A program made the position numbers and the translations under genes. A DNA stretch of 64,000 nt from an uncultured Nitrospiraceae bacterium (GTDB taxonomy: Bacteria > Nitrospirota > Thermodesulfovibrionia > Thermodesulfovibrionales > Dissulfurispiraceae): NCBI GenBank assembly GCA_963705105.1, contig CAVPIW010000009.1:294896-358895 (forward strand), written 5' to 3'. This document shows, piece by piece, positions 1 through 64,000 of the stretch. How positions within the stretch are numbered: position 1 is the first letter of the stretch; each line of letters starts with the position of its first letter. The notes under the pieces were generated by a model. The model saw only the letters and a list, made by a program, of their open reading frames with translations. It was not told the DNA's origin and ran no database searches.

Positions 1-1190
1 CTGACGGTCCACGAGCCTGCAAGCGCGTCGAAGGTCATGAGGCCGATGCCCGCCGCCGTCAGTGCCGGCAGAGGCGCGAGCAGGTCGCTCGACAGGGCGT
101 TCACGGTCAGCGCCCTCGTGGTCACATCGTAGCCGGCAAGGGTGATGAGCACCTCGTCATTGAGGGCAGTCGTTACCACCGTGGGCGGCACGTCAGACAG
201 GTTCGTGACTGTGATGGCAGCCGGCAACGTCGTCCCCGCCGCAAAGGGAATGTAGCCGAAGAACTTGCCCGTCGCCGGGTCGCCCACCATGTTCGTCGCG
301 GTGAGGCCCGTGCCGCTGACCTGCAGGTTGGCGGTACCGATCGATGTGGCGAAGACGGTCACAAAGCCTGCGCCGGTGGCATCCCGTGTGTACGCAGCCC
401 GGTCCACCTTCAGCGGGCTCGGGATCGCACCGGTGAAGACCTTGCCGGCCACGAAAAAGAGATTAGACCTGACACTGTTCAGTCCTGTCCCGCCCAGATT
501 ACCCGGGTTGATGCCGGGTCCGTCAATCTGGATGAAATTCGTTCCGAAGGGGCTCCCCGTCACCGTATGCGGCACCCCCGGGTCGCCGATATACTGGTTT
601 CCCGCCGCATCGAAGATCGGGAGACCCGTGTCCCACCTCAGGAAGGGACCGAGGTTGCCGTTCAGCGCTCCGACGAAATCGAGGGGCGCAATGGGGATGT
701 CCTCGGTAAAACCCTGCGGAGCGTGGGGAGGCGCCAGCACCTTGACACCGAAGGGGTGTGTCACCGTATACGTCGCGTTCGGATCGGGAACGTCGAACCT
801 GATCCGAAGCCTCGTGAAGACCATCTGCTGGGTGTTGACCGGCACACCGTTCAGGAAGGTCCCTTCCAGGGCGAACCTGATCTGACGGACGCTGGCAGGG
901 AGCGTTGCAGGATCATGATCCGCGATAAAGAAAAAGAGTTCGCCCGGGAAATTCGCCGGAAAGGAGACGGGCAGGTTGGGGTTAAAGGTCGCATCGGGCA
1001 GAAGGATGCAGAGCCCGTTGTTGACCAGACAGGGCTCAAGGGCGAGACCTGCCGTGTCCCGGTAGAAAACCGGGAAACCGTTGGTGGGACTGACCGGTCC
1101 CACGTCCGAAAGGATGGCGTGGGCTGCCGCAGCGAGGCCCAGCACAAGAAAAACAGCTGCGAAAGTCAGGGTGATGCGTTTCGCTCTCAT
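1..1190 (-). CDS. Secreted protein, 3' end runs off the window; carries the N-terminal domain shared with the FG-GAP-like proteins at 1386 and 14916
   Basis: Not in the ORF track; read by hand. ATG at 1190 after a GGAGG RBS. MRAKRITLTFAAVFLVLGLAAAAHA signal peptide, then GPVSPTNGFPVFYRD..GLALEPC...FTRLRIR...HPFG...YIGDPGVPHTVTGSPFGTN...VAGK. No stop seen before base 1. Confidence 0.85.
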   Translation of the reverse strand, partial: MRAKRITLTFAAVFLVLGLAAAAHAILSDVGPVSPTNGFPVFYRDTAGLALEPCLVNNGLCILLPDATFNPNLPVSFPANFPGELFFFIADHDPATLPASVRQIRFALEGTFLNGVPVNTQQMVFTRLRIRFDVPDPNATYTVTHPFGVKVLAPPHAPQGFTEDIPIAPLDFVGALNGNLGPFLRWDTGLPIFDAAGNQYIGDPGVPHTVTGSPFGTNFIQIDGPGINPGNLGGTGLNSVRSNLFFVAGKVFTGAIPSPLKVDRAAYTRDATGAGFVTVFATSIGTANLQVSGTGLTATNMVGDPATGKFFGYIPFAAGTTLPAAITVTNLSDVPPTVVTTALNDEVLITLAGYDVTTRALTVNALSSDLLAPLPALTAAGIGLMTFDALAGSWTV

Positions 1191-1322
1191 AGACTACCTC
1201 CACCTCTATCATAGATTGGGTGCGCTGAAACCGCACCCTTCCATCAATTATACCTCAGGGGGCTCCGTATTCAAACAGAGGGGAACGGAAGGAACGTCCG
1301 AACAAAAGCTTGTGGTCACCTG

Positions 1323-1360
1323 AAAAGAAGAAGGGGGGCAGGATTGCCCTGCCCCCCTTT
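1323..1360 (-). terminator. Intrinsic terminator after FG-GAP-like gene copy 1
   Basis: GGGGGGCAGG-attg-CCCTGCCCCCC hairpin followed by a U-rich run on the minus strand; near-identical copy at 14856-14887. Confidence 0.75.
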
Positions 1361-1385
1361 GTCAGGATTTGTACTCGATACGTCC

Positions 1386-3131
1386 CTACGGGTTCCTGAT
1401 CGTCCAGGTTATCCCGTTGGGAGAGGTCCAGATCTTGCCGCTCAGCGCGTTGAGAATGGAGATCTCGGAGCCGAGCCTGCCGAGATACATCAGCTCGTCT
1501 GCCGTGCCGGCCAGGGTCACCCAACCGGAGTTGCCCGGGGCTGCGACAGGGGTGTTCGCGATCCAGATCTTCCTGGTTGCGGCGTTGATACCGCCGAACT
1601 CGTCGCCCAGTCTGGCGGCGTTGAAGTCACCGGCCGTGATCTCGCCCAGCGTGCCCGTCGTGTTCGTCCAGGTCGCCAGGTCGGTGGTGAACCAGATCTT
1701 CCCGGCGGCGCTCAGGCCCGCCAGGTCGTCAAGGCCATCGTTGTTGAAGTCGCCGATCGTCATCGAGGCGAGGGTGCCGGGCGCATTGACCCAGATCGCG
1801 CCGAGGTCCGTGCTGAACCATATCTTGCCGGCAGCGCTCAGGCCGATGATGTCAGTCGTCCCGACGTTGTCGAAGTTGAAGGACTTGATCTGCGCAAGGC
1901 TGCCCGTGGCAGTCTGCGTCAGGTTGACCATGGTCGTGGAGACGAGCACCCGGTTTGCCGTGGAGATACCGGCAATTTCCTCGCCGAGCCTGGCAACGTT
2001 GAAGTCGCCGGCCACGATGTCTTTTACGAGCGTGCCGAGCGGCGCCGTCGGCAATGCCGTGGCGGTCAGCATGTCGTTGTAGACGAAGACCGTGCCGGCG
2101 GTGGTGACGATGGCGATCTCGTCGCCAAGCCTCGCGTTGTTGAAGTTTCCGGAAATGACCTTCGCCACCGTCGCGCCCACAGGCGGGGTCAGCCTGATCC
2201 ACGTCGAGAGGGTCGTGCTGAACCACGCCGAGTTGACGTCACCGACCTGGGCGTTGTTGCCGATGGCCGCGATGTCCTGCTGGCCGTCGCCGTCGAAGTC
2301 ACCCTTCGCAATGGCCGTCGCCACGGCCAGGGTGTCGAAGAGCTTGCCCTGGACCAAGAACTGAGTCGTCGTCAGAGGGGCCAGGGGCGGGCAGGTGACC
2401 GTAAACACGTTGTTGCCCGTCGGGCTGCCCGTGACGGTCTGCGGCACGTTGGGGTTGCCTATGTAACCCACAGGAGCAGGCGGAGCGACTGCCGTCAGGA
2501 AGATGCTGAGCGCATTGCCCCAGGGATCACCCACGCTGGGGGGGATAGGAGTTGCCATAATGGAGTAGCCCAGAGGGGGCAGCCTGGTTTCACAGGGCAA
2601 GGCCGGGATTCCGTCAACGCAGCCGTAATCCGTCGTGAAGTTGAGGGTTCCCGCTGCGTCAGTGGTCAGGATGTCGCCTCCGGCTGAGGAGAAGGGATGC
2701 ACGATCGTACACGCCGTATTCAGCGGCAGCCCGCTCCCCCTCACACGGATGCGGTTGAAGGCCCACTGGAAACCGTCCACGGCACTGCCGTCGGCAGTCC
2801 CGAAAGCCGCCTCAACAGCCAGGACGAGTGATGCTTCAGGCGCAGGCGGCGGTCCTCCGACAGCCGTGTCTGCAGCCCACCAGAAGCCCTCACCGCCGCC
2901 AAAACCGATGATCTGCTCGAAGGGTGTGACCGGCGCAACGGCAAGGCAGTTGGGGTCTCCGCCGGGGCAGAGACCGAGCCGCAGGCCAGCCTTGTCCTGA
3001 ACCCAAATCGGGTAGCCGGTGGCCGCGTCAACGGGGCCGATCGCCCCCAACTCCGCGAATGCGGGTACACTGAAAGCCATAACGACCGCAAGGGCCATCA
3101 TGAGAGTCGCTATCTTGATCCTCATACTCAT
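1386..3131 (-). CDS. Secreted protein: Cys-containing N-terminal domain plus C-terminal FG-GAP/VCBS-like repeats (copy 1)
   Basis: Start MSMRIK at 3131 after GAGGAG; signal peptide ending PAFA; repeated GDF(N/D)xxxxxD.AG....GKIW.T.D...W....GTL units. Confidence 0.85.
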   Translation of the reverse strand: MSMRIKIATLMMALAVVMAFSVPAFAELGAIGPVDAATGYPIWVQDKAGLRLGLCPGGDPNCLAVAPVTPFEQIIGFGGGEGFWWAADTAVGGPPPAPEASLVLAVEAAFGTADGSAVDGFQWAFNRIRVRGSGLPLNTACTIVHPFSSAGGDILTTDAAGTLNFTTDYGCVDGIPALPCETRLPPLGYSIMATPIPPSVGDPWGNALSIFLTAVAPPAPVGYIGNPNVPQTVTGSPTGNNVFTVTCPPLAPLTTTQFLVQGKLFDTLAVATAIAKGDFDGDGQQDIAAIGNNAQVGDVNSAWFSTTLSTWIRLTPPVGATVAKVISGNFNNARLGDEIAIVTTAGTVFVYNDMLTATALPTAPLGTLVKDIVAGDFNVARLGEEIAGISTANRVLVSTTMVNLTQTATGSLAQIKSFNFDNVGTTDIIGLSAAGKIWFSTDLGAIWVNAPGTLASMTIGDFNNDGLDDLAGLSAAGKIWFTTDLATWTNTTGTLGEITAGDFNAARLGDEFGGINAATRKIWIANTPVAAPGNSGWVTLAGTADELMYLGRLGSEISILNALSGKIWTSPNGITWTIRNP

Positions 3132-3365
3132 TTGCTCCTCCTTTTCTCTGTTCATGTATACAGCGAGTCGATCTGAAACCGATCGTCCTCACATTTCACG
3201 TCGCCCTCCGGACGGGATGTCCTGAGGAGACAACGGAACTCCTCACCATGGTACGTCTCTTTCTCTCCCGCATCACCACCTTTCATGAGCAGTCGGTCTG
3301 ACGGAAAAAAGACCGCTGTCTCACCCCGGCACATGGCCGGGTGCTGAATCTCTGAAGTTTTAATT

Positions 3366-3381
3366 AGCAAGTCTTCTGCCA
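3366..3381 (-). promoter_or_regulatory. sigma54 -24/-12 promoter
   Basis: Minus strand TGGCAGAAGACTTGCT, GG-N10-GC spacing. Confidence 0.75.
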
Positions 3382-3540
3382 GCGATATGTCATTGTCACA
3401 TATGCTCTTCTCACATAGCTGTGACACTTCTGTCATGCAACAGAGCCGACAATCCTGGCAGGGTCTGACAAAAAAGACAGATCCCCGATGCCACGAACTG
3501 CCCATCCCTCCTAATTCGATTATACATCAAAAAAGACTAC

Positions 3541-3661
3541 CTCGCAAAAAGTCCCGTAAAGGGCTTGTCCGTCATTCCCGTGCAGACTGGAATCCAGTCC
3601 TTTCAGGCAGTTATTTATTCTCTGGATACCCGCCTTCGCGGGTATGACGACTTTTTACGAG
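3541..3661. repeat. REP-like palindromic element (GTCATTCCCG...GGAATCC / GGATACCCG...CGGGTATGAC) with outer inverted repeat
   Basis: Outer IR CTCGCAAAAAGTC / GACTTTTTACGAG; near-identical core at 27728-27845, related copy at 42935-42992. Confidence 0.75.
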
Positions 3662-3733
3662 CCCGTCAAAAAATACACTTTCCCAAATGACCGGATTGCC
3701 TCATAAAGAAAGGCTACAAGTTAACCTTGCATA

Positions 3734-3887
3734 GAAAGGCGGGGCGAAGCACTCTGAAAACAGTGTCAGTGTGAGTGTCAGTGTCGGAAAAGATGTCCAA
3801 TTCTCCTGACATCGGCTTATGCCTCGTCTTCTGTCACGATACAGGTGTCGCCGCAGCAAGGTTTTCGGCGCATACGCCCCGCCTTTC
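3734..3887. repeat. Miniature inverted-repeat element (GAAAGGCGGGGCG termini) containing an AGTGTC/AGTGTG tract
   Basis: GAAAGGCGGGGCG...CGCCCCGCCTTTC; same arms in inverted orientation at 38725-38888. Confidence 0.7.
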
Positions 3888-3971
3888 CCGGGCGTGTATT
3901 ACAACGATAGGGTTAAGATCAGCGCATCAAAAAAGAAAAATGCGAGAGATCATTGGGTCCGGCGGTAGCAA

Positions 3972-3987
3972 AGCAATTCTGATGCCG
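3972..3987 (-). promoter_or_regulatory. Candidate sigma54 promoter with no adjacent CDS
   Basis: Minus strand CGGCATCAGAATTGCT, GG-N10-GC. Confidence 0.45.
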
Positions 3988-4257
3988 GCAATAGCCTTGA
4001 AAATCCTCTTTTATTTCAGCCATGGCCCCGGCTTATCCGTACGTTATATCATAACCTACTGTATGCTTTTTTCTACCCACCCGATGCATGGGCAAACACA
4101 GACGTGCGGGACCACGCGAGGGTTTGAGCCGGAAAGAGCTATGGGTGAGGAGCGCCGAACATTCTCCATAAAAAAAGAGGCAAGGGATGCGTGACGAATG
4201 CACATGCACGCGCACCCTTGCCCCTCCATGTCGAGGCCTCCCCGACGGTCATTCGCC

Positions 4258-6033
4258 TTACGGAAGCGTGACCTCCGTCCATGTGGTCAGATCGGTGCTG
4301 AGCCACACGCGGCCATCATTGCTGATGCCCGCGAGGTCATCCGCTCCGGCGTTGTCGAAGTTGCCCCCGACAACTTTCACCATCACGACTCCTGCCGGCA
4401 CCGGAATCTCGGTGAGGCTCGACATGTTCGTCGTGAAGAAGACCTGCCCGAGACCGTTCACGCCTGCAAGCTCGACGCTGATGCCGGCGCCGTTGAAGTT
4501 ACCCGTCGTGAGCTGCGTGAGAGGGCCTGACAGGGTCGTGGAAACCTCCGTCCAGAGCCCGGCGAGACCCAGGTCGGTCCTGAACCAGACCTTCCCGACG
4601 GCGCTCAAACCTGCCATGTCGGATGTCCCGTTGCCGTCGAAATCGCCGGTGACCATCTTCGCCAGGGTGCCGGTGATGTTCGTCCAGTTCGTGCCCAGGT
4701 CATTGGTGAACCAGATCTTGCCGGCTGCACTGACACCACCGATGTCGCTCACTGCGTCGCCGTTGAAGTCGCCTGTCACGACCTGGGCAAGGGTGCCGCG
4801 CACCTGGGTCCAAAGCCCGCCCGGGAGCAGGTTCGTCCTGATCCATATCTTGCCCGCAGCGCTGATGCCGCCGATGTCGGAGAGGCCGTTGCCGTCGAAG
4901 TCGCCGCTCACAATCTTGGCGAGCGTGCCCGTCAGCAGGGTCAGTGTTGCGAGGTTCTCGCTCAGAAAGACCTGGCCGGCAGCGTTGATGCCTGCAAACT
5001 CATCACCGATGATGCCCGGTTCCAGCACGAAATCGCCCGTCACGATCTGGCTGAGCGGCCCCGGCACGACACTCCACCCGAGGGCCGCGTTTGTTGTGAT
5101 CACCGCCGCCCCGTTGAAGTCGATGCCGGCGAAATCGTCAATGCCGTCGCCGTTGAAGTCACCCTTTGTCAGATCCGCAAGCCCGCGGTTCGCGATCGTC
5201 GCCGGGGCCATGAAGACCGCCGAGTCCCCGCGCTCGTCCACGGCGTCGGCGATGACGATCTTGACGTGATGACTGACGCCGGGGGCGACGGCGGCCGTGG
5301 CGGTCAGCGGGATGCTGAAGCCGTCATACTGCGTGAGGAAAGGCGTGAAGGCCGGGAAAAAGAAGGCCGGCTCGTTGTTGTTGAAGAGACCAGGATTGAC
5401 GAGCGTGTTGACGTTCGCCACCGAAACGAGCCGGTCAAAGGCCGTGGCGCCCGGGACGAGGGCGATGTTCACGCCGTCGATGAAGACCGCCATCAGGTCG
5501 TTCTGGGAAAGAAACCCGGCGTTATTGGGGAAGAGGTGCTCGTCGGAGGCAAAAACGAAGTTAAAAATGATCGTGTTGCCGGTCGGTATGAAGTCGAACT
5601 CCAGGACTGCGGCGTCGCAGGTCGCCTGGGGAGCCGGACCGAGGGCGAGAAGCGCATTGAGGCCCGCGTCACCGCCCTGGCAAACGCCCGCTCCGAAGTG
5701 ACCCGTCGTGACGAGGTCGGCGTCGAAGAGCGGCGTTGACACGTTCGGTATGGCTGCGTTGGCGATGTCTCCGCTGCTGAGCATGATGCCCGCATCCACG
5801 CCGATCCCGTCTGCGGCGGCGCCGCTGAACAGACCGATTGCTGTCAGTGTTGACGGAAAGGCCGTATTGACGCTCGTCGTCACATTGGCCGTCACCGTGC
5901 CCAGCGGCATCAGGGCGTTCACCACGTCCTGCGGGGTCACGGCATTGAGATCCTGCGTGGTGATACCGTAGGCGGCCGTCTGCAGGACAAAGACAAGGAC
6001 AAAGGCCGACAACAACTTATTCAAACCTCTCAT
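4258..6033 (-). CDS. Secreted protein: choice-of-anchor L-like N-terminal domain plus FG-GAP/VCBS-like repeats
   Basis: ATG at 6033 after AGGAGGTG; signal peptide; motifs GIMLSSG, DAAVLEFDF.P, FNFVFASDE, NIALVPG, YDGF, KIVIAD..D...DSAVF; C-terminal GDFNGDG repeats. Confidence 0.8.
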   Translation of the reverse strand: MRGLNKLLSAFVLVFVLQTAAYGITTQDLNAVTPQDVVNALMPLGTVTANVTTSVNTAFPSTLTAIGLFSGAAADGIGVDAGIMLSSGDIANAAIPNVSTPLFDADLVTTGHFGAGVCQGGDAGLNALLALGPAPQATCDAAVLEFDFIPTGNTIIFNFVFASDEHLFPNNAGFLSQNDLMAVFIDGVNIALVPGATAFDRLVSVANVNTLVNPGLFNNNEPAFFFPAFTPFLTQYDGFSIPLTATAAVAPGVSHHVKIVIADAVDERGDSAVFMAPATIANRGLADLTKGDFNGDGIDDFAGIDFNGAAVITTNAALGWSVVPGPLSQIVTGDFVLEPGIIGDEFAGINAAGQVFLSENLATLTLLTGTLAKIVSGDFDGNGLSDIGGISAAGKIWIRTNLLPGGLWTQVRGTLAQVVTGDFNGDAVSDIGGVSAAGKIWFTNDLGTNWTNITGTLAKMVTGDFDGNGTSDMAGLSAVGKVWFRTDLGLAGLWTEVSTTLSGPLTQLTTGNFNGAGISVELAGVNGLGQVFFTTNMSSLTEIPVPAGVVMVKVVGGNFDNAGADDLAGISNDGRVWLSTDLTTWTEVTLP

Positions 6034-6159
6034 ACAACACCTCCTGGAATTGGATTGGAACTGCAGTTCTTTCATGTCAGGGATCGTTGGCGGCCCACAC
6101 GGCCCGCTGGAAGCACGACGCAGGAAAAGGAAGACCCCCGGGTTATTAACAATACACTA

Positions 6160-6175
6160 TGCAAAAAAGATACCT
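6160..6175 (-). promoter_or_regulatory. Candidate sigma54 promoter
   Basis: Minus strand AGGTATCTTTTTTGCA, GG-N10-GC, with a TGACA-rich block at 6236-6278. Confidence 0.5.
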
Positions 6176-6289
6176 TGCAGAAGCAGCCCCGCATACAATA
6201 AAAACAGGCACTTGCGGGCAAGAGTCCCAGATATGGACTGACAGAAATGGCACAGGACACGTGACAGACGTGGCAGAAGGTTCAGTCAT

Positions 6290-6317
6290 GGCGGGCCGGT
6301 GAAACCGCCGGCCCGCC
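6290..6317 (-). terminator. GC-rich hairpin after the beta-propeller gene
   Basis: GGCGGGCCGG-tgaaaccg-CCGGCCCGCC; U-tail weak. Confidence 0.5.
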
Positions 6318-6332
6318 GACTTCACGACGACA

Positions 6333-8378
6333 CTACTTTCCTGCCCCGACGATGAGCATGACCGGCTTGAGCGAGTCCGCCCGGATGTTCTTCGAGCGGG
6401 ATGTCAGGACGAGGTAGTAGACACCGGGCTGGTCGAGCCTGACCGGCACCTCGTAGACGCCTTCTCCGGTATGGCGGCCGGCGAACATGAAGTTGCTCAT
6501 GCTCGCCGCATGGAAGGTCTGCACAACCAGGTCGCCCGCGTCCTCGATCGCCTTTCCGTTTGCGATGTTGTAGATCCTCACTTTCAGCCTGAAGATCTCT
6601 CCGGCCGCCGCCTGCAGGTCCTTGTTCAGGACCTCCATGTCGGGCTCGCTCTTCCCGGCAAAGGTGGGGTTCGGCGTCGCCGTGAAAGTGAAACAGTGGC
6701 TCATCTTGGGCGAGTCGAGGAAGATCGCTACCTCAAAGTCCCCGCTCCCGGGCACGCGGATCGTCGAGGCGTAGACACCGGGCTCGACGGGCCTGAGGTT
6801 CCTGTTCACCGTGAGCACCGCCCTCGGCACCTGTCCGCCGTAGCTCCTGAAGCTCCCCATGGCGACGTCCATGCCTTCCATGTAATAGTAAATCTTCTCG
6901 TCGGCCGGGTTGACGATGAGGATATGGCCCTCCATGAATGTGGGCAGGATCATGTCGGCCGGCGAGTAATAGCGGGAGTTACCGGGGGGCTTCTCGCCGC
7001 CGGGGATGTTGAACGTCCGCAGGACCTCGGCCTTCCCCAGGGTCGTATGGTCGATCATCGTGTACTTCGCGTCCGCCCGGGAGTGGATGAACGCGAAGGT
7101 CCGCGAAAAGGTGATCTGGTCCGGTTCAGGCATGACCTCGACAGTATGGGCGACGGTGTTGTTCGAGGCGTCGATGATGGAGACGACGTTCTCCCTGCCG
7201 TTCGCGGCAAAACCCCACCGGTCGCCGGGAGCGAACCTCATCACCTGCAGGCCCGGCTTCAACCGGATCACGGCCGTCTCGTCAAAGCCCTTGCCGCCGA
7301 TTACCCTGATCGTCCCCTCGCCCTCACTCGTCACGTAGGCCGATTTACTTAGAGACGAGTATGTGACGGACGACGGTACCGTGCCCGCCTTGATGTCCGT
7401 CACCTTTGCAAGCTTCTGCACGTCGATGACGGACAGTGTGCCGTCCCCGCTGTTGGTGACGAAGGCGAAGAGACTGTCGTCGGAGAATGCTACTGTGTGC
7501 CGGCCCGCGCCGGTCTTTATCGTGGCGGCCAGTTCCTGTTTCGACGCGTCGATCACGGCCACCCCCCCCTCATCGGGCGTGTCCGAGTCGAGGGAAACCC
7601 ATATGTATCGCTTATCGGGCTGCAGCGCGATCTTCTGAGGGTTCTTGCCGACGGCGATGTTCTTCGAGACTTCGAACTTCTCGATGTTCACCACGGCCAC
7701 AAGTCCTGCGCGGGGCAGCGTGACGAAGAGGTTCCGCTCGTCGGCGCCGTAGGTCCAGTCCTGGGCCGGCGCCCGCAGGTGAACGACGGTGAAGAGCGAC
7801 GTCTTTCCGGCGAGCGACACGTAGGGATCGATCACGTTGATCGAGGCGTCGTTGTTCATGGCAAGGACGTAATAGCCGTTCAGATCGATCAGGGGCCGGT
7901 ACGCGACGATGCCTTTGAAATAGGCCCTGATCTTGTCGGCGCACCCGACAGGACCGATGGCCGGATGGTCCTTCTGCGCCGCTTTCCTCGCATCCACCCA
8001 TGAGCCGGGGTACAGGGACTGGATGGGGTTACCCGTCGTGCTGTCAGTGATCCTGAAACGGAGCTCCGTGAGCTCGCCCTCGACGATCTCTGCGCCGTAG
8101 AGCGGTTTCACCGTCAGCTCGATATTGATGCCCTTGTCGCTGAACTCCTGACGATGGAGCTTCGGCTCCGCCTGTTTCATCGCCTCGGGTGTGAGTTCTT
8201 TTGTGCCGATCACGAGCGGCGCCTGCGGGGCGCCGGCCTGACCGAAGGCGGGCATGAAAGACCCCGTGAAAAGGACCATCGCCGCGACCATCGATACCGC
8301 TACGGCGAGGCATCCCTTCCGGGCGGTCTTCGTGTAAGACCGGTCGGATGTTTTTCTGATATCCCTTTTGAATAACAT
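6333..8378 (-). CDS. YVTN/cytochrome d1-like beta-propeller protein with C-terminal Ig-like (YtkA/FixH-like) domain; MCO-cluster accessory protein
   Basis: ATG at 8378 after GAGGAG; N-terminal signal/TM; repeated FVTN..DGTLSVID / I.VG..P blades; terminal GEGVYE..V....PGVYY. Confidence 0.8.
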   Translation of the reverse strand: MLFKRDIRKTSDRSYTKTARKGCLAVAVSMVAAMVLFTGSFMPAFGQAGAPQAPLVIGTKELTPEAMKQAEPKLHRQEFSDKGINIELTVKPLYGAEIVEGELTELRFRITDSTTGNPIQSLYPGSWVDARKAAQKDHPAIGPVGCADKIRAYFKGIVAYRPLIDLNGYYVLAMNNDASINVIDPYVSLAGKTSLFTVVHLRAPAQDWTYGADERNLFVTLPRAGLVAVVNIEKFEVSKNIAVGKNPQKIALQPDKRYIWVSLDSDTPDEGGVAVIDASKQELAATIKTGAGRHTVAFSDDSLFAFVTNSGDGTLSVIDVQKLAKVTDIKAGTVPSSVTYSSLSKSAYVTSEGEGTIRVIGGKGFDETAVIRLKPGLQVMRFAPGDRWGFAANGRENVVSIIDASNNTVAHTVEVMPEPDQITFSRTFAFIHSRADAKYTMIDHTTLGKAEVLRTFNIPGGEKPPGNSRYYSPADMILPTFMEGHILIVNPADEKIYYYMEGMDVAMGSFRSYGGQVPRAVLTVNRNLRPVEPGVYASTIRVPGSGDFEVAIFLDSPKMSHCFTFTATPNPTFAGKSEPDMEVLNKDLQAAAGEIFRLKVRIYNIANGKAIEDAGDLVVQTFHAASMSNFMFAGRHTGEGVYEVPVRLDQPGVYYLVLTSRSKNIRADSLKPVMLIVGAGK

Positions 8379-8501
8379 TATTGGCTCCTCGTGTCTCAAT
8401 TATTTCAGACGTCCTTATCTCTCCCGAGAGAGGGTTCCCGACGCTGTTTTTTCAAATTATAGTATACCGCCCCAGCCGGTGAAAAAGAACCCCTGACGTG
8501 C

Positions 8502-8540
8502 AAAAGAGAGGGGGGTGCAGCCGAGGCCGCACCCCCCTTC
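8502..8540 (-). terminator. Intrinsic terminator after MCO copy 1
   Basis: GGGGGGTGC-agccgaggcc-GCACCCCCC hairpin followed by a pyrimidine run on the minus strand. Confidence 0.6.
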
Positions 8541-8562
8541 GTTTCACGCTGTGCTTACGAGG

Positions 8563-11500
8563 CTACGGGAGCACCCTGAAGACTCCCCACATGCCGGTGA
8601 ACCGGGCCGAGGGGTCCTGAGCGCCGTAGTAGTAGTCGCCGGGGATGCCGAAGGCGCCGCCGGCGCCGTGCTCGAGGATGAAGTCGAAGAAGTTGGCCCC
8701 ACCGAAGCCGTCCTGGCTGCCCACCTTCTGCGAGAACGGGTTGTCGCCGATCCTCACGGAGGCGAGGAAGTCGGTCTTGCCGTCTCCGTCAAAGTCGAAC
8801 TCCTGCCCTATGTAAGGTGTGCGCTGCCAGAGATGGCCGTGCACCTTCGGCGTGTGGGCCCGCCTCGATCCTCCGCCGGGCTCCACGAAGTGGAACCGCA
8901 CGGGATCGCCCGCCTCGGCCGTCATGATCGGCGTCTGAGCCTCGCCGCCTACCTGACTGTTGCTGTAGACCCTCGCAGTGTTGACGATGCCAGCCTGCGC
9001 CTCCAGCGGCAGGTGCGGCGGGAATGCCGCGAGCCTGAACCACTCGGGCTCGGTCCGGTAATTGATCGCGGAGTGGCCCGAATCCTCGTCGTCAGCCGCA
9101 GCTCCGCCGCCTTCGGCCTTGAAGTTCTGGACGGCCCGGATCCGCTGCGATGCGGGGACGCCGGCGTCCACATTGGCGTAATGCAGGTTCACACCCCTCT
9201 GCGTGACGGCGACGAAATCACGGAACTCACCGTTACCGTTCTCGCACTCCGCCTGGGCGCGGGTGTTGGAGTCGTTTTCACACTGCGTTCCCTGAGGCAG
9301 GATCACGAGAGCGCCCACGAGCCCCTTGTTCACCTGCTTGAGCTTGTCCGCAGGGAGCAGGCCGACTGCGCCGAACTCGATCGGCACAGGCACCAGGTCG
9401 ACTAGCCTCTGGCCCAGGTTGTTCAGGCCGAGGGGCCTCACGCCGATGTGTCCGGCGTACCACTGATAGTTGACCACGCCGCCGGGCGCCGCAGTCTGGA
9501 TCCTGTTGTTTCCGACGTTCGTGCCGTCGCCGGCATTCACGTCGTACGCCAGCAGTTGCGTGTGCAACCCGGCGTGGCTCGAAGGTATTACGTCATTGGC
9601 GTTGAAAGTGAAGAGCTCAAGGATACCCTGGGGATTCCTCTGGGCGAACCTGTTTATCACTCCGGGATACATGGTCCAGCCGTCGAGATCGAAGTTCTGG
9701 GCAGGCATCCTGTTCCTCAGCGTCACCTCGATGCAGTCTCCGGCGTTCGCCCTCAGCACAAGGGGCTCCACCGGCGCGCCGGACCTGAGCGTCCCGTCAG
9801 CCAGGAGGTCCGCCGTCGGCACATACATCAGCGCCGCCGGATCATGGAGCGGGCCCTGGCCGCCGAGCAGCCTTTCTCCGCCCTCACCCACGATGTCGGG
9901 GATCCGCGTCGGCCTGGAGTTGTAGACGAGCGACGTAATCGTCGTCCCGTCCGTCAGCCGCACCTGGTGGGCCGGGTTGTTCCTCAGGGCCGTCCGGGCC
10001 GGCACCGCCGTGATGTCGAATGTCTTCCTCGGCGCGCCGACCGGGCAGATGCCCCTGAAGGCCCTTTGGTTGTTGATGACCACCGGGTCGGGCCCGACCT
10101 GGTTGTTCGGCAACTGCACAAGGTTGTTCTGCCGCACGTTGTAGGCCCTCATCAGGCCCCAGGTGCCGGTCCAGTTCCCCGCGTTCGTGGTGTCCGAGGC
10201 GTAGTAGTAGTCCACGGTTTCCAGCTGGCCCGGGAGCTGAATCATGACGGGCGTGTTGAACTGGAACTGCTCGGAGATGCCCATGGACTGGGCGTTCCTG
10301 AAGCCCGACGCCGGGTCGGCATAGTTCATCAGCCACTTCACGCCGTGGATCGAGAAGACGTGAGACTCCTCGTGGGCGCCCACCTGGGCTCTCACCCTCA
10401 CCTGGTCACCCTCGTAAGTCCTCATCATCGGCGTCGCCGGGTCGAAGTTGCCCACGCCCTGGCTGAGCCGCGCCCTTTGCGCGTCGATGATCTCAGGCGA
10501 AAAGAACTGGGCGTATCTGCCGGCACCGGTGAGGAGTTCGTTGCCCACGTTTTGGACGAATCCCCTCGGGTCGGCGAAGTTGAAGGCCAGGTCTCCCAGG
10601 CCTGCGTGATTCGGCAGAATACCGCCGAGGTTGGTGATACCGCTACCCGGAGGGTTGAGCGTCGTCGGGTCATGGATCACCGGGTTGAACTGCCTGACAT
10701 AGGACCGGATCGGAGCGTTCAGCTCGGGGTTCACCCGGGGAATGGAGGCAAAGGCATAGGCGAGGTCTCCCGCCTGTCCCAGAGCCTGGGCCCCGCGCCT
10801 GCCGTCGAAGGGGCTGATGCGGTTCCGGTCGAAGACCCTCAGGCCGACCGGCTCGTTCCGGTAGTTGACGACGAAGGTGCCTTCATCGGATGCCGTGATC
10901 GCCTCGGGGCAGGGCCTCGGGATGATCACGCCGGGAGGCGCCGGGCAGATACCCGGGATGGTGATGATCGGGTGCATCGGCACGGCGTCGACCCTGTGCG
11001 ATACGTTGATCGCCTGCAGGAAGCTGTCACTGTCGACCCTGCCGTCCCAGTCGCGCTCGTAGGCATGCTGGAAGTCGCTGAACTCGAAGTAGAACTCGCG
11101 GAAGCTGTCCCTCGGGTCCGGCGGAAGGATAACCGCCTGCCACGACGTGGGGCCGCCGTCCTGACGGTTGCCGAGGGTCACGCCCGTTTCGTTGTGTCTC
11201 CACACCGAACCGGCCGGCTCTGCGAGCACCGTTGCGTAAAGCCCGATCTGCTGAAATGTCGACGGACCGAAATGGTCGTGGGTAAAGGAGTTGTTAAAGC
11301 CCCGGTCGTTGCCCTGGAGGTCCAGGACGGGGTCCGCCATCCAGCGCTGGATCGTCGTCCTCGCGCCGAGGGTGCTCATCGGCACCCTGCCCTCGAGCTC
11401 GGGGTGCGCCTGCGGTGTCAGCTGAGCGTGCTGGTTGTTGAGGTCGAGCAGTCCTCCGCCCGCGTTGATCGCACGGATGCGCTCCAGCACCTCGCCGGGG

Positions 11501-14448
11501 CTGAAGGTGCCGTCCTCATAGTTCCAGCCGTTGGCCGCGCCGTCGGCGGAGGACACATCAAATTTCGGCATGTGCACGTGCTGGCCGATGATATCGGTGG
11601 GGAACCTGATCTGGTAGTCGTCCAGCTCGTTCTGATGGTGCGCGAGATTCGTATGCCAGATCTCGGCGCAGTCCAGGGTGTTCATGCGGAAGACCATGGG
11701 CTCGGCAGGTCTCCTGCCTGCGTAGGTGTCGGCGATGTCGTCCCACAGGGTGATGATGCGCTGCTGCGGGTAGTGCCAGCCCACCTTGTTGAAGACGAGG
11801 TCGATCATGATGTTGGCGACCTTATAGACCCTCGGGTTCTGGTCTCCGAAGGTGACCGGCACGGGGTTGCCCCTGCCGTCTTTGACCTGGAAGACAGGCT
11901 CTCCGTTCTGGTTGTTCCACAGCGGAGTGCTTCCGGCTCTAACCGCATTGCCGGCGTTGTCCACGCAGGGGTCGGCAAAAGGCGCGCCGCGCACGGGCGG
12001 GCGGCCGTTGGTGATGAACGGCGCCGTCGTTCCCTCGGGGGTGAGGGTGTTGCGCGACCGGACGGCATGGAAGTCCATGGCCGCAATCTCGTCGGCCGTG
12101 CCGCCCTCAGGGAACTGCTCGGCCTCGACACTCTCAAGCTCTGCGGTCAGGTCAAGACGGGTCACCACGAAGGCCCTCTCTCCGCCGGTAATGACGTGCC
12201 TCGGCAGTCCGCCGTCATGCAGGATGTCCAGCGGAGGCGTCGGCGGCCTGTGGCCCGCGTACCCGGCTACCCAGAAGGGGAAGCCGGGGTTGTTCTGGAC
12301 GTTGCCCGCTATGGGTTGACCCGGTACAACCGTGAGGACCTTGCGGGGGTCGTCGGGGTCGACAGTCGCCAGTATGGGCATCGGTGCCATCGCGTACAGC
12401 GGCATCGGCACAACAGCCGGTATGGGCGTGCCGGTGCAGAGACCGTCGAACCTCGCCCCCGTGCCGGTGACACAGGCGCCGTTGACGGCGTTCGGCTTCA
12501 CTTCACCGTCGGGATAAGCCCTCGATCCTATGAGCGGTTTTGAGAACCTGAGTGTCCAGGGATCACGGTTGATCTCGTCCTGAAACACGATGTTGAAGCG
12601 CTTCAGCCTTGCCATGTTCGTCTGGCAGAAGGCGGGGTCGGCCGGGTTGGCGATGGCCGGGTTGCAGGGGACAAGCCTGGCGCCCTGGACCACTGTTCCT
12701 TCTTCAAACACATCGTGGACGCGCCACAACGCCCACATGCCCATGGCGAAGTGGGGATAGAAGTGGCAGTGATAGATGGCGTCGCCCGGGGTCTTGTGCC
12801 GGTTGCCGCCTCCCCCGTTCACCGTGTCCATGGTGTAGCCGGAGCCCGGAGAGACCTGCTGCATGTCCTGGTAGTTGGCCTTGTCGCTCTGGGGATTGAA
12901 GACCCACTGGTGGGCATGGAGGTGGAAGATGTGGTGCTCGAAAGGCCCCGCATGGACGTTGCGGAACTTCACGTGATCGTTCAGATACGAGTGATGCACG
13001 TTCGCCGGGTCGTCCGGGAAGAGACTCAGCTCGGCGATGGGACCGGCGCCGACGGGCACACCCGTCAGGAAGGGCGCAAACACGGCCGGCGTGTCAGTGA
13101 CGCCTGCGGGGTCGCCGATCGCCCAGGAGGTGAGGAAGAACTCCTCGGCCTTGCACTCGGGGCAGTCCCACATGGGCCCCAGGCCCAGGCGGTTGGCGAT
13201 GATCTCCGATCCGATGCCGCCTGAGGCGTAGTTGATGACGAAGGCATCACGGACGATCTTGAAGGTGTGCACCAGCACCGGGTCCTTGTAGAACTGGGCG
13301 AAGGGCTGCACCGCCACCTGCTCGTCGTTCCAGATCGAGGCGAACTCGCGGAACGGCAGGTGCTGCTGCGGGTTCACAGGTGTTGACCGGTAGTGGTTGC
13401 CCGGGGCGAAGGGGCCGCGGTTCGGACCTGTAATGATCGCGTGGAGGTCCGTATGCACGATCTCACCGGCATAGCCGGCCTTCGGCCTCATCATCTTAAG
13501 GACCGGCAGGCCCGCCTTGCCCTCCTGATTGAAGGGCGTGATCGCCGGGTAAACAGCGTCGTAGTTGACCTTCGGCTGTCCGCCATCGATCTCGGGCCAT
13601 CTCTCCATCACGAACGGCGCAGCGCCGTTCGCATCGGAGGCGAGCAGCATCTCTTCATGCGTCACCTGGCTGCGGTACCACTCGGCCCCTCTGGGCTCGA
13701 CGACAACGGCGCCGAAAAGACCGAAGCCCATGGTGCCGCCGCCGCCCTCGGCGCCGACGGTGGAGCCGACACTGTAGAGGTGGTAGACGTTCTCATACTC
13801 CCCGTAAAGGGTGTAGATCCTTGTCTGGCCGATGGCGGTCAGGCTGCTCCTGTTCCTGCCCACGAAGGACCCGTCGTCGCTGATGTTGTTGACGAGCTGC
13901 ATGCCGTTGACATGGATCGACGCCTCCCGGGTGATGGGCTGGTCGTCGAACTGGATGTTCTTCGGCGCAAAGGCCACCGCGGCCGGTGCAGGGTTCTGCG
14001 GAAGCACCGGCAGGTCCGGCACGGCGTGGCGGAATCCGCCCTCGTTGAAATCAGTGTTCAGGTTAAAGATGAAATCCGGCTGTTTCAGCCAGTTTGTGAA
14101 GCTGATCTCGAGGCAGTCCCCCACGTTCATCCTGAGGATGATGGGCCGCGGCCTCTTGTCGGGACGAAGCGCCACGTTGCCGGCGGAACAGTTCGCGCCC
14201 GGAAGCGTGCAGGGAACAAGGGTACTCTTGTTCACCACGTCACGCTTCAGGGCGTACATCATTCCGTTGGCGTTGACAGCGCCGAGCCTGTTCAGGAAAT
14301 AGGGCTGATCCAGAGCGACAACGTCAGCGAAAACCTTCCGCTCACATTGTGCCGCCACTGTGCTGTCCGGCATTGTCAAGCCGATCAGGAGCCCTAAGAC
14401 CAGCAGGATCACGGTCACTGCCGACCATCTTGTGATCTGGTCTTTCAT
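8563..14448 (-). CDS. Very large multicopper oxidase, MnxG-like (copy 1)
   Basis: About 1960 aa from MKDQ at 14448; signal peptide; Cu motifs HIFHLH, YHCHFYPHFAMGM, QHVH, THDH; size and motif order resemble Pseudomonas-type MnxG. Confidence 0.85.
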   Translation of the reverse strand: MKDQITRWSAVTVILLVLGLLIGLTMPDSTVAAQCERKVFADVVALDQPYFLNRLGAVNANGMMYALKRDVVNKSTLVPCTLPGANCSAGNVALRPDKRPRPIILRMNVGDCLEISFTNWLKQPDFIFNLNTDFNEGGFRHAVPDLPVLPQNPAPAAVAFAPKNIQFDDQPITREASIHVNGMQLVNNISDDGSFVGRNRSSLTAIGQTRIYTLYGEYENVYHLYSVGSTVGAEGGGGTMGFGLFGAVVVEPRGAEWYRSQVTHEEMLLASDANGAAPFVMERWPEIDGGQPKVNYDAVYPAITPFNQEGKAGLPVLKMMRPKAGYAGEIVHTDLHAIITGPNRGPFAPGNHYRSTPVNPQQHLPFREFASIWNDEQVAVQPFAQFYKDPVLVHTFKIVRDAFVINYASGGIGSEIIANRLGLGPMWDCPECKAEEFFLTSWAIGDPAGVTDTPAVFAPFLTGVPVGAGPIAELSLFPDDPANVHHSYLNDHVKFRNVHAGPFEHHIFHLHAHQWVFNPQSDKANYQDMQQVSPGSGYTMDTVNGGGGNRHKTPGDAIYHCHFYPHFAMGMWALWRVHDVFEEGTVVQGARLVPCNPAIANPADPAFCQTNMARLKRFNIVFQDEINRDPWTLRFSKPLIGSRAYPDGEVKPNAVNGACVTGTGARFDGLCTGTPIPAVVPMPLYAMAPMPILATVDPDDPRKVLTVVPGQPIAGNVQNNPGFPFWVAGYAGHRPPTPPLDILHDGGLPRHVITGGERAFVVTRLDLTAELESVEAEQFPEGGTADEIAAMDFHAVRSRNTLTPEGTTAPFITNGRPPVRGAPFADPCVDNAGNAVRAGSTPLWNNQNGEPVFQVKDGRGNPVPVTFGDQNPRVYKVANIMIDLVFNKVGWHYPQQRIITLWDDIADTYAGRRPAEPMVFRMNTLDCAEIWHTNLAHHQNELDDYQIRFPTDIIGQHVHMPKFDVSSADGAANGWNYEDGTFSPGEVLERIRAINAGGGLLDLNNQHAQLTPQAHPELEGRVPMSTLGARTTIQRWMADPVLDLQGNDRGFNNSFTHDHFGPSTFQQIGLYATVLAEPAGSVWRHNETGVTLGNRQDGGPTSWQAVILPPDPRDSFREFYFEFSDFQHAYERDWDGRVDSDSFLQAINVSHRVDAVPMHPIITIPGICPAPPGVIIPRPCPEAITASDEGTFVVNYRNEPVGLRVFDRNRISPFDGRRGAQALGQAGDLAYAFASIPRVNPELNAPIRSYVRQFNPVIHDPTTLNPPGSGITNLGGILPNHAGLGDLAFNFADPRGFVQNVGNELLTGAGRYAQFFSPEIIDAQRARLSQGVGNFDPATPMMRTYEGDQVRVRAQVGAHEESHVFSIHGVKWLMNYADPASGFRNAQSMGISEQFQFNTPVMIQLPGQLETVDYYYASDTTNAGNWTGTWGLMRAYNVRQNNLVQLPNNQVGPDPVVINNQRAFRGICPVGAPRKTFDITAVPARTALRNNPAHQVRLTDGTTITSLVYNSRPTRIPDIVGEGGERLLGGQGPLHDPAALMYVPTADLLADGTLRSGAPVEPLVLRANAGDCIEVTLRNRMPAQNFDLDGWTMYPGVINRFAQRNPQGILELFTFNANDVIPSSHAGLHTQLLAYDVNAGDGTNVGNNRIQTAAPGGVVNYQWYAGHIGVRPLGLNNLGQRLVDLVPVPIEFGAVGLLPADKLKQVNKGLVGALVILPQGTQCENDSNTRAQAECENGNGEFRDFVAVTQRGVNLHYANVDAGVPASQRIRAVQNFKAEGGGAAADDEDSGHSAINYRTEPEWFRLAAFPPHLPLEAQAGIVNTARVYSNSQVGGEAQTPIMTAEAGDPVRFHFVEPGGGSRRAHTPKVHGHLWQRTPYIGQEFDFDGDGKTDFLASVRIGDNPFSQKVGSQDGFGGANFFDFILEHGAGGAFGIPGDYYYGAQDPSARFTGMWGVFRVLP

Positions 14449-14508
14449 AATGTTCTCTCCTTTCTCTGAGTGATTTTTTGTATGGATATTCATTCGCCCT
14501 CAAATAGG

Positions 14509-14524
14509 AGCAAAATGAATGCCA
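14509..14524 (-). promoter_or_regulatory. sigma54 -24/-12 promoter of MCO copy 1
   Basis: Minus strand TGGCATTCATTTTGCT. Confidence 0.8.
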
Positions 14525-14711
14525 TCGTTTAACGCCTGCGGCTGAAGGGAGAATCCCCCCGTCGAGCAGCGGTGGGCTTTCTTCAAAAAGTCTCGCTGAT
14601 AGAAGGAGATCGGCTGAAAACGGCCCTTTCATTCGAGAAAGCCGACGGCCCCGCACAGGGACACGGAGACGACTTTTCCCGCCCCGGCGGGAGCATCCTT
14701 TCTTTCGTCGA

Positions 14712-14790
14712 CCTGTCTGTCAGGCGCAATTGTCCTGCGTGTCTGCCATTCCTGTCATATCCCTGTCATACCCCGGCGCGGCAGGGGGAC
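14712..14790. promoter_or_regulatory. Putative upstream activator (enhancer) block
   Basis: CCTGTCTGTCA...TGTCCTG..TGTCTGCCATT.CTGTCAT...CCCGGCGCGGCAGGG, conserved at 23080-23157 at a similar distance from the promoter. Confidence 0.6.
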
Positions 14791-14855
14791 ATTATTCATA
14801 TCGTTGAGAGGGGAAAAGTCTGAAGAGACGGAAAGGGCCTGCCTGTCGGGAACTG

Positions 14856-14887
14856 AAAAAAAAGAGGGGCAGGATTGCCCTGCCCCC
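14856..14887 (-). terminator. Intrinsic terminator after FG-GAP-like gene copy 2
   Basis: GGGGCAGG-attg-CCCTGCCCC hairpin with U8 on the minus strand. Confidence 0.75.
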
Positions 14888-14915
14888 GATTGTGAGTCCT
14901 ATGTTCGGGATGTCC

Positions 14916-16688
14916 TTAAGGGTTCGCGATTGTCCAGGTTATGCCGTTGGGAGAGGTCCAGATCTTGCCGCTCTGTGCATTGAGAATGGAGAGCTCGGAT
15001 CCGGCCCTGCCCAGATACATCAGCTCGTCTGCCGTGCCGGCCAGGGTCACCCAACCGGAGTCGCCCGGGGCTGCGACAGGGGTGTTCGCGATCCAGATCT
15101 TCCTCGTGGCTGCATTGATACCGCCGAACTCGTCGCCCAGTCTGGCGGCGTTGAAGTCGCCGGTGGCCATCTTCCCCAGGGTGCCGGTCGTAGTGATCCA
15201 GTTGAGGGGGTTCGTATCCAGAACAGTATTGAACCAGATCTTCCCTGCGGCACTCAGCCCTGCCACATCATCAAGCCCGTCACCATTGTAATCTCCCGTC
15301 GTGATCTGGGCGAGGGTGCCGGGAATGTTGATCCAGGTGAGGCCGAGATCCGAGGTGATCCATATTTTGCCCGTTGTGCTCAGGCCCACAATATCCGTGG
15401 GAAGCCCGTCGAAGTTCAACGCAGCGATCTTCGCGAGCCGGCCCGCCGGAGTCGCAGCAAGAGAGGTCATGCCTGCCGCGGTCAGAACCCTGTTGTCCGT
15501 CGCTATGCCCGCTATCTCGTCGCCCGCCCTGAGGAGATTGAAATTGCCGGCAACGATGTCTGCCACGATAGTGCCGAGCGGCGCCGTCGGGAGTGCCGTG
15601 GCGGTCAGCATGTCGTTGTAGACGAAGACCGTGCCGGCGGTGGTGACGATGGCGATCTCGTCGCCAAGCCTCGCGTTGTTGAAGTCTCCGGAAATGACCT
15701 TCGCCACGGTCGCGCCCGCAGGCGGGGTCAGCCTGATCCACGTCGAGAGGGTCGTGCTGAACCACGCCGAGTTGACGTCACCGACCTGGGCGTTGTTGCC
15801 GATGGCCGCGATGTCCTGCTGGCCGTCGCCGTCGAAGTCACCCTTCGCAATGGCCGTCGCGACGGCCAGGGTGTCGAAGAGCTTGCCCTGGACCAAGAAC
15901 TGAGTCGTCGTCAGAGGGGCCAGGGGCGGGCAGGTGACCGTAAACACGTTGTTGCCCGTCGGGCTGCCCGTGACGGTCTGCGGCACGTTGGGGTTGCCTA
16001 TGTAACCCACAGGAGCAGGCGGAGCGACTGCCGTCAGAAAAATGCTGATGGCATTGCCCCAGGGGTCGGAAGGCGGGGTGGGGGCTATAGGTGTAGCCAT
16101 AATGGAGTAGCCCAGAGGGGGCAGCCTTGTTTCGCACGGCAAGGCCGGTATGCCGTCAACGCAGCCGAAGTCGGTGGTGAAGTTGAGTTCACCGGGTCTC
16201 TGGTCGAGGGGTCCACCGGTAACAAGCGGGTCGCCGCCCGGGGCACTGAAGGGGTGAATAACCGTGCAGGTTACACCTATCGGGAGTCCGCTCCCCCTCA
16301 CACGGATGCGGTTGAAGGCCCACTGGAAGCCGTCAACGGCACTGCCGTCCACGGTCCCGAAAGCCGCCTCGACAGCCAGGACGAGTGATGCTTCAGGCGC
16401 AGGCGGCGGTCCTCCGACAGCCGTGTCTGCAGCCCACCAGAAGCCCTCACCGCCGCCAAAACCGATGATCTGCTCGAAGGGTGTGACCGGCGCAACGGCA
16501 AGGCAGTTGGGGTCTCCGCCGGGGCAGAGACCGAGCCGCAGTCCGTTCTGATCCTGGACCCAAATCGGGTAGCCGGTGGCCGCGTCGACGGGTCCGACCG
16601 CCCCCAACTCCGCGAATGCGGGTACACTGAAAGCCATAACGACCGCAAGAGTCATCAAAAGTGTTCCTATCCTGGTCTTGATACTCAT
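14916..16688 (-). CDS. Secreted protein with Cys-containing N-terminal domain plus FG-GAP/VCBS-like repeats (copy 2)
   Basis: Paralog of 1386-3131 with long identical DNA blocks; GGAGG RBS; signal peptide. Confidence 0.85.
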   Translation of the reverse strand: MSIKTRIGTLLMTLAVVMAFSVPAFAELGAVGPVDAATGYPIWVQDQNGLRLGLCPGGDPNCLAVAPVTPFEQIIGFGGGEGFWWAADTAVGGPPPAPEASLVLAVEAAFGTVDGSAVDGFQWAFNRIRVRGSGLPIGVTCTVIHPFSAPGGDPLVTGGPLDQRPGELNFTTDFGCVDGIPALPCETRLPPLGYSIMATPIAPTPPSDPWGNAISIFLTAVAPPAPVGYIGNPNVPQTVTGSPTGNNVFTVTCPPLAPLTTTQFLVQGKLFDTLAVATAIAKGDFDGDGQQDIAAIGNNAQVGDVNSAWFSTTLSTWIRLTPPAGATVAKVISGDFNNARLGDEIAIVTTAGTVFVYNDMLTATALPTAPLGTIVADIVAGNFNLLRAGDEIAGIATDNRVLTAAGMTSLAATPAGRLAKIAALNFDGLPTDIVGLSTTGKIWITSDLGLTWINIPGTLAQITTGDYNGDGLDDVAGLSAAGKIWFNTVLDTNPLNWITTTGTLGKMATGDFNAARLGDEFGGINAATRKIWIANTPVAAPGDSGWVTLAGTADELMYLGRAGSELSILNAQSGKIWTSPNGITWTIANP

Positions 16689-16985
16689 CTTGTTCCTCCT
16701 TTACTTTCTTATTACAGAACGAGCCGACCTGACATCGATCATCCTCACTGTTTCACTTTCACCCCCCGGAAGGGGCAGCCGGGGGAACTCATCCCCTTTT
16801 CACGACTTTCGACCTGACATCCTCACCACCTTTCATGAGCACACGGTCTGAAGCACGGTCCGGTGTCTTCTCTCAGCACCTGATGGAGTGCCGCATCTTT
16901 GCCGGAAGTCCTGACAAGGCATGACAGAAAAGACAGACCGCCGATGACCTCATTCTTCAAACGGCTGTATCCTGCGATTTGCTGT

Positions 16986-17035
16986 GGCGACGGGCGGGGG
17001 TTTCACCCTGTGGGGCGCACCATCCGCCCGTCACC
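16986..17035 (-). terminator. Hairpin after MCO copy 2 (no clear U-tail)
   Basis: GACGGGCGG...CCGCCCGTC inverted repeat. Confidence 0.45.
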
Positions 17036-17046
17036 GTCGCGCTCGC

Positions 17047-20000
17047 CTACTGCACCCTGAACAGGCCCCAGCTTCCCTCGTATCCGTGCACCGGGCTCTG
17101 CATGCGGTACAGATAGTCTCCCGCAACCCCGAAGGGCCCGCCCGCCGGCACCACCGGGATGAAGTTCCAGTGCGACGCCGGACCGTAGCCTTCCTGGGAA
17201 CCAACCACCTGCGACTGCGGGTTGAGGCCGATCACCGCCGACTCTGCTCCTCCGAACGGAGTCTGGTGCGGTATCCGCTGCCACGGATGACCATGGATCA
17301 CCGGAACTGCAGACCTTTGGTTTCCGGTGGGTTCCACGAAGTAGAACCTGAAGTTCTGGCCCCTCGTCGCCCTGAAGATCGGCGTTTGCGGCTCTGCGTT
17401 CACCTGACGGTTGCTGTAAAGGGCTCCCGTCGGGAAAGACTGCTGACCGTTCGGACCATTAACCGGTGTGGAAGGGGCCATTCTCAGCCTGAACCAGTAA
17501 GGCTCGGACCGGTAGTTGACCGCCTTTATCCCGCTGTCCTCGGCGTCCTCAGGATAGCCGATTATGGGGTCGACAGGCTCCATGCCGGGGACGGACCTGA
17601 ACTGGAAACGCGGATCAGGATCGGGATTGGCGAACTTCATGTTCACCGCCGACTGCGTGACCGCCACGAATTCGCGGTAGCTCTGACCGCCCGCAACAGC
17701 ACAGTTCGCCTGCGCCCTCGTGCCTGCATCGGGTATGCATCTCGATCCCCTCGGCTCGATCATGAGTGCGCCGATAAGACCCTTCGACGCCTGCTCCAGC
17801 TTGTCTGCGGGGCTGAGACCCACGACGCCGAACTCGATCGGCCGCGGGATCAGGCTGACCAGAGGCGCACCTTCTGACGTCGTCCCGAGACGCTCCACCT
17901 GGAAATCGCCGGCGTACCAGCGGTATTTCACCGTCCCGCCGGGAGGCGCAGTCTGGACAGGGTTGCTGCCCACGTTCGTGCCGTCCTGGGTAAAGGTGTC
18001 AGCGGCCACCAATTGAGCATGGAGACCGACATGGCTGGACGGCACGATGTCGTTGGAGTTGAATGACGTCTTCCGCGCAGGCGCCGTGACCGGACAGCCT
18101 CCATTGGGACAGAGGTCGATGACCGGATCATAAGTCAGCGCAAGGCTGAAGAGATCGGGCACCACGTTCGGCAGCCTGTTCCTCAGAGTTACATCTATGC
18201 AGTCCCCTGCGTTCGCCCTCAGGATCAGGGGCTCAGGCCTGAGCGTCCCGTTGCGGAGGGCCGGCAGGTCCGTTGTCTGCACATAGAGGATCGCCGTCGG
18301 GTCGTGAAGCGGTCCCTGGCCCCCGGGGATAACCTGAGCGGGCTCGCCAGGCGCAGCAGGAATGATATTGTCCGGCACAACCGTCGTGCGGGCGTTGTAA
18401 ATGAGCGTCGAGACGCCGTTGACCCTCGTGGGCAAGGGGATATCGGCGGCCCGGATTGCCGTGACATCGTATCTCCTCACCGGTGCGTTCTCAGGACAGA
18501 CGCCGTCCTCGAATTCGTCGAAGTCCTCCTTGTTCACCACCTCGATGGGCCTGTTGCCCGCGATGCTGCCGGGCAGGGGGGCAAGGTTCGTCCTCAACTG
18601 GTTGTATGCCCTCATCAGGCCCCAGGTCCCAGTCCAAAGACCGGTACTCGACATGTTCGTGGAGTAAAGGAAATCGACCTGGCGCTGGGCCCCCTCGGAA
18701 ACGAGATCCCCCAGCACCGGGAAGTCGAACTGGAACTGCTCGGAAATGCCCATGGACTGGAAGTTCCGCCAGCCCGAGTTCGGATCGGCGTAATTCATGA
18801 GCCACTTGGCGCCGTGCAACGAGAAGTGGTGAGATTCCTCGGTGGCGCCTACCTGATACCTGATCTTGACCTTGTCGCCTTCGTAGACCCTCATCATGGG
18901 TGTTCCGGGGTCGAGGGGACCCACGTCCGCGGAGATCTGCGGGCAGGGAAGCTCAGGCCCTATGCCTGCCGGTGTCGGGTTCGGCAAAGGAGACAGCAGG
19001 CCGGCTACCACGAAGGGATCAAGACCGCCTGTACCTTCGCCGGGTTTGGCGATGCAGCTCGGGCACTGGATCGTTCTCCTCACGCAGGAGGGTATCTGAA
19101 TGTTGAGTTCGGGGTCAGCCCTCTGGATCGAGGCGAAGGCGAAGCCGAGATCACCGGGACGTCCCGCGGCCTGTGTCAGTCTTACGGGGTCGAAGATGCG
19201 GGCGCCGACAGGCTCGCTCCGATAATTCACGACAAAGGTACCGAGGTCTGCGCCGCCGATACCCATCGGACAGGGCCTTGGCACGCCGCCCGGGCAGATA
19301 TTCTCAAAGGCATAGCTGTGTACGAGATCTGCAGCTCTCGGGGTGGGGTGCACCGCATCGAGGAAGCTGACCGTACTGACACTGCCTCCCCAGCTCCTCT
19401 TGTAGGACTGCTGGAAGTCGCTGCTCTCGAAGTAGAACTCACGGAACGGGTCCTTGTTGAAGTGGCCCGAGTTGGCCGGCGGGATGATCTGGGCCTGCCA
19501 TGACGTCGGGCCGCCGTCGTTGGTGAGCACGTCCACGGGCCCCACGCGGGTTGCGAGGGGCGCGCCGGTCTCGTTGTGTCTCCACTGCGAGCGGGCCGGC
19601 TCTACGAGGATGGTCGCGTAGAGACCGAGCTGCTGGAAGGTGGAAGGACCGAGATGGTCATGAGTGAAAACGTTGCCGACACCCCGGTCGATGCCCTGGC
19701 TGTCGAACACTGGGTCGGCAAACCAGCGCTGGACCGTCGTCCTGGCGCCGCAGGTCTTGCCGGAGCAGCCCGCAACGCCGACCGTCTGGAAGGGCAGGTC
19801 CTGGTTCTCGAAGAACGGGTGCGTCTCCGCCGTAAGAGTCTGGCGGATGGGCGTTCCGTCAGGATTGTGCCCGACGATGAGGCCTTTGGCGCGATTGATC
19901 GCGATGATGCGCTCAGCCACCTCGCCGGGGCTCATCGTGCCGTCCTCATAGTTCCAGAGGTTCGCAGCGCCGTCAGCGGAGGACATGTCGAACTTCTCCA

Positions 20001-22842
20001 TATGTGTGTGCTGGGCGATGATGTCGGTGGGTGTCCTTACCTGGAAGTCGTCGAGTTCGAAGAAGTTCGGCACGAGGTTGCTGTGCCACGCCTGTGCGCA
20101 GTCCAGCGTGTTGAGCCGGAACACCATCGGCTCCGCCGGTTTCTTGCCCGAGTACAGGTCAGCCACGTCGCCCCAGAGGGCGACGATCCTCTGCTGCGGC
20201 ATGTGCCAGCCTTTCTTGTTCAGGACGACGTCGATCTGCATGGCCGTGATCTTATAGGGCCTCGGCTGGTCGCCGCCAAACTCAGCCGTCACAGGCAGCG
20301 TGAAGCCGGTGCATGCAGGGTTCGGGTTGTCGTCCCTCGCTATGGAGCATTCAGGACTATTCCAGATCGGTGTCGAGCCCGTATTGACGGGGTTGCCCAT
20401 GTTGTCCACGCAAGGGTCGGCATGAGGGGAGCCGGGTTGCGGCGGCAGGCCGTTGGTTATGAATCCGCCCCTGAAAGGCTTGCCGAGCGCATTAAGGGCC
20501 GCTGTGTCACAGACAGCGGCGAAACCGTCAGGGTAAAAGGTGTCGTGGCACCTGTTCTCGTGGAATGCGAAAGAAGCCAGCTCAGACGCGGAACCCGTCT
20601 CAGGGACGAGCTCAGCCTCGACGTGTTCGAGCTCCTTGTTGATATCGAATCTCGTGAGGGCCGAGATCGCCGTGCCGCCGGTGATTACGTGTCTCGGCAG
20701 CCCGCCGTCGTGGACAAGGTCAAGGGGCGGCGAGGGCGGCCGGTGTCCGGCGACGCCGGCGATGTAAAACGGAAAGCCGGGGTTCTTCTCCGGGTTGCCG
20801 ATCACAGGAACTGTCGTGTCAACGATAACCCTCCTCGGGTCGACAGGATCGACGAAAGACGGCTGCGGCATCGGCGCCATCGGGAACATCGGGATCGGGA
20901 CGACGCCGGGCACGGGTGTGCCGGTGCAGAGACCGTCGAAGTTGGGGTCCTCAAGACAGGTCCCCTGACCCGGGACAGCTGCCACCCTGACCTCGCCATC
21001 CGGATAGGCCCGCGAGCCCCTCGCCGGAGGAGCATCGCGCAGCGCCCAGGGCAAACGAACACCCTGTGCGTTCTTCCTCGGGTTCAGAACGGTGCCCTCG
21101 GCGAAGACGTCGAGCATCCTCAGCGATGACCACATGCCCTGAGCGAAGTGAGGATAGAAGTGGCAGTGGTAGATCGCGTCGCCGGGGCTGGCGTTGCGGT
21201 TGCCGACGCCCTCATTCACGATGTCAAAAGTGTAGGCGCTGCCAGGCCCGATCTGCTGCATATCCATGTAGTTGGCCTTGTCGCTTTTGGGCGAGAAGAC
21301 CCACTGGTTCCCATGCAGATGGAAGATGTGGTGCTCGAAGGGACCTGCATGGATATTTCTGAACTTGAAGTGGTCACGGATGTAGGCGTGGTGCACCGTG
21401 GAAGGATCATCGGGGAATATGGCAGCCGTCGCCTTCGGCCCGGGGGTGAGATCGCAGGCGATCGGTGACGCTCCCTCACGGGCGCCTGTCTCGGGCGTGA
21501 TGGCAGGGCTCACCGCGACGCCGCCCACCAGCGGCCGGTTGTTCTGCACGCAGCCGTTGGCAGGCAGATCCACCCACATGCCGGGATCGCCCACCGCCCA
21601 GGAGGTGAGGAAGAACTCCTCAGCCTTGCACTCGGGGCAGTCCCACATGGGACCGACGCCGAGCCTGTTGGCGATGATCTCGGGACCGATGGCGCCACTG
21701 GCGTAGTTGATCACGAAGCCGTCCTTCGTAATCGCAAGGGTGTGCTTCAGTACCGGGTTCGTAAAGAAAAACGGGAAGGACTGGACGTTAAAGTGCTCAT
21801 CACCAAACACCGAGGCGCTGTCCCTGAAAGGAAGGTCCTGTCTCGGGTTCGTCGCTGTCGACGGGTAGGTTGAGCCTGCGACGAACTTCCCCTTGTTCGG
21901 GCCTGTGATGACCGCATTGACATCACTGTGCACAAGTTCGACAGTAGTGCCCTGCTTCACGCAGACACCGGCCGATGCCGCAGCCGGCGTGCAGAGCATG
22001 CTCAGCACCGGCAGGTTGGCCTTGTTCTCGCTGATGAAGGGCTGCTGGTTGGGATAGCTGGCGTCGTAGTTGATGATCGGGTGTCCGTCCGGGGCGGTGC
22101 CGGAAGTCGCCAGGGTCATGTCCTCATTCGTCACGTGGCTCCGGTAGTACTCAGCCGCAGCCCCCGCATTCCCGGGGATGCCCGGCTCGACGATCACCAC
22201 GCCGTACAGGCCGAAGGTGAGAGTACCGCCTGCGCCTTCGGCGCCCGTCGTGGCGCCCATGTTCGTGATCATATACACGTTTTCGTCAATCGCGTAATAG
22301 GTGTATGTCCTTCTTCCGCCCGGCGCGACGAGGCTCGAACCGTTCTGCCCGACAAAGGAGCCGTCGCTCGAGATGCCTCCGACAAGCGGCAGGCCCGTGA
22401 CGTGGGCCGATGCCTCCCGCGTGACCGGCTGCTCGTTCGGGTCGATCGGCGCAGCCCTCAGAAGGTTCCTGAAGTTGATCTGGAGACAGTCGCCCTTGCT
22501 CACGCGGAGCGAGATGGGACGGGGCCTCTTGTCGGGCCGCAGCACCACCTGTCCGGGCTGGCAATTCACCCCGGACTTATTGCAGGGCTGTCCGATGAAC
22601 TCGCCCTGGGCATTGAACGCGTTCGTATACACATCACGTTCGAGCGCGTAGATCATGCCCAAATTGTTGAGAGACCCGAGCCTGTTCAGGAAAAAGTTCT
22701 GATCCAGGGCTACTACGTTGGCAATGACCGTTCGGGTGCAGGTCTGGGCATTTGCTCCGTCCGGCACTGCCAGACCGGCCAGAAGCCCTAAGACCAGCAG
22801 GACCGTGGTCACCGTCGACCATCTTGTGATTTGGTCTTTCAT
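17047..22842 (-). CDS. Very large multicopper oxidase, MnxG-like (copy 2)
   Basis: 1931 aa; signal peptide; HIFHLH, YHCHFYPHFAQGM, QHTH, THDH; colinear with copy 1. Confidence 0.85.
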   Translation of the reverse strand: MKDQITRWSTVTTVLLVLGLLAGLAVPDGANAQTCTRTVIANVVALDQNFFLNRLGSLNNLGMIYALERDVYTNAFNAQGEFIGQPCNKSGVNCQPGQVVLRPDKRPRPISLRVSKGDCLQINFRNLLRAAPIDPNEQPVTREASAHVTGLPLVGGISSDGSFVGQNGSSLVAPGGRRTYTYYAIDENVYMITNMGATTGAEGAGGTLTFGLYGVVIVEPGIPGNAGAAAEYYRSHVTNEDMTLATSGTAPDGHPIINYDASYPNQQPFISENKANLPVLSMLCTPAAASAGVCVKQGTTVELVHSDVNAVITGPNKGKFVAGSTYPSTATNPRQDLPFRDSASVFGDEHFNVQSFPFFFTNPVLKHTLAITKDGFVINYASGAIGPEIIANRLGVGPMWDCPECKAEEFFLTSWAVGDPGMWVDLPANGCVQNNRPLVGGVAVSPAITPETGAREGASPIACDLTPGPKATAAIFPDDPSTVHHAYIRDHFKFRNIHAGPFEHHIFHLHGNQWVFSPKSDKANYMDMQQIGPGSAYTFDIVNEGVGNRNASPGDAIYHCHFYPHFAQGMWSSLRMLDVFAEGTVLNPRKNAQGVRLPWALRDAPPARGSRAYPDGEVRVAAVPGQGTCLEDPNFDGLCTGTPVPGVVPIPMFPMAPMPQPSFVDPVDPRRVIVDTTVPVIGNPEKNPGFPFYIAGVAGHRPPSPPLDLVHDGGLPRHVITGGTAISALTRFDINKELEHVEAELVPETGSASELASFAFHENRCHDTFYPDGFAAVCDTAALNALGKPFRGGFITNGLPPQPGSPHADPCVDNMGNPVNTGSTPIWNSPECSIARDDNPNPACTGFTLPVTAEFGGDQPRPYKITAMQIDVVLNKKGWHMPQQRIVALWGDVADLYSGKKPAEPMVFRLNTLDCAQAWHSNLVPNFFELDDFQVRTPTDIIAQHTHMEKFDMSSADGAANLWNYEDGTMSPGEVAERIIAINRAKGLIVGHNPDGTPIRQTLTAETHPFFENQDLPFQTVGVAGCSGKTCGARTTVQRWFADPVFDSQGIDRGVGNVFTHDHLGPSTFQQLGLYATILVEPARSQWRHNETGAPLATRVGPVDVLTNDGGPTSWQAQIIPPANSGHFNKDPFREFYFESSDFQQSYKRSWGGSVSTVSFLDAVHPTPRAADLVHSYAFENICPGGVPRPCPMGIGGADLGTFVVNYRSEPVGARIFDPVRLTQAAGRPGDLGFAFASIQRADPELNIQIPSCVRRTIQCPSCIAKPGEGTGGLDPFVVAGLLSPLPNPTPAGIGPELPCPQISADVGPLDPGTPMMRVYEGDKVKIRYQVGATEESHHFSLHGAKWLMNYADPNSGWRNFQSMGISEQFQFDFPVLGDLVSEGAQRQVDFLYSTNMSSTGLWTGTWGLMRAYNQLRTNLAPLPGSIAGNRPIEVVNKEDFDEFEDGVCPENAPVRRYDVTAIRAADIPLPTRVNGVSTLIYNARTTVVPDNIIPAAPGEPAQVIPGGQGPLHDPTAILYVQTTDLPALRNGTLRPEPLILRANAGDCIDVTLRNRLPNVVPDLFSLALTYDPVIDLCPNGGCPVTAPARKTSFNSNDIVPSSHVGLHAQLVAADTFTQDGTNVGSNPVQTAPPGGTVKYRWYAGDFQVERLGTTSEGAPLVSLIPRPIEFGVVGLSPADKLEQASKGLIGALMIEPRGSRCIPDAGTRAQANCAVAGGQSYREFVAVTQSAVNMKFANPDPDPRFQFRSVPGMEPVDPIIGYPEDAEDSGIKAVNYRSEPYWFRLRMAPSTPVNGPNGQQSFPTGALYSNRQVNAEPQTPIFRATRGQNFRFYFVEPTGNQRSAVPVIHGHPWQRIPHQTPFGGAESAVIGLNPQSQVVGSQEGYGPASHWNFIPVVPAGGPFGVAGDYLYRMQSPVHGYEGSWGLFRVQ

Positions 22843-22903
22843 GACAATCCTCCTCTCTTCATCTGACTTTTAGTATGGATATTCATTCACCGACATTTCA
22901 TAA

Positions 22904-22919
22904 GGCAAACCAAATGCCA
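22904..22919 (-). promoter_or_regulatory. sigma54 -24/-12 promoter of MCO copy 2
   Basis: Minus strand TGGCATTTGGTTTGCC; leader GTATGGATATTCATTC shared with copy 1. Confidence 0.8.
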
Positions 22920-23079
22920 TTGCCCGACCCACGGAAACACCTCTTGTCACTCGCCGGAGGATTGTCTTGAAAATGACTTTCGATTAAAGAAAGATATCAA
23001 CGACTTTGCGGGAGAGAACTGACACGCTTGAGGAAGCCGGAGAGAGGCATTATCAGTCTTCAGAGAGGGAGAGGTTTAT

Positions 23080-23157
23080 CCTGCCTGTCACGCGCCACTG
23101 TCCTGATTGTCTGCCATTCTGTCATGCCCCTCTCATATCCCGGCGCGGCAGGGAGAC
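23080..23157. promoter_or_regulatory. Putative upstream activator block
   Basis: Conserved with 14712-14790. Confidence 0.6.
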
Positions 23158-23195
23158 AACAGTGTGAGTGTCAGTGTAAGTGGTGGAAGACTGCG

Positions 23196-24197
23196 TCAGT
23201 ACCCTTCCAGAATGAAGTCCGAAAAGACGATCTGGTATGTTGCGATGAGGGCATAGGCGGAGAAGAGGAGCACCGCCGTCAGCGCCAGCTTCCTCTGGAT
23301 CTGCGGCAGCGCCTGAGAAAGGCTCCCGATCTTCCTGAAGGGCATGATCATCCCGACTCCCATGCCGGACACCCCTCCTCCGAGCAGGGTGACATAGAGA
23401 AAATACCCCACATACCCGTACTCCTTCTGGAGGATGCAGAAGGGGCAATGGTGCGTCGGCAGCTCGTAGAAATAGAGACAGATGAAGGAGATGAGGGCCG
23501 CGATGGAGATGAAAAACGTGGCCGTGCTCAGAAGAGAAAAAAAGTAGACCCCCCTTCCCCGGAGATAGAAAACGGCCCCTGTCAGGACCGTCAGGGCCAT
23601 CGTCGTGTAGAAGGCGACCTTCATGGGTATCCTCGGCAGGGACGCAATGGACGACGATATCCCCTCACGATCCGTCGTGAAGAGGGCGCCGCAGCAGGAT
23701 GTGATGACATCCGGCTTGAGACTGAGGAAGTAGGCCGCCTGGAGCGCTGCCTCGGCGAGGACGAGAGGTGTGATCGCGATGAGAAGGATGTATTTTTTTC
23801 TGATGAGAGGGTAATCGAAGGCCCGGTTGTCGGTATGGTTGAGGATGAGCCAGAGTCCGGCAAGGAGGAAATTGACGCCTTTTATGATGATCGTCGGGTA
23901 CCCGAACTCGTTCACGTTCAGGGTGCCGGCGGCGCACATGGCGCCGACGAAGAGGCTGTGGATGGTGTCGGCGGTGAAGATGAAGAGGAAGAGCGAGAGG
24001 AGCTGAAACCCGAAGGCGTAGCTCATGACCGTCGAAATGAGGTAGGTCCTGCGCTCGAGGCCGAGCTGCAGCTCGCTGCCGCTCCTGATGTCCCAATGCC
24101 GGAGAATGCGGATGCCGTAGTAGGAAGAATAGAGGAGCATGAGGCCGGTGAGGAGAGAGCCCAGGAGAAGGGCGATGATGGCGGGATGAAAAATCAC
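23196..24197 (-). CDS. Polytopic membrane protein with Cys/His motifs
   Basis: Many hydrophobic segments; GAMCAAG, TSCCG, PTHHCPFC; start overlaps the ABC ATPase stop. Confidence 0.8.
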   Translation of the reverse strand: MIFHPAIIALLLGSLLTGLMLLYSSYYGIRILRHWDIRSGSELQLGLERRTYLISTVMSYAFGFQLLSLFLFIFTADTIHSLFVGAMCAAGTLNVNEFGYPTIIIKGVNFLLAGLWLILNHTDNRAFDYPLIRKKYILLIAITPLVLAEAALQAAYFLSLKPDVITSCCGALFTTDREGISSSIASLPRIPMKVAFYTTMALTVLTGAVFYLRGRGVYFFSLLSTATFFISIAALISFICLYFYELPTHHCPFCILQKEYGYVGYFLYVTLLGGGVSGMGVGMIMPFRKIGSLSQALPQIQRKLALTAVLLFSAYALIATYQIVFSDFILEGY

Positions 24198-24880
24198 GGT
24201 GTCACCCCCGGATCGGTGATCCTGCCGTCTCTCATGGTCACCACGCGGTCGATGATATCGGCGTCATGAACGATCGGGTCGTGGCTGGCGATGATGACCG
24301 TCTTGCTCCGCTCCTTCAGGATCTTCATCGTTTCCATGAATTCGTGGGAGAGCTTCGTATCGAGGTGCGCCGTCGGCTCATCGGCGATGACGACGGCGGG
24401 ATCGTTGATGAGGGCCCGGGCGATGGCGACCCGCTGGGTCTCCCCACCCGAGAGCCACTCGACCTTCGACGAGGCCTTCGGGGCGAGGTCGAAGTGATCG
24501 AGCAGCGTCAGCGCCCTCTGCCGGAGAGCGCCGTAGCTTTCTCCTGTCGGATAGGACGGCAGCATGACATTCTCGACGGCGGTGAGCCCCCTGATGAGAT
24601 GGAACTGCTGGAAGATGAACCCGAAGGTCTTCCGCCTGATCTCGGTGAGGAACCGCTCGGGCAGGCTCGTGATCTCGCGGTCAAGGAGCATGATCCTGCC
24701 CGACGTGGGCCTCGCCATGCATCCCAGGATGCTCAGGACCGTCGTCTTGCCCGAGCCGCTCGGCCCCTTGAGCACGGTGATCCTTTCAGAGTCGATGACG
24801 AGATCGATCCCGTCGACGGCGACGAACTCGTTCGGCTTTCCCTGGTTGAAGACCTTCCGTATACCTGTGAGCTGGATCAT
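24194..24880 (-). CDS. ABC transporter ATP-binding protein (LolD/MacB-like)
   Basis: GPSGSGKT Walker A, LSGGE signature, IADEPT Walker B, SHD. Confidence 0.92.
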   Translation of the reverse strand: MIQLTGIRKVFNQGKPNEFVAVDGIDLVIDSERITVLKGPSGSGKTTVLSILGCMARPTSGRIMLLDREITSLPERFLTEIRRKTFGFIFQQFHLIRGLTAVENVMLPSYPTGESYGALRQRALTLLDHFDLAPKASSKVEWLSGGETQRVAIARALINDPAVVIADEPTAHLDTKLSHEFMETMKILKERSKTVIIASHDPIVHDADIIDRVVTMRDGRITDPGVTP

Positions 24881-25015
24881 TTCATTAGTGTAAGTGTGAG
24901 TGTGAGTTCGTGGATCATTTTTGTCCTTATAGTGTGAGTGTAAGTGTGAGTGTGAGTTCGCGGATCATTTTTGTCCTTATAGTGTGAGTGTGAGTTCGTG
25001 GATCATTTTTGTCCT
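24874..25015 (+). repeat. Tandem array of GGATCAT(TTTTGTCCTTAT)-(AGTGTG)n-AGTTCG units
   Basis: GGATCAT at 24874, 24912, 24962, 25000; unit lengths 38/50/38. Confidence 0.9.
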
Positions 25016-25392
25016 ATATGTTTCAATGATCGTATCAAACCGTGAAGCATCTTCGTTATTTCATCCGTCATATCCCGCAGGTGGTCATGTTCTTTTGTTG
25101 TCAAGAATCCCAGGTCTTTTGCCAAAAGCAAATGATACTTTAATTCGCCCGCCGATCCTCTGGCAATACCTCCAAAATGCTGATATTCTTTTCTGTTAGA
25201 CCTGTAACTTCCTTCCATCAGATTCGAGCCGATGGATGACGCCGCACGCCTCATCTGCGACACGAGATTGAATCTCTCATCGGCCGGAAAGGTCGTTGTC
25301 AGTTCATAAATCCTGATCGTCAAGCGATGAGCTTTCTTAAATACCCCCAAATCTTCAACGCTCTCAACACCAACAAAATCTTCTACACCCAT
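25003..25392 (-). CDS. Four helix bundle protein (23S rRNA IVS-protein / Avd-like family)
   Basis: EDLGVFKKAH..T..IY..T..FPADERFNLVSQMRRAASSIGSNLMEG..R...KEY.HF..IARGS..EL.Y.L.LAKDLGFL; AT-richer than neighbours; ATG at 25392 preferred over the repeat-derived start. Confidence 0.85.
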   Translation of the reverse strand: MGVEDFVGVESVEDLGVFKKAHRLTIRIYELTTTFPADERFNLVSQMRRAASSIGSNLMEGSYRSNRKEYQHFGGIARGSAGELKYHLLLAKDLGFLTTKEHDHLRDMTDEITKMLHGLIRSLKHIGQK

Positions 25393-25404
25393 TAGCCTAT
25401 TACT

Positions 25405-25680
25405 TTCACTCACACTGTCCTTATCACCTTTCACTCGCACTCGCACTCACACTCACACTGTCCTTATCACCTTTCACTCGCACTCACACTCTCACTCACA
25501 CTGTCTTCCCTTCTTCCTTCACTCGCACTCACACTCACACTCACACTGTCTTTCCTTCTTCCTTCACTCGCACTCACACTCACACTCACACTGTCTTTCC
25601 TTCTTCCTTCACTCGCACTCACACTCACACTCACACTGTCTTTCCTTCTTCCTTCACTCGCACTCACACTGTCTTTCTTC
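25405..25680 (-). repeat. Tandem array of about 7 GACAGTGTG(AGTGTG)nAGTGCGAGTGAA units
   Basis: Plus strand (CACACT)n-GTC units with spacers CTTATCACCT (x2) or TT(T/C)CCTTCTTCC (x4); 45-bp period in the middle. Confidence 0.9.
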
Positions 25681-26824
25681 ACCCTCTCATGACCGTGTCG
25701 GGATCGACCGTCGCCGCCCTCCAGGAGGGGACGATCGTCGCGACGGTATAGGGGACGACGATGAGAAAGAAAAGCGTCGACACCTGGTACGGGCTCAGGC
25801 GTGGAATGAGCCGGAACGGCGGATAGAGGACCGACCACCCCTTCAGGGCGGGGGCGAACAAAGATGCCGATGTGAAATAGATATGCGCATACGCGAGGGC
25901 GACACCGATGAAGAACGACGCCAGCGAGATGACCGCCCCCTCCCAGAATTTCATTTGGAGCACATCCGACGTCTCCCAACCCACGGCCTTGAGAATGCCG
26001 ATCTCCTTCTTCTCCTCAGCGCTCAGACCTGTGGCCTTGTCCCAGGCAAGAATGATGAATGCCATAACGGCGCAGGACAGCACGATGATGACCATTCCCC
26101 CTCTCCAGTCGAAAACCGCGTCATAGGTCCGCTGCATCTCTTCTTTTGTCAGAGGCCGCGTGTCGGGGAGGAGTTGGGTGATCTTCGCGGCGATTGTCGA
26201 CCTCTCCCTGATGTTTCTGACCTTGAGGGCGAGATCGGTGGCGTGTCCTTCCGGCAGGCCGAAGATGGTCACGAAATCATCCCTCGACAGGCGGATCATG
26301 CCGGCCGACAGGACTTCCGACTCCGCGGGGAAGACTTCCCTGATCCTGAGAGACTGAATCTTCCCGTCATGGGTCGTCACAGGCATCGTTCCGCCGACGG
26401 AGGAGACGAGGCTCCTCGCCACACCGCTGCCGATCGTCACCTCTCCCCTCTCATGGGGGAATCGGGGGTCGGCAACGAGAGTGTAATTGAACCCGCTCGC
26501 GGGATCGAAGTAATAACCCCAGAGCCGTTCCTCAACGGCGATGACGCCCCTGATCGCCCTGATCGTTTCCATATACCTGACGGGGATGAGATCGTGCCTT
26601 CCTGCAACGAGTCTCTGCACCACGATCTCCGGTGAGTCACGAAGAAGGAGTGCCGCTTCTTCCTTGACGGACTGGGTGAAGAAAACGACGGACGACAGTA
26701 TGAACACCACAAGCGTGTACACGACAAGAAGGGACAGGTTCTTCACCTTTCGCCGAAAGAGGGACGAGAGGGTGTAGTCGAGGATGTTCCGCTGCCTGCC
26801 GGCCCATTTCACCCTACCGGGCAC
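25679..26824 (-). CDS. ABC transporter permease (FtsX/LolE-like)
   Basis: N-terminal TM, periplasmic domain, EIGILKAVGW motif, C-terminal PSWRAATVDP. Confidence 0.88.
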   Translation of the reverse strand: MPGRVKWAGRQRNILDYTLSSLFRRKVKNLSLLVVYTLVVFILSSVVFFTQSVKEEAALLLRDSPEIVVQRLVAGRHDLIPVRYMETIRAIRGVIAVEERLWGYYFDPASGFNYTLVADPRFPHERGEVTIGSGVARSLVSSVGGTMPVTTHDGKIQSLRIREVFPAESEVLSAGMIRLSRDDFVTIFGLPEGHATDLALKVRNIRERSTIAAKITQLLPDTRPLTKEEMQRTYDAVFDWRGGMVIIVLSCAVMAFIILAWDKATGLSAEEKKEIGILKAVGWETSDVLQMKFWEGAVISLASFFIGVALAYAHIYFTSASLFAPALKGWSVLYPPFRLIPRLSPYQVSTLFFLIVVPYTVATIVPSWRAATVDPDTVMRG

Positions 26825-27161
26825 CTCCTTCCGGCTGTCCCGGCGAGGCCGGGGACAGGCCCCTCTTTAAATGAGGAGGAGGCGTCATGAGCGAGGCGGA
26901 AGGGAAATGCTCGAGTGCAAGGGGATGGTCCTGAAAAGGGGTATGAAGGTCCGCCATCGAGGGATGGCGAGTATAGCGGGCATCGGTGAAGATGCAGAGG
27001 TCCGTCAACCCATACCTCTTCACCATCCCGGCCTTTTCCCTGATGAGGGGGACCGCCGCTTCACGGGCGACATAGGCATGGATGAAGAGTCCGCAAAGCG
27101 CTGCAAATGCGACGGTTACCGCGGAGAGGCAGATCGTCGATTTCCGCATCGCCTCAGTCAA
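26814..27161 (-). CDS. Small membrane-anchored hypothetical protein
   Basis: N-terminal TM; LTDLCIFTDARYTRHP; overlaps both neighbouring genes. Confidence 0.7.
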   Translation of the reverse strand: MTEAMRKSTICLSAVTVAFAALCGLFIHAYVAREAAVPLIREKAGMVKRYGLTDLCIFTDARYTRHPSMADLHTPFQDHPLALEHFPSASLMTPPPHLKRGLSPASPGQPEGGAR

Positions 27162-27651
27162 GCTTCCTGATGATATCGGGCGTCACTTCTTTGAAAGTGA
27201 GAAGCGACTTGCCGCCGTGATCGGTCATGAACTCCTTCGCGTCGGACTCCTTCGCAAAGGGGATGAGCTCCCTCCCCATCGGTCCGTAGACATTGCTCCC
27301 CATGACGTAGAAGGCACGGAACCCGTCGACGGGATTCATGCTGTAATAATCGGTGACGTAAAGGGCCTCGATGTCGGCCTGCTTCTTTGATGGATTGTAT
27401 TTTTTCAGGTTGAAATAGTATTTGAACATGTCCTTCATACCGTCGAAGTAGGCGCGAGAGCCGTCACGAAAGACCACCTCGACGATGAAATCGGGATACT
27501 TGGCGACGAACATGCCGCAGACGGGGCATTTGTCTTTTTGTGCAGGTTTCTGCGGCGTCCTGTCCGCCGCCGGGGCGATCACCGGAAGCGCAACGATGCA
27601 TAAGGCGCATATGACCAGGCGGAAGTACCGCATCAGCTGATTGGTTCGCAT
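27154..27651 (-). CDS. NosL-family copper chaperone-like protein
   Basis: Signal peptide; CPVCGM, FDGMKDM, YVTDYY, GSNVYGPMG.ELIPF. Confidence 0.88.
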   Translation of the reverse strand: MRTNQLMRYFRLVICALCIVALPVIAPAADRTPQKPAQKDKCPVCGMFVAKYPDFIVEVVFRDGSRAYFDGMKDMFKYYFNLKKYNPSKKQADIEALYVTDYYSMNPVDGFRAFYVMGSNVYGPMGRELIPFAKESDAKEFMTDHGGKSLLTFKEVTPDIIRKLD

Positions 27652-27727
27652 TCTTTCCTCCTAAATCTCTGTCGGCGAATCTGCAGATGATTCATACACA
27701 TTTTATCATCCTACAGTTTTGATGGAT

Positions 27728-27845
27728 TCGTAAAAGGCCTTCCAAACACTTGTCCGTCATTCCCGTGCAGACGGGAATCCAGTGTATTCAGTCAGTTTCT
27801 TCTGGTCTGGATACCCGCCTTCGCGGGTATGACGACTTTCTACGA
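27728..27845. repeat. REP-like palindromic element
   Basis: Core nearly identical to 3541-3661. Confidence 0.75.
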
Positions 27846-27926
27846 GGTCGTCAGTTTTGATTGCAGCTTTGTCTGATGATGAATTTCATTTTTTGCCTTT
27901 CAGTATCGCACAATCTCCCGTCCTTC

Positions 27927-27942
27927 TGCAAATTGAGCGCCA
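27927..27942 (-). promoter_or_regulatory. sigma54 promoter of the NosL-ABC operon
   Basis: Minus strand TGGCGCTCAATTTGCA; AT-rich tract and GGACA-N6-TGTCC palindrome (28001-28016) upstream. Confidence 0.8.
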
Positions 27943-28243
27943 TGCGCGTTGCCCGTCCTTGTTTTTTTCCGTCGAAAACGTATACATTACTTAATTATAT
28001 GGACACACCTCTGTCCGAAATAACGTACAGCGAGACCTTGAAAGCGAGGATCGGGCGTGGTTTCTGTGTCCATCGACTAACGAGAAGGGGCACGGAACGG
28101 CAATCGCTGCAGCATTCCTCCTGATCATGCCGTCGTTGCTGCTCTCCCTCTCGGAGACCCTGTCTCTTTCACGATCCATGAACTGAACATATGCACGAAA
28201 TCAATCTTCCTCACTGCGTACGGAAGGCTCTCCCGGTAAGCCG

Positions 28244-29599
28244 GTGACCGTCGCCATGCAGCGGACCGTCCGGATGCAATCGCTTGTCGATACACACGAC
28301 GAACCTTTCGTCGTCATCGACAGCAACCAGTGCATTTTGGCCGTCAACAGGGCTTTCGAGGAGACCTTCCGGTTCAGCCGGGAAGAGATCATCGGCAGGA
28401 AATGCCACGAGATGCTCACCGAGAATGGTTTTCCCTGCCATGAAAGAAACCGGATCGAATGCCCTTACAACATGGTCTTTCAGCGCAAAGAGCCGGGATC
28501 CTGCCAGCACGGCTATTACGATGAGACCGGCAAGCTGATCCATGTGACGATGAAGTCCTTTCCTCTCTTCGATGACGAGAGCACCCTCTACATGGGCATG
28601 TCGATCCATAAATTCGCGTCTGAAAGGCCCGGTGTATGTGATGTGAAGACGCAGCTCGCGGGGCGGTCGCCGGTCTTCCTTTCCTTTCTGGAAAAGATCG
28701 AAAGGGCGGCGCAGACGGAGAGCCCCGTCCTCCTGATGGGAGAGACCGGGACGGGGAAAGAGCTGGCTGCGGCCTATATTCATGAAAGGTCCGGACGGTG
28801 CCGGCAGCCCTTCATCACCATCGATTGTACCGTGCTCACGGAGAGCCTTTTCGAAAGCGAGGTCTTCGGCTATGAGCGTGGCGCCTTTACCGGGTCCTTC
28901 GGAACCAAGACGGGGCTCATCGAACTGGCCGACGGCGGGACGCTCTTTCTCGATGAAATCAGTGAGATACCGCTCACTATGCAGTCCAAGCTCCTGAGGG
29001 TGATCGAAAAGGGTGAATTCAGGAAACTGGCCGGCAAGCAGACGCAAAAGGCGGATATCCGCGTGATCTGCGCCACGAACCGGGACCTGCTGAGGAGCAT
29101 CGACGAAGGTCACTTCCGCAAAGACCTGTACTACCGGATCGCCGTGTTTTCCGTTCCCCTGCCGCCGCTGCGGGAACGTATCAGCGACGTGGCTGTCATA
29201 GCAGAGGAAGTGCTCCGGCAAATCGGGGACGAAAGGGGACTCCGGTTCACCTTGAATGATGACGCGCTGAGGGAACTCATGGCATATTCTTATCCCGGAA
29301 ATGTCAGGGAGTTGCGCAACATCCTTCACCTGGCGGCCTCGTACAGCACGGACGGTTCCATAACCCCCGCGGAGATCGGCAGGTACCCGTTTTTTGCGAA
29401 GGCTGCGGTACCGGAGACACGGGGAGACCGCGGCGGAGAGGAGCATCAACCCTCCGGGAAGTCCATGGACTCCGTCGAGACGAACCTCATCCGGGAAACA
29501 CTGAGCAAATGGGGCGGCAGCAGAAGGCAGACGGCGAAAACACTGGGCGTCAGCGAGAGGACACTGTACCGGAAAATGAAACGTTTCGGCATCCAATAA
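28244..29599 (+). CDS. PAS-domain sigma54-dependent transcriptional activator (AAA+, Fis-type HTH)
   Basis: Cys-rich PAS; GETGTGKE; GAFTGS; GGTLFLDEI; PGNVREL; LGVSERTLYRK. Exact start uncertain. Confidence 0.92.
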   Translation: MTVAMQRTVRMQSLVDTHDEPFVVIDSNQCILAVNRAFEETFRFSREEIIGRKCHEMLTENGFPCHERNRIECPYNMVFQRKEPGSCQHGYYDETGKLIHVTMKSFPLFDDESTLYMGMSIHKFASERPGVCDVKTQLAGRSPVFLSFLEKIERAAQTESPVLLMGETGTGKELAAAYIHERSGRCRQPFITIDCTVLTESLFESEVFGYERGAFTGSFGTKTGLIELADGGTLFLDEISEIPLTMQSKLLRVIEKGEFRKLAGKQTQKADIRVICATNRDLLRSIDEGHFRKDLYYRIAVFSVPLPPLRERISDVAVIAEEVLRQIGDERGLRFTLNDDALRELMAYSYPGNVRELRNILHLAASYSTDGSITPAEIGRYPFFAKAAVPETRGDRGGEEHQPSGKSMDSVETNLIRETLSKWGGSRRQTAKTLGVSERTLYRKMKRFGIQ

Positions 29600-29614
29600 G
29601 CGAGGCGGTCAACG

Positions 29615-29989
29615 ATGAACTTCATCCTCAGAACGGTCATCTTTCTTATCGGCCTCCTGCTGTTCTGGGCGATCATCGAACTCATCAAGAGGAGGCGGCT
29701 GAGGGAGGATCTGTCAGTCGTCTGGCTCATAACAGGCCTGGGCCTGATGGTCAGCTCCGTTGCGGACTATATCATCGATCCCATTGCCCTGAGCCTCGGC
29801 ATCAGCTATCCGCCGGTCCTCGTCTTCCTGATCATCTTTTTCCTCATCGTCCTGGTCATCCTTTATTTCTCTATCGTCGTTTCGGACCTGAAGAGCAAGA
29901 ACAAGGAGCTGAGCCAGAAGATCGCCCTGCTCGAGTTCCGTGTGCGTCGGGATGCCCGCGGCGAAGACACATCGCGCCGCCCGTCCTGA
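29615..29989 (+). CDS. DUF2304-like membrane protein
   Basis: Three TM segments, LGISYPP, C-terminal ELSQKIALLE coil. Confidence 0.7.
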   Translation: MNFILRTVIFLIGLLLFWAIIELIKRRRLREDLSVVWLITGLGLMVSSVADYIIDPIALSLGISYPPVLVFLIIFFLIVLVILYFSIVVSDLKSKNKELSQKIALLEFRVRRDARGEDTSRRPS

Positions 29990-30004
29990 ACCACCCCTCC
30001 CCTG

Positions 30005-31180
30005 ATGGCATCCTGCGATCCAGAGACCTTCCACCGGTCCGCCATAGAGAAGATATTCGAAGCCCCCTTTTCAACGGCAACGAGTGTCCGGCTCCTCCCG
30101 AAGGGAAGTGATTCCTTTCATACGATCTTCAGTGCCCTCAGGGAGGCGAAGACACTCATCTGTCTCGAATTCTACATATTCCGGAACGACGAGACGGGCG
30201 GGGAAGTGGCCGAAATCCTGAAGGGAAAAAGCCGGAAGGGCGTGCAGGTCTGCCTTCTCTATGACCACTTCGGGTCTTTCGGGACACCCCGGTCCTTCTG
30301 GCGGGACATGAGAGATCACGGCATCTCGATCAGGGCCTCACGGCCCTTCAAGTGGACCATCCCCTTTCATTACGCACACCGTGACCACAGGAAGGTCATC
30401 ATTGTCGACAACAGGACTGCTTTCACCGGCGGCCTGAACATCGCGAACGAATACAGCGGTTTTCACCTGAAACTGCGCGGCCGGAGCTGGCGGGACACGG
30501 GCATCCTCCTCGAGGGACCCGTTGTCGCCGACCTCCTGAACACGTTTAAAAAAAGCTGGTACGCCTGGGGCGGCGAGCCGATCCCCGGCAGGGACCCCAC
30601 TTGGCCGGAACGTGAAAAGAGGGGGCCGGCGGAACTGCCCGTTCTTCCCATTTTCACCGATTCGGCAAGGGCGCGGAGACGGATGAGACGTCTCCTCTAT
30701 TACAGCATCAACAGGGCGCGTCAGGACATCTGCCTGACGACGGCGTACTTCACCCCGAGCAGAAGACTCATGGAGGCCCTGGAAGATGCTGTGAGGCGGG
30801 GCGTCAGGGTGAGGCTCCTCGTTCCCGGCGTCAGTGACGTACCCGCGGCATCCTATGCGGGAAGGGCCTCTTTTACACGCCTCCTCAGGGCGGGTATCGA
30901 AATTTACACCTATCAGGGAGATATCCTGCACGCCAAATTGTACGTCTTTGACGGCTGCTGGAGCGTCATCGGCTCAGCCAACCTGGATTTCCTTTCGATG
31001 CGGTTCAACGACGAGGGCAATGTAGGCATACTCGACGAGGGCTTCGGGCACATCATGACGGACGTCTTTGAGCAGGACCTGAAACGGTCCGTCAGAATCG
31101 ACGAGGAAGAGTGGCGAAGGAGACCGCTCTGGGAAAAGGTGAAGGAGCGTTTCTTCATCCTCTTCAGGAGAAGGCTGTAG
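30005..31180 (+). CDS. cls: Cardiolipin synthase-like phospholipase D (ClsB type)
   Basis: Two HKD motifs HRKVIIVD and HAKLYVFD; GGLNI, GSANLD. Confidence 0.88.
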   Translation: MASCDPETFHRSAIEKIFEAPFSTATSVRLLPKGSDSFHTIFSALREAKTLICLEFYIFRNDETGGEVAEILKGKSRKGVQVCLLYDHFGSFGTPRSFWRDMRDHGISIRASRPFKWTIPFHYAHRDHRKVIIVDNRTAFTGGLNIANEYSGFHLKLRGRSWRDTGILLEGPVVADLLNTFKKSWYAWGGEPIPGRDPTWPEREKRGPAELPVLPIFTDSARARRRMRRLLYYSINRARQDICLTTAYFTPSRRLMEALEDAVRRGVRVRLLVPGVSDVPAASYAGRASFTRLLRAGIEIYTYQGDILHAKLYVFDGCWSVIGSANLDFLSMRFNDEGNVGILDEGFGHIMTDVFEQDLKRSVRIDEEEWRRRPLWEKVKERFFILFRRRL

Positions 31181-31213
31181 GACAGTGTGAGTGTGAGTGT
31201 CAGTGTGAGTGAA
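31181..31213 (+). repeat. Solo GACAGTGTG(AGTGTG)n-AGTGAA tract
   Basis: Begins immediately after the cls stop codon; same unit type as the 25405-25680 array. Confidence 0.8.
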
Positions 31214-31317
31214 GAAAATTCACCTGGCAAAAAGAGGCGGGGCCTGTGACCTCCGCGGCTCAATAGATGTTTTGGCTTTTCTTGGCGCTCTTTGCGGGCT
31301 TTGCGTGAGACAGACAG

Positions 31318-31360
31318 AAAAACAAAGGGGGGCGAGTGTCGCCCCCCTGGTTTTCTTTTC
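31318..31360. terminator. Bidirectional terminator between cls and atpC
   Basis: GGGGGGCGA-gtg-TCGCCCCCC with A-rich and T-rich flanks. Confidence 0.75.
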
Positions 31361-31378
31361 TGCTAACTCGGCGTTTTT

Positions 31379-31780
31379 CTAACGCTTTCCTCCGAGCTGG
31401 ATGCGCATCGTCGCCCGTTCGAGGGCTGCCGTGGCACGGCCGAAGTCGATATCCGCAGCCTTTCTCAGGCGTTCTTCCGCCCTCGCCATCGCGGCCTTGG
31501 CCCTTTCCACATCGATCTCCTCGGCCTTCTCGGCGCTGTCGGCGAGAATGACGACCTTCTCGAAGGTCACTTCGGCATACCCTGAGTTGACGAAGACAAA
31601 GGTCGACGCATTTCCCTTCTTATAGGAAAGGAGCCCGATCTTCAGCGTCGTGATGAAGGGCACATGGCCCGGCAGGACGCCGAATTCACCCTCCGTCCCC
31701 GCCGCCGTGATCTCGTCGACCTCCTCGCTCAGGATGAGCCCGTAGGGAGTCACAATTTCGAGTGTCAGCTTATTATCCAT
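31379..31780 (-). CDS. atpC: ATP synthase F1 epsilon
   Basis: LEIVTP, GEFGVLPGH, EEIDVERA. Confidence 0.96.
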   Translation of the reverse strand: MDNKLTLEIVTPYGLILSEEVDEITAAGTEGEFGVLPGHVPFITTLKIGLLSYKKGNASTFVFVNSGYAEVTFEKVVILADSAEKAEEIDVERAKAAMARAEERLRKAADIDFGRATAALERATMRIQLGGKR

Positions 31781-31821
31781 ATCTTCCGTTCCTCACTTAT
31801 CAGGGCTGCTCAATCCGTCCT

Positions 31822-34145
<2,324 letters not shown>

Positions 34146-34173
34146 GTATCTACCTCGTTTCTGAGATATTCAG

Positions 34174-35682
34174 CTACGCGATGAAGCCTTTCTTGAACTC
34201 GTCAATGATCGCGACGAGTTTCTCTTTCATCGAGTCATCGATTACCTTCTTATCCCGCATCTCGTTTCTCACATCCGCCTTCCTGTCCTTCAGATAGGTG
34301 AGGAATTCGGCTTCGAACTTCTTGATCGCTTCAACGGGGATGTCGTCGAGATAGCCCTGCGTTCCGGCAAAGATGATGATGATCTGGTCCTCGACGGGAA
34401 GAGGGACATACTGGTCCTGCTTCAGGAGCTCGACCATGCGCTTTCCTCTCTCGATCTGGGAAAGCGTCGACTTGTCGAGGTCGGCGCCGAACTGCGCAAA
34501 GGCAGCCAGCTCCCTGAACTGGGCGAGGTCGAGGCGGAGTGTGCCGGCGACCTGCTTCATGGCCTTCGTCTGGGCTGCGCCGCCGACGCGGCTGACGGAG
34601 AGACCGACGTTGACGGCCGGACGGACACCGGCGTAAAAGAGGTCGGGCTCGAGGTAGATCTGGCCGTCCGTAATGGAGATGACGTTCGTCGGAATATAGG
34701 CGGACACGTCACCGGCCTGCGTTTCGATGACCGGCAGGGCCGTCAGTGAACCGCCTCCGAGTTCCTCGCTCAGCTTCGACGCCCTTTCGAGCAGACGGGA
34801 GTGGAGATAGAAAACGTCGCCGGGGAAGGCCTCACGTCCGGGCGGCCTTCTCAGGAGGAGCGAGAGCTGCCTGTATGAGGTGGCCTGCTTGCTCAGGTCA
34901 TCGTATATGATCAGGGCATGTCTTTTATTATCCCTGAAGAACTCACCGATGGCGCAGCCTGTATAGGGTGCGATGTACTGAAGGGGCGCCGGCTCGCTCG
35001 CCGTCGACGACACGACGATGGTGTGGTCCATGGCGCCGTGCTCTTCGAGAATCTTGACGACGCGGGCGACGCTGGCCCTTTTCTGCCCGACGGCGACATA
35101 GATGCAGATGACGTCTCCGCCCTTCTGATTGATGATCGCGTCGATGGCGATGGCGGTCTTTCCGGTCTGACGGTCGCCGATGATAAGCTCACGCTGGCCG
35201 CGGCCGATGGGGATCATCGAGTCGATCGCCTTGACGCCCGTCTGGAGAGGCTCGCGGACGGGCTGACGGTCGATGATGCCGGGGGCGACGACGTCGACGA
35301 TGCGGGTCAGCGTGGTTGCAATGGGACCCTTGCCGTCTATGGGCTGCCCGATGGCATTCAGGACCCTGCCGACCATGGCGTCACCGACGGGAACGGACAT
35401 GATACGTCCCGTCCTCTTCACCACATCGCCTTCCTTGATCAGGGTATCCTCGCCGAAGAGAACGGTGCCGATCATGTCCTCCTCGAGGTTGAGCGCCATA
35501 CCGTAGATGCCGTTGGGGAACTCGAGGAGCTCCGATGACATGCAGTTGTCGAGACCGTAGACCCTGGCGATACCGTCACCGACGCTCGTGACGACGCCGA
35601 CTTCGCTGACGTCGACCCGTTTTTCAAAATCCGTGATCTGCTTCTTCAGATACTCGCTGATCTCTTCTACCTTGATTTCCAT
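34174..35682 (-). CDS. atpA: ATP synthase F1 alpha
   Basis: [31 protein letters not shown]. Confidence 0.98.
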
Positions 35683-35686
35683 TCTT

Positions 35687-36226
35687 TCACCCCTTAATGA
35701 GCTTATCTTTCAAAAGCCCTAACTGGCCTTTTATGCTGCTGTCATACATGGTGCTTCCGACCTGGATGCGCACGCCGCCGAGCAGGGAGGGATCCATGAC
35801 GAACTCGAGATCGATGTCCCTGCCCGTGATCCGCTTGAGAGCCCCGGCGAGCTTCTCCTGATACTCCTTGCCGATCTCCGCCGGCGTCGTGACGACGGCC
35901 TTCGCCCTCTTTTTCATCTCCAGGTATATCTGGACGATGGACTTCGAAATCTGCGGCAGGGCGCCCATGACCTGTACGTCCGAAAGGTACTGCAGGTATT
36001 TGGCCGTCTTTTCGGATATATTCAGCTTTTGAGAGAGGAAGGAAAGGGTTGCGCTCCTCTCTTCCGGGGAGAATATGGGGCTCATCAGGAGGTTCTTGAA
36101 GCTCTTGTCCTTACCCATGAGGGTATTGATGGCCTCAAATTGAGCGAGCGCCTGAGGCACCTCGGCCAAATCGACGCTGCTCAGGAACTGCTTCGCGTAT
36201 TTCTTGACACCTTTGACCTTTCTCAA
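35687..36226 (-). CDS. atpH: ATP synthase delta
   Basis: [23 protein letters not shown]; operon position. Confidence 0.92.
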
Positions 36227-36825
36227 TTTCTTCCCTCTATCAGTTTCAGAGATTCTTGCAGGAGTTTCTCCTGGTCCTTCTCCGTGAGCTTGTTCTTGAT
36301 CTTTTCCTCAGCCAGCTGCATGGCGGCATCGACAGCCTCGGCCTGGATGACCTCCTTGGCCCTCTTGACCTCGAAATCGATGTTGGTCTTGGCCTGCGCG
36401 AGGATCTTCTCCTTCATTTTTTCGCCTTCCTCGACCAGCCTCACCTTCTCCCGCTCGCCTGACTCCTTCGCCGAGGCGATAATCTCGGCGACTTCCTTGT
36501 CCTTGAGCTTCAGTCTCTGCTCAACCTCCGACAGGGCCTTCCGGGCAAGCTCCTTCGCTTCCTGAGAATCCTTGATGCTCTTCTCGATCAGCTCCTGGCG
36601 CTGCTGCAGATAGCCTTTGAGTGGCTTCCCCGCGAACTTGACCAGAACGAAGACAAGGATCGCAAAATTCACGATCTTCCAGACCCACTCCATGGGAGAG
36701 GTCTCAGCATGTTCTCCCCCTCCCCCGGCGGCGATCGCCGCTGCGGGCAGGAGGGCCATGACGGCGCATAATCCGGCGCTGCACAGCAGGAGAAACCGTT
36801 TCATTCCCATCCGTCCCCTTTTCAT
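36223..36825 (-). CDS. atpF: ATP synthase F0 subunit b
   Basis: WKIVNFAILV TM followed by a charged coil. Confidence 0.9.
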   Translation of the reverse strand: MKRGRMGMKRFLLLCSAGLCAVMALLPAAAIAAGGGGEHAETSPMEWVWKIVNFAILVFVLVKFAGKPLKGYLQQRQELIEKSIKDSQEAKELARKALSEVEQRLKLKDKEVAEIIASAKESGEREKVRLVEEGEKMKEKILAQAKTNIDFEVKRAKEVIQAEAVDAAMQLAEEKIKNKLTEKDQEKLLQESLKLIEGRN

Positions 36826-37241
36826 ACGTTCACCAGCTTCCTCACGATTTCATCAGAGAATTTTTCCACATCGGCCTTGAGGGCCGCCCTTGCCTTTTCA
36901 GTTTCGCCCTGAAGCTCTTTCCGCGCCTTCTCGATCATCGCAACGGCCTCCTGCTCGGTTTTCGAGAGGACCTCTTTCTGCTGCGCGAGGCCGGCTTCCC
37001 TCAGCTCGCTGTAAGCCGCCTTTGCGTTATTCCTCGCTGCAAGGAGTTCGGCGTTCATCTTCGCGATCGCGTCGTCCTTCTTTGCCGTCATCGACCTGGC
37101 TTCGCCGAGGGCGTCACCGATCACTTTTTCACGTTCCTTGAGGATTTTGGCGAGGGGTCTGAAGAGGACTGTTGTGAGGATAACGAGCAAGACAAGAAAG
37201 TTTGCGAGAAGCACGAAAAACCATTGATTAAATTCTAACAT
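36822..37241 (-). CDS. atpF2: ATP synthase F0 subunit b'
   Basis: MLEFNQWFFVLLANFLVL..LFRPL then coil; start placed at ATG 37241. Confidence 0.88.
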   Translation of the reverse strand: MLEFNQWFFVLLANFLVLLVILTTVLFRPLAKILKEREKVIGDALGEARSMTAKKDDAIAKMNAELLAARNNAKAAYSELREAGLAQQKEVLSKTEQEAVAMIEKARKELQGETEKARAALKADVEKFSDEIVRKLVNV

Positions 37242-37478
37242 AGCTTCACCTTCTCTTCTCCGTGGTCTGAAATGGGCTGAATAAATTGGATAGAACTCTA
37301 CCACAGCGATTTCTTTTTGTCAAGGAAATTTGCCCTGAAAAGCCCGTATTTTCTTATAATTTCTTTAAATGTTTTTTTAAGAATTTCTTATATCGGGAAA
37401 GCAGGAAACAACACTGGAATCCAAAATAAGGTGGCCCGAGGACGGGGTATGATTTTTCCTCGAAGAGGCAAGACGGGA

Positions 37479-38642
37479 TTAGGCGTGACGGTATGCTCTG
37501 ACGGTCTCTGTGAGGAGTGCGGCCGCCCTTGATATCTCTTCGGCGGTGTTGTCCTTTCCGAGGCTCAGCCGCAGCGACGCGAGGGCATCCTCGTCGGACA
37601 GGCCCATCGCCTTGAGGACGGCAGAAGGCCGTCTCATGCCTGCGTGGCAGGCCGAACCGGACGACAGGGCGACGCGGTCGCTCAGCCGCTGGACGATGTC
37701 GTCCGCGACGACGCCGGGCACGGAGATATTAAGAGTGTTGGGCAGCCTCTCAGCGCCCCGGCCGTTCACATGGAGAGTGAGATGCTCCTGCAGGAGCGAG
37801 AGGAGAAGTTCCCTGAGCGCATGGGTGTGCGCGGCCCGCTCCCTGCCCTTCAGGGCGGCGACCTCGCAGGCCTTGCCCAGGCCGGCTATGGCGACGGTGT
37901 TTTCCGTGCCGGGCCTCATCCCCCTCTCGTGTCCCGCTCCGAAGAGGATCGGCAGGGGGATCGCCCCGGCGCTCCCGGGGGAGGGATGGCCGTCACCAGC
38001 GCCGCTGAATCCCCTGATGAAGAGTGCGCCTGTGCCCTTCGGCCCATAGAACTTGTGGGGCACGACGGTGAGCATGTCGGCGCCGAGGGCATCGACGGAG
38101 ACATCCACCTTGCCGACGCTCTGGGCCGCATCGGTATGGAAAAGGATGCCGCGGCTTCTTGCGATAAGGCCGATGTCCCGGAGCGGCTGGATCACTCCCG
38201 TCTCATTGTTCGCGTGCATGATCGTGATGAGGACCGTGTCCGGCCTGATCGCCCTGGTCACGTCGTCGGGGTCGACCATCCCGGAACGGTCGACGGGCAG
38301 AAAGGTGACGCTGAACCCCTTTCCTTCGAGCCACCGGGCGGGATTGATCACCGAAGGGTGCTCGATGACGGAGGTGATGATGTGGCCCCTTTCGCGCCGG
38401 AAGGCGGTGCCGATGATGGCAAGGTTGTTCGCCTCGGTCCCGCCGGAGGTGAACAGGACATCGCCGGGGTCCGCGGACAACAGGCCCGCCACGGCATGGC
38501 GCGCATCCTCAATGATACGCCGCGCCGCCCTGCCGATGCTGTGACCGCTTGAGGGGTTGCCGAAGAACGGGAGGGCGCCCGTCATCGCCTCCCTGACCTC
38601 TTCGTCAAGGGGTGTCGTGGCGTTGTAATCGAGGTAGATCAT
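37479..38642 (-). CDS. Cysteine desulfurase (IscS/NifS family)
   Basis: MIYLDYNATT, GNPSS, HTDAAQ, HKFYGPKG, SSGSACH. Confidence 0.92.
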   Translation of the reverse strand: MIYLDYNATTPLDEEVREAMTGALPFFGNPSSGHSIGRAARRIIEDARHAVAGLLSADPGDVLFTSGGTEANNLAIIGTAFRRERGHIITSVIEHPSVINPARWLEGKGFSVTFLPVDRSGMVDPDDVTRAIRPDTVLITIMHANNETGVIQPLRDIGLIARSRGILFHTDAAQSVGKVDVSVDALGADMLTVVPHKFYGPKGTGALFIRGFSGAGDGHPSPGSAGAIPLPILFGAGHERGMRPGTENTVAIAGLGKACEVAALKGRERAAHTHALRELLLSLLQEHLTLHVNGRGAERLPNTLNISVPGVVADDIVQRLSDRVALSSGSACHAGMRRPSAVLKAMGLSDEDALASLRLSLGKDNTAEEISRAAALLTETVRAYRHA

Positions 38643-38724
38643 TTCATCGGGGTCCAAAATAACGTGACACGAGGATAGGTCATGCTTTCTTCGCAAAATA
38701 AACCCTTATCGCCGCAATGAGATC

Positions 38725-38888
38725 TCCGGAAAGACGGGGCGAATGCGCCGAAAAGCATCGGTGCTGCGAAACCTCTGCCTTCCCGTACAGACCATTGCAG
38801 ACCAACGATCGAACAAAATTAACCTTTTACTGACACTCACACTGACACTGACACTGTTTTTCGGAGCGTTTTGCCCCGCCTTTCCGGA
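38725..38888. repeat. Miniature inverted-repeat element with CACACT/GACACT tract
   Basis: TCCGGAAAGACGGGGCGAA...TTGCCCCGCCTTTCCGGA termini. Confidence 0.75.
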
Positions 38889-38908
38889 AGGCGTATGCAA
38901 CGATAATG

Positions 38909-39808
38909 TCACTTCTCCATGTCCCTGTCGATGACGACCGCATCGAGATCGTGATGTTCCCTGAGATGTTTTTTCACCTCCTCGACGATGACCGGCGACC
39001 GGTGTTTGCCGCCCGTGCAGCCCACGCCGATGACGAGGTAGGTTTTGCCCTCCCTGATGAAGAGCGGGATCAGGAAATCGAGGAACGGAAGGACATGGCC
39101 GAAAAAGCGGTGCGTTTCCTCCTGGTTCATCACAAAGGACGAAACGGGAGGGTCCGTTCCCCTGAGGGGCTTCAGTTCGGGAACGAAGTACGGGTTGGGA
39201 AGAAACCTGACATCGAAGAGGAGGTCGAGGTTCTGGGGCACGCCGAACTTGTACCCGAAAGACAGGAGGGTGACACGGAGGCGCTGTTTCGATGTCGTCC
39301 GTCCGTATGTCGTTGTGATGAGCTGTCGCAGCTGGTGAGGCGTAAAATTGGATGTGTCGATGATCCGGTCTGCGGACTCCCGCACCTCGGAGAGGAGCCG
39401 CCGTTCCTCACCGACGGCGATCTCGATGCTCCTCTTGCCGCTGATGGACACCATCGGGTGGGGGCGCCTCGTCTCATTGTACCGCCTGATGATGATGTCG
39501 TCATCGGCCTCGAGGAACAGGATCTCCACGGAGTGGGGTTTCTTCTTCGCCGTCCCTCCGGCGCTTTTCAGCCGCGCGAGGATGCCGTAAGAACTCTTGA
39601 AAAACTCCTTCTCCCTGACATCGAGGCCGATGCCGATCTTCTTGATGCCGCCGTCCCGGGGAATGGTTTTCAGGAACGACTCGATGAGGCTGACGGGCAG
39701 GTTGTCGATGCAGTAGTACCCGCTGTCCTCGAGCGCCTTGAGAGTGACGCTCTTGCCGGCGCCCGAGAGACCGGTGACGACGATGACCTCGACCGACGCG
39801 GGTTCCAT
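38909..39808 (-). CDS. rapZ: RNase adapter RapZ-like P-loop protein
   Basis: VTGLSGAGKS, IDNLP, ETRRPHP, SFGYKFG, DVRFLPNP, GCTGGKHRS. Confidence 0.95.
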   Translation of the reverse strand: MEPASVEVIVVTGLSGAGKSVTLKALEDSGYYCIDNLPVSLIESFLKTIPRDGGIKKIGIGLDVREKEFFKSSYGILARLKSAGGTAKKKPHSVEILFLEADDDIIIRRYNETRRPHPMVSISGKRSIEIAVGEERRLLSEVRESADRIIDTSNFTPHQLRQLITTTYGRTTSKQRLRVTLLSFGYKFGVPQNLDLLFDVRFLPNPYFVPELKPLRGTDPPVSSFVMNQEETHRFFGHVLPFLDFLIPLFIREGKTYLVIGVGCTGGKHRSPVIVEEVKKHLREHHDLDAVVIDRDMEK

Positions 39809-39830
39809 CTGCGTCTACCGTCCGGTTGAA

Positions 39831-40020
39831 TGAAAAACCGGAACGAAGTGCCTCAAAGCCCTGCTGATAGCGAGCATGATCATTTGGAATCGGACATTCG
39901 GGGTCCCAGCCTTCATGTCATGAACAGTACGCCTGAAGTGATCGTCATGGGACGGCAGAGGTTTCGCAGCACCAAGGCTTTTCGGCATCTTCGCCCCGCC
40001 TTTCCGGAGGTCCTATTGCA
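39831..40020. repeat. Mosaic repeat element
   Basis: Left arm AAGTGCCTCAAAGCC..GCTGATAGCGA matches the reverse complement of 45359-45400; right arm matches the reverse complement of 38713-38785. Confidence 0.7.
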
Positions 40021-40029
40021 TACCAGGGT

Positions 40030-40551
40030 CTATCTCGTCGGTTCGATCAGCCCGTAATTGCTGTCCTTGCGGCGGTAGACGACGTTGATGTCTCCGCTCG
40101 ACTCGTTGGCGAAGACGAAGAAGTCCTTGTCGAGGAGGTCCATCTGGTGCACGGCCTCTTCGGGACTCATGGGTTTCATGTCGAACCTCTTGTGCTTGAT
40201 GATCCTGCCCCGCTCCGGGGCCTCGAACATCTCGGCGGCGCCTGCCTTTTTCTCGCCCTTCCGGTAGGAGTGCATCTTTTCCTTGTACTTCTTGACCTGC
40301 TTCTCCAGTTTTTCGACGACATCGTCGATGGAGGAGTAGATCTCACCCGTGACACCCTCCGCCTGTATCATCATCCCGTTTACCTTCAGGAGCACTTCCG
40401 CCTTATGCCTGTACTTCTGGACGGTGAGCGTCACGACCGCCTCTGATATGTTCGAAAGGTATTTCTCAAACCTGCCGATCTTTTCCTCGGCATACGTCTT
40501 GAGGGCCGGTGTAATTTCGAGCTGACGGCCATTCACGATAATATTCATCAT
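40030..40551 (-). CDS. hpf: Ribosome hibernation promoting factor (long HPF)
   Basis: GRQLEITPALK.Y..EK; KPMSPEEAV.QM; NVVYRRKD.NYGLIE. Confidence 0.93.
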   Translation of the reverse strand: MMNIIVNGRQLEITPALKTYAEEKIGRFEKYLSNISEAVVTLTVQKYRHKAEVLLKVNGMMIQAEGVTGEIYSSIDDVVEKLEKQVKKYKEKMHSYRKGEKKAGAAEMFEAPERGRIIKHKRFDMKPMSPEEAVHQMDLLDKDFFVFANESSGDINVVYRRKDSNYGLIEPTR

Positions 40552-40588
40552 TCTCCTCCCTTTCGCAAAGATTGCTCAGCCTACGGTT

Positions 40589-42097
40589 TCAGAAGAAAAA
40601 CTCAAACACGGCATGGCGAACAGCCACGGGAAGGGCTTCACGGCCCCTTCTCGAACCGCTTCCTCTGGTTCTGGGGGGGATCCTCAATTCCTCCCGGTAC
40701 TTCGCCACCGTTCTCCGGGCTATGCTGATATTGGCGGATTTCAGCATTTCGGCGATCGCCTGGTCGCTGAGGGGTTTGGAGTGGTCCTCATCGGCGACGA
40801 TCTTCTTCATGATGTCCTTCACCGAAAACGATGAAACGTCCCCCCCCTTTTCGGAATGGAGCGCGCTGCTGAAAAAGAAACGGAAGCTGAAGACCCCGTG
40901 ATCACAGGAAAGGTACTTGTTCGACGTGACACGGCTGATCGTGCTTTCGTGCATGCTGATGTCAAGGGCGACATCCTTGAGATTGAGCGGCTTCAACTGC
41001 TGGATGCCGCCGTCGAAGAATTCCCTCTGGAACTTGAGAATGCTCTCCGACACCCGGAAGATCGTCTTATTCCTCTGACTGAGGCTCTTCATCAGTTCCG
41101 TCGCGAGCCGCAGTTTCTCCCGCATGAATTCCCGCTCCTCCTTGGTGAACATCTCCCTCTGCTGAAGCAGCTTCCGGTAACTGTGATTCAGGCGAAGCTT
41201 CGGGATGCTGTCGTCGTTTAGAACGATCTGGTATCCCTCGTCGGATTTGCTGATGTACACGTCCGGGGTGATGTAGTTGACGTCGCCGACGGAAAAATTC
41301 CTGCCCGGTTTCGGCTCCAGCCCCTCGATAACCCGGACTGCGGCCATGACCTCATCGGGCGTCACGCCGTACATTTTCGCTATCTGGCCGTATTTTCTTT
41401 TCTGGAGATCGTCAAGGTTCTGCTCGACTATCTTCTGGACGAGCGTATCCTCCAGGTCGAGGGCGGCGATCTGGAGGCTGAGACATTCCCGGAGATTCCG
41501 GGCACCGACGCCTATGGGGTCGAATTCATGGATCAGCCGTATTGCCGACAGGATCGTTTCCGGATCAGATCCCGTCGCCTGCGCCAGTTCCTCCTCCGAC
41601 GACCTCAGGTACCCGTCTTCATCGATATTGCCGATGACGTTCTCGGCGATCCTCCTCACGGAGTCATCGGCCCTGCTCAGCCTGAGCTGCCAGAGCAGGT
41701 GGTCCGCGAGTCCGGGCTGGCGGGAATAGAACAGCTCATAGGACGGCTGGTCTTCCGTGCCCGGCGAGAAATAGCCGAGGTCCCTGCCGTCGCTGCTCCG
41801 GTCCGCAAAATAATCGTCGACGGTGAAATTGAAAGTAAGGAGACTTTCAAAGGGCGCCTCGGGCTCGTCCGTCGAGGCGGCCTGGGGAGTGTTCTCACCC
41901 TGGTCATCCTCCCGGTACTCCTCCCGCTCCGCCTCTTCGACGTGCTCCTCCAGGAAAGGATTCTCCGTGAGCTCCTGGTTCAGCACCTGGGCAAGTTCGA
42001 GCTGGGGCATCTGGAGGAGCTTGATCGCCTGCTGCAGTTGCGGCGTGAGGATCAGCTTCTGCGTGAGCCGGAGGTCTAATTTGCTTTCAAGGGCCAT
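40589..42097 (-). CDS. rpoN: RNA polymerase sigma-54 factor; apparent 1-nt deletion at 40673-40679, expected stop at 40638
   Basis: LTPQLQQAIKLLQ, HESTISRVT, RpoN box ARRTVAKYRE. Confidence 0.95.
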   Translation of the reverse strand: MALESKLDLRLTQKLILTPQLQQAIKLLQMPQLELAQVLNQELTENPFLEEHVEEAEREEYREDDQGENTPQAASTDEPEAPFESLLTFNFTVDDYFADRSSDGRDLGYFSPGTEDQPSYELFYSRQPGLADHLLWQLRLSRADDSVRRIAENVIGNIDEDGYLRSSEEELAQATGSDPETILSAIRLIHEFDPIGVGARNLRECLSLQIAALDLEDTLVQKIVEQNLDDLQKRKYGQIAKMYGVTPDEVMAAVRVIEGLEPKPGRNFSVGDVNYITPDVYISKSDEGYQIVLNDDSIPKLRLNHSYRKLLQQREMFTKEEREFMREKLRLATELMKSLSQRNKTIFRVSESILKFQREFFDGGIQQLKPLNLKDVALDISMHESTISRVTSNKYLSCDHGVFSFRFFFSSALHSEKGGDVSSFSVKDIMKKIVADEDHSKPLSDQAIAEMLKSANISIARRTVAKYREELRIPPRTRGSGSRRGREALPVAVRHAVFEFFF

Positions 42098-42855
42098 TAG
42101 AGCCGGAACTCCTCTCCGAGGTACGCTTCCTTGACGGCGGGATTCTCGATGAGATCCTCCGCGGTCCCTGTGGCGAGCACCTCTCCGTCATGGATGATGT
42201 AGGCCCTGTCCGTTATGGACAGCGTCTCCCTGACATTGTGATCGGTGATGAGAAGGCCCAGTCCCTTTGTCCTGAGATAGGTGAGCGTTTTTTTCAGCTC
42301 GACGATCGCAATGGGGTCAATGCCCGCAAAGGGCTCATCGAAGAGGAGAAAAGTCGGGTGCAGGGCGATCGCCCGCGCGATCTCGGCGCGGCGGCGCTCA
42401 CCGCCCGACAGCCGGTAGCCGTTTCTGTCCGCAAAGGAACGGAGCCCGAATTCATCGAGGAGTCTCTCCACGTCCTCATCGCGGGTTGCGCCGTTTCCGT
42501 TCCGGCCCGTCGTCTCCCTGATCTCGAGGACGGCTTCCAGGTTCTGCCGCACCGTCAGCTTTCTGAAGATGGACGGCTCCTGGGGCAGATAGCCGATGCC
42601 CTTCCGCGCCCTCTCGTACATGGGGAGCTTCATGACGCTCTCTCCGTCGAGGAGGATGTCCCCGTCTTCGGGCTTGATGAGTCCGACGACCATGTAAAAG
42701 GTGGTCGTCTTGCCGGCGCCGTTCGGCCCGAGGAGGCCCACGATCTCACCCGTACCGACGGAGATATCCACGCCCTTCACGACGTGCCTCCTGCCGTATG
42801 TTTTCGACAGCCCCCTGATATCAAGCCTGTGTGAGGGAGTTTCCTGCATTGTCAT
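42097..42855 (-). CDS. lptB: LPS export ABC ATPase
   Basis: GPNGAGKTTTFYM, YLPQEPSIF, LSGGERRR, DEPFAGIDP, TDHNVRETL. Confidence 0.95.
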   Translation of the reverse strand: MTMQETPSHRLDIRGLSKTYGRRHVVKGVDISVGTGEIVGLLGPNGAGKTTTFYMVVGLIKPEDGDILLDGESVMKLPMYERARKGIGYLPQEPSIFRKLTVRQNLEAVLEIRETTGRNGNGATRDEDVERLLDEFGLRSFADRNGYRLSGGERRRAEIARAIALHPTFLLFDEPFAGIDPIAIVELKKTLTYLRTKGLGLLITDHNVRETLSITDRAYIIHDGEVLATGTAEDLIENPAVKEAYLGEEFRL

Positions 42856-42934
42856 TCTTATTATGTCGTGACTGTCCGTTTATTCTGAAACATATTCACC
42901 TCACCAATGACTACGTAAGCAACACCACATCCCT

Positions 42935-42992
42935 GTCATTCCCGCTTGTCGGGAATCTTTCTTAAGAAGGATCCCGGACGAGCCGGGATGAC
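42935..42992. repeat. REP-like palindrome
   Basis: GTCATTCCCG..CGGGAATC...GATCCCGG..CCGGGATGAC. Confidence 0.65.
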
Positions 42993-43062
42993 AACAAAAG
43001 CGGAACTGAATCATGTCACCTTGTCATCGACCTCCCTGGTACCTTCACGTTGAATGGACCGT

Positions 43063-43584
43063 TCACTTCTTCTTTCCTTTCGTGACGAGGAACACCTTGC
43101 TGTTCTCGACGACCGATCGGTCGTCCTTTACGAAATAGGTCATCTTCGAGCCTGTCACGATGTTTTCGCCCTCCGAGGCCCTCGGGTCACCGGTGAACAC
43201 GACCTTCTCCTCCGGTTCGGTGAAATAGGTGGATGCACGGGCGGTGATCACCCGATCGCCCTTGACGAGCTTCACATTCCCCTCGGATTCGATTTTTTTG
43301 ATCGAGCTTCCTCCCCCCTCGTCCCCGTAGTACACGAGCATCCTGTCCGCATAGAGCGTCACATCGCTTCTCTTCACCACGACGTTTCCGTCGAAGAGCG
43401 CCGTCTTCGCCTTGTTGTCGGCGGTGAGACTCTGCGATGTGATCACCGTCTGCTCCTTCGCGTCCTTCTTCTCGGCGCCGGAACTGAACCCGCCCAAGCC
43501 CACAAGAAATGCGACGACGCAGGACACGACAAGACCAACCTTCCTTGCTCTTGTGAGGCCCCTGCCGCTCCGTGCCGCGCTCAT
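43063..43584 (-). CDS. lptA: LPS transport periplasmic protein LptA
   Basis: FDGNVVV, LYADRM.VYY, EGNVK, TGDPR; position between lptC and lptB. Confidence 0.85.
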   Translation of the reverse strand: MSAARSGRGLTRARKVGLVVSCVVAFLVGLGGFSSGAEKKDAKEQTVITSQSLTADNKAKTALFDGNVVVKRSDVTLYADRMLVYYGDEGGGSSIKKIESEGNVKLVKGDRVITARASTYFTEPEEKVVFTGDPRASEGENIVTGSKMTYFVKDDRSVVENSKVFLVTKGKKK

Positions 43585-44138
43585 CTCGGCCCTTCCTTTT
43601 TTATGTCTCTGTTTCCTTTGTCCGGTCCGACACCTTCGAATACCGCCTTTACATTGTTCTCGAGGGTCGCCTTTTCCTTCGTCGCCCGCAGCGTGTCACC
43701 TTCGATATGGAACTTCTTCCCTGTGATGGAGACCCTCTTGTCCGAGACCAGCTCATTCTTCGATGAATCCCACAGGAGGGACTCGGCGGAAATATTGTAG
43801 TCATCCGTCGAGGCACGGATGTTGCCGTCGATCCGGAGGTCTCTCTTTTCGATGTTGAACCTGCCGCCGTCTGCCGTCAGGGTAAGCTCCTTCTGGGGAA
43901 ACTCGATGGTGATATCGGAGAGCCTCACATCATTGGCATCTGCAAAGACGGCCTGTTTTGCCGCCAGTGCCCACGCGACGGCGCCGTCCTTTTTCTGGGT
44001 GATCCTGACATCGTCCATATAGGATTGATCGGCGAGCCTGATTTTCAGCTTCATGTCCCTGTCCTGGTTCACGTAGAGTGCGACGACAACGAAGAGGACC
44101 AGGGAGACCACTATAAAGACGAGTCTCTTCATATTCAA
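43581..44138 (-). CDS. lptC: LPS export protein LptC
   Basis: N-terminal TM plus beta-jellyroll-like sequence; operon position. Confidence 0.75.
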   Translation of the reverse strand: MNMKRLVFIVVSLVLFVVVALYVNQDRDMKLKIRLADQSYMDDVRITQKKDGAVAWALAAKQAVFADANDVRLSDITIEFPQKELTLTADGGRFNIEKRDLRIDGNIRASTDDYNISAESLLWDSSKNELVSDKRVSITGKKFHIEGDTLRATKEKATLENNVKAVFEGVGPDKGNRDIKKEGPR

Positions 44139-44173
44139 ATATTACCACAGGAAAGGGGGCTTGTAAAGGCAAA

Positions 44174-45043
44174 TTATGTGCCAGACTTTTTCACCGCCCC
44201 TTCAAGGGCCCCTCTCATGACCCCGACAGGGGGAGCGATGCCCGTCCAGATCTCGAAGGCATAGACACCCTGCCAGAGAAGCATGCCCAACCCGTTCATG
44301 GTGATGCACCCTGCCTCCTTCGCCTTCTGAAGAAGGGGCGTCTGACCGTAGATAAGGTCACAGACGACCTGTCCCTCCCGCAGGAAAGATGAGTCAAAGG
44401 GCAGGGGATCATCGGGCTTCAGCCCGAGGGGTGTGGCATTGATCACGATGCCCGCCTGTGACAGGAAATCCCTGTCCCCTGTCATCTCTGCCCCGGCAAC
44501 GGACACATTGCCCTTCACGGCGCCGAGATGACCGGCAAGGGCTTCGGCCTTTTCCCGGTCGAGGTCGCTGATGAAAAGACGGGATGCCAGCTCGGAGAGG
44601 TAATACCCGACGGCCCTGGATGCGCCTCCCGCGCCGATAATGAGCACATTACGCCCCCGGGCGTCGATCCCCTCTTCATCGAGGGATTTCATGAAACCCC
44701 TGCCGTCCGTGTTAAAACCCGTCAGCATGCCGTCCCTGTTGACGACGGTGTTGACGGCCCCGATGAAGGACGCCTCATCGCTCACCCCGTCAAGGGAGGA
44801 GATGACCCTTTCCTTGTGCGGGACCGTGACATTGATGCCCCTGATGCCGAGGGCCCTCACTCCCCCTATCGCCTCACCGAGCCTTTCCGGCCTGACGGGA
44901 AAGGCGACGTAGCACCAGTCAAGGCCCAGGTGGGCAAAGGCCGCGTTGTGCATCGCCGGAGAGATGCTGTGGTCCACGGGGAAACCGATGAGTCCCGTCA
45001 CCGCCGTTTTTCCGCTTATTGTCATAAGACCCCCCATGTCCAT
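44174..45043 (-). CDS. aroE: Shikimate dehydrogenase
   Basis: HSISPAMHN, NVTVPHK, GAVNT, NTDG.GF, GAGGA, MLLWQG. Confidence 0.95.
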   Translation of the reverse strand: MDMGGLMTISGKTAVTGLIGFPVDHSISPAMHNAAFAHLGLDWCYVAFPVRPERLGEAIGGVRALGIRGINVTVPHKERVISSLDGVSDEASFIGAVNTVVNRDGMLTGFNTDGRGFMKSLDEEGIDARGRNVLIIGAGGASRAVGYYLSELASRLFISDLDREKAEALAGHLGAVKGNVSVAGAEMTGDRDFLSQAGIVINATPLGLKPDDPLPFDSSFLREGQVVCDLIYGQTPLLQKAKEAGCITMNGLGMLLWQGVYAFEIWTGIAPPVGVMRGALEGAVKKSGT

Positions 45044-45072
45044 GTGTCAGCCACCCCTACCATACCATATAC

Positions 45073-45400
45073 CAGTTGCATGAAAAGGCGGGGAGAAGAT
45101 GCCGCGATGAAAGTCATTACGTTATTAGTCATTGAGTCATTAGACGGCAACCGGCGGAACAAGGCCACGAACAGGCGGGAGGGAAGGCTGATGTGGTGAA
45201 AAGCCTTTCCGCTAAGATACCCTATTCATCCCCGGACCACCCTTTGCCGTGTCTGTTGATATCACAAGTCCGTCAGGCAACAGGCGCTGAACACCCTAAA
45301 ATGTCTCATCATCGCATTGGAAAGGCTTTGAGCCATATTTGCCTTCCCGGAGACCGTATCGCTATCAGCCAGGCTTTGAGGCACTTTGTCCCGCCTTCTT
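45073..45400 (+). repeat. Mosaic repeat: arm B, 168-bp core (45181-45348) with 30-bp imperfect TIRs, arm D
   Basis: GGGAAGGCTGATGTGGTGAAAAGCCTTTCC...GGAAAGGCTTTGAGCCATATTTGCCTTCCC; core copies at 49112-49279 and 51577-51744. Confidence 0.85.
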
Positions 45401-45402
45401 AT

Positions 45403-46713
45403 TCAGCCGCTCCGGCCCCCGGCGCCCTTGAGGCCGGAAACCAGCCCGGAAGGGGTGGACTCGATGATAACGGCCCGGACGCCGAGCATGTCTTCGATGT
45501 CGTGCCGCGACACGTCGTCGAGAAAAATCTCTTCTCCCTCCCGCATGGTGACGTCCGGAATGAGAATGGTGTCCCCGGGCCGGACGATCCCGGCGAGGGC
45601 CTTCATAACGTCCCTCCCCGTGAGGAGACCGGTCACCGTGACGGAGGACCCGAAAAAACCGTTCCCCACGGCAACGAGCCGGATATCGGTGCCGTTTTTC
45701 CTGATCCGTTCCACAAAGGGGACAAGAAAAGGGAAAAAGGAAAGACCCGTAAAGGTGATGAACCGGCCCTCCGTTTTTTCCTGAGGGACCCTGACCCGCC
45801 TCGCGCTGTGGAGGAAAAAGGGGACGAGGCCGACGCCGTTTTCGATCTGCGGTGTATCGTCATACTGTGCGATCGGGGGGAAGGGAAGCTCCGCCTTGAT
45901 ATAGAGCTCGTCGGCGCCGTGCACGATGTGGACGCCGTGTTTCCTCTTAAAACGGTTCCGAAATTTGCCGATGGTCTCGAGGGCGTTCCTGGCATCGTCC
46001 TTCCCGACGGGAGTGACCTTCTTTTTCCTGTGGGTCGTCAGCCCGACAGGCACAACGGCGATGGACTGCACGTAGGGGAAAAATTTGTAGAGGTCCGCGA
46101 TGGTCTTTGCGAGAACCTTGCCGTCGTTATGGCCCGGGCAGAGGACGATCTGCGTATGCATGGCGATCCTGTGCTCGGCGAGAAACCGGATCTCGCGGAC
46201 GATGTCGGGAGCCCCGGCGTTGCCGAGCAGGGCGTTGCGGACGGCCTGGTCCGTCGCATGCACTGATATATAAAGAGGGCTGAGCCTCTGATCGACGATG
46301 CGCCTCTTGTCGTCGTCGGACAGGTTCGTCAGGGTGATGTAGTTCCCGTAGAGAAAGGACATGCGATAGTCCTCGTCCTTCAGGTACAGCGACTTCCGCA
46401 GTCCCTTCGGAAGCTGGGAGATGAAGCAGAAAAGGCACTTGTTCCTGCAGCTTTTCACCTTCATGGGCTTCGTCGTAATGCCCAGGTTGCCTGCGTACCC
46501 CTGTCCGGCGGGACATCCGACGGCTATGTCCTTGCCTTTCCTCCTGACGACGACCGATTCGACGGGCTCATCGCCGTGGAACAGGAGGTCGATGTCGTCC
46601 CTGACAGGGTGATCGTTCAGGGCGACGAGCCTGTCGTCGGGAAGGAGGCCCATTTGCTCGGCCGGGCTTCCCTTGCGGACTTCCTCGATCTCGACGCCGG
46701 GCTTACCGTTCAC
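45403..46713 (-). CDS. PDZ / radical SAM-like DUF512 protein
   Basis: N-terminal PDZ-like, CRNKCLFCF, KDEDYRMSFLYGNYITLTN, VVPVGLT. Confidence 0.88.
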   Translation of the reverse strand: MNGKPGVEIEEVRKGSPAEQMGLLPDDRLVALNDHPVRDDIDLLFHGDEPVESVVVRRKGKDIAVGCPAGQGYAGNLGITTKPMKVKSCRNKCLFCFISQLPKGLRKSLYLKDEDYRMSFLYGNYITLTNLSDDDKRRIVDQRLSPLYISVHATDQAVRNALLGNAGAPDIVREIRFLAEHRIAMHTQIVLCPGHNDGKVLAKTIADLYKFFPYVQSIAVVPVGLTTHRKKKVTPVGKDDARNALETIGKFRNRFKRKHGVHIVHGADELYIKAELPFPPIAQYDDTPQIENGVGLVPFFLHSARRVRVPQEKTEGRFITFTGLSFFPFLVPFVERIRKNGTDIRLVAVGNGFFGSSVTVTGLLTGRDVMKALAGIVRPGDTILIPDVTMREGEEIFLDDVSRHDIEDMLGVRAVIIESTPSGLVSGLKGAGGRSG

Positions 46714-47242
46714 TGGCCTGTCTCAGACCCCCATAGATGTACTGAAGTCCCGACACCGTCGTCAGGGCGGCAACGGTCCAGAAGACCCACCGGGGCGGTG
46801 ACGGGACCTGGCTGAAATTGATGGACAAAAGCACATAGGCGATGAGCACGCTCTGAGACGCGATGGCCGCTTTGCCCGTCACCGTCGGCTTCACCTTCGT
46901 GATGTCATACACGAGATAGAGGAGTACCCACCCGAGGACGACGATGATGTCGCGGCTGATGACGGTGATGGTGAGCCAGCGGGGAAGCCACCCGTAGACC
47001 GAGAGGAGGATGAAAGACGTAATGAGGAGGATCTTGTCCGCCAGGGGATCGAGAAAGGCCCCCAGTTTCGTCTGCTGGTTCGTCATGCGGGCAAGGAGAC
47101 CGTCAAGGGCGTCGCTCAAGCTGGCGATGACGAAGAGCAGCAGGGCGTACCGGAGCCTGTTGTAGACGAGGGCCGTCACAAAACCGGGGATGATCAGGAT
47201 CCTGATCGTCGTGATGGTGTTCGGGATGCTCCAGACTCTCAT
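46703..47242 (-). CDS. pgsA: CDP-alcohol phosphatidyltransferase (PgsA-like)
   Basis: PNTITTIR, SDALDGLLAR...GAFLDPLADK; ATG at 47242 overlaps the upstream TGA. Confidence 0.85.
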   Translation of the reverse strand: MRVWSIPNTITTIRILIIPGFVTALVYNRLRYALLLFVIASLSDALDGLLARMTNQQTKLGAFLDPLADKILLITSFILLSVYGWLPRWLTITVISRDIIVVLGWVLLYLVYDITKVKPTVTGKAAIASQSVLIAYVLLSINFSQVPSPPRWVFWTVAALTTVSGLQYIYGGLRQASER

Positions 47243-48336
47243 GGCATGGCGCTGGGGATCGAGGTCAGATCGACGGAGACGCCGATTTTCCGGTAGCAGG
47301 ACCGGTAGGGAGACGTGCCCTCTCCGCCGCTTCTCAGGAGATGCAGCAGGGTCCTGGCATGGCAAAGTTCGAGCTTGAACTGGTACTGTTCCGCCGATTC
47401 GAGGGCGGAGAGCAGGTGCTTTTCCGCATCCTTCACCCTGCCCCGCATGAACGCCATTTCGCCGAGGCTCAGGAGACAGTAGATCATGCCCCTGGGGTCC
47501 TTCGTGGCCTGAAAGTTCTTTCTCGCCATGGCGATGTACCGCCTGCCCTGATCGAGTTCACCTTCCATCTTGTGGACGTTCGCGATGCTCCAGAGGGTGT
47601 AGGAGTAACTGACCCTGTCGCCCATGTCGTCGTACAGGGCCGAGGCCTTTTGAAAGTGACCGCCCGCCTCGCCGAACTTCCCTGTCATGCGAAAGGCGTT
47701 TCCGATGCCGCAGTGGGAATAGGCCATGCCGAAACGGTCTCCCAGTTTCCGGAAAATCCCGTTCGCCTTCCTGTAATAGTCAAGGGACTCCCTGTACCTC
47801 CCGGCAACGCGGTGTGTGCCCCCGAGACCGCAGAGCGCATAGGCAACACCGGACGTGAACGAGGCCGACGAAAACATCTCCCGTGATTCCTCGAACTTCC
47901 CGATGGCCCGGGAAATGTCCCCCCCGACCCGGAGGGCCCCCGCCTCGGCCCAGATTGAAAAGGCGACCCCTTTCGTGTCCTTCTCCCTCCGGTACACCGA
48001 CCGGGCCTTGGTCGCAAACCGGATCGCCTTTTTCCACATACCGAGGGCCCTGAGCGAAAGGCCGAGGCCGACCATCGCGTCAGCCGCCGAAAGACTGTCA
48101 CCGAGGGCCTCGCAGAGATCGAGGGCCTCCTCGTAGTTTTCGACTGCGACGGCAAAGTCGCCCGTCATCCGGCTCACATCGGCAACGGCGATCGTCGCGT
48201 CAAGGGCGCCGTGAAGATCTCCCGCGGCCCTGCTCAGCGCCAGGGCCCTCCGGAAAAGCTTTCGGGCCTCTCCGTAGTGTGCGTCCTGCCGCAGCGCCTC
48301 GGCTTTGCTCATCAATGCGTAAATTTTCTCCTGCAC
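47239..48336 (-). CDS. Tetratricopeptide repeat protein
   Basis: Repeated A...G.G...R..G.F..A...Y..A helical units. Confidence 0.8.
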   Translation of the reverse strand: MQEKIYALMSKAEALRQDAHYGEARKLFRRALALSRAAGDLHGALDATIAVADVSRMTGDFAVAVENYEEALDLCEALGDSLSAADAMVGLGLSLRALGMWKKAIRFATKARSVYRREKDTKGVAFSIWAEAGALRVGGDISRAIGKFEESREMFSSASFTSGVAYALCGLGGTHRVAGRYRESLDYYRKANGIFRKLGDRFGMAYSHCGIGNAFRMTGKFGEAGGHFQKASALYDDMGDRVSYSYTLWSIANVHKMEGELDQGRRYIAMARKNFQATKDPRGMIYCLLSLGEMAFMRGRVKDAEKHLLSALESAEQYQFKLELCHARTLLHLLRSGGEGTSPYRSCYRKIGVSVDLTSIPSAMP

Positions 48337-48347
48337 TGTTCTCCCCC

Positions 48348-49010
48348 CTAACGCCGTCCGTCGAGAAGTTCGCGCATCCGGCTTATGATCTGGCCGTAAT
48401 CGCCTGATCCGAAGAAGGCCGAGCCCATGACGAGGATATCCGCTCCCGCATCGGCGATGTCGCGGGCGTTCGACAGCTTCACGCCCCCGTCGACCTCGAT
48501 GGAGACGGACAGCCCCCTTTGGGCGTTCATTGTCCGGAGTGCCCTGATTTTGTCGAGCGTGGCGGGGATGAACTCCTGGCCCCCGAATCCCGGATTGACG
48601 GACATGATGAGAACCATGTCGAGATCGGGCAGGATGTGCTCGAGGCTCCAGACAGGCGTCGCCGGGTTGAGCGAAACACCGGCCTTGATGCCGCTTTCGC
48701 GTATCCAGAACACCGTCCTGTGGAGATGGGTGGACGCCTCCTGGTGGACGGTGATGAAATCTGCACCGGCACGGATGAAGTCGCCGAGGAACTTGTCAGG
48801 GTCCTCGATCATCAGGTGCACGTCAAGGGGCAGGGAGGTGATGCCCCGGATCGCCTCGACGATGGCGGGACCGATGGTGATGTTCGGCACGAAATGCCCG
48901 TCCATGACATCGAGATGGATCATGTCGGCCCCGGACTCCTCGACGGCCCTGATCTCGTCTCCGAGCCTCATGAAATCAGCGGATAGAATGGAAGGCGCTA
49001 TTCTGATCAC
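48348..49010 (-). CDS. rpe: Ribulose-phosphate 3-epimerase
   Basis: IAPSILSAD, HLDVMDGHFVPN, MSVNPGFGGQ, EVDGG. Confidence 0.97.
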   Translation of the reverse strand: MIRIAPSILSADFMRLGDEIRAVEESGADMIHLDVMDGHFVPNITIGPAIVEAIRGITSLPLDVHLMIEDPDKFLGDFIRAGADFITVHQEASTHLHRTVFWIRESGIKAGVSLNPATPVWSLEHILPDLDMVLIMSVNPGFGGQEFIPATLDKIRALRTMNAQRGLSVSIEVDGGVKLSNARDIADAGADILVMGSAFFGSGDYGQIISRMRELLDGRR

Positions 49011-49049
49011 GGGTCCTCCTCACTGCCGGTCTGTCCACTTTCTATTGGG

Positions 49050-49279
49050 TTCGTTACATCAAAAGGCGGGGTGAAACGCCTCAGATCCTTGTTGATAGTG
49101 ACGCGCCGCCGGGGAAGGCAAATATGGTTCAAAACCTTTCCAATGCGATGATGAGACATCTCAAGATGTTCAGCGCCTGTTGCCTGACGGAATTTTGGCA
49201 TCAATAGACACGGCAAAGGGTGGTCTGGTGACAAATAGGGTATCTTAGCGGAAAGGCTTTTCACCACATCAGCCTTCCC
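49050..49279 (-). repeat. Mosaic repeat: 168-bp core (49112-49279) plus arm D
   Basis: Inverted copy of 45181-45400. Confidence 0.85.
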
Positions 49280-49394
49280 GCCAGGCTTTGTTGTGTCCCG
49301 TTCCTGTCTTTGCATACTGTCTATTGTCCACTGCATTCTGTCTACTGTTCAAGTGGCGCATAGGGCCCGCCTTTCCGTGCAATTGAAAGATGTA

Positions 49395-49907
49395 TTATTG
49401 TTCTTCATAGTCTCCCTTGCTCACGAGGATCACGAGCTGGTCGCCCCCGCTCTCGTTCGGCTCCGGCCTCTGCGCGACGATGGTGTCCCGCACGGCGCTC
49501 CTCGAGTGCACATAGATGATCTTCCCGACCCGGATCCCCCTCTCCCTGAGATGCGCGTCCGCCTCCGGGAGGGACTTGCCGACGACATCGGGCACGATGT
49601 GAAAGCGGGGCCCCCTGCTGAGGACGATCCTCACCTCCCGCCCCTCCTTGACGGTGCTGTTGGGCGGGATGTCCTGCCGGACAACGTGACCCTGGGGAAC
49701 GAGGGCGTCGAATTCCTCACCTTCGGGGCGGACGTACAACCCCTTCGATCGGGCCGCGGAATTCGCCTCGAGCATGCTCTTGCCCTTCAGGTCAGGCACC
49801 TCAACGGTCCTGCTGAAGCTCAGGAGCTTGAAAGTCAGGTGCCCGGACAGCATCCCGAGCAGGAAGAGACCGGCGATGTACAGCGGTATTTTAAGGTATC
49901 GTTTCAT
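49395..49907 (-). CDS. PASTA domain protein
   Basis: N-terminal TM; two VPD..GKS..EA...Q.P...V..G PASTA units. Confidence 0.85.
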   Translation of the reverse strand: MKRYLKIPLYIAGLFLLGMLSGHLTFKLLSFSRTVEVPDLKGKSMLEANSAARSKGLYVRPEGEEFDALVPQGHVVRQDIPPNSTVKEGREVRIVLSRGPRFHIVPDVVGKSLPEADAHLRERGIRVGKIIYVHSRSAVRDTIVAQRPEPNESGGDQLVILVSKGDYEEQ

Positions 49908-51405
49908 GGGGCGATATAGGGCTATCCCGCACAATCAGGGCGACGAAAAACCCGTCCATCCCGTGCCGGTGAGGCCAGGTCCTGTACCAGACGCAGCCTT
50001 TGCCGCTCGTCTCGCGGAAGGGCTCCAGAAATGACTGCGATCCCTCTGCCAGGTGATATCCCCCGTTCCTTTTCAGAAACTCCCCGACGACCCCTTCCCC
50101 CTCCTCGGGCTCGGTAGAGCATACAGAATATACCATACTCCCTCCTGTCTTGAGAAAGGGGGCTGCGGCTTCGAGGATTCTGAGCTGGTTTTCCCCGTGC
50201 CTTTGGAGGTCCTTTGCCGCAAGGCGGTACCTGACGTCGGGATTCCTCCTGATGACGCCCGTCGATGAACAGGGCGCGTCGATCAGTATCCTGTCGAAGC
50301 GGGCACGCTCAGCATCCTGCACGGCCATGTCTGCCTTCGCGAGAACGGCGCCGAGGTCGGCGGCGTCGCCCTGGACGATGTTCACGGAGCCGACGCCAAG
50401 CCGCAGGAGGTTCTCCCTGAGACGCTCCAGGCGGGCGCCGTCGGCATCGACGGCGATGATCTCGCCCCTGTCGCCCATGAGCAAGGCGATGTGGGTCGTC
50501 TTCCCCCCCGGGGCGGCGCAGAGATCGAGCACCCTTTGTCCCGGCGACGGATCGAGGAGAAAAGAGACGAGCTGGGCGGCCTCGTCCTGCACGATAAAAG
50601 GCAAGGGAAGCATGTCCAGGAGGTCCTTGAATGTCGTTCCTTCGCCGGCGATGATCGCGGAGGGAATCCAGCGGCCGGCCGACGCTGTCAGACCGCGCTC
50701 CGCGAAGATCCTCAGCGCCTGCTGCCTGTCCTTCGCATCATCGATCCGCACCGTCAGGGGAGGCACCTCGTTATTCGCCCGCGCCATGAGAAGCGCCTCG
50801 TCATATCCGAACCTCCTGATCCATCTCCTGATCATCCAGGCCGGATGGGAGGTCGTCACAGAGACATACTCCGCGGTGCGTGACTCCGGATAGACGAGCT
50901 CGTCCGTCCTGCGCAGCACGTTCCGGAGCACGGCATTGACCAGGTCGGGCTTCCCTCCCCTAACCTTTTCGATGGTCACCGCCTCGTTCACCGCCGCCCA
51001 TTCGGGGACCCGCATGAAACGAATCTGATAGACGGCGGAGCGGAGGTTGTTCAGCGTCGGCGGCGAAAGACGGAAGATCCTCGGCAGGAAACGGGACAGC
51101 ATCCAGTCGAGCAGGTCCCTCGATCGCAGGACGCCGTACACGATCTCCATGAGAAATGACCGGTCCCGGCCGTCGAGGTCGCCTCCCAGTTTATCAATGA
51201 TCTCCCTGGGCTTCCCGGACCCCGTCAGGACGGCCGTGATCGCCTTGACGGCGCAGACGCGCGCGGCCGTCGCCGACTGCGCCGGCGGCGTATCGAATTG
51301 AAAGACTGCGGGACGGGAAGCGGCCGGACGTCGTCTTCCCTGCAGGGTATCCCCGCCCCTCTTCTTCGGTGAACGGTGTCGCGGGTTTTTCGGTTTCAGC
51401 ATCAC
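49891..51405 (-). CDS. rsmB: 16S rRNA m5C967 methyltransferase RsmB/Sun
   Basis: NusB-like N-terminus, VQDEAAQ, DLCAAPGGKT, DAPCS..G..RRNPD, YSVCS. Confidence 0.93.
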   Translation of the reverse strand: MMLKPKNPRHRSPKKRGGDTLQGRRRPAASRPAVFQFDTPPAQSATAARVCAVKAITAVLTGSGKPREIIDKLGGDLDGRDRSFLMEIVYGVLRSRDLLDWMLSRFLPRIFRLSPPTLNNLRSAVYQIRFMRVPEWAAVNEAVTIEKVRGGKPDLVNAVLRNVLRRTDELVYPESRTAEYVSVTTSHPAWMIRRWIRRFGYDEALLMARANNEVPPLTVRIDDAKDRQQALRIFAERGLTASAGRWIPSAIIAGEGTTFKDLLDMLPLPFIVQDEAAQLVSFLLDPSPGQRVLDLCAAPGGKTTHIALLMGDRGEIIAVDADGARLERLRENLLRLGVGSVNIVQGDAADLGAVLAKADMAVQDAERARFDRILIDAPCSSTGVIRRNPDVRYRLAAKDLQRHGENQLRILEAAAPFLKTGGSMVYSVCSTEPEEGEGVVGEFLKRNGGYHLAEGSQSFLEPFRETSGKGCVWYRTWPHRHGMDGFFVALIVRDSPISPHETIP

Positions 51406-51447
51406 CTTGTCTTTACACTTTGATTTTCATTCTATGCGCTTTGCCGC

Positions 51448-51768
51448 CCGAGCGGTCGTGGCCTTGTTCCGTCGGTTGCCGTCTACTGACTCAATGACTA
51501 ATAACTTAATGACTTTCATAGTGGCATCTTCACCCCGCCTTTTCATGCAACTGAAAGGTCTATATGCTGTACTGCCGGGAAGGCAGATATGGTTCAAAGC
51601 CTTTCCAATGCGATGATGAGACATCTTAAGGTGTTCAGCGCCTGTTGCCTGACGGGCTTCTGGTATCAACAGACACGGCAAAGGGTGGTCTGGAGACAGA
51701 TAAGGTATCTTAGAGGAAAGGCTTTTCACCACATCAGCCTTCCCGGCCGAGCGGTCGTGGCCTTGTTC
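51448..51768 (-). repeat. Mosaic repeat: 168-bp core plus arm B, bounded by a 22-bp direct repeat
   Basis: CCGAGCGGTCGTGGCCTTGTTC at 51448-51469 and 51747-51768. Confidence 0.85.
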
Positions 51769-51782
51769 AGTGATACAGTTCT

Positions 51783-52340
51783 TCATGCCGGGCCTGAGAC
51801 GTTCCGTTTACCGGCGAAATACTCGACGGCCCACTTGACGCGGGAGAGATCGACGCGCGTGTTCAGGCAGGGGCCGTAGGGCCGCTCGTTGGCGACGCCC
51901 AGCACAGGGAGCGGGTAGGTATCGACGATGCCGCTGCTGAGGTCACGTTCGCAGGCGACGGCGACGATGGCATCGGGTTTCACGTCCTGAACGACCTTCC
52001 GGGCGATCGTCCCTCCCGTGGCGACGAAGAGCTCCAGTCCGATGTCTTCGGCCATCTCTATCAGGTCCCTGATGAGGCATTTCCCGCAGCGCTTGCAGTT
52101 CTGGATCCTGTGGGTAATCCTCACGTCACACTCCGACACCTGGAGACAGTGCGGCAGGAGGAGGAGCACCTTCGTCCCCCGCACCGGTTTTTTGTCCTTC
52201 CATTCGGCCATGACGAGCCTGTTGTTCATGCGGATGACGGAGAGCTGTATCCTTTCCCTGCTGCCCCTGAGGATCGTTCCCGCTCCCATCAGGGCGGGAT
52301 AGAGGAGACGGAGGAGCACGCCTCTAAGAAAATTTCTCAT
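51783..52340 (-). CDS. DUF116-like protein
   Basis: LLLPHCLQ, CKRCGKC.I, VATGGT.AR, AVACERDL. Confidence 0.82.
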   Translation of the reverse strand: MRNFLRGVLLRLLYPALMGAGTILRGSRERIQLSVIRMNNRLVMAEWKDKKPVRGTKVLLLLPHCLQVSECDVRITHRIQNCKRCGKCLIRDLIEMAEDIGLELFVATGGTIARKVVQDVKPDAIVAVACERDLSSGIVDTYPLPVLGVANERPYGPCLNTRVDLSRVKWAVEYFAGKRNVSGPA

Positions 52341-53247
52341 GTCCCTCCCGCAGGCCCCGCCCGGCCAGAAAAGCCGCCGCCGTCATGACGCGCTTTCCCT
52401 CGGGCTGAAGCTCATCAATGCCCAGGAGCCCCTCGCCGGTGCCGGCGATCAGCTCTCCCCGGGACGCCTTTTCGATCCTGCCGGGAACGCCCGTTCCGGC
52501 AAGGGGGTGTGCCCTGATGATCCTGATCCGCTCCTCACCGAGAAAACAATACGCGCAGGGCCAGGGATACATCCCCCTGACGAAATTGAACAGCTCCCGT
52601 GCGCCACGCGTCCAGTCGATCCTTCCTTCGTCTTTTCTGAGAGAAGGGGCATAGCTCGGCTCGCCCTGCTGGGGGACGGGCTTCAGCGCCCCGTCCCTTA
52701 TCCCCCGGAGCGTTTCGATCAAAGTCCGCGCTCCCAGCTCGGCAAGCCTGACCGACAGGGTTGCCGTCGTGTCGCCGTCGCTGATATCGAGGGTGGCCTG
52801 CAGGAGCATGTCACCCCTGTCGAGCCCCTCGTCCATGAGCATCGTCGTGACGCCCGTAATCGTCTCCCCTTTCAGGAGCGCCCACTGGACAGGTGCGGCT
52901 CCTCGGTACAGCGGGAGGAGCGAGGCGTGGACGTTGATGCAGCCCCGCCGGGGGATGGTCAGGACAGGGCCGGGCAGTATCCTGCCATAGGCGACGACGA
53001 CGATGAACTCCGGTCCGATGGCCCCTATTTCAGCGGCGAAGGACTCGTCCCTGATGGTCGGGGGCTGAAGGACGGGGATGCCCCGGGAGAGGGCGAGCTC
53101 CTTGACGGGCGGCGCCGCGAGCACGTGGCCGCGGCCTTTCTTCCTGTCGGGCTGGGTGACGACGAGCGCGATCTCCTCTCCGTGGTCGATGAGTGCCTGC
53201 AGGGTGGGGACGGCAAAGGATGGGGTGCCGAAAAAGATGAGGGCCAC
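52324..53247 (-). CDS. fmt: Methionyl-tRNA formyltransferase
   Basis: FFGTP.FA, VVTQPDR, NVHASLLP.YRGAAP. Confidence 0.96.
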   Translation of the reverse strand: MALIFFGTPSFAVPTLQALIDHGEEIALVVTQPDRKKGRGHVLAAPPVKELALSRGIPVLQPPTIRDESFAAEIGAIGPEFIVVVAYGRILPGPVLTIPRRGCINVHASLLPLYRGAAPVQWALLKGETITGVTTMLMDEGLDRGDMLLQATLDISDGDTTATLSVRLAELGARTLIETLRGIRDGALKPVPQQGEPSYAPSLRKDEGRIDWTRGARELFNFVRGMYPWPCAYCFLGEERIRIIRAHPLAGTGVPGRIEKASRGELIAGTGEGLLGIDELQPEGKRVMTAAAFLAGRGLREGHEKFS

Positions 53248-53262
53248 TGACGTGTCGCCCCT

Positions 53263-53775
53263 TCAGCGTCTCAATTCGCTCAGGGTCTTCTGGTAACGTT
53301 TCTTGAAGAATTCGCGCTTGATGGCGCTCATGCGGTCGATGTACAGGATGCCGTCGAGGTGGTCGATCTCGTGCTGGAGGGCCCGGGCCAGGAGCCCCGT
53401 CCCCTCGATCTCGACGGGTTTGCCCTCTTTGTCCAGCCCCCTGACGAGGACGGCTGCGGCCCGCTTAATGACCGACGAATAACCCGGTACGCTGAGGCAC
53501 CCCTCATCGGATTCGATCATCCCGTCCGTGTCGATGATCTCCGGATTGATGAGAACGATGAGGGGCTGCTTTTCCTCCTTCGTGCTCAGGTCCAGGACGA
53601 TGAGCCTCCTCGACTCGCCCACCTGGGGGGCGGCGAGACCGATCCCCGGCGCGGCGTACATCGTCTCGACCATGTCTCGTATGACCCTCTGGAGAGAGCC
53701 GTTAATGTCCGCAACCGGCGCCGCTTTCTTCTTCAGCACCTCGTCGGGATACTTTCTGATCGGGAGGACAGCCAT
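53263..53775 (-). CDS. def: Peptide deformylase
   Basis: GIGLAAPQVG, EGCLS, QHEIDHLDG. Confidence 0.97.
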   Translation of the reverse strand: MAVLPIRKYPDEVLKKKAAPVADINGSLQRVIRDMVETMYAAPGIGLAAPQVGESRRLIVLDLSTKEEKQPLIVLINPEIIDTDGMIESDEGCLSVPGYSSVIKRAAAVLVRGLDKEGKPVEIEGTGLLARALQHEIDHLDGILYIDRMSAIKREFFKKRYQKTLSELRR

Positions 53776-53986
53776 TGAAAATTATACCATATGCACCGGC
53801 AGTCAATGACAGTCGTGGTTCTGCCAAGGGGCCTGCACATCGTATCCGATCTCTTTAAGGTCGGAGCTCTTTTTTCAATAAGCGCATGGGATTAGATTGT
53901 CGATATCCGGGGCCACTGCGTCACCCTTGACAGTTGACCTGTTTATGGACTAAATTAAGTCATACTTCAGCAGTGGAGGCGATCTC

Positions 53987-54262
53987 ATGAAACTATCCCG
54001 CCAGATCAGGCCCATCAGCTACCTGAAGGCCCATGCCGCCGAAATCGTACGAAGCCTTGCCGAACAGCGCGAGCCCATGATCATTACCCAGAACGGCGAA
54101 GCCAAGGTGGTCATACAAGATATCGAAAGCTACGAGCAAACCCAGCAGACGATGGCTCTCCTGAAGATCCTCGCACTCGGCATGCGCCAGGTTGAGGAAG
54201 GCAATGTCTTGCCCGCCGACAATGCGATCAAACGCCTTCGGGAAAGGCGGGAAGTTCGCTGA
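53987..54262 (+). CDS. Phd/YefM-family antitoxin
   Basis: PISYLKAHAAE..R.L.....P..ITQNGEAK; GACT-N6-AGTC palindrome upstream. Confidence 0.88.
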   Translation: MKLSRQIRPISYLKAHAAEIVRSLAEQREPMIITQNGEAKVVIQDIESYEQTQQTMALLKILALGMRQVEEGNVLPADNAIKRLRERREVR

Positions 54263-54588
54263 TGCCGTTCAAGGTTTTGCTGACCGGCGATGCAGCACGC
54301 GATCCCGACGAGCTTTATGACGACGTCACTCTGCATGATACACCCCGAAAGGCCGACTACATTTTGGAGCGGATCGAAATAATTTTTTCCCAATTGTCCG
54401 AATTCCCGGAGAGAGGTGTTTATCCGAAGGAACTGTTGACAATGGGGATTCGTGAATATCGCGAGATTTTTTTCAAACCCTACCGCATCATCTACCGGGT
54501 TATGGATAGGAATGTCTATGTCCTGCTGATTGTCGACGGCCGTCGTGACATGCAGTCGGTCCTGCAGCGGCGATTGTTACATGCTTAA
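54262..54588 (+). CDS. RelE/ParE-family toxin
   Basis: L.EFPERG.YP.EL...GIREYRE....PYRIIYRV...DGRRDM; coupled to the antitoxin stop. Confidence 0.85.
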   Translation: MPFKVLLTGDAARDPDELYDDVTLHDTPRKADYILERIEIIFSQLSEFPERGVYPKELLTMGIREYREIFFKPYRIIYRVMDRNVYVLLIVDGRRDMQSVLQRRLLHA

Positions 54589-54774
54589 ACGCTATCGCCC
54601 GGATCGTATTGAGTTCCTTCGGCATGAAGCCCTGAGTAAATGCACAACTTGCCGTCACATTTTTCTTGACAAAGCTGTTTTGAGGCTGTAGTAATTAATG
54701 TATCGAATATAGAGAAACGCCGTATTCACCTTACTAACCCTTCGGCCTCTGTTTGCTGCCTTCGGGAGGATGCC

Positions 54775-56091
54775 ATGGAACTCTCTGACGGTTCGCGCGT
54801 CGCCGTTATCGGCGGCGGCCCCGCAGGCTCCTTCGCTTCCTTCTTCCTCCTGGAGACCGCCTCCCGTGCGGACCTCACCCTTAACGTCGACATCTACGAG
54901 GCGAAGGACTTCTCCAGGACCGGGCCGCCGGGCTGCAATCACTGCGGCGGCATCATCTCGGAATCCCTCGTGCAGATGCTCGCCGTCGAGGGCATCAACC
55001 TTCCCGAATCAGTCGTCCAGCGCGGCATCGACTCCTATGTCCTGCACAGCGACGTCGGCACCGTCCGCATCGGCACGCCGCTCCTTGAGAAGAGAATCGC
55101 CGCTGTCTACCGGGGCGCCGGCCCGAGGGGCTCACACCTCGTCGGGTGGCAGAGCCTCGACGGCTATCTTCTGGAACTCGCCTGCTCCGCCGGGGCAAAC
55201 CTGATCCAGCGAAAAGTCGAGGCCATAGACTGGAAAGAAGGCCGACCTGTCATACATGCAAAAGATGCGGAACCTCAGCCGTACGACCTCGTCATTGGTG
55301 CAGTGGGTGTCAACTCTTCAAGCCTGAAGATATTCGAAGGGCTCGGGTTCAGGTACAGACCTCCCAGGACGACGAGAACTTTCATCTCTGAATTCCATTA
55401 CGGCGATGACCTGATCAATCGGTATCTGGGCAGTTCAATGCACGTGTTCCTGCTGCCGCTGCCGGGACTCGAATTCGCCGCCCTCATACCGAAGGGTGAG
55501 TACGCGACACTTTGCCTCCTCGGCCATGACATCGACAAGGCCCTCGTCGAACGGTTCCTCGGACAAGCCCCCGTGAGGAGCTGCTTTCCTCCGGAGTGGG
55601 AGAACCTGGACGGCGTCTGCCAGTGCCTGCCGAATATAAACGTCGGGGGCTTGAAACAATTCTTCGGGGACCGTGTTGTGATGATCGGCGATTGCGGCGT
55701 CACCCGGCTTTTCAAGGACGGCATCGGGGCGGCTTACAGGACGGCAAAGGCCTGCGCAACGACTGTCGTGTTCGACGGCATTTCAGCGGAAGCCTTCGGC
55801 CGTTTCTACAGGAAGGCCTGTCAGGACGTGGCCCGGGACAACAGGCTCGGCAGGGTTGTCTTCTCGGTCGTCACCCTCTTTCGTCGGCTCAGGGTCCTCC
55901 GCCGGGGGATGTTAACCATGGTCGCCCGTGAACAGGAGTCCCCCGGCGGCGACAGGCCGATGAGCACGGTCCTCTGGGACACGTTCACGGGCAGCGCCCC
56001 GTATAAGGAAATACTTCTGCGCGCCATGCGCCCCGGGTTTCTCGGCCGCCTTGGCGGGGGCACGCTCAGCGCCCTTGTGAAACGGGAATGA
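54775..56091 (+). CDS. FAD-dependent oxidoreductase (geranylgeranyl reductase-like)
   Basis: VIGGGPAG Rossmann motif, CNHCGG, IGDCG....KDGIG. Confidence 0.8.
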   Translation: MELSDGSRVAVIGGGPAGSFASFFLLETASRADLTLNVDIYEAKDFSRTGPPGCNHCGGIISESLVQMLAVEGINLPESVVQRGIDSYVLHSDVGTVRIGTPLLEKRIAAVYRGAGPRGSHLVGWQSLDGYLLELACSAGANLIQRKVEAIDWKEGRPVIHAKDAEPQPYDLVIGAVGVNSSSLKIFEGLGFRYRPPRTTRTFISEFHYGDDLINRYLGSSMHVFLLPLPGLEFAALIPKGEYATLCLLGHDIDKALVERFLGQAPVRSCFPPEWENLDGVCQCLPNINVGGLKQFFGDRVVMIGDCGVTRLFKDGIGAAYRTAKACATTVVFDGISAEAFGRFYRKACQDVARDNRLGRVVFSVVTLFRRLRVLRRGMLTMVAREQESPGGDRPMSTVLWDTFTGSAPYKEILLRAMRPGFLGRLGGGTLSALVKRE

Positions 56092-56116
56092 GCAGGCGGC
56101 AGCCACGAGGTGCACT

Positions 56117-56506
56117 ATGATTTTCAAGGGAGAGCTTGGAAGGCATTTCGGCAACGGAGAGCGGATCGTCAGCCAGGGAGAACGGGGCGACTGCATGTAT
56201 GTCGTCCAGAGCGGTCAGGTAGAGGTGCTGCTTGAGGCGCCTGAGGGGCCGATTCGCCTTGTGGTGCTCGAAAAGGGCGATGTCTTCGGTGAAATGGCCC
56301 TTTTCAGCGACGAGATCCGTTCGGCAACAGTCCGTGCGCTCGGTGACGCACGGGTCCTCACCATCGATAAGCGGACTTTCATGAAGCGCGTGCATCAGGA
56401 CCCGTCCCTCGCCTTCCGGATCCTTCAGAAAATGTCCGCCCGCATCAGGGCCCTGAGCAGCGAGATCGCTCAGCTCAAGGCCCGGCAGGGCGCAGGCACA
56501 CAGTAG
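56117..56506 (+). CDS. Stand-alone cyclic nucleotide-binding protein
   Basis: QGERGDCMYVVQSGQVEV, FGEMAL....RSATVRA; no HTH. Confidence 0.88.
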   Translation: MIFKGELGRHFGNGERIVSQGERGDCMYVVQSGQVEVLLEAPEGPIRLVVLEKGDVFGEMALFSDEIRSATVRALGDARVLTIDKRTFMKRVHQDPSLAFRILQKMSARIRALSSEIAQLKARQGAGTQ

Positions 56507-56556
56507 CGTCCTGCACCCTCAATAGACCGACCATCAGGAATCTCTCGACAGGTTAG

Positions 56557-56592
56557 TTATAAGGAGAGGATCGCCGGTTCCTCTCCTTATAA
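56557..56592. terminator. Hairpin between convergent genes
   Basis: TTATAAGGAGAGGA-tcgccggt-TCCTCTCCTTATAA. Confidence 0.65.
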
Positions 56593-56626
56593 TCTTGCAT
56601 TACGATCCGGTAAATAGCCGGTCTGA

Positions 56627-56980
56627 TTACCCGACCCCGGGGCACGAACCCCTCGGCCAACAGACGGTTATTGTACGACCGTCACAGCACCGTTGCGTGT
56701 AACAGATCGACCCCTCGGCAATTATGACCGACCCCGGTGAAATATACGTTACTGGCAGACCGTTCAAGGTAAGCCTGCCGGGCACATCACAAGGTGTGAG
56801 GGGTACATCTGATATCATGCGATTATCGTTGTCGAATACTATCGCGTCGACGAAGTTTCCAAAACTGTCATTCCTAACGACGAGCCTCCCTTCAGGTATC
56901 GGGATTTCCGTTTTGTACACCACGTCGTCCCTCATCGTGAAATCATCCCTTTCTCTCAACGTTTTCCACTTCTTCTCCAC
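56627..56980 (-). CDS. Small hypothetical protein with Cys-rich C-terminus
   Basis: GTG start after GGAGG; ends CYTQRCCDGRTITVCWPRGSCPGVG. Confidence 0.6.
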   Translation of the reverse strand: MEKKWKTLRERDDFTMRDDVVYKTEIPIPEGRLVVRNDSFGNFVDAIVFDNDNRMISDVPLTPCDVPGRLTLNGLPVTYISPGSVIIAEGSICYTQRCCDGRTITVCWPRGSCPGVG

Positions 56981-57129
56981 GATTCACCTCCGTTTTCAAA
57001 TAGGGATAAAAAAAGCTTTGGTACCATCCGCCTGTCTTCCCCTTCAACGCCTCTCCTTTCTTCGATTTGCCCCCGGTCACTCTGTCACCCCCCATGTCCC
57101 CCCGCCGGGGGAGGGTTTGATCCGAAAAG

Positions 57130-60100
57130 CTATATCGCAAGTGTGAGTTTCATGAACACCGATCGTTTCGGCTGTATGACGGGATTAAAGGGATCGGTAT
57201 CCTGGAACTTGAATGATGTGTCGAAGAGGTTTCTCGCTTCGAGTGTGATGATCCCCAGACGTTTGGGCAAACGCCAGCCGACGGACGCATCGACGACCCA
57301 GAACCGGTCACTCCCCGTCGAACCGGGCTCATTGAAATCCGACCCCTGCGGATGAAAGCGTCCTTCCTGATCGAAATAGGTCGCCTTCAGCCGGGCCATC
57401 AACCCCGAGGGATGGAAAAAGCCGATCGCCAGGGGATAACGGTTTGTTTTCAGGTGCTCTATGCCCTCGGTGAAAGGGCGCTCCCTGTCAAAGTGTTCAT
57501 ATTGATATTCCGCATTCAGAGCAAGCCACGGGTGAGGTGTCCAATACAGGTAGAGACGGCCTGATCTTTCCGTCCAGTCAAAACGCCGCTGCTCGCCCGG
57601 CACTTCGAGGTCCCTCCCGTAATACTCGGCGCCGCCATAGAGATTACCAGTGAATCTCTGATCCAGGCCGACGCCGTAGAGCCATGAATCCGTCCCCTGG
57701 AGATCGTCAAAAAACTGGTTGAAGCCCGCTACCTGGGTCGGCTCAACGGTCTGACTCGTCGTCGGAAGGGTTCTCCTCAAAACCCTGAGTACTGCTGCAC
57801 GCAGCGTGGTCGTGGGCAAAGGATTGAAGGTAAATCCGACTTTCGGGTTGAACTGACTGCGGTCCACCAGATCGCCTTTTTCGTCGTTGACAAAATCAGC
57901 GCTTCCTCCTATTGTGAGTATCACGCTCCTGGGGAAATTGATCTGCGAATACACATACATGTTTGTGTGATGGATCTCGCTCTCGATAGGCGTCGAAGTA
58001 ACATCAGGAGGCAGGGGAGGCGTGACAAAAATGAATCCCAACTCACGCAGGTCGTTTCTGTCCTGCCTGAAATAGCCGGCGCCGGCGACGACGCTCACAT
58101 GTTCTGCGCGAAACAGGTATTGAAGCTCGGCGCTGTAAGTCTTTTGGTCCGTTTTCTGCGCGTTTATCAAATCCAGCACAATGGGATTTTCAGGGTCTGA
58201 ATCATCTATCGCGCGATTTGTGTCGCGGGTATCGAATGTCGCCTTCTCATAAACAAAAGAGCCTATGATATCGGAGCCCGGCGAAAATCCGCGGTGAAAG
58301 CCGAGCCTTACAGAGCTCGTATCCGTCTCCTGACGGAGATTCTGAGAAAAATCGTCAGGCTCGAACCTGAGTGAAAGATCGCCGTTCTTGATATTTCTCG
58401 ACCTGAACTCGGCCTGAACACTCGTGTCGGGAGAGAGGCTCGCCTGGGCGAAGATGTTGAAGATGTTCTGTCTCTGATCGTTGTTTGCCCTGTAACCGTC
58501 CGTCTCGTAGTGGAACTGGCCGAGACTGAAGGACAGTTTGTTCCACACTCCCGACAGGACGATCTCGTCACCAAACGTGCTGTCGCTCCCGGCGACGCCG
58601 CTCACCTGGAGTCCAAGCCTGTTCCTGTTGAACAGGGGGTTGAACTCTTTGAACGACGGCTCGCTCGGGCCGGCGCCGTTGAGAATGAAGAGGTTCGGCT
58701 CGGCAAGACTCGGCTGCACCGGGTTGATATTGATAGGCTGGAGCAGCTGCGACTGGAGGAGTTCGCTCACCCTGGCTATCTCGTGACGGGGCAGGGCTGA
58801 ATAGGTGTCCGCAAGAAACCTGTGAGCCGAAAAATTGACGGGATCCGTATTGACCGACTTCCATCCCTCCACGAGGGCGAGCTGCTGAAACCCGAGGTCG
58901 CTGTAAATCCGGGCAAGGCTTGCGCTTCTCGCTGCAAGGTCGGAATCGAGCAATAAACGGGATCGGTAGACGGCCCGGTTGTCATTGAGCTCAATGGCCT
59001 TCTGCATGTCCTTCAGTGCTTCGACGGGCCTGTTGACGCTCTGCTTCTGAATCGCCTCATAGAACCACGGCGTCGGGTCTGACGGGTCAAGCTCCTCGGC
59101 CATGCCGAATTGATCCGTCGCAAGCCTGTCTCTCTTTTCCTCATAGAAAGCCTTGCCCAGATAACTCCGGATGAGCGAGTTGCCAGGGTCAAGGCTCGCA
59201 GCGATCTCAATTTCCGTGCGGCCAGGTGCCAGGTCTCCCTCCCTGATCATTGCCAGACCGAGGCCAAGCCGCGGCAGCGGGTCCGCCTGGTCGAGTTCAA
59301 CGGCCCTTAAAAAACTTTCCCTGGCAGCTTTCGTCTCTATCTGCGCGAGATGGGCAAACCCCAGGACCGCCCGGGTTCGTGACAGGTTCGGATTCAGCTC
59401 AACGGCCTTACGGGCCGCTTTCAGCGATTCGTCACGATAACCTGAAGATGAATACAGCTCTGCCAGTCTCGCCCATGCGAGGGCGTTTTCAGGGTCCAGC
59501 CTGACCGCCTCTTTGAGGCTGTCCAGAGCTCCCGCGAGGTCAAAACGGGCCTGGTGCGCGTAGGAAAGCGCGATCCTCGCCGAAGGGGAGCGGGGATTGG
59601 CATCAACGGCTTTGCGCGCGAGATCGAGGGCCTTCGCCTTTTCGTTCTGCGCAACGGCAATGACCGATTCAAGCGCCAGGGCATCGCCGTTCCCCGGTGC
59701 CAGACCGAGGGCCTTTGCGATATCTCCCCTCGCCTCTTCGACACGCCCTACGGAGAGGAGCAAAGAAGCCCTATAGTTGAAAAAGCGCGGGTCGCGAATA
59801 TCCTCCGGCACGTCGGAAATACCGTGAAAGGCGCCTTCAATGTCTCCCCTTTGATAGGATTCGACGGACCTTCGCATTATTGTCCGCCAGTCCTTCGGCT
59901 CGCCGATCGGGAGATCGGCAAGGCGATAATCGATAACCGGCGGATAATGGAGTGTCCACTGAACGGCGTCTCGCGGGCGCACTACAACCTGTATCGCAGG
60001 AGCCTGCCCCTTTCCCGCAACCGCCGACTGTCCCTTCTGCAGGATGACGCTGCCGGCGTCGTTCGATAGGGCAACCACTCCTTCAAAGACTGAAAACGTC

Positions 60101-60555
60101 GCCCGCTCTTCTTCGACCTGCACCAGAAATTCCGTGCCCCTGATGGTCCCGTTTACAAAGGGCGTCACGACCGTCAGACCTCTGGGGAACCGGCTGAAAA
60201 AATGCAGCGCACCCCTGAGCAAATCGACAAATGAAGTCCCTTCCTTCTCCGCCGTCGGGAAGGTAACGGTCGTCTTCTGGTCCAGGCGGAGAGTCGACTC
60301 GTTGCTCAGGAAGATGTCCGCCCGGCTGAGCTCCTGCACCCTGATCATGTCACCGGGACAGAGGGTATCGTTCAGCCGGATGGGCTGCCATCGGGTGTCT
60401 CCGGATCGCCGCACCTGGACGCTCCCCTCTACCGAGGCCACCCTGGCGACCCACTGCTCGCACGTTTCCGCGGCAGCTCTGACCGGACAGAGCTGGAGGA
60501 CCGCCATGATCACTACTGACACCAGACCCAGGACGCCGACCCGAACATTCTTCAT
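57130..60555 (-). CDS. FecR-domain / TPR / TonB-receptor-like beta-barrel protein
   Basis: Signal peptide; FecR-like VEGSVQV..L.PGD.IR...TP....IRGTEF; TPR block; barrel ending ARNLFD...FMKLTLAI. Confidence 0.8.
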   Translation of the reverse strand: MKNVRVGVLGLVSVVIMAVLQLCPVRAAAETCEQWVARVASVEGSVQVRRSGDTRWQPIRLNDTLCPGDMIRVQELSRADIFLSNESTLRLDQKTTVTFPTAEKEGTSFVDLLRGALHFFSRFPRGLTVVTPFVNGTIRGTEFLVQVEEERATFSVFEGVVALSNDAGSVILQKGQSAVAGKGQAPAIQVVVRPRDAVQWTLHYPPVIDYRLADLPIGEPKDWRTIMRRSVESYQRGDIEGAFHGISDVPEDIRDPRFFNYRASLLLSVGRVEEARGDIAKALGLAPGNGDALALESVIAVAQNEKAKALDLARKAVDANPRSPSARIALSYAHQARFDLAGALDSLKEAVRLDPENALAWARLAELYSSSGYRDESLKAARKAVELNPNLSRTRAVLGFAHLAQIETKAARESFLRAVELDQADPLPRLGLGLAMIREGDLAPGRTEIEIAASLDPGNSLIRSYLGKAFYEEKRDRLATDQFGMAEELDPSDPTPWFYEAIQKQSVNRPVEALKDMQKAIELNDNRAVYRSRLLLDSDLAARSASLARIYSDLGFQQLALVEGWKSVNTDPVNFSAHRFLADTYSALPRHEIARVSELLQSQLLQPININPVQPSLAEPNLFILNGAGPSEPSFKEFNPLFNRNRLGLQVSGVAGSDSTFGDEIVLSGVWNKLSFSLGQFHYETDGYRANNDQRQNIFNIFAQASLSPDTSVQAEFRSRNIKNGDLSLRFEPDDFSQNLRQETDTSSVRLGFHRGFSPGSDIIGSFVYEKATFDTRDTNRAIDDSDPENPIVLDLINAQKTDQKTYSAELQYLFRAEHVSVVAGAGYFRQDRNDLRELGFIFVTPPLPPDVTSTPIESEIHHTNMYVYSQINFPRSVILTIGGSADFVNDEKGDLVDRSQFNPKVGFTFNPLPTTTLRAAVLRVLRRTLPTTSQTVEPTQVAGFNQFFDDLQGTDSWLYGVGLDQRFTGNLYGGAEYYGRDLEVPGEQRRFDWTERSGRLYLYWTPHPWLALNAEYQYEHFDRERPFTEGIEHLKTNRYPLAIGFFHPSGLMARLKATYFDQEGRFHPQGSDFNEPGSTGSDRFWVVDASVGWRLPKRLGIITLEARNLFDTSFKFQDTDPFNPVIQPKRSVFMKLTLAI

Positions 60556-60590
60556 TGATAGTCTCCTGCTCAATGGATTTACCGTTTACC

Positions 60591-62870
60591 TCACTTTTCG
60601 GACAGGCGGACCACCCCGTCCCAGGATTCCCCGGGCGGGCTTTCCTTCAATCGCCTGCACTGTTCAATATAGAAGTCCGAAGGCTTGTCCCGGCCAAGGA
60701 TATCGATACACCGACGGAATTTCCCGGTCGCCTCTTCCCAACACTGTCCCCTGAATGCAGCGAGGGCCTCTGCGAAAACGGCGCACCCCGCCTTCTGCCG
60801 CTCATCCGCCTCGCCGGCGCGGCATATCAGTTCATGGGCGGCAAGGGGCCTGGACTTCCCGACGAAGAGGAATTGCCCCATCTCCCTCGTCAGGAAACCC
60901 TGCTGCTGACTCAGAACATCCCCGGACAGCAGGATGCTCGTCCCCAGGACCTTGTTCAGGCCCTCCAGCCTGGTGGCCGTATTGACGATATCCCCCACAG
61001 GACGGTACTCGTAGTGGTTCGCTGCCCCGATGTTCCCGAGGAGTATCTGACCTGTATGCAAGCCGATACGCGTCGGAAGCTGTAATGCATTGGAGGATTG
61101 ATTGAACCGATTCACGGCGGAAAGAATGTCGAGTGCTGCGAGACAGGCCTTGTTCTTGAGAGGCGACTCGGGCTGTGCCGTTACCCAAATCGACAGCATA
61201 GAGTCCCCTATGACATTCGATACCACCCCGCCATGACGCCTCACAGGCTTGAAGACGACTTCGTAATATTTATTCATGAAACTGCCGAGATCCTTTGGAT
61301 CCATGGTTTCCGACAGCGAGGTATAGTGCTCCGCATCGGTATAGAGGCATGTCCCGAAGAGCACCCGGCTGCTCGTGTCGATCCCGGGCATGCTCTTCGA
61401 CAACTGATCGACCACCTCGTTGGGCAGATAGTATCCAAAGGCCTTCTTTATGTTCCTCCGTTCCCTGTTCGCCTCAGCGTACTTCCATATTACCGCACCG
61501 AACAGGGCGAGGGGGGTCTGGATAAACAACGGCATAACGAGGGGATACCAGGTCACTGTCGTCTTGAAATGGTATTGAGCTGCGAGCGCGTAAAGCACAC
61601 CCAGCAACACCGCGCCTGATACCGAGATGATCGTGGGAGACAGGCGACAAAAGATGCCGATCACCAGTCCCCAGGAAAAGACCGTCGCGAGATGGGCGAA
61701 CAGGGTGAGCGGCCGGACGGGAAGACCCTCCAGAAGGTTCGCAAAAGCCGTGGCCGCGATTTCGACACCACTGATGTCCAGTCCGCTCGATCCTGAATAG
61801 ACGGTGTGGAAACCGTCCTTCTGCTCGGGACGAAGCCGTTCCGAGAGGCCGACAAAGACGGCCTTGCCTTTGAAATCGAATTTCTTCCCCCCCGGAGAAC
61901 TATCTTCCGTGAGCCGGAGGACCTGATCATAGGAGACGGTGGCGACGGTGCCGGGGGGGCCGTAGAACTGCAGGTACTGGCTGTCGGAGCCCTGGTACAT
62001 AGCGATGAGCGCCGCCAGTATCCGGGCCTGCACGGGGTCAAGGCCGCCCTCCCTGCGATCCCCGATAGCTTCCAGCATCTTGGTCCCCACAGAAGGGTCC
62101 TCTTCAAAAATGTCCCTGATGGTCCGCACGAGCTTCTCGATCCCCCTTGCGGCGATTATCGAGTCCCTGTGGCGTGGCAGCTTCGCAGCCTGAGAGGGAC
62201 TGACCTTTTCAAGCAGGCCGACAAACTCCTCATAGACCTCCAGGCTGAAAATCTGAAAGACCACGATCGGCAGGGTCGGCATATTCCCGGCATCGGTCTT
62301 GAAAGTCCAGTACTGACTTACCTTGACAGGGACCTTCGGCAAAGGAAACGGCGCCAGGGCAAGAGCGGATTCAGCGAGGGGAGCAATGGGCAATACGAGC
62401 TTCTGGACGTTCGCTTCAGCCCCGGTGCTCCCTTCCCGCGGGGTCAGGGGAATCCTTTCACACTTGAGGCATTCACAGAGGACGATGTTTCGTGCCCTGG
62501 CGATCGACTCTGCGAACAATCGGTCATCTGATTCGGACCGGGCCTCATCAAAGAGAATGTCAAAGGCGATGACGGCGGCGCCTTCCCTGGCCAGGTTTTC
62601 CGTGAGCCGGCCGTGGAGAGAGCGGGGCCATTTTTCCGGGCTGTCGGGAAGACGAAGCTTGTCAGCGCTCGCCTTGTCGATGCTGACAATGACGACGTCG
62701 GAAGGGGCCTGCCGCGGGCCCCTCAGTTTGAACAGCAACTCGAGACCGAGGTTCTCTTCGAGGTCGAAGATGAAGGGCAGGAGGCTCACCGCCACGCCGA
62801 AAAGGCCGGTGAGCGCGCCGAAGACAAGGGCCTTGACGAGGCGGGACGTCACCGCTTCTCCTCCGTTCAT
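60591..62870 (-). CDS. CHASE2-domain class III nucleotide cyclase with C-terminal TPR-like tail
   Basis: VVIVSID..S, WPR..H, AFDILF (CHASE2); 3 TM; YTDAEHYT, IGDS, RIGLHTG, GDIVNTATRLE. Confidence 0.88.
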   Translation of the reverse strand: MNGGEAVTSRLVKALVFGALTGLFGVAVSLLPFIFDLEENLGLELLFKLRGPRQAPSDVVIVSIDKASADKLRLPDSPEKWPRSLHGRLTENLAREGAAVIAFDILFDEARSESDDRLFAESIARARNIVLCECLKCERIPLTPREGSTGAEANVQKLVLPIAPLAESALALAPFPLPKVPVKVSQYWTFKTDAGNMPTLPIVVFQIFSLEVYEEFVGLLEKVSPSQAAKLPRHRDSIIAARGIEKLVRTIRDIFEEDPSVGTKMLEAIGDRREGGLDPVQARILAALIAMYQGSDSQYLQFYGPPGTVATVSYDQVLRLTEDSSPGGKKFDFKGKAVFVGLSERLRPEQKDGFHTVYSGSSGLDISGVEIAATAFANLLEGLPVRPLTLFAHLATVFSWGLVIGIFCRLSPTIISVSGAVLLGVLYALAAQYHFKTTVTWYPLVMPLFIQTPLALFGAVIWKYAEANRERRNIKKAFGYYLPNEVVDQLSKSMPGIDTSSRVLFGTCLYTDAEHYTSLSETMDPKDLGSFMNKYYEVVFKPVRRHGGVVSNVIGDSMLSIWVTAQPESPLKNKACLAALDILSAVNRFNQSSNALQLPTRIGLHTGQILLGNIGAANHYEYRPVGDIVNTATRLEGLNKVLGTSILLSGDVLSQQQGFLTREMGQFLFVGKSRPLAAHELICRAGEADERQKAGCAVFAEALAAFRGQCWEEATGKFRRCIDILGRDKPSDFYIEQCRRLKESPPGESWDGVVRLSEK

Positions 62871-62884
62871 CGACCGTCACATCG

Positions 62885-62998
62885 ACGAAAAAAAGACCGG
62901 GCACATCGAAGGTTCATCCTTCGGCAGCTCGGCCGTCTTCCGGTGAGAAGACCCGCCGCTTTCCGCCCCTTCCTCACGAAAGGTTTAGCTTTGTCGGG
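62885..62998 (-). ncRNA. GEMM-I cyclic dinucleotide riboswitch (c-di-GMP-I class) with expression platform
   Basis: Minus strand CGACAAAGCUAAACCUUUC-GUGA-GGAAGGGGCGGAAAGCGGCGGGUCUUC..GAAGACGGCCGAGCUGCCGAA, then CGAAGG-augaa-CCUUCG hairpin and U7 just before the cyclase start. Confidence 0.85.
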
Positions 62999-63095
62999 TG
63001 AGCCTGACTTCCTTTGTTGTCAATGCTATCACATATTTCCCGTAGTGTCAATTTTAGATTCTAGAGAGGAACAACGGCGTCCGCCATTGATATGA

Positions 63096-63127
63096 GACGT
63101 CAACAGGCTTTGGCGCCTGTTGACGTC
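63096..63127. terminator. Hairpin after vapC
   Basis: GACGTCAACAGGC-tttggc-GCCTGTTGACGTC. Confidence 0.55.
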
Positions 63128-63170
63128 CCCATGAATCCGTTGGAAGACAAGAGTGATTTATGCCGAACGG

Positions 63171-63590
63171 CTAACGCGAAAAAATCGGAACATTCACCCT
63201 TTTCGCAGCCTCTATCAGCCGGGCATCCAAAGTAGCCAAAGGAAGTCCCTTCCTCATTGAGAGGTCGAGATATGCAGCGTCATAGCTGGAGAGGTTGTGC
63301 ACCCTGGCCAAAGCCAGTAAATCCGCCATGATTGTCTCTGATCGCTCATGATCCACAACGATCGGGAGCTGAGATAAGAGTGTTATAAAACGTATACTGT
63401 CTGCCGCGCCGAGGCGTTTTCTGCGTTCAGCGACGAGCAGGACGTTCACCACCTCAAGAGGCCAGATTGACGGAACAAAGGCAACTGCGTCGGAAAGACT
63501 CTCCAATACTGCATCTGCGTATTGATTTGTCGCATCGTTAAAACACCATGACATGACAACGGAGTTGTCAACGACGAAGGGGTCGCTCAT
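63171..63590 (-). CDS. vapC: VapC-family PIN domain toxin
   Basis: FVVDNSVVMSW, WPLEV.N, LSSYDAAYL, LATLD. Confidence 0.88.
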   Translation of the reverse strand: MSDPFVVDNSVVMSWCFNDATNQYADAVLESLSDAVAFVPSIWPLEVVNVLLVAERRKRLGAADSIRFITLLSQLPIVVDHERSETIMADLLALARVHNLSSYDAAYLDLSMRKGLPLATLDARLIEAAKRVNVPIFSR

Positions 63591-63829
63591 TACCGTCGTC
63601 CATCTTCTATCATCTCACGGACCGTGAGTCCGCCGAGACTGTGTTTGCGCCTGAATGCACGGAGTTCAGCGATGATTGATGCCGCATCAGCAGTCCTTTC
63701 GGGTTCCGGCGGTTGCAGCACAGCGACGGCAACTCCATGTTTCGTGATTGTTATACGTTCACCCTTCATGACACGTTCAAGCAGTTTGGGCAGATGAGTC
63801 TTCGCCTCGTATGCGCCGATTTTTTCCAT
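63590..63829 (-). CDS. Phd/YefM-family (prevent-host-death) antitoxin
   Basis: IGAYEAKTHL.KLLERV.KGERITITKHG; AGGAG RBS. Confidence 0.88.
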   Translation of the reverse strand: MEKIGAYEAKTHLPKLLERVMKGERITITKHGVAVAVLQPPEPERTADAASIIAELRAFRRKHSLGGLTVREMIEDGRR

Positions 63830-63840
63830 CTTCAACTCCT

Positions 63841-63863
63841 TAGACTAGTCTTAGACCAGTCTA
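63841..63863. promoter_or_regulatory. Putative TA autoregulatory operator
   Basis: Tandem palindromes TAGACTAGTCT / TAGACCAGTCTA directly upstream of the antitoxin. Confidence 0.6.
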
Positions 63864-63888
63864 ACATGGCGGGGATCTTTTTTCAATA

Positions 63889-63974
63889 GATGCCGTTCAA
63901 GGTTTTGCTGACCGCCGATGCAGCACGCGATCTCGAAGAGCCTCATGTCTACGTCGCTCTGCATGATACACCCC
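63889..63974 (+). pseudogene. 5' fragment of a RelE/ParE toxin, direct repeat of 54261-54346
   Basis: 86 bp with 8 mismatches counted by eye; similarity stops at 63974; no antitoxin upstream. Confidence 0.7.
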
Positions 63975-64000
63975 CACCTGCCCGTCGAGAAGCCCGAAGT

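Follow-up and report, generated by a model that had tools for sequence, protein, structure and literature searches.

A four-helix-bundle gene with complementary hexamer arms between two ABC transporter genes, a member of an apparently undescribed class related to rRNA intervening sequences

Genes and repeat arms at the locus

The window, by which is meant the whole stretch of 64,000 nt that was analysed, carries an insert of 798 nt between an ABC permease gene and an ABC ATPase gene, with both host genes on the minus strand. Read along that strand, the permease is followed by a 286-nt spacer, a 129-aa ORF, a 122-nt spacer and then the ATPase, and each of the spacers holds an array of hexamer cores, referred to here as an arm. 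The features are as follows:

25679..26824, minus strand: FtsX-type ABC permease gene, the upstream host (PF02687 match; orthologues found in relatives)
25407..25670, minus strand: 5' arm, seven higher-order units with G-rich AGTGTG/AGTGCG hexamer cores
25003..25392, minus strand: four-helix-bundle gene, 129 aa (PF05635 / TIGR02436)
24887..24995, minus strand: 3' arm, three units with C-rich CACACT cores
24877..25006, minus strand: three tiny ORFs (9, 13 and 13 codons) within the 3' arm, weak candidates for a coupling relay
24194..24880, minus strand: ABC ATPase gene, the downstream host, its AUG lacking a Shine-Dalgarno-like word before it
31184..31210, plus strand: gene-less G-rich copy of the word, 3 nt past the stop of a PLD-family gene
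23156..23180, plus strand: gene-less copy past the last gene of the permease-ATPase operon, C-rich on the sense strand and so an exception to the orientation rule described below
3736..3885, plus strand: core of a separate MITE-like element with the word inside

The four-helix-bundle gene has a GC content of 43.8%, compared with 59.2% for the permease and 62.0% for the ATPase, and an in-frame GTG at 25446 offers an alternative start. Its product scores well above the cut-offs of both family models (PF05635, 125.3 bits against 33.8; TIGR02436, 120.7 against 24), and the preliminary description of this DNA, in which an AT-richer four-helix-bundle ORF splits a permease from its ATPase, is therefore upheld. 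The same is true of its statement that no transposase or RT lies nearby, as no match to such families was found among the 43 window ORFs scanned, several of which had no match of any kind and from which atpA and atpD were left out. The four letters TGAA occur at both ends of the cassette, which is too short to exceed chance as a target-site duplication. Elsewhere in the window, two proteins of ~1950 aa (8566-14448 and 17047-22842, minus strand) had no Pfam match at the thresholds used; they lie downstream of the NosL / ABC operon, with a sigma-54 regulator close by, and one of them has His-rich motifs that may resemble those of multicopper oxidases.

The seven units of the 5' flank are spaced at 43–45 nt and the three units of the 3' flank at 38–50 nt, in agreement with the unit counts first given for the AGUGUG and CACACU arrays of the minus strand. 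The first AGTGTG core begins 8 nt past the permease stop, and not 5 nt as had been stated, while the distance of 6 nt from the last CACACT core to the ATPase AUG is correct. The flanks had also been called reverse complements of each other, which applies to the hexamer cores but not to the purine-rich spacers between them. The best inverted pair between the arms is 27 nt long and 93% complementary. Folding of 24850-25720 gave -258.9 kcal/mol (z -4.75, with 0 of 20 shuffles as good), and the arm-to-arm duplex was predicted at -118.1 kcal/mol, against -75.0 ± 5.3 for 100 dinucleotide shuffles, the best of which reached -90. The predicted probability that the three 3' units pair with the 5' flank is 0.85–0.96, and the flanks are thus predicted to pair, as had been proposed. 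The great length of the arms at this locus is the result of local tandem expansion.

Predicted pairing of this kind extends to the homologues. In all 14 AGTG loci (those with arms of the AGTG-type word) for which it could be computed, the arms pair better than shuffles, with no more than 1 of 30 shuffles as good per locus. In a general sample of the family, comprising 38 loci after two had been dropped, the own downstream flank was among the best 4 of 38 pairing partners in 22 loci and ranked worse than 20th in seven. A survey of other four-helix-bundle genes, as suggested in the preliminary description, does find complementary flanks with an orientation bias, both in the general sample and in the AGTG loci. 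The second gene of the family in this genome (G000:C6:828540-828851, minus strand) is also flanked by complementary arms, but these are built from a different hexamer word; its C-rich arm lies upstream and its G-rich arm downstream, which is the reverse of the usual polarity.

Such a duplex could mean that the cassette is an intervening sequence of mRNA, in which RNase III cuts the paired arms and the gene is removed from the operon transcript, whether or not the ends are then rejoined. At 27 bp, the near-perfect stem is similar in length to the 28-bp one that RNase III cuts in the Coxiella intervening sequence (PMC4990558), the protein is of the same family, and RNase III is encoded in this genome. 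The same source, however, describes rRNA intervening sequences as being excised without ligation, so that cutting here would split the operon mRNA and not rejoin it, and as the insert lies between ORFs its removal would be unnecessary. Many homologous arms also give stems of only 10–16 bp, and in an RNA-library contig of a relative the depth over the gene is 9.4, against 7.1–7.5 over the permease, coverage to which carry-over of DNA may contribute. The RNA-labelled runs X18, X19 and X20 contain no joint across the cassette, in contigs so sparse that they cannot show ends. We consider removal from mRNA very unlikely, and excision followed by rejoining has no support.

The arms may also bear on how the ATPase is translated. 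The first tiny ORF of the 3' arm overlaps the stop of the four-helix-bundle gene and the last overlaps the ATPase start, a chain whose chance for this spacer is 0.085. Among 30 loci without a Shine-Dalgarno word such a chain is present in 12, against 6.1 expected, and with four of these coming from the cas1 site the excess is modest and a tiny-ORF relay is not established as a general rule. Given these figures, apposition of stop and start by the stem and a relay of ribosomes could each account for translation of the ATPase. In nine AGTG loci the last word ends 0–6 nt before the downstream AUG and there is no Shine-Dalgarno word, and of the six AGTG loci in which it ends 14–20 nt before the AUG, five do have a Shine-Dalgarno word; in this tally one locus had a misassigned start and two yielded no value. 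Use of the arm stem for coupling the host stop to the host start is a tentative proposal, which we place just short of probable.

The protein and the word of its arms

Structures of PF05635 proteins have been solved since 2006, and to our knowledge no function has been assigned to them. The protein encoded here is predicted to form four helices (pLDDT 91), and the model matches Xcc0516 (2GSC; TM 0.83, rmsd 1.4), BT_0352 and, more weakly, Avd (4DWL; TM 0.71). The structural kinship to Avd of DGRs noted in the preliminary description is thus consistent with the model, though at 9% identity. Xcc0516 is a homopentamer according to the available part of PMC4990558, and by analogy with the five chains of 2GSC a five-subunit ring is predicted for this protein as well. 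Its charged residues comprise 19 K+R, 17 D+E and 7 H, leaving the net charge near neutral.

Homologues were drawn from 301 genomes of the class, which gave 19 other loci, from 200 genomes around a carrier in another phylum, which gave four more, and from metagenomes, which gave 20. Nearly all of the closest homologues have G-rich AGTGTC or AGTGTA arms upstream and the complement downstream. The sister group has the word CGTG, which differs from AGTG by one letter, and the best 30 PF05635 matches of the order carry other words, mostly of seven letters. When the word labels of 70 proteins (19 AGTG, 8 CGTG and 43 other) are placed on a tree, five changes are needed, against 24.1 for shuffled labels, with none of 200 shuffles as low. 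This protein sits on a long terminal branch within an all-AGTG branch of 15 (SH-aLRT 92), and the median protein identity within the AGTG group is 60%. The AGTG label does not form one clade, with three changes on the tree, and since the word patterns were defined after the flanks had been seen and kin share labels, the shuffle count is to be read as clustering and not as co-evolution.

The tree was built from few columns by a quick search, under a model simpler than a mixture model. Duplicates and near-copies (L055, L073-L076, L078, L086-L088 and L133), fragments or gapped loci (L040, L068, L069, L081 and L090) and five loci without a tblastn match, including the second family gene of this genome, were excluded from it. 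A clade member found after the tree had been made, L144, has the predicted arms and serves as an out-of-sample check, and AGTG arms are absent from the 13 non-clade genes checked.

With L144 counted in and the outlier L136 excluded, the 19 AGTG loci lie at 11 junction types. These are the permease-ATPase junction of this locus, the junction on the other side of that permease, upstream of it (L071), six sites with a single locus each, and three with multiple loci, namely cas1 with a 96-aa ORF (five), a kinase-regulator pair (three) and a MOSC-molybdopterin gene pair (three). The presence of the same word around homologues at 11 junction types suggests that gene and repeats likely move together, which fits the earlier reading of the locus as a mobile cassette, and DNA that is not under selection would not be expected to keep the word at ~40% protein divergence. 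Because word and protein lineage co-vary, we lean slightly towards the view that the AGTG-type word of the arms is a recognition site for the protein, as RNA or as single-stranded DNA, for which a pentameric ring that reads a short tandem word would be a natural model.

Two further observations concern the arms of the wider family. Database homologues P0022, P0028, P0031, P0032, P0038, P0050, P0054 and P0088 end in LTLT-type tails that are the translated C-rich arm, and their stop codons therefore lie beyond the arm. Some family genes with word arms are also found among CRISPR-like direct repeats (L042, L050, L056, L064 and L125-L127).

Occupied sites, empty sites and gene-less copies

A permease search among 40 relatives gave 15 orthologous permease-ATPase junctions (48–61% protein identity), and the four-helix-bundle gene is absent from all 15. 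The gap is at most 22 nt in 13 of these junctions, and in the other two it is 138 and 188 nt and contains other short repeat words. Empty sites in related genomes, which the preliminary description had proposed to look for, are thus present in every orthologous operon recovered. The permease-ATPase spacers of L004 and L005 hold gene-less inverted repeats of two other words, which suggests, from sequence, that this junction may be a repeatedly used landing site.

Three close relatives that do carry the gene are represented by contigs of read sets X2, X4 and X3, which cover it at 87–92% identity. The gene is joined to the ATPase in the X2 contig, where the 3' arm is shorter, and to the permease in the X3 contig, where the 5' side is ~119 letters long compared with 301 here. 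Presence of the gene in three relatives indicates that the cassette predates these strains, and the shorter arms in X2 and X3 indicate that arms gain and lose whole units. Synonymous change in the gene is in excess, with 13 synonymous and four non-synonymous codons among the 17 differences listed. A contig of X5 (93% identity on the ATPase) joins the ATPase to the permease across 35 other letters, and the gene has no cover in X5. With only ~30 letters on the permease side of the joint and a spacer that resembles outer arm ends, this is a weak hint of a close empty site, and may instead be a remnant. Further joints of low depth in X3 and X4 are probably derived from other organisms.

There are no near-identical copies of the cassette at different sites, which is to say that no recent move was caught, and the genome has a single cassette of the AGTG clade. 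A clade member at L071:454-1218, on a metagenome contig, shares 63% identity, the same word and the same operon; its cassette occupies the junction that precedes the permease, with an extra hairpin in the 5' spacer. It is very probable, in our judgement, that the gene and its inverted-repeat arms move as one unit between gene junctions.

The word itself is abundant in this genome, where it marks 308 loci, 307 of them outside gene calls. As the gene calls cover only 75% of the genome, and miss the AT-rich four-helix-bundle gene, the term intergenic is slightly overstated. Orientation on the sense strand follows a rule, being G-rich after stops by 58 to 1 and C-rich before starts by 8 to 2. A 16-nt pattern of the word has 467 overlapping matches here, compared with no more than 12 in each of 150 other genomes of the order. 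Such abundance raises the possibility that a common host repeat happened to settle on either side of an AT-rich foreign gene, and the ~308 oriented loci alone do yield inverted pairs in some spacers (15/17). However, homologues in genomes with 0–10 copies of the word are still flanked by it on both sides, and the second family gene here has complementary arms of a different word. Chance is highly improbable as an explanation, and is largely refuted.

In at least 184 of the 307 loci the word is preceded by the left end of a distinct MITE-like family, a lower bound as the pattern missed degenerate copies, and of the remaining 123 loci, 46 lie within 40 nt past a stop. Members of this family are ~200 nt long, with inverted ends, swappable interiors and one AGTG-word array inside; the array comes after 76 of the 84 strict left ends, and within the window the family occurs at 3736-3885 and 38834-38882. 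The genome-wide expansion of the word is therefore mostly not the work of the four-helix-bundle gene, which is rejected as the cause of most of the 308 copies.

The clade gene was detected in 5 of 19 genomes that are word-rich and in 3 of 132 that are word-poor (controls with at most two matches), in a comparison where kin are not independent. It was undetected in 14 of the 19, including the five richest after this one, several of these assemblies being incomplete, and no four-helix-bundle gene was found within ~1 kb of twenty word-bearing loci of other genomes. Word-rich genomes without the gene, together with carriage of the word as MITE cargo, indicate that the repeats persist or spread without it. 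Compact gene-less hairpins of the word stand directly between stop and start at L094, L097, L101, L103, L104, L106 and L108, in genomes of the same order and in what appear by eye to be housekeeping operons.

These data leave room for a cassette that is passive, with gene and arms co-inherited, moving by repeat recombination or hitch-hiking, the arms kept for RNA pairing and the protein doing something else. Hundreds of dispersed copies of the word would supply the homology, the copies in this genome are mostly carried by MITEs, the gene was not detected in 14 of 19 word-rich genomes and there is no linked transposase or RT, yet selection for pairing alone should allow compensatory drift, and the word is instead kept at ~40% divergence in two phyla-level samples. 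The higher frequency of the gene in word-rich than in word-poor genomes (5/19 vs 3/132, with the kinship noted above) also speaks against passivity, and we regard it as unlikely.

In the reading that we prefer, the cassette would land at a stop-start junction and be transcribed with the host operon, and its paired arms would fold it aside and keep the stop and start codons of the host genes close to each other, making the insertion cheap. The protein would bind the word, likely as a scaffold by analogy with Avd, the chemistry of insertion would be provided by the host or by an enzyme acting in trans, and decay would leave gene-less hairpins behind. Taken whole, with movement as a unit, recognition of the arm word by the protein and pairing of the arms in mRNA that makes insertion cheap, this account is favoured on balance, and the cassette is most likely a selfish or nearly neutral unit.

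A bolder version, which is rather doubtful at present, would have the ring read its own word sequence-specifically and mobilise it, with subfamily-specific codes of 6–9 letters, and act without a known transposase domain as the autonomous partner of REPIN-like gene-less hairpins. If true, it would explain intergenic hexamer and heptamer repeats that have long been unexplained, and rRNA intervening sequences would be one special place where the same element inserts. That the word follows the protein lineage, with AGTG and CGTG one letter apart, bears both on the function of PF05635 and on the cause of the repeats. The locus also offers a caution, as copies of the word can multiply as part of another mobile element, with no need for the gene.

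Comparison with known systems

ORF-bearing intervening sequences of 23S rRNA (S23p / PF05635) are described from Coxiella burnetii and Leptospira in the available part of PMC4990558, which also cites the idea that their ORF encoded a component of mobility. The cassette is like them in its patchy distribution and in that a terminal stem of ~27–28 bp encloses an ORF for a member of the same protein family; in our case this complementary stem is a prediction. It differs from them in lying between protein-coding genes, not in 16S or 23S rRNA, and in having arms that are tandem hexamer arrays.

The Avd barrel is a positively charged pentamer; it works with RNA, and cDNA synthesis requires it together with RT (PMC6182149). 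The protein modelled here appears to share its fold (TM 0.71), but differs in its 9% identity, its near-neutral net charge and the lack of an adjacent RT, and it scores below the cut-offs of the Avd profiles (NF033474, 38.4 against 80; PF22296, 37.4 against 40). The sole RT match in the genome is a 512-aa protein on another contig (L131:1141-2679, G000:C14), whose best match, below cut-off on the part scanned, is the Drt4 antiviral/defence model, and which adjoins an IS-like ORF. Membership of a DGR is rejected, given the sub-threshold profiles and the distance of the RT.

In RAYT / REPIN systems a single gene is enclosed by inverted repeats, and gene-less hairpins occur at intergenic positions. 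The cassette works like them in layout and in the occurrence of gene-less hairpins, but the enclosed gene belongs to PF05635 and has no HUH/Y1 domain, and the arms are arrays of a simple word. AGTG arms were not found at the four Y1 transposase genes of this genome in the stretches inspected. RAYT membership is likewise rejected, as the gene lacks the Y1 domain and the Y1 genes lie elsewhere.

Genes of the 23S_rRNA_IVP family have been observed between cas genes (PMC3936711), and five AGTG-clade genes similarly follow cas1. The available part of that paper makes no mention of repeat arms, however, and most AGTG sites are not cas loci.

Intergenic short-word repeats that obey an orientation rule at stops and starts have been reported without a cause. 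The heptamers GGGAATC / GGGGA(C/T)T of Xanthomonas and Nostoc (PMC4692102) and TAACTGA of Beggiatoaceae (PMC4679880) follow the same rule as the word described here, and one of these two papers proposes an unnamed repeat-binding protein as the mobile element, as far as their available parts go. In contrast to these heptamers, the word here is a hexamer and is tied to a named gene clade; the terms "helix bundle" and "intervening" do not occur in the main texts of the two papers, to the extent that these are available. To this picture the present locus adds a hexamer clade, along with close relatives whose arms differ in length.

No description of repeat-armed four-helix-bundle cassettes in operons was found in the literature searched, which mostly excluded subscription journals. 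By the defining features tested, the cassette is not an rRNA intervening sequence, a DGR or a RAYT. It is real and well above chance, and a well-supported member of an apparently undescribed cassette class related to rRNA intervening sequences.
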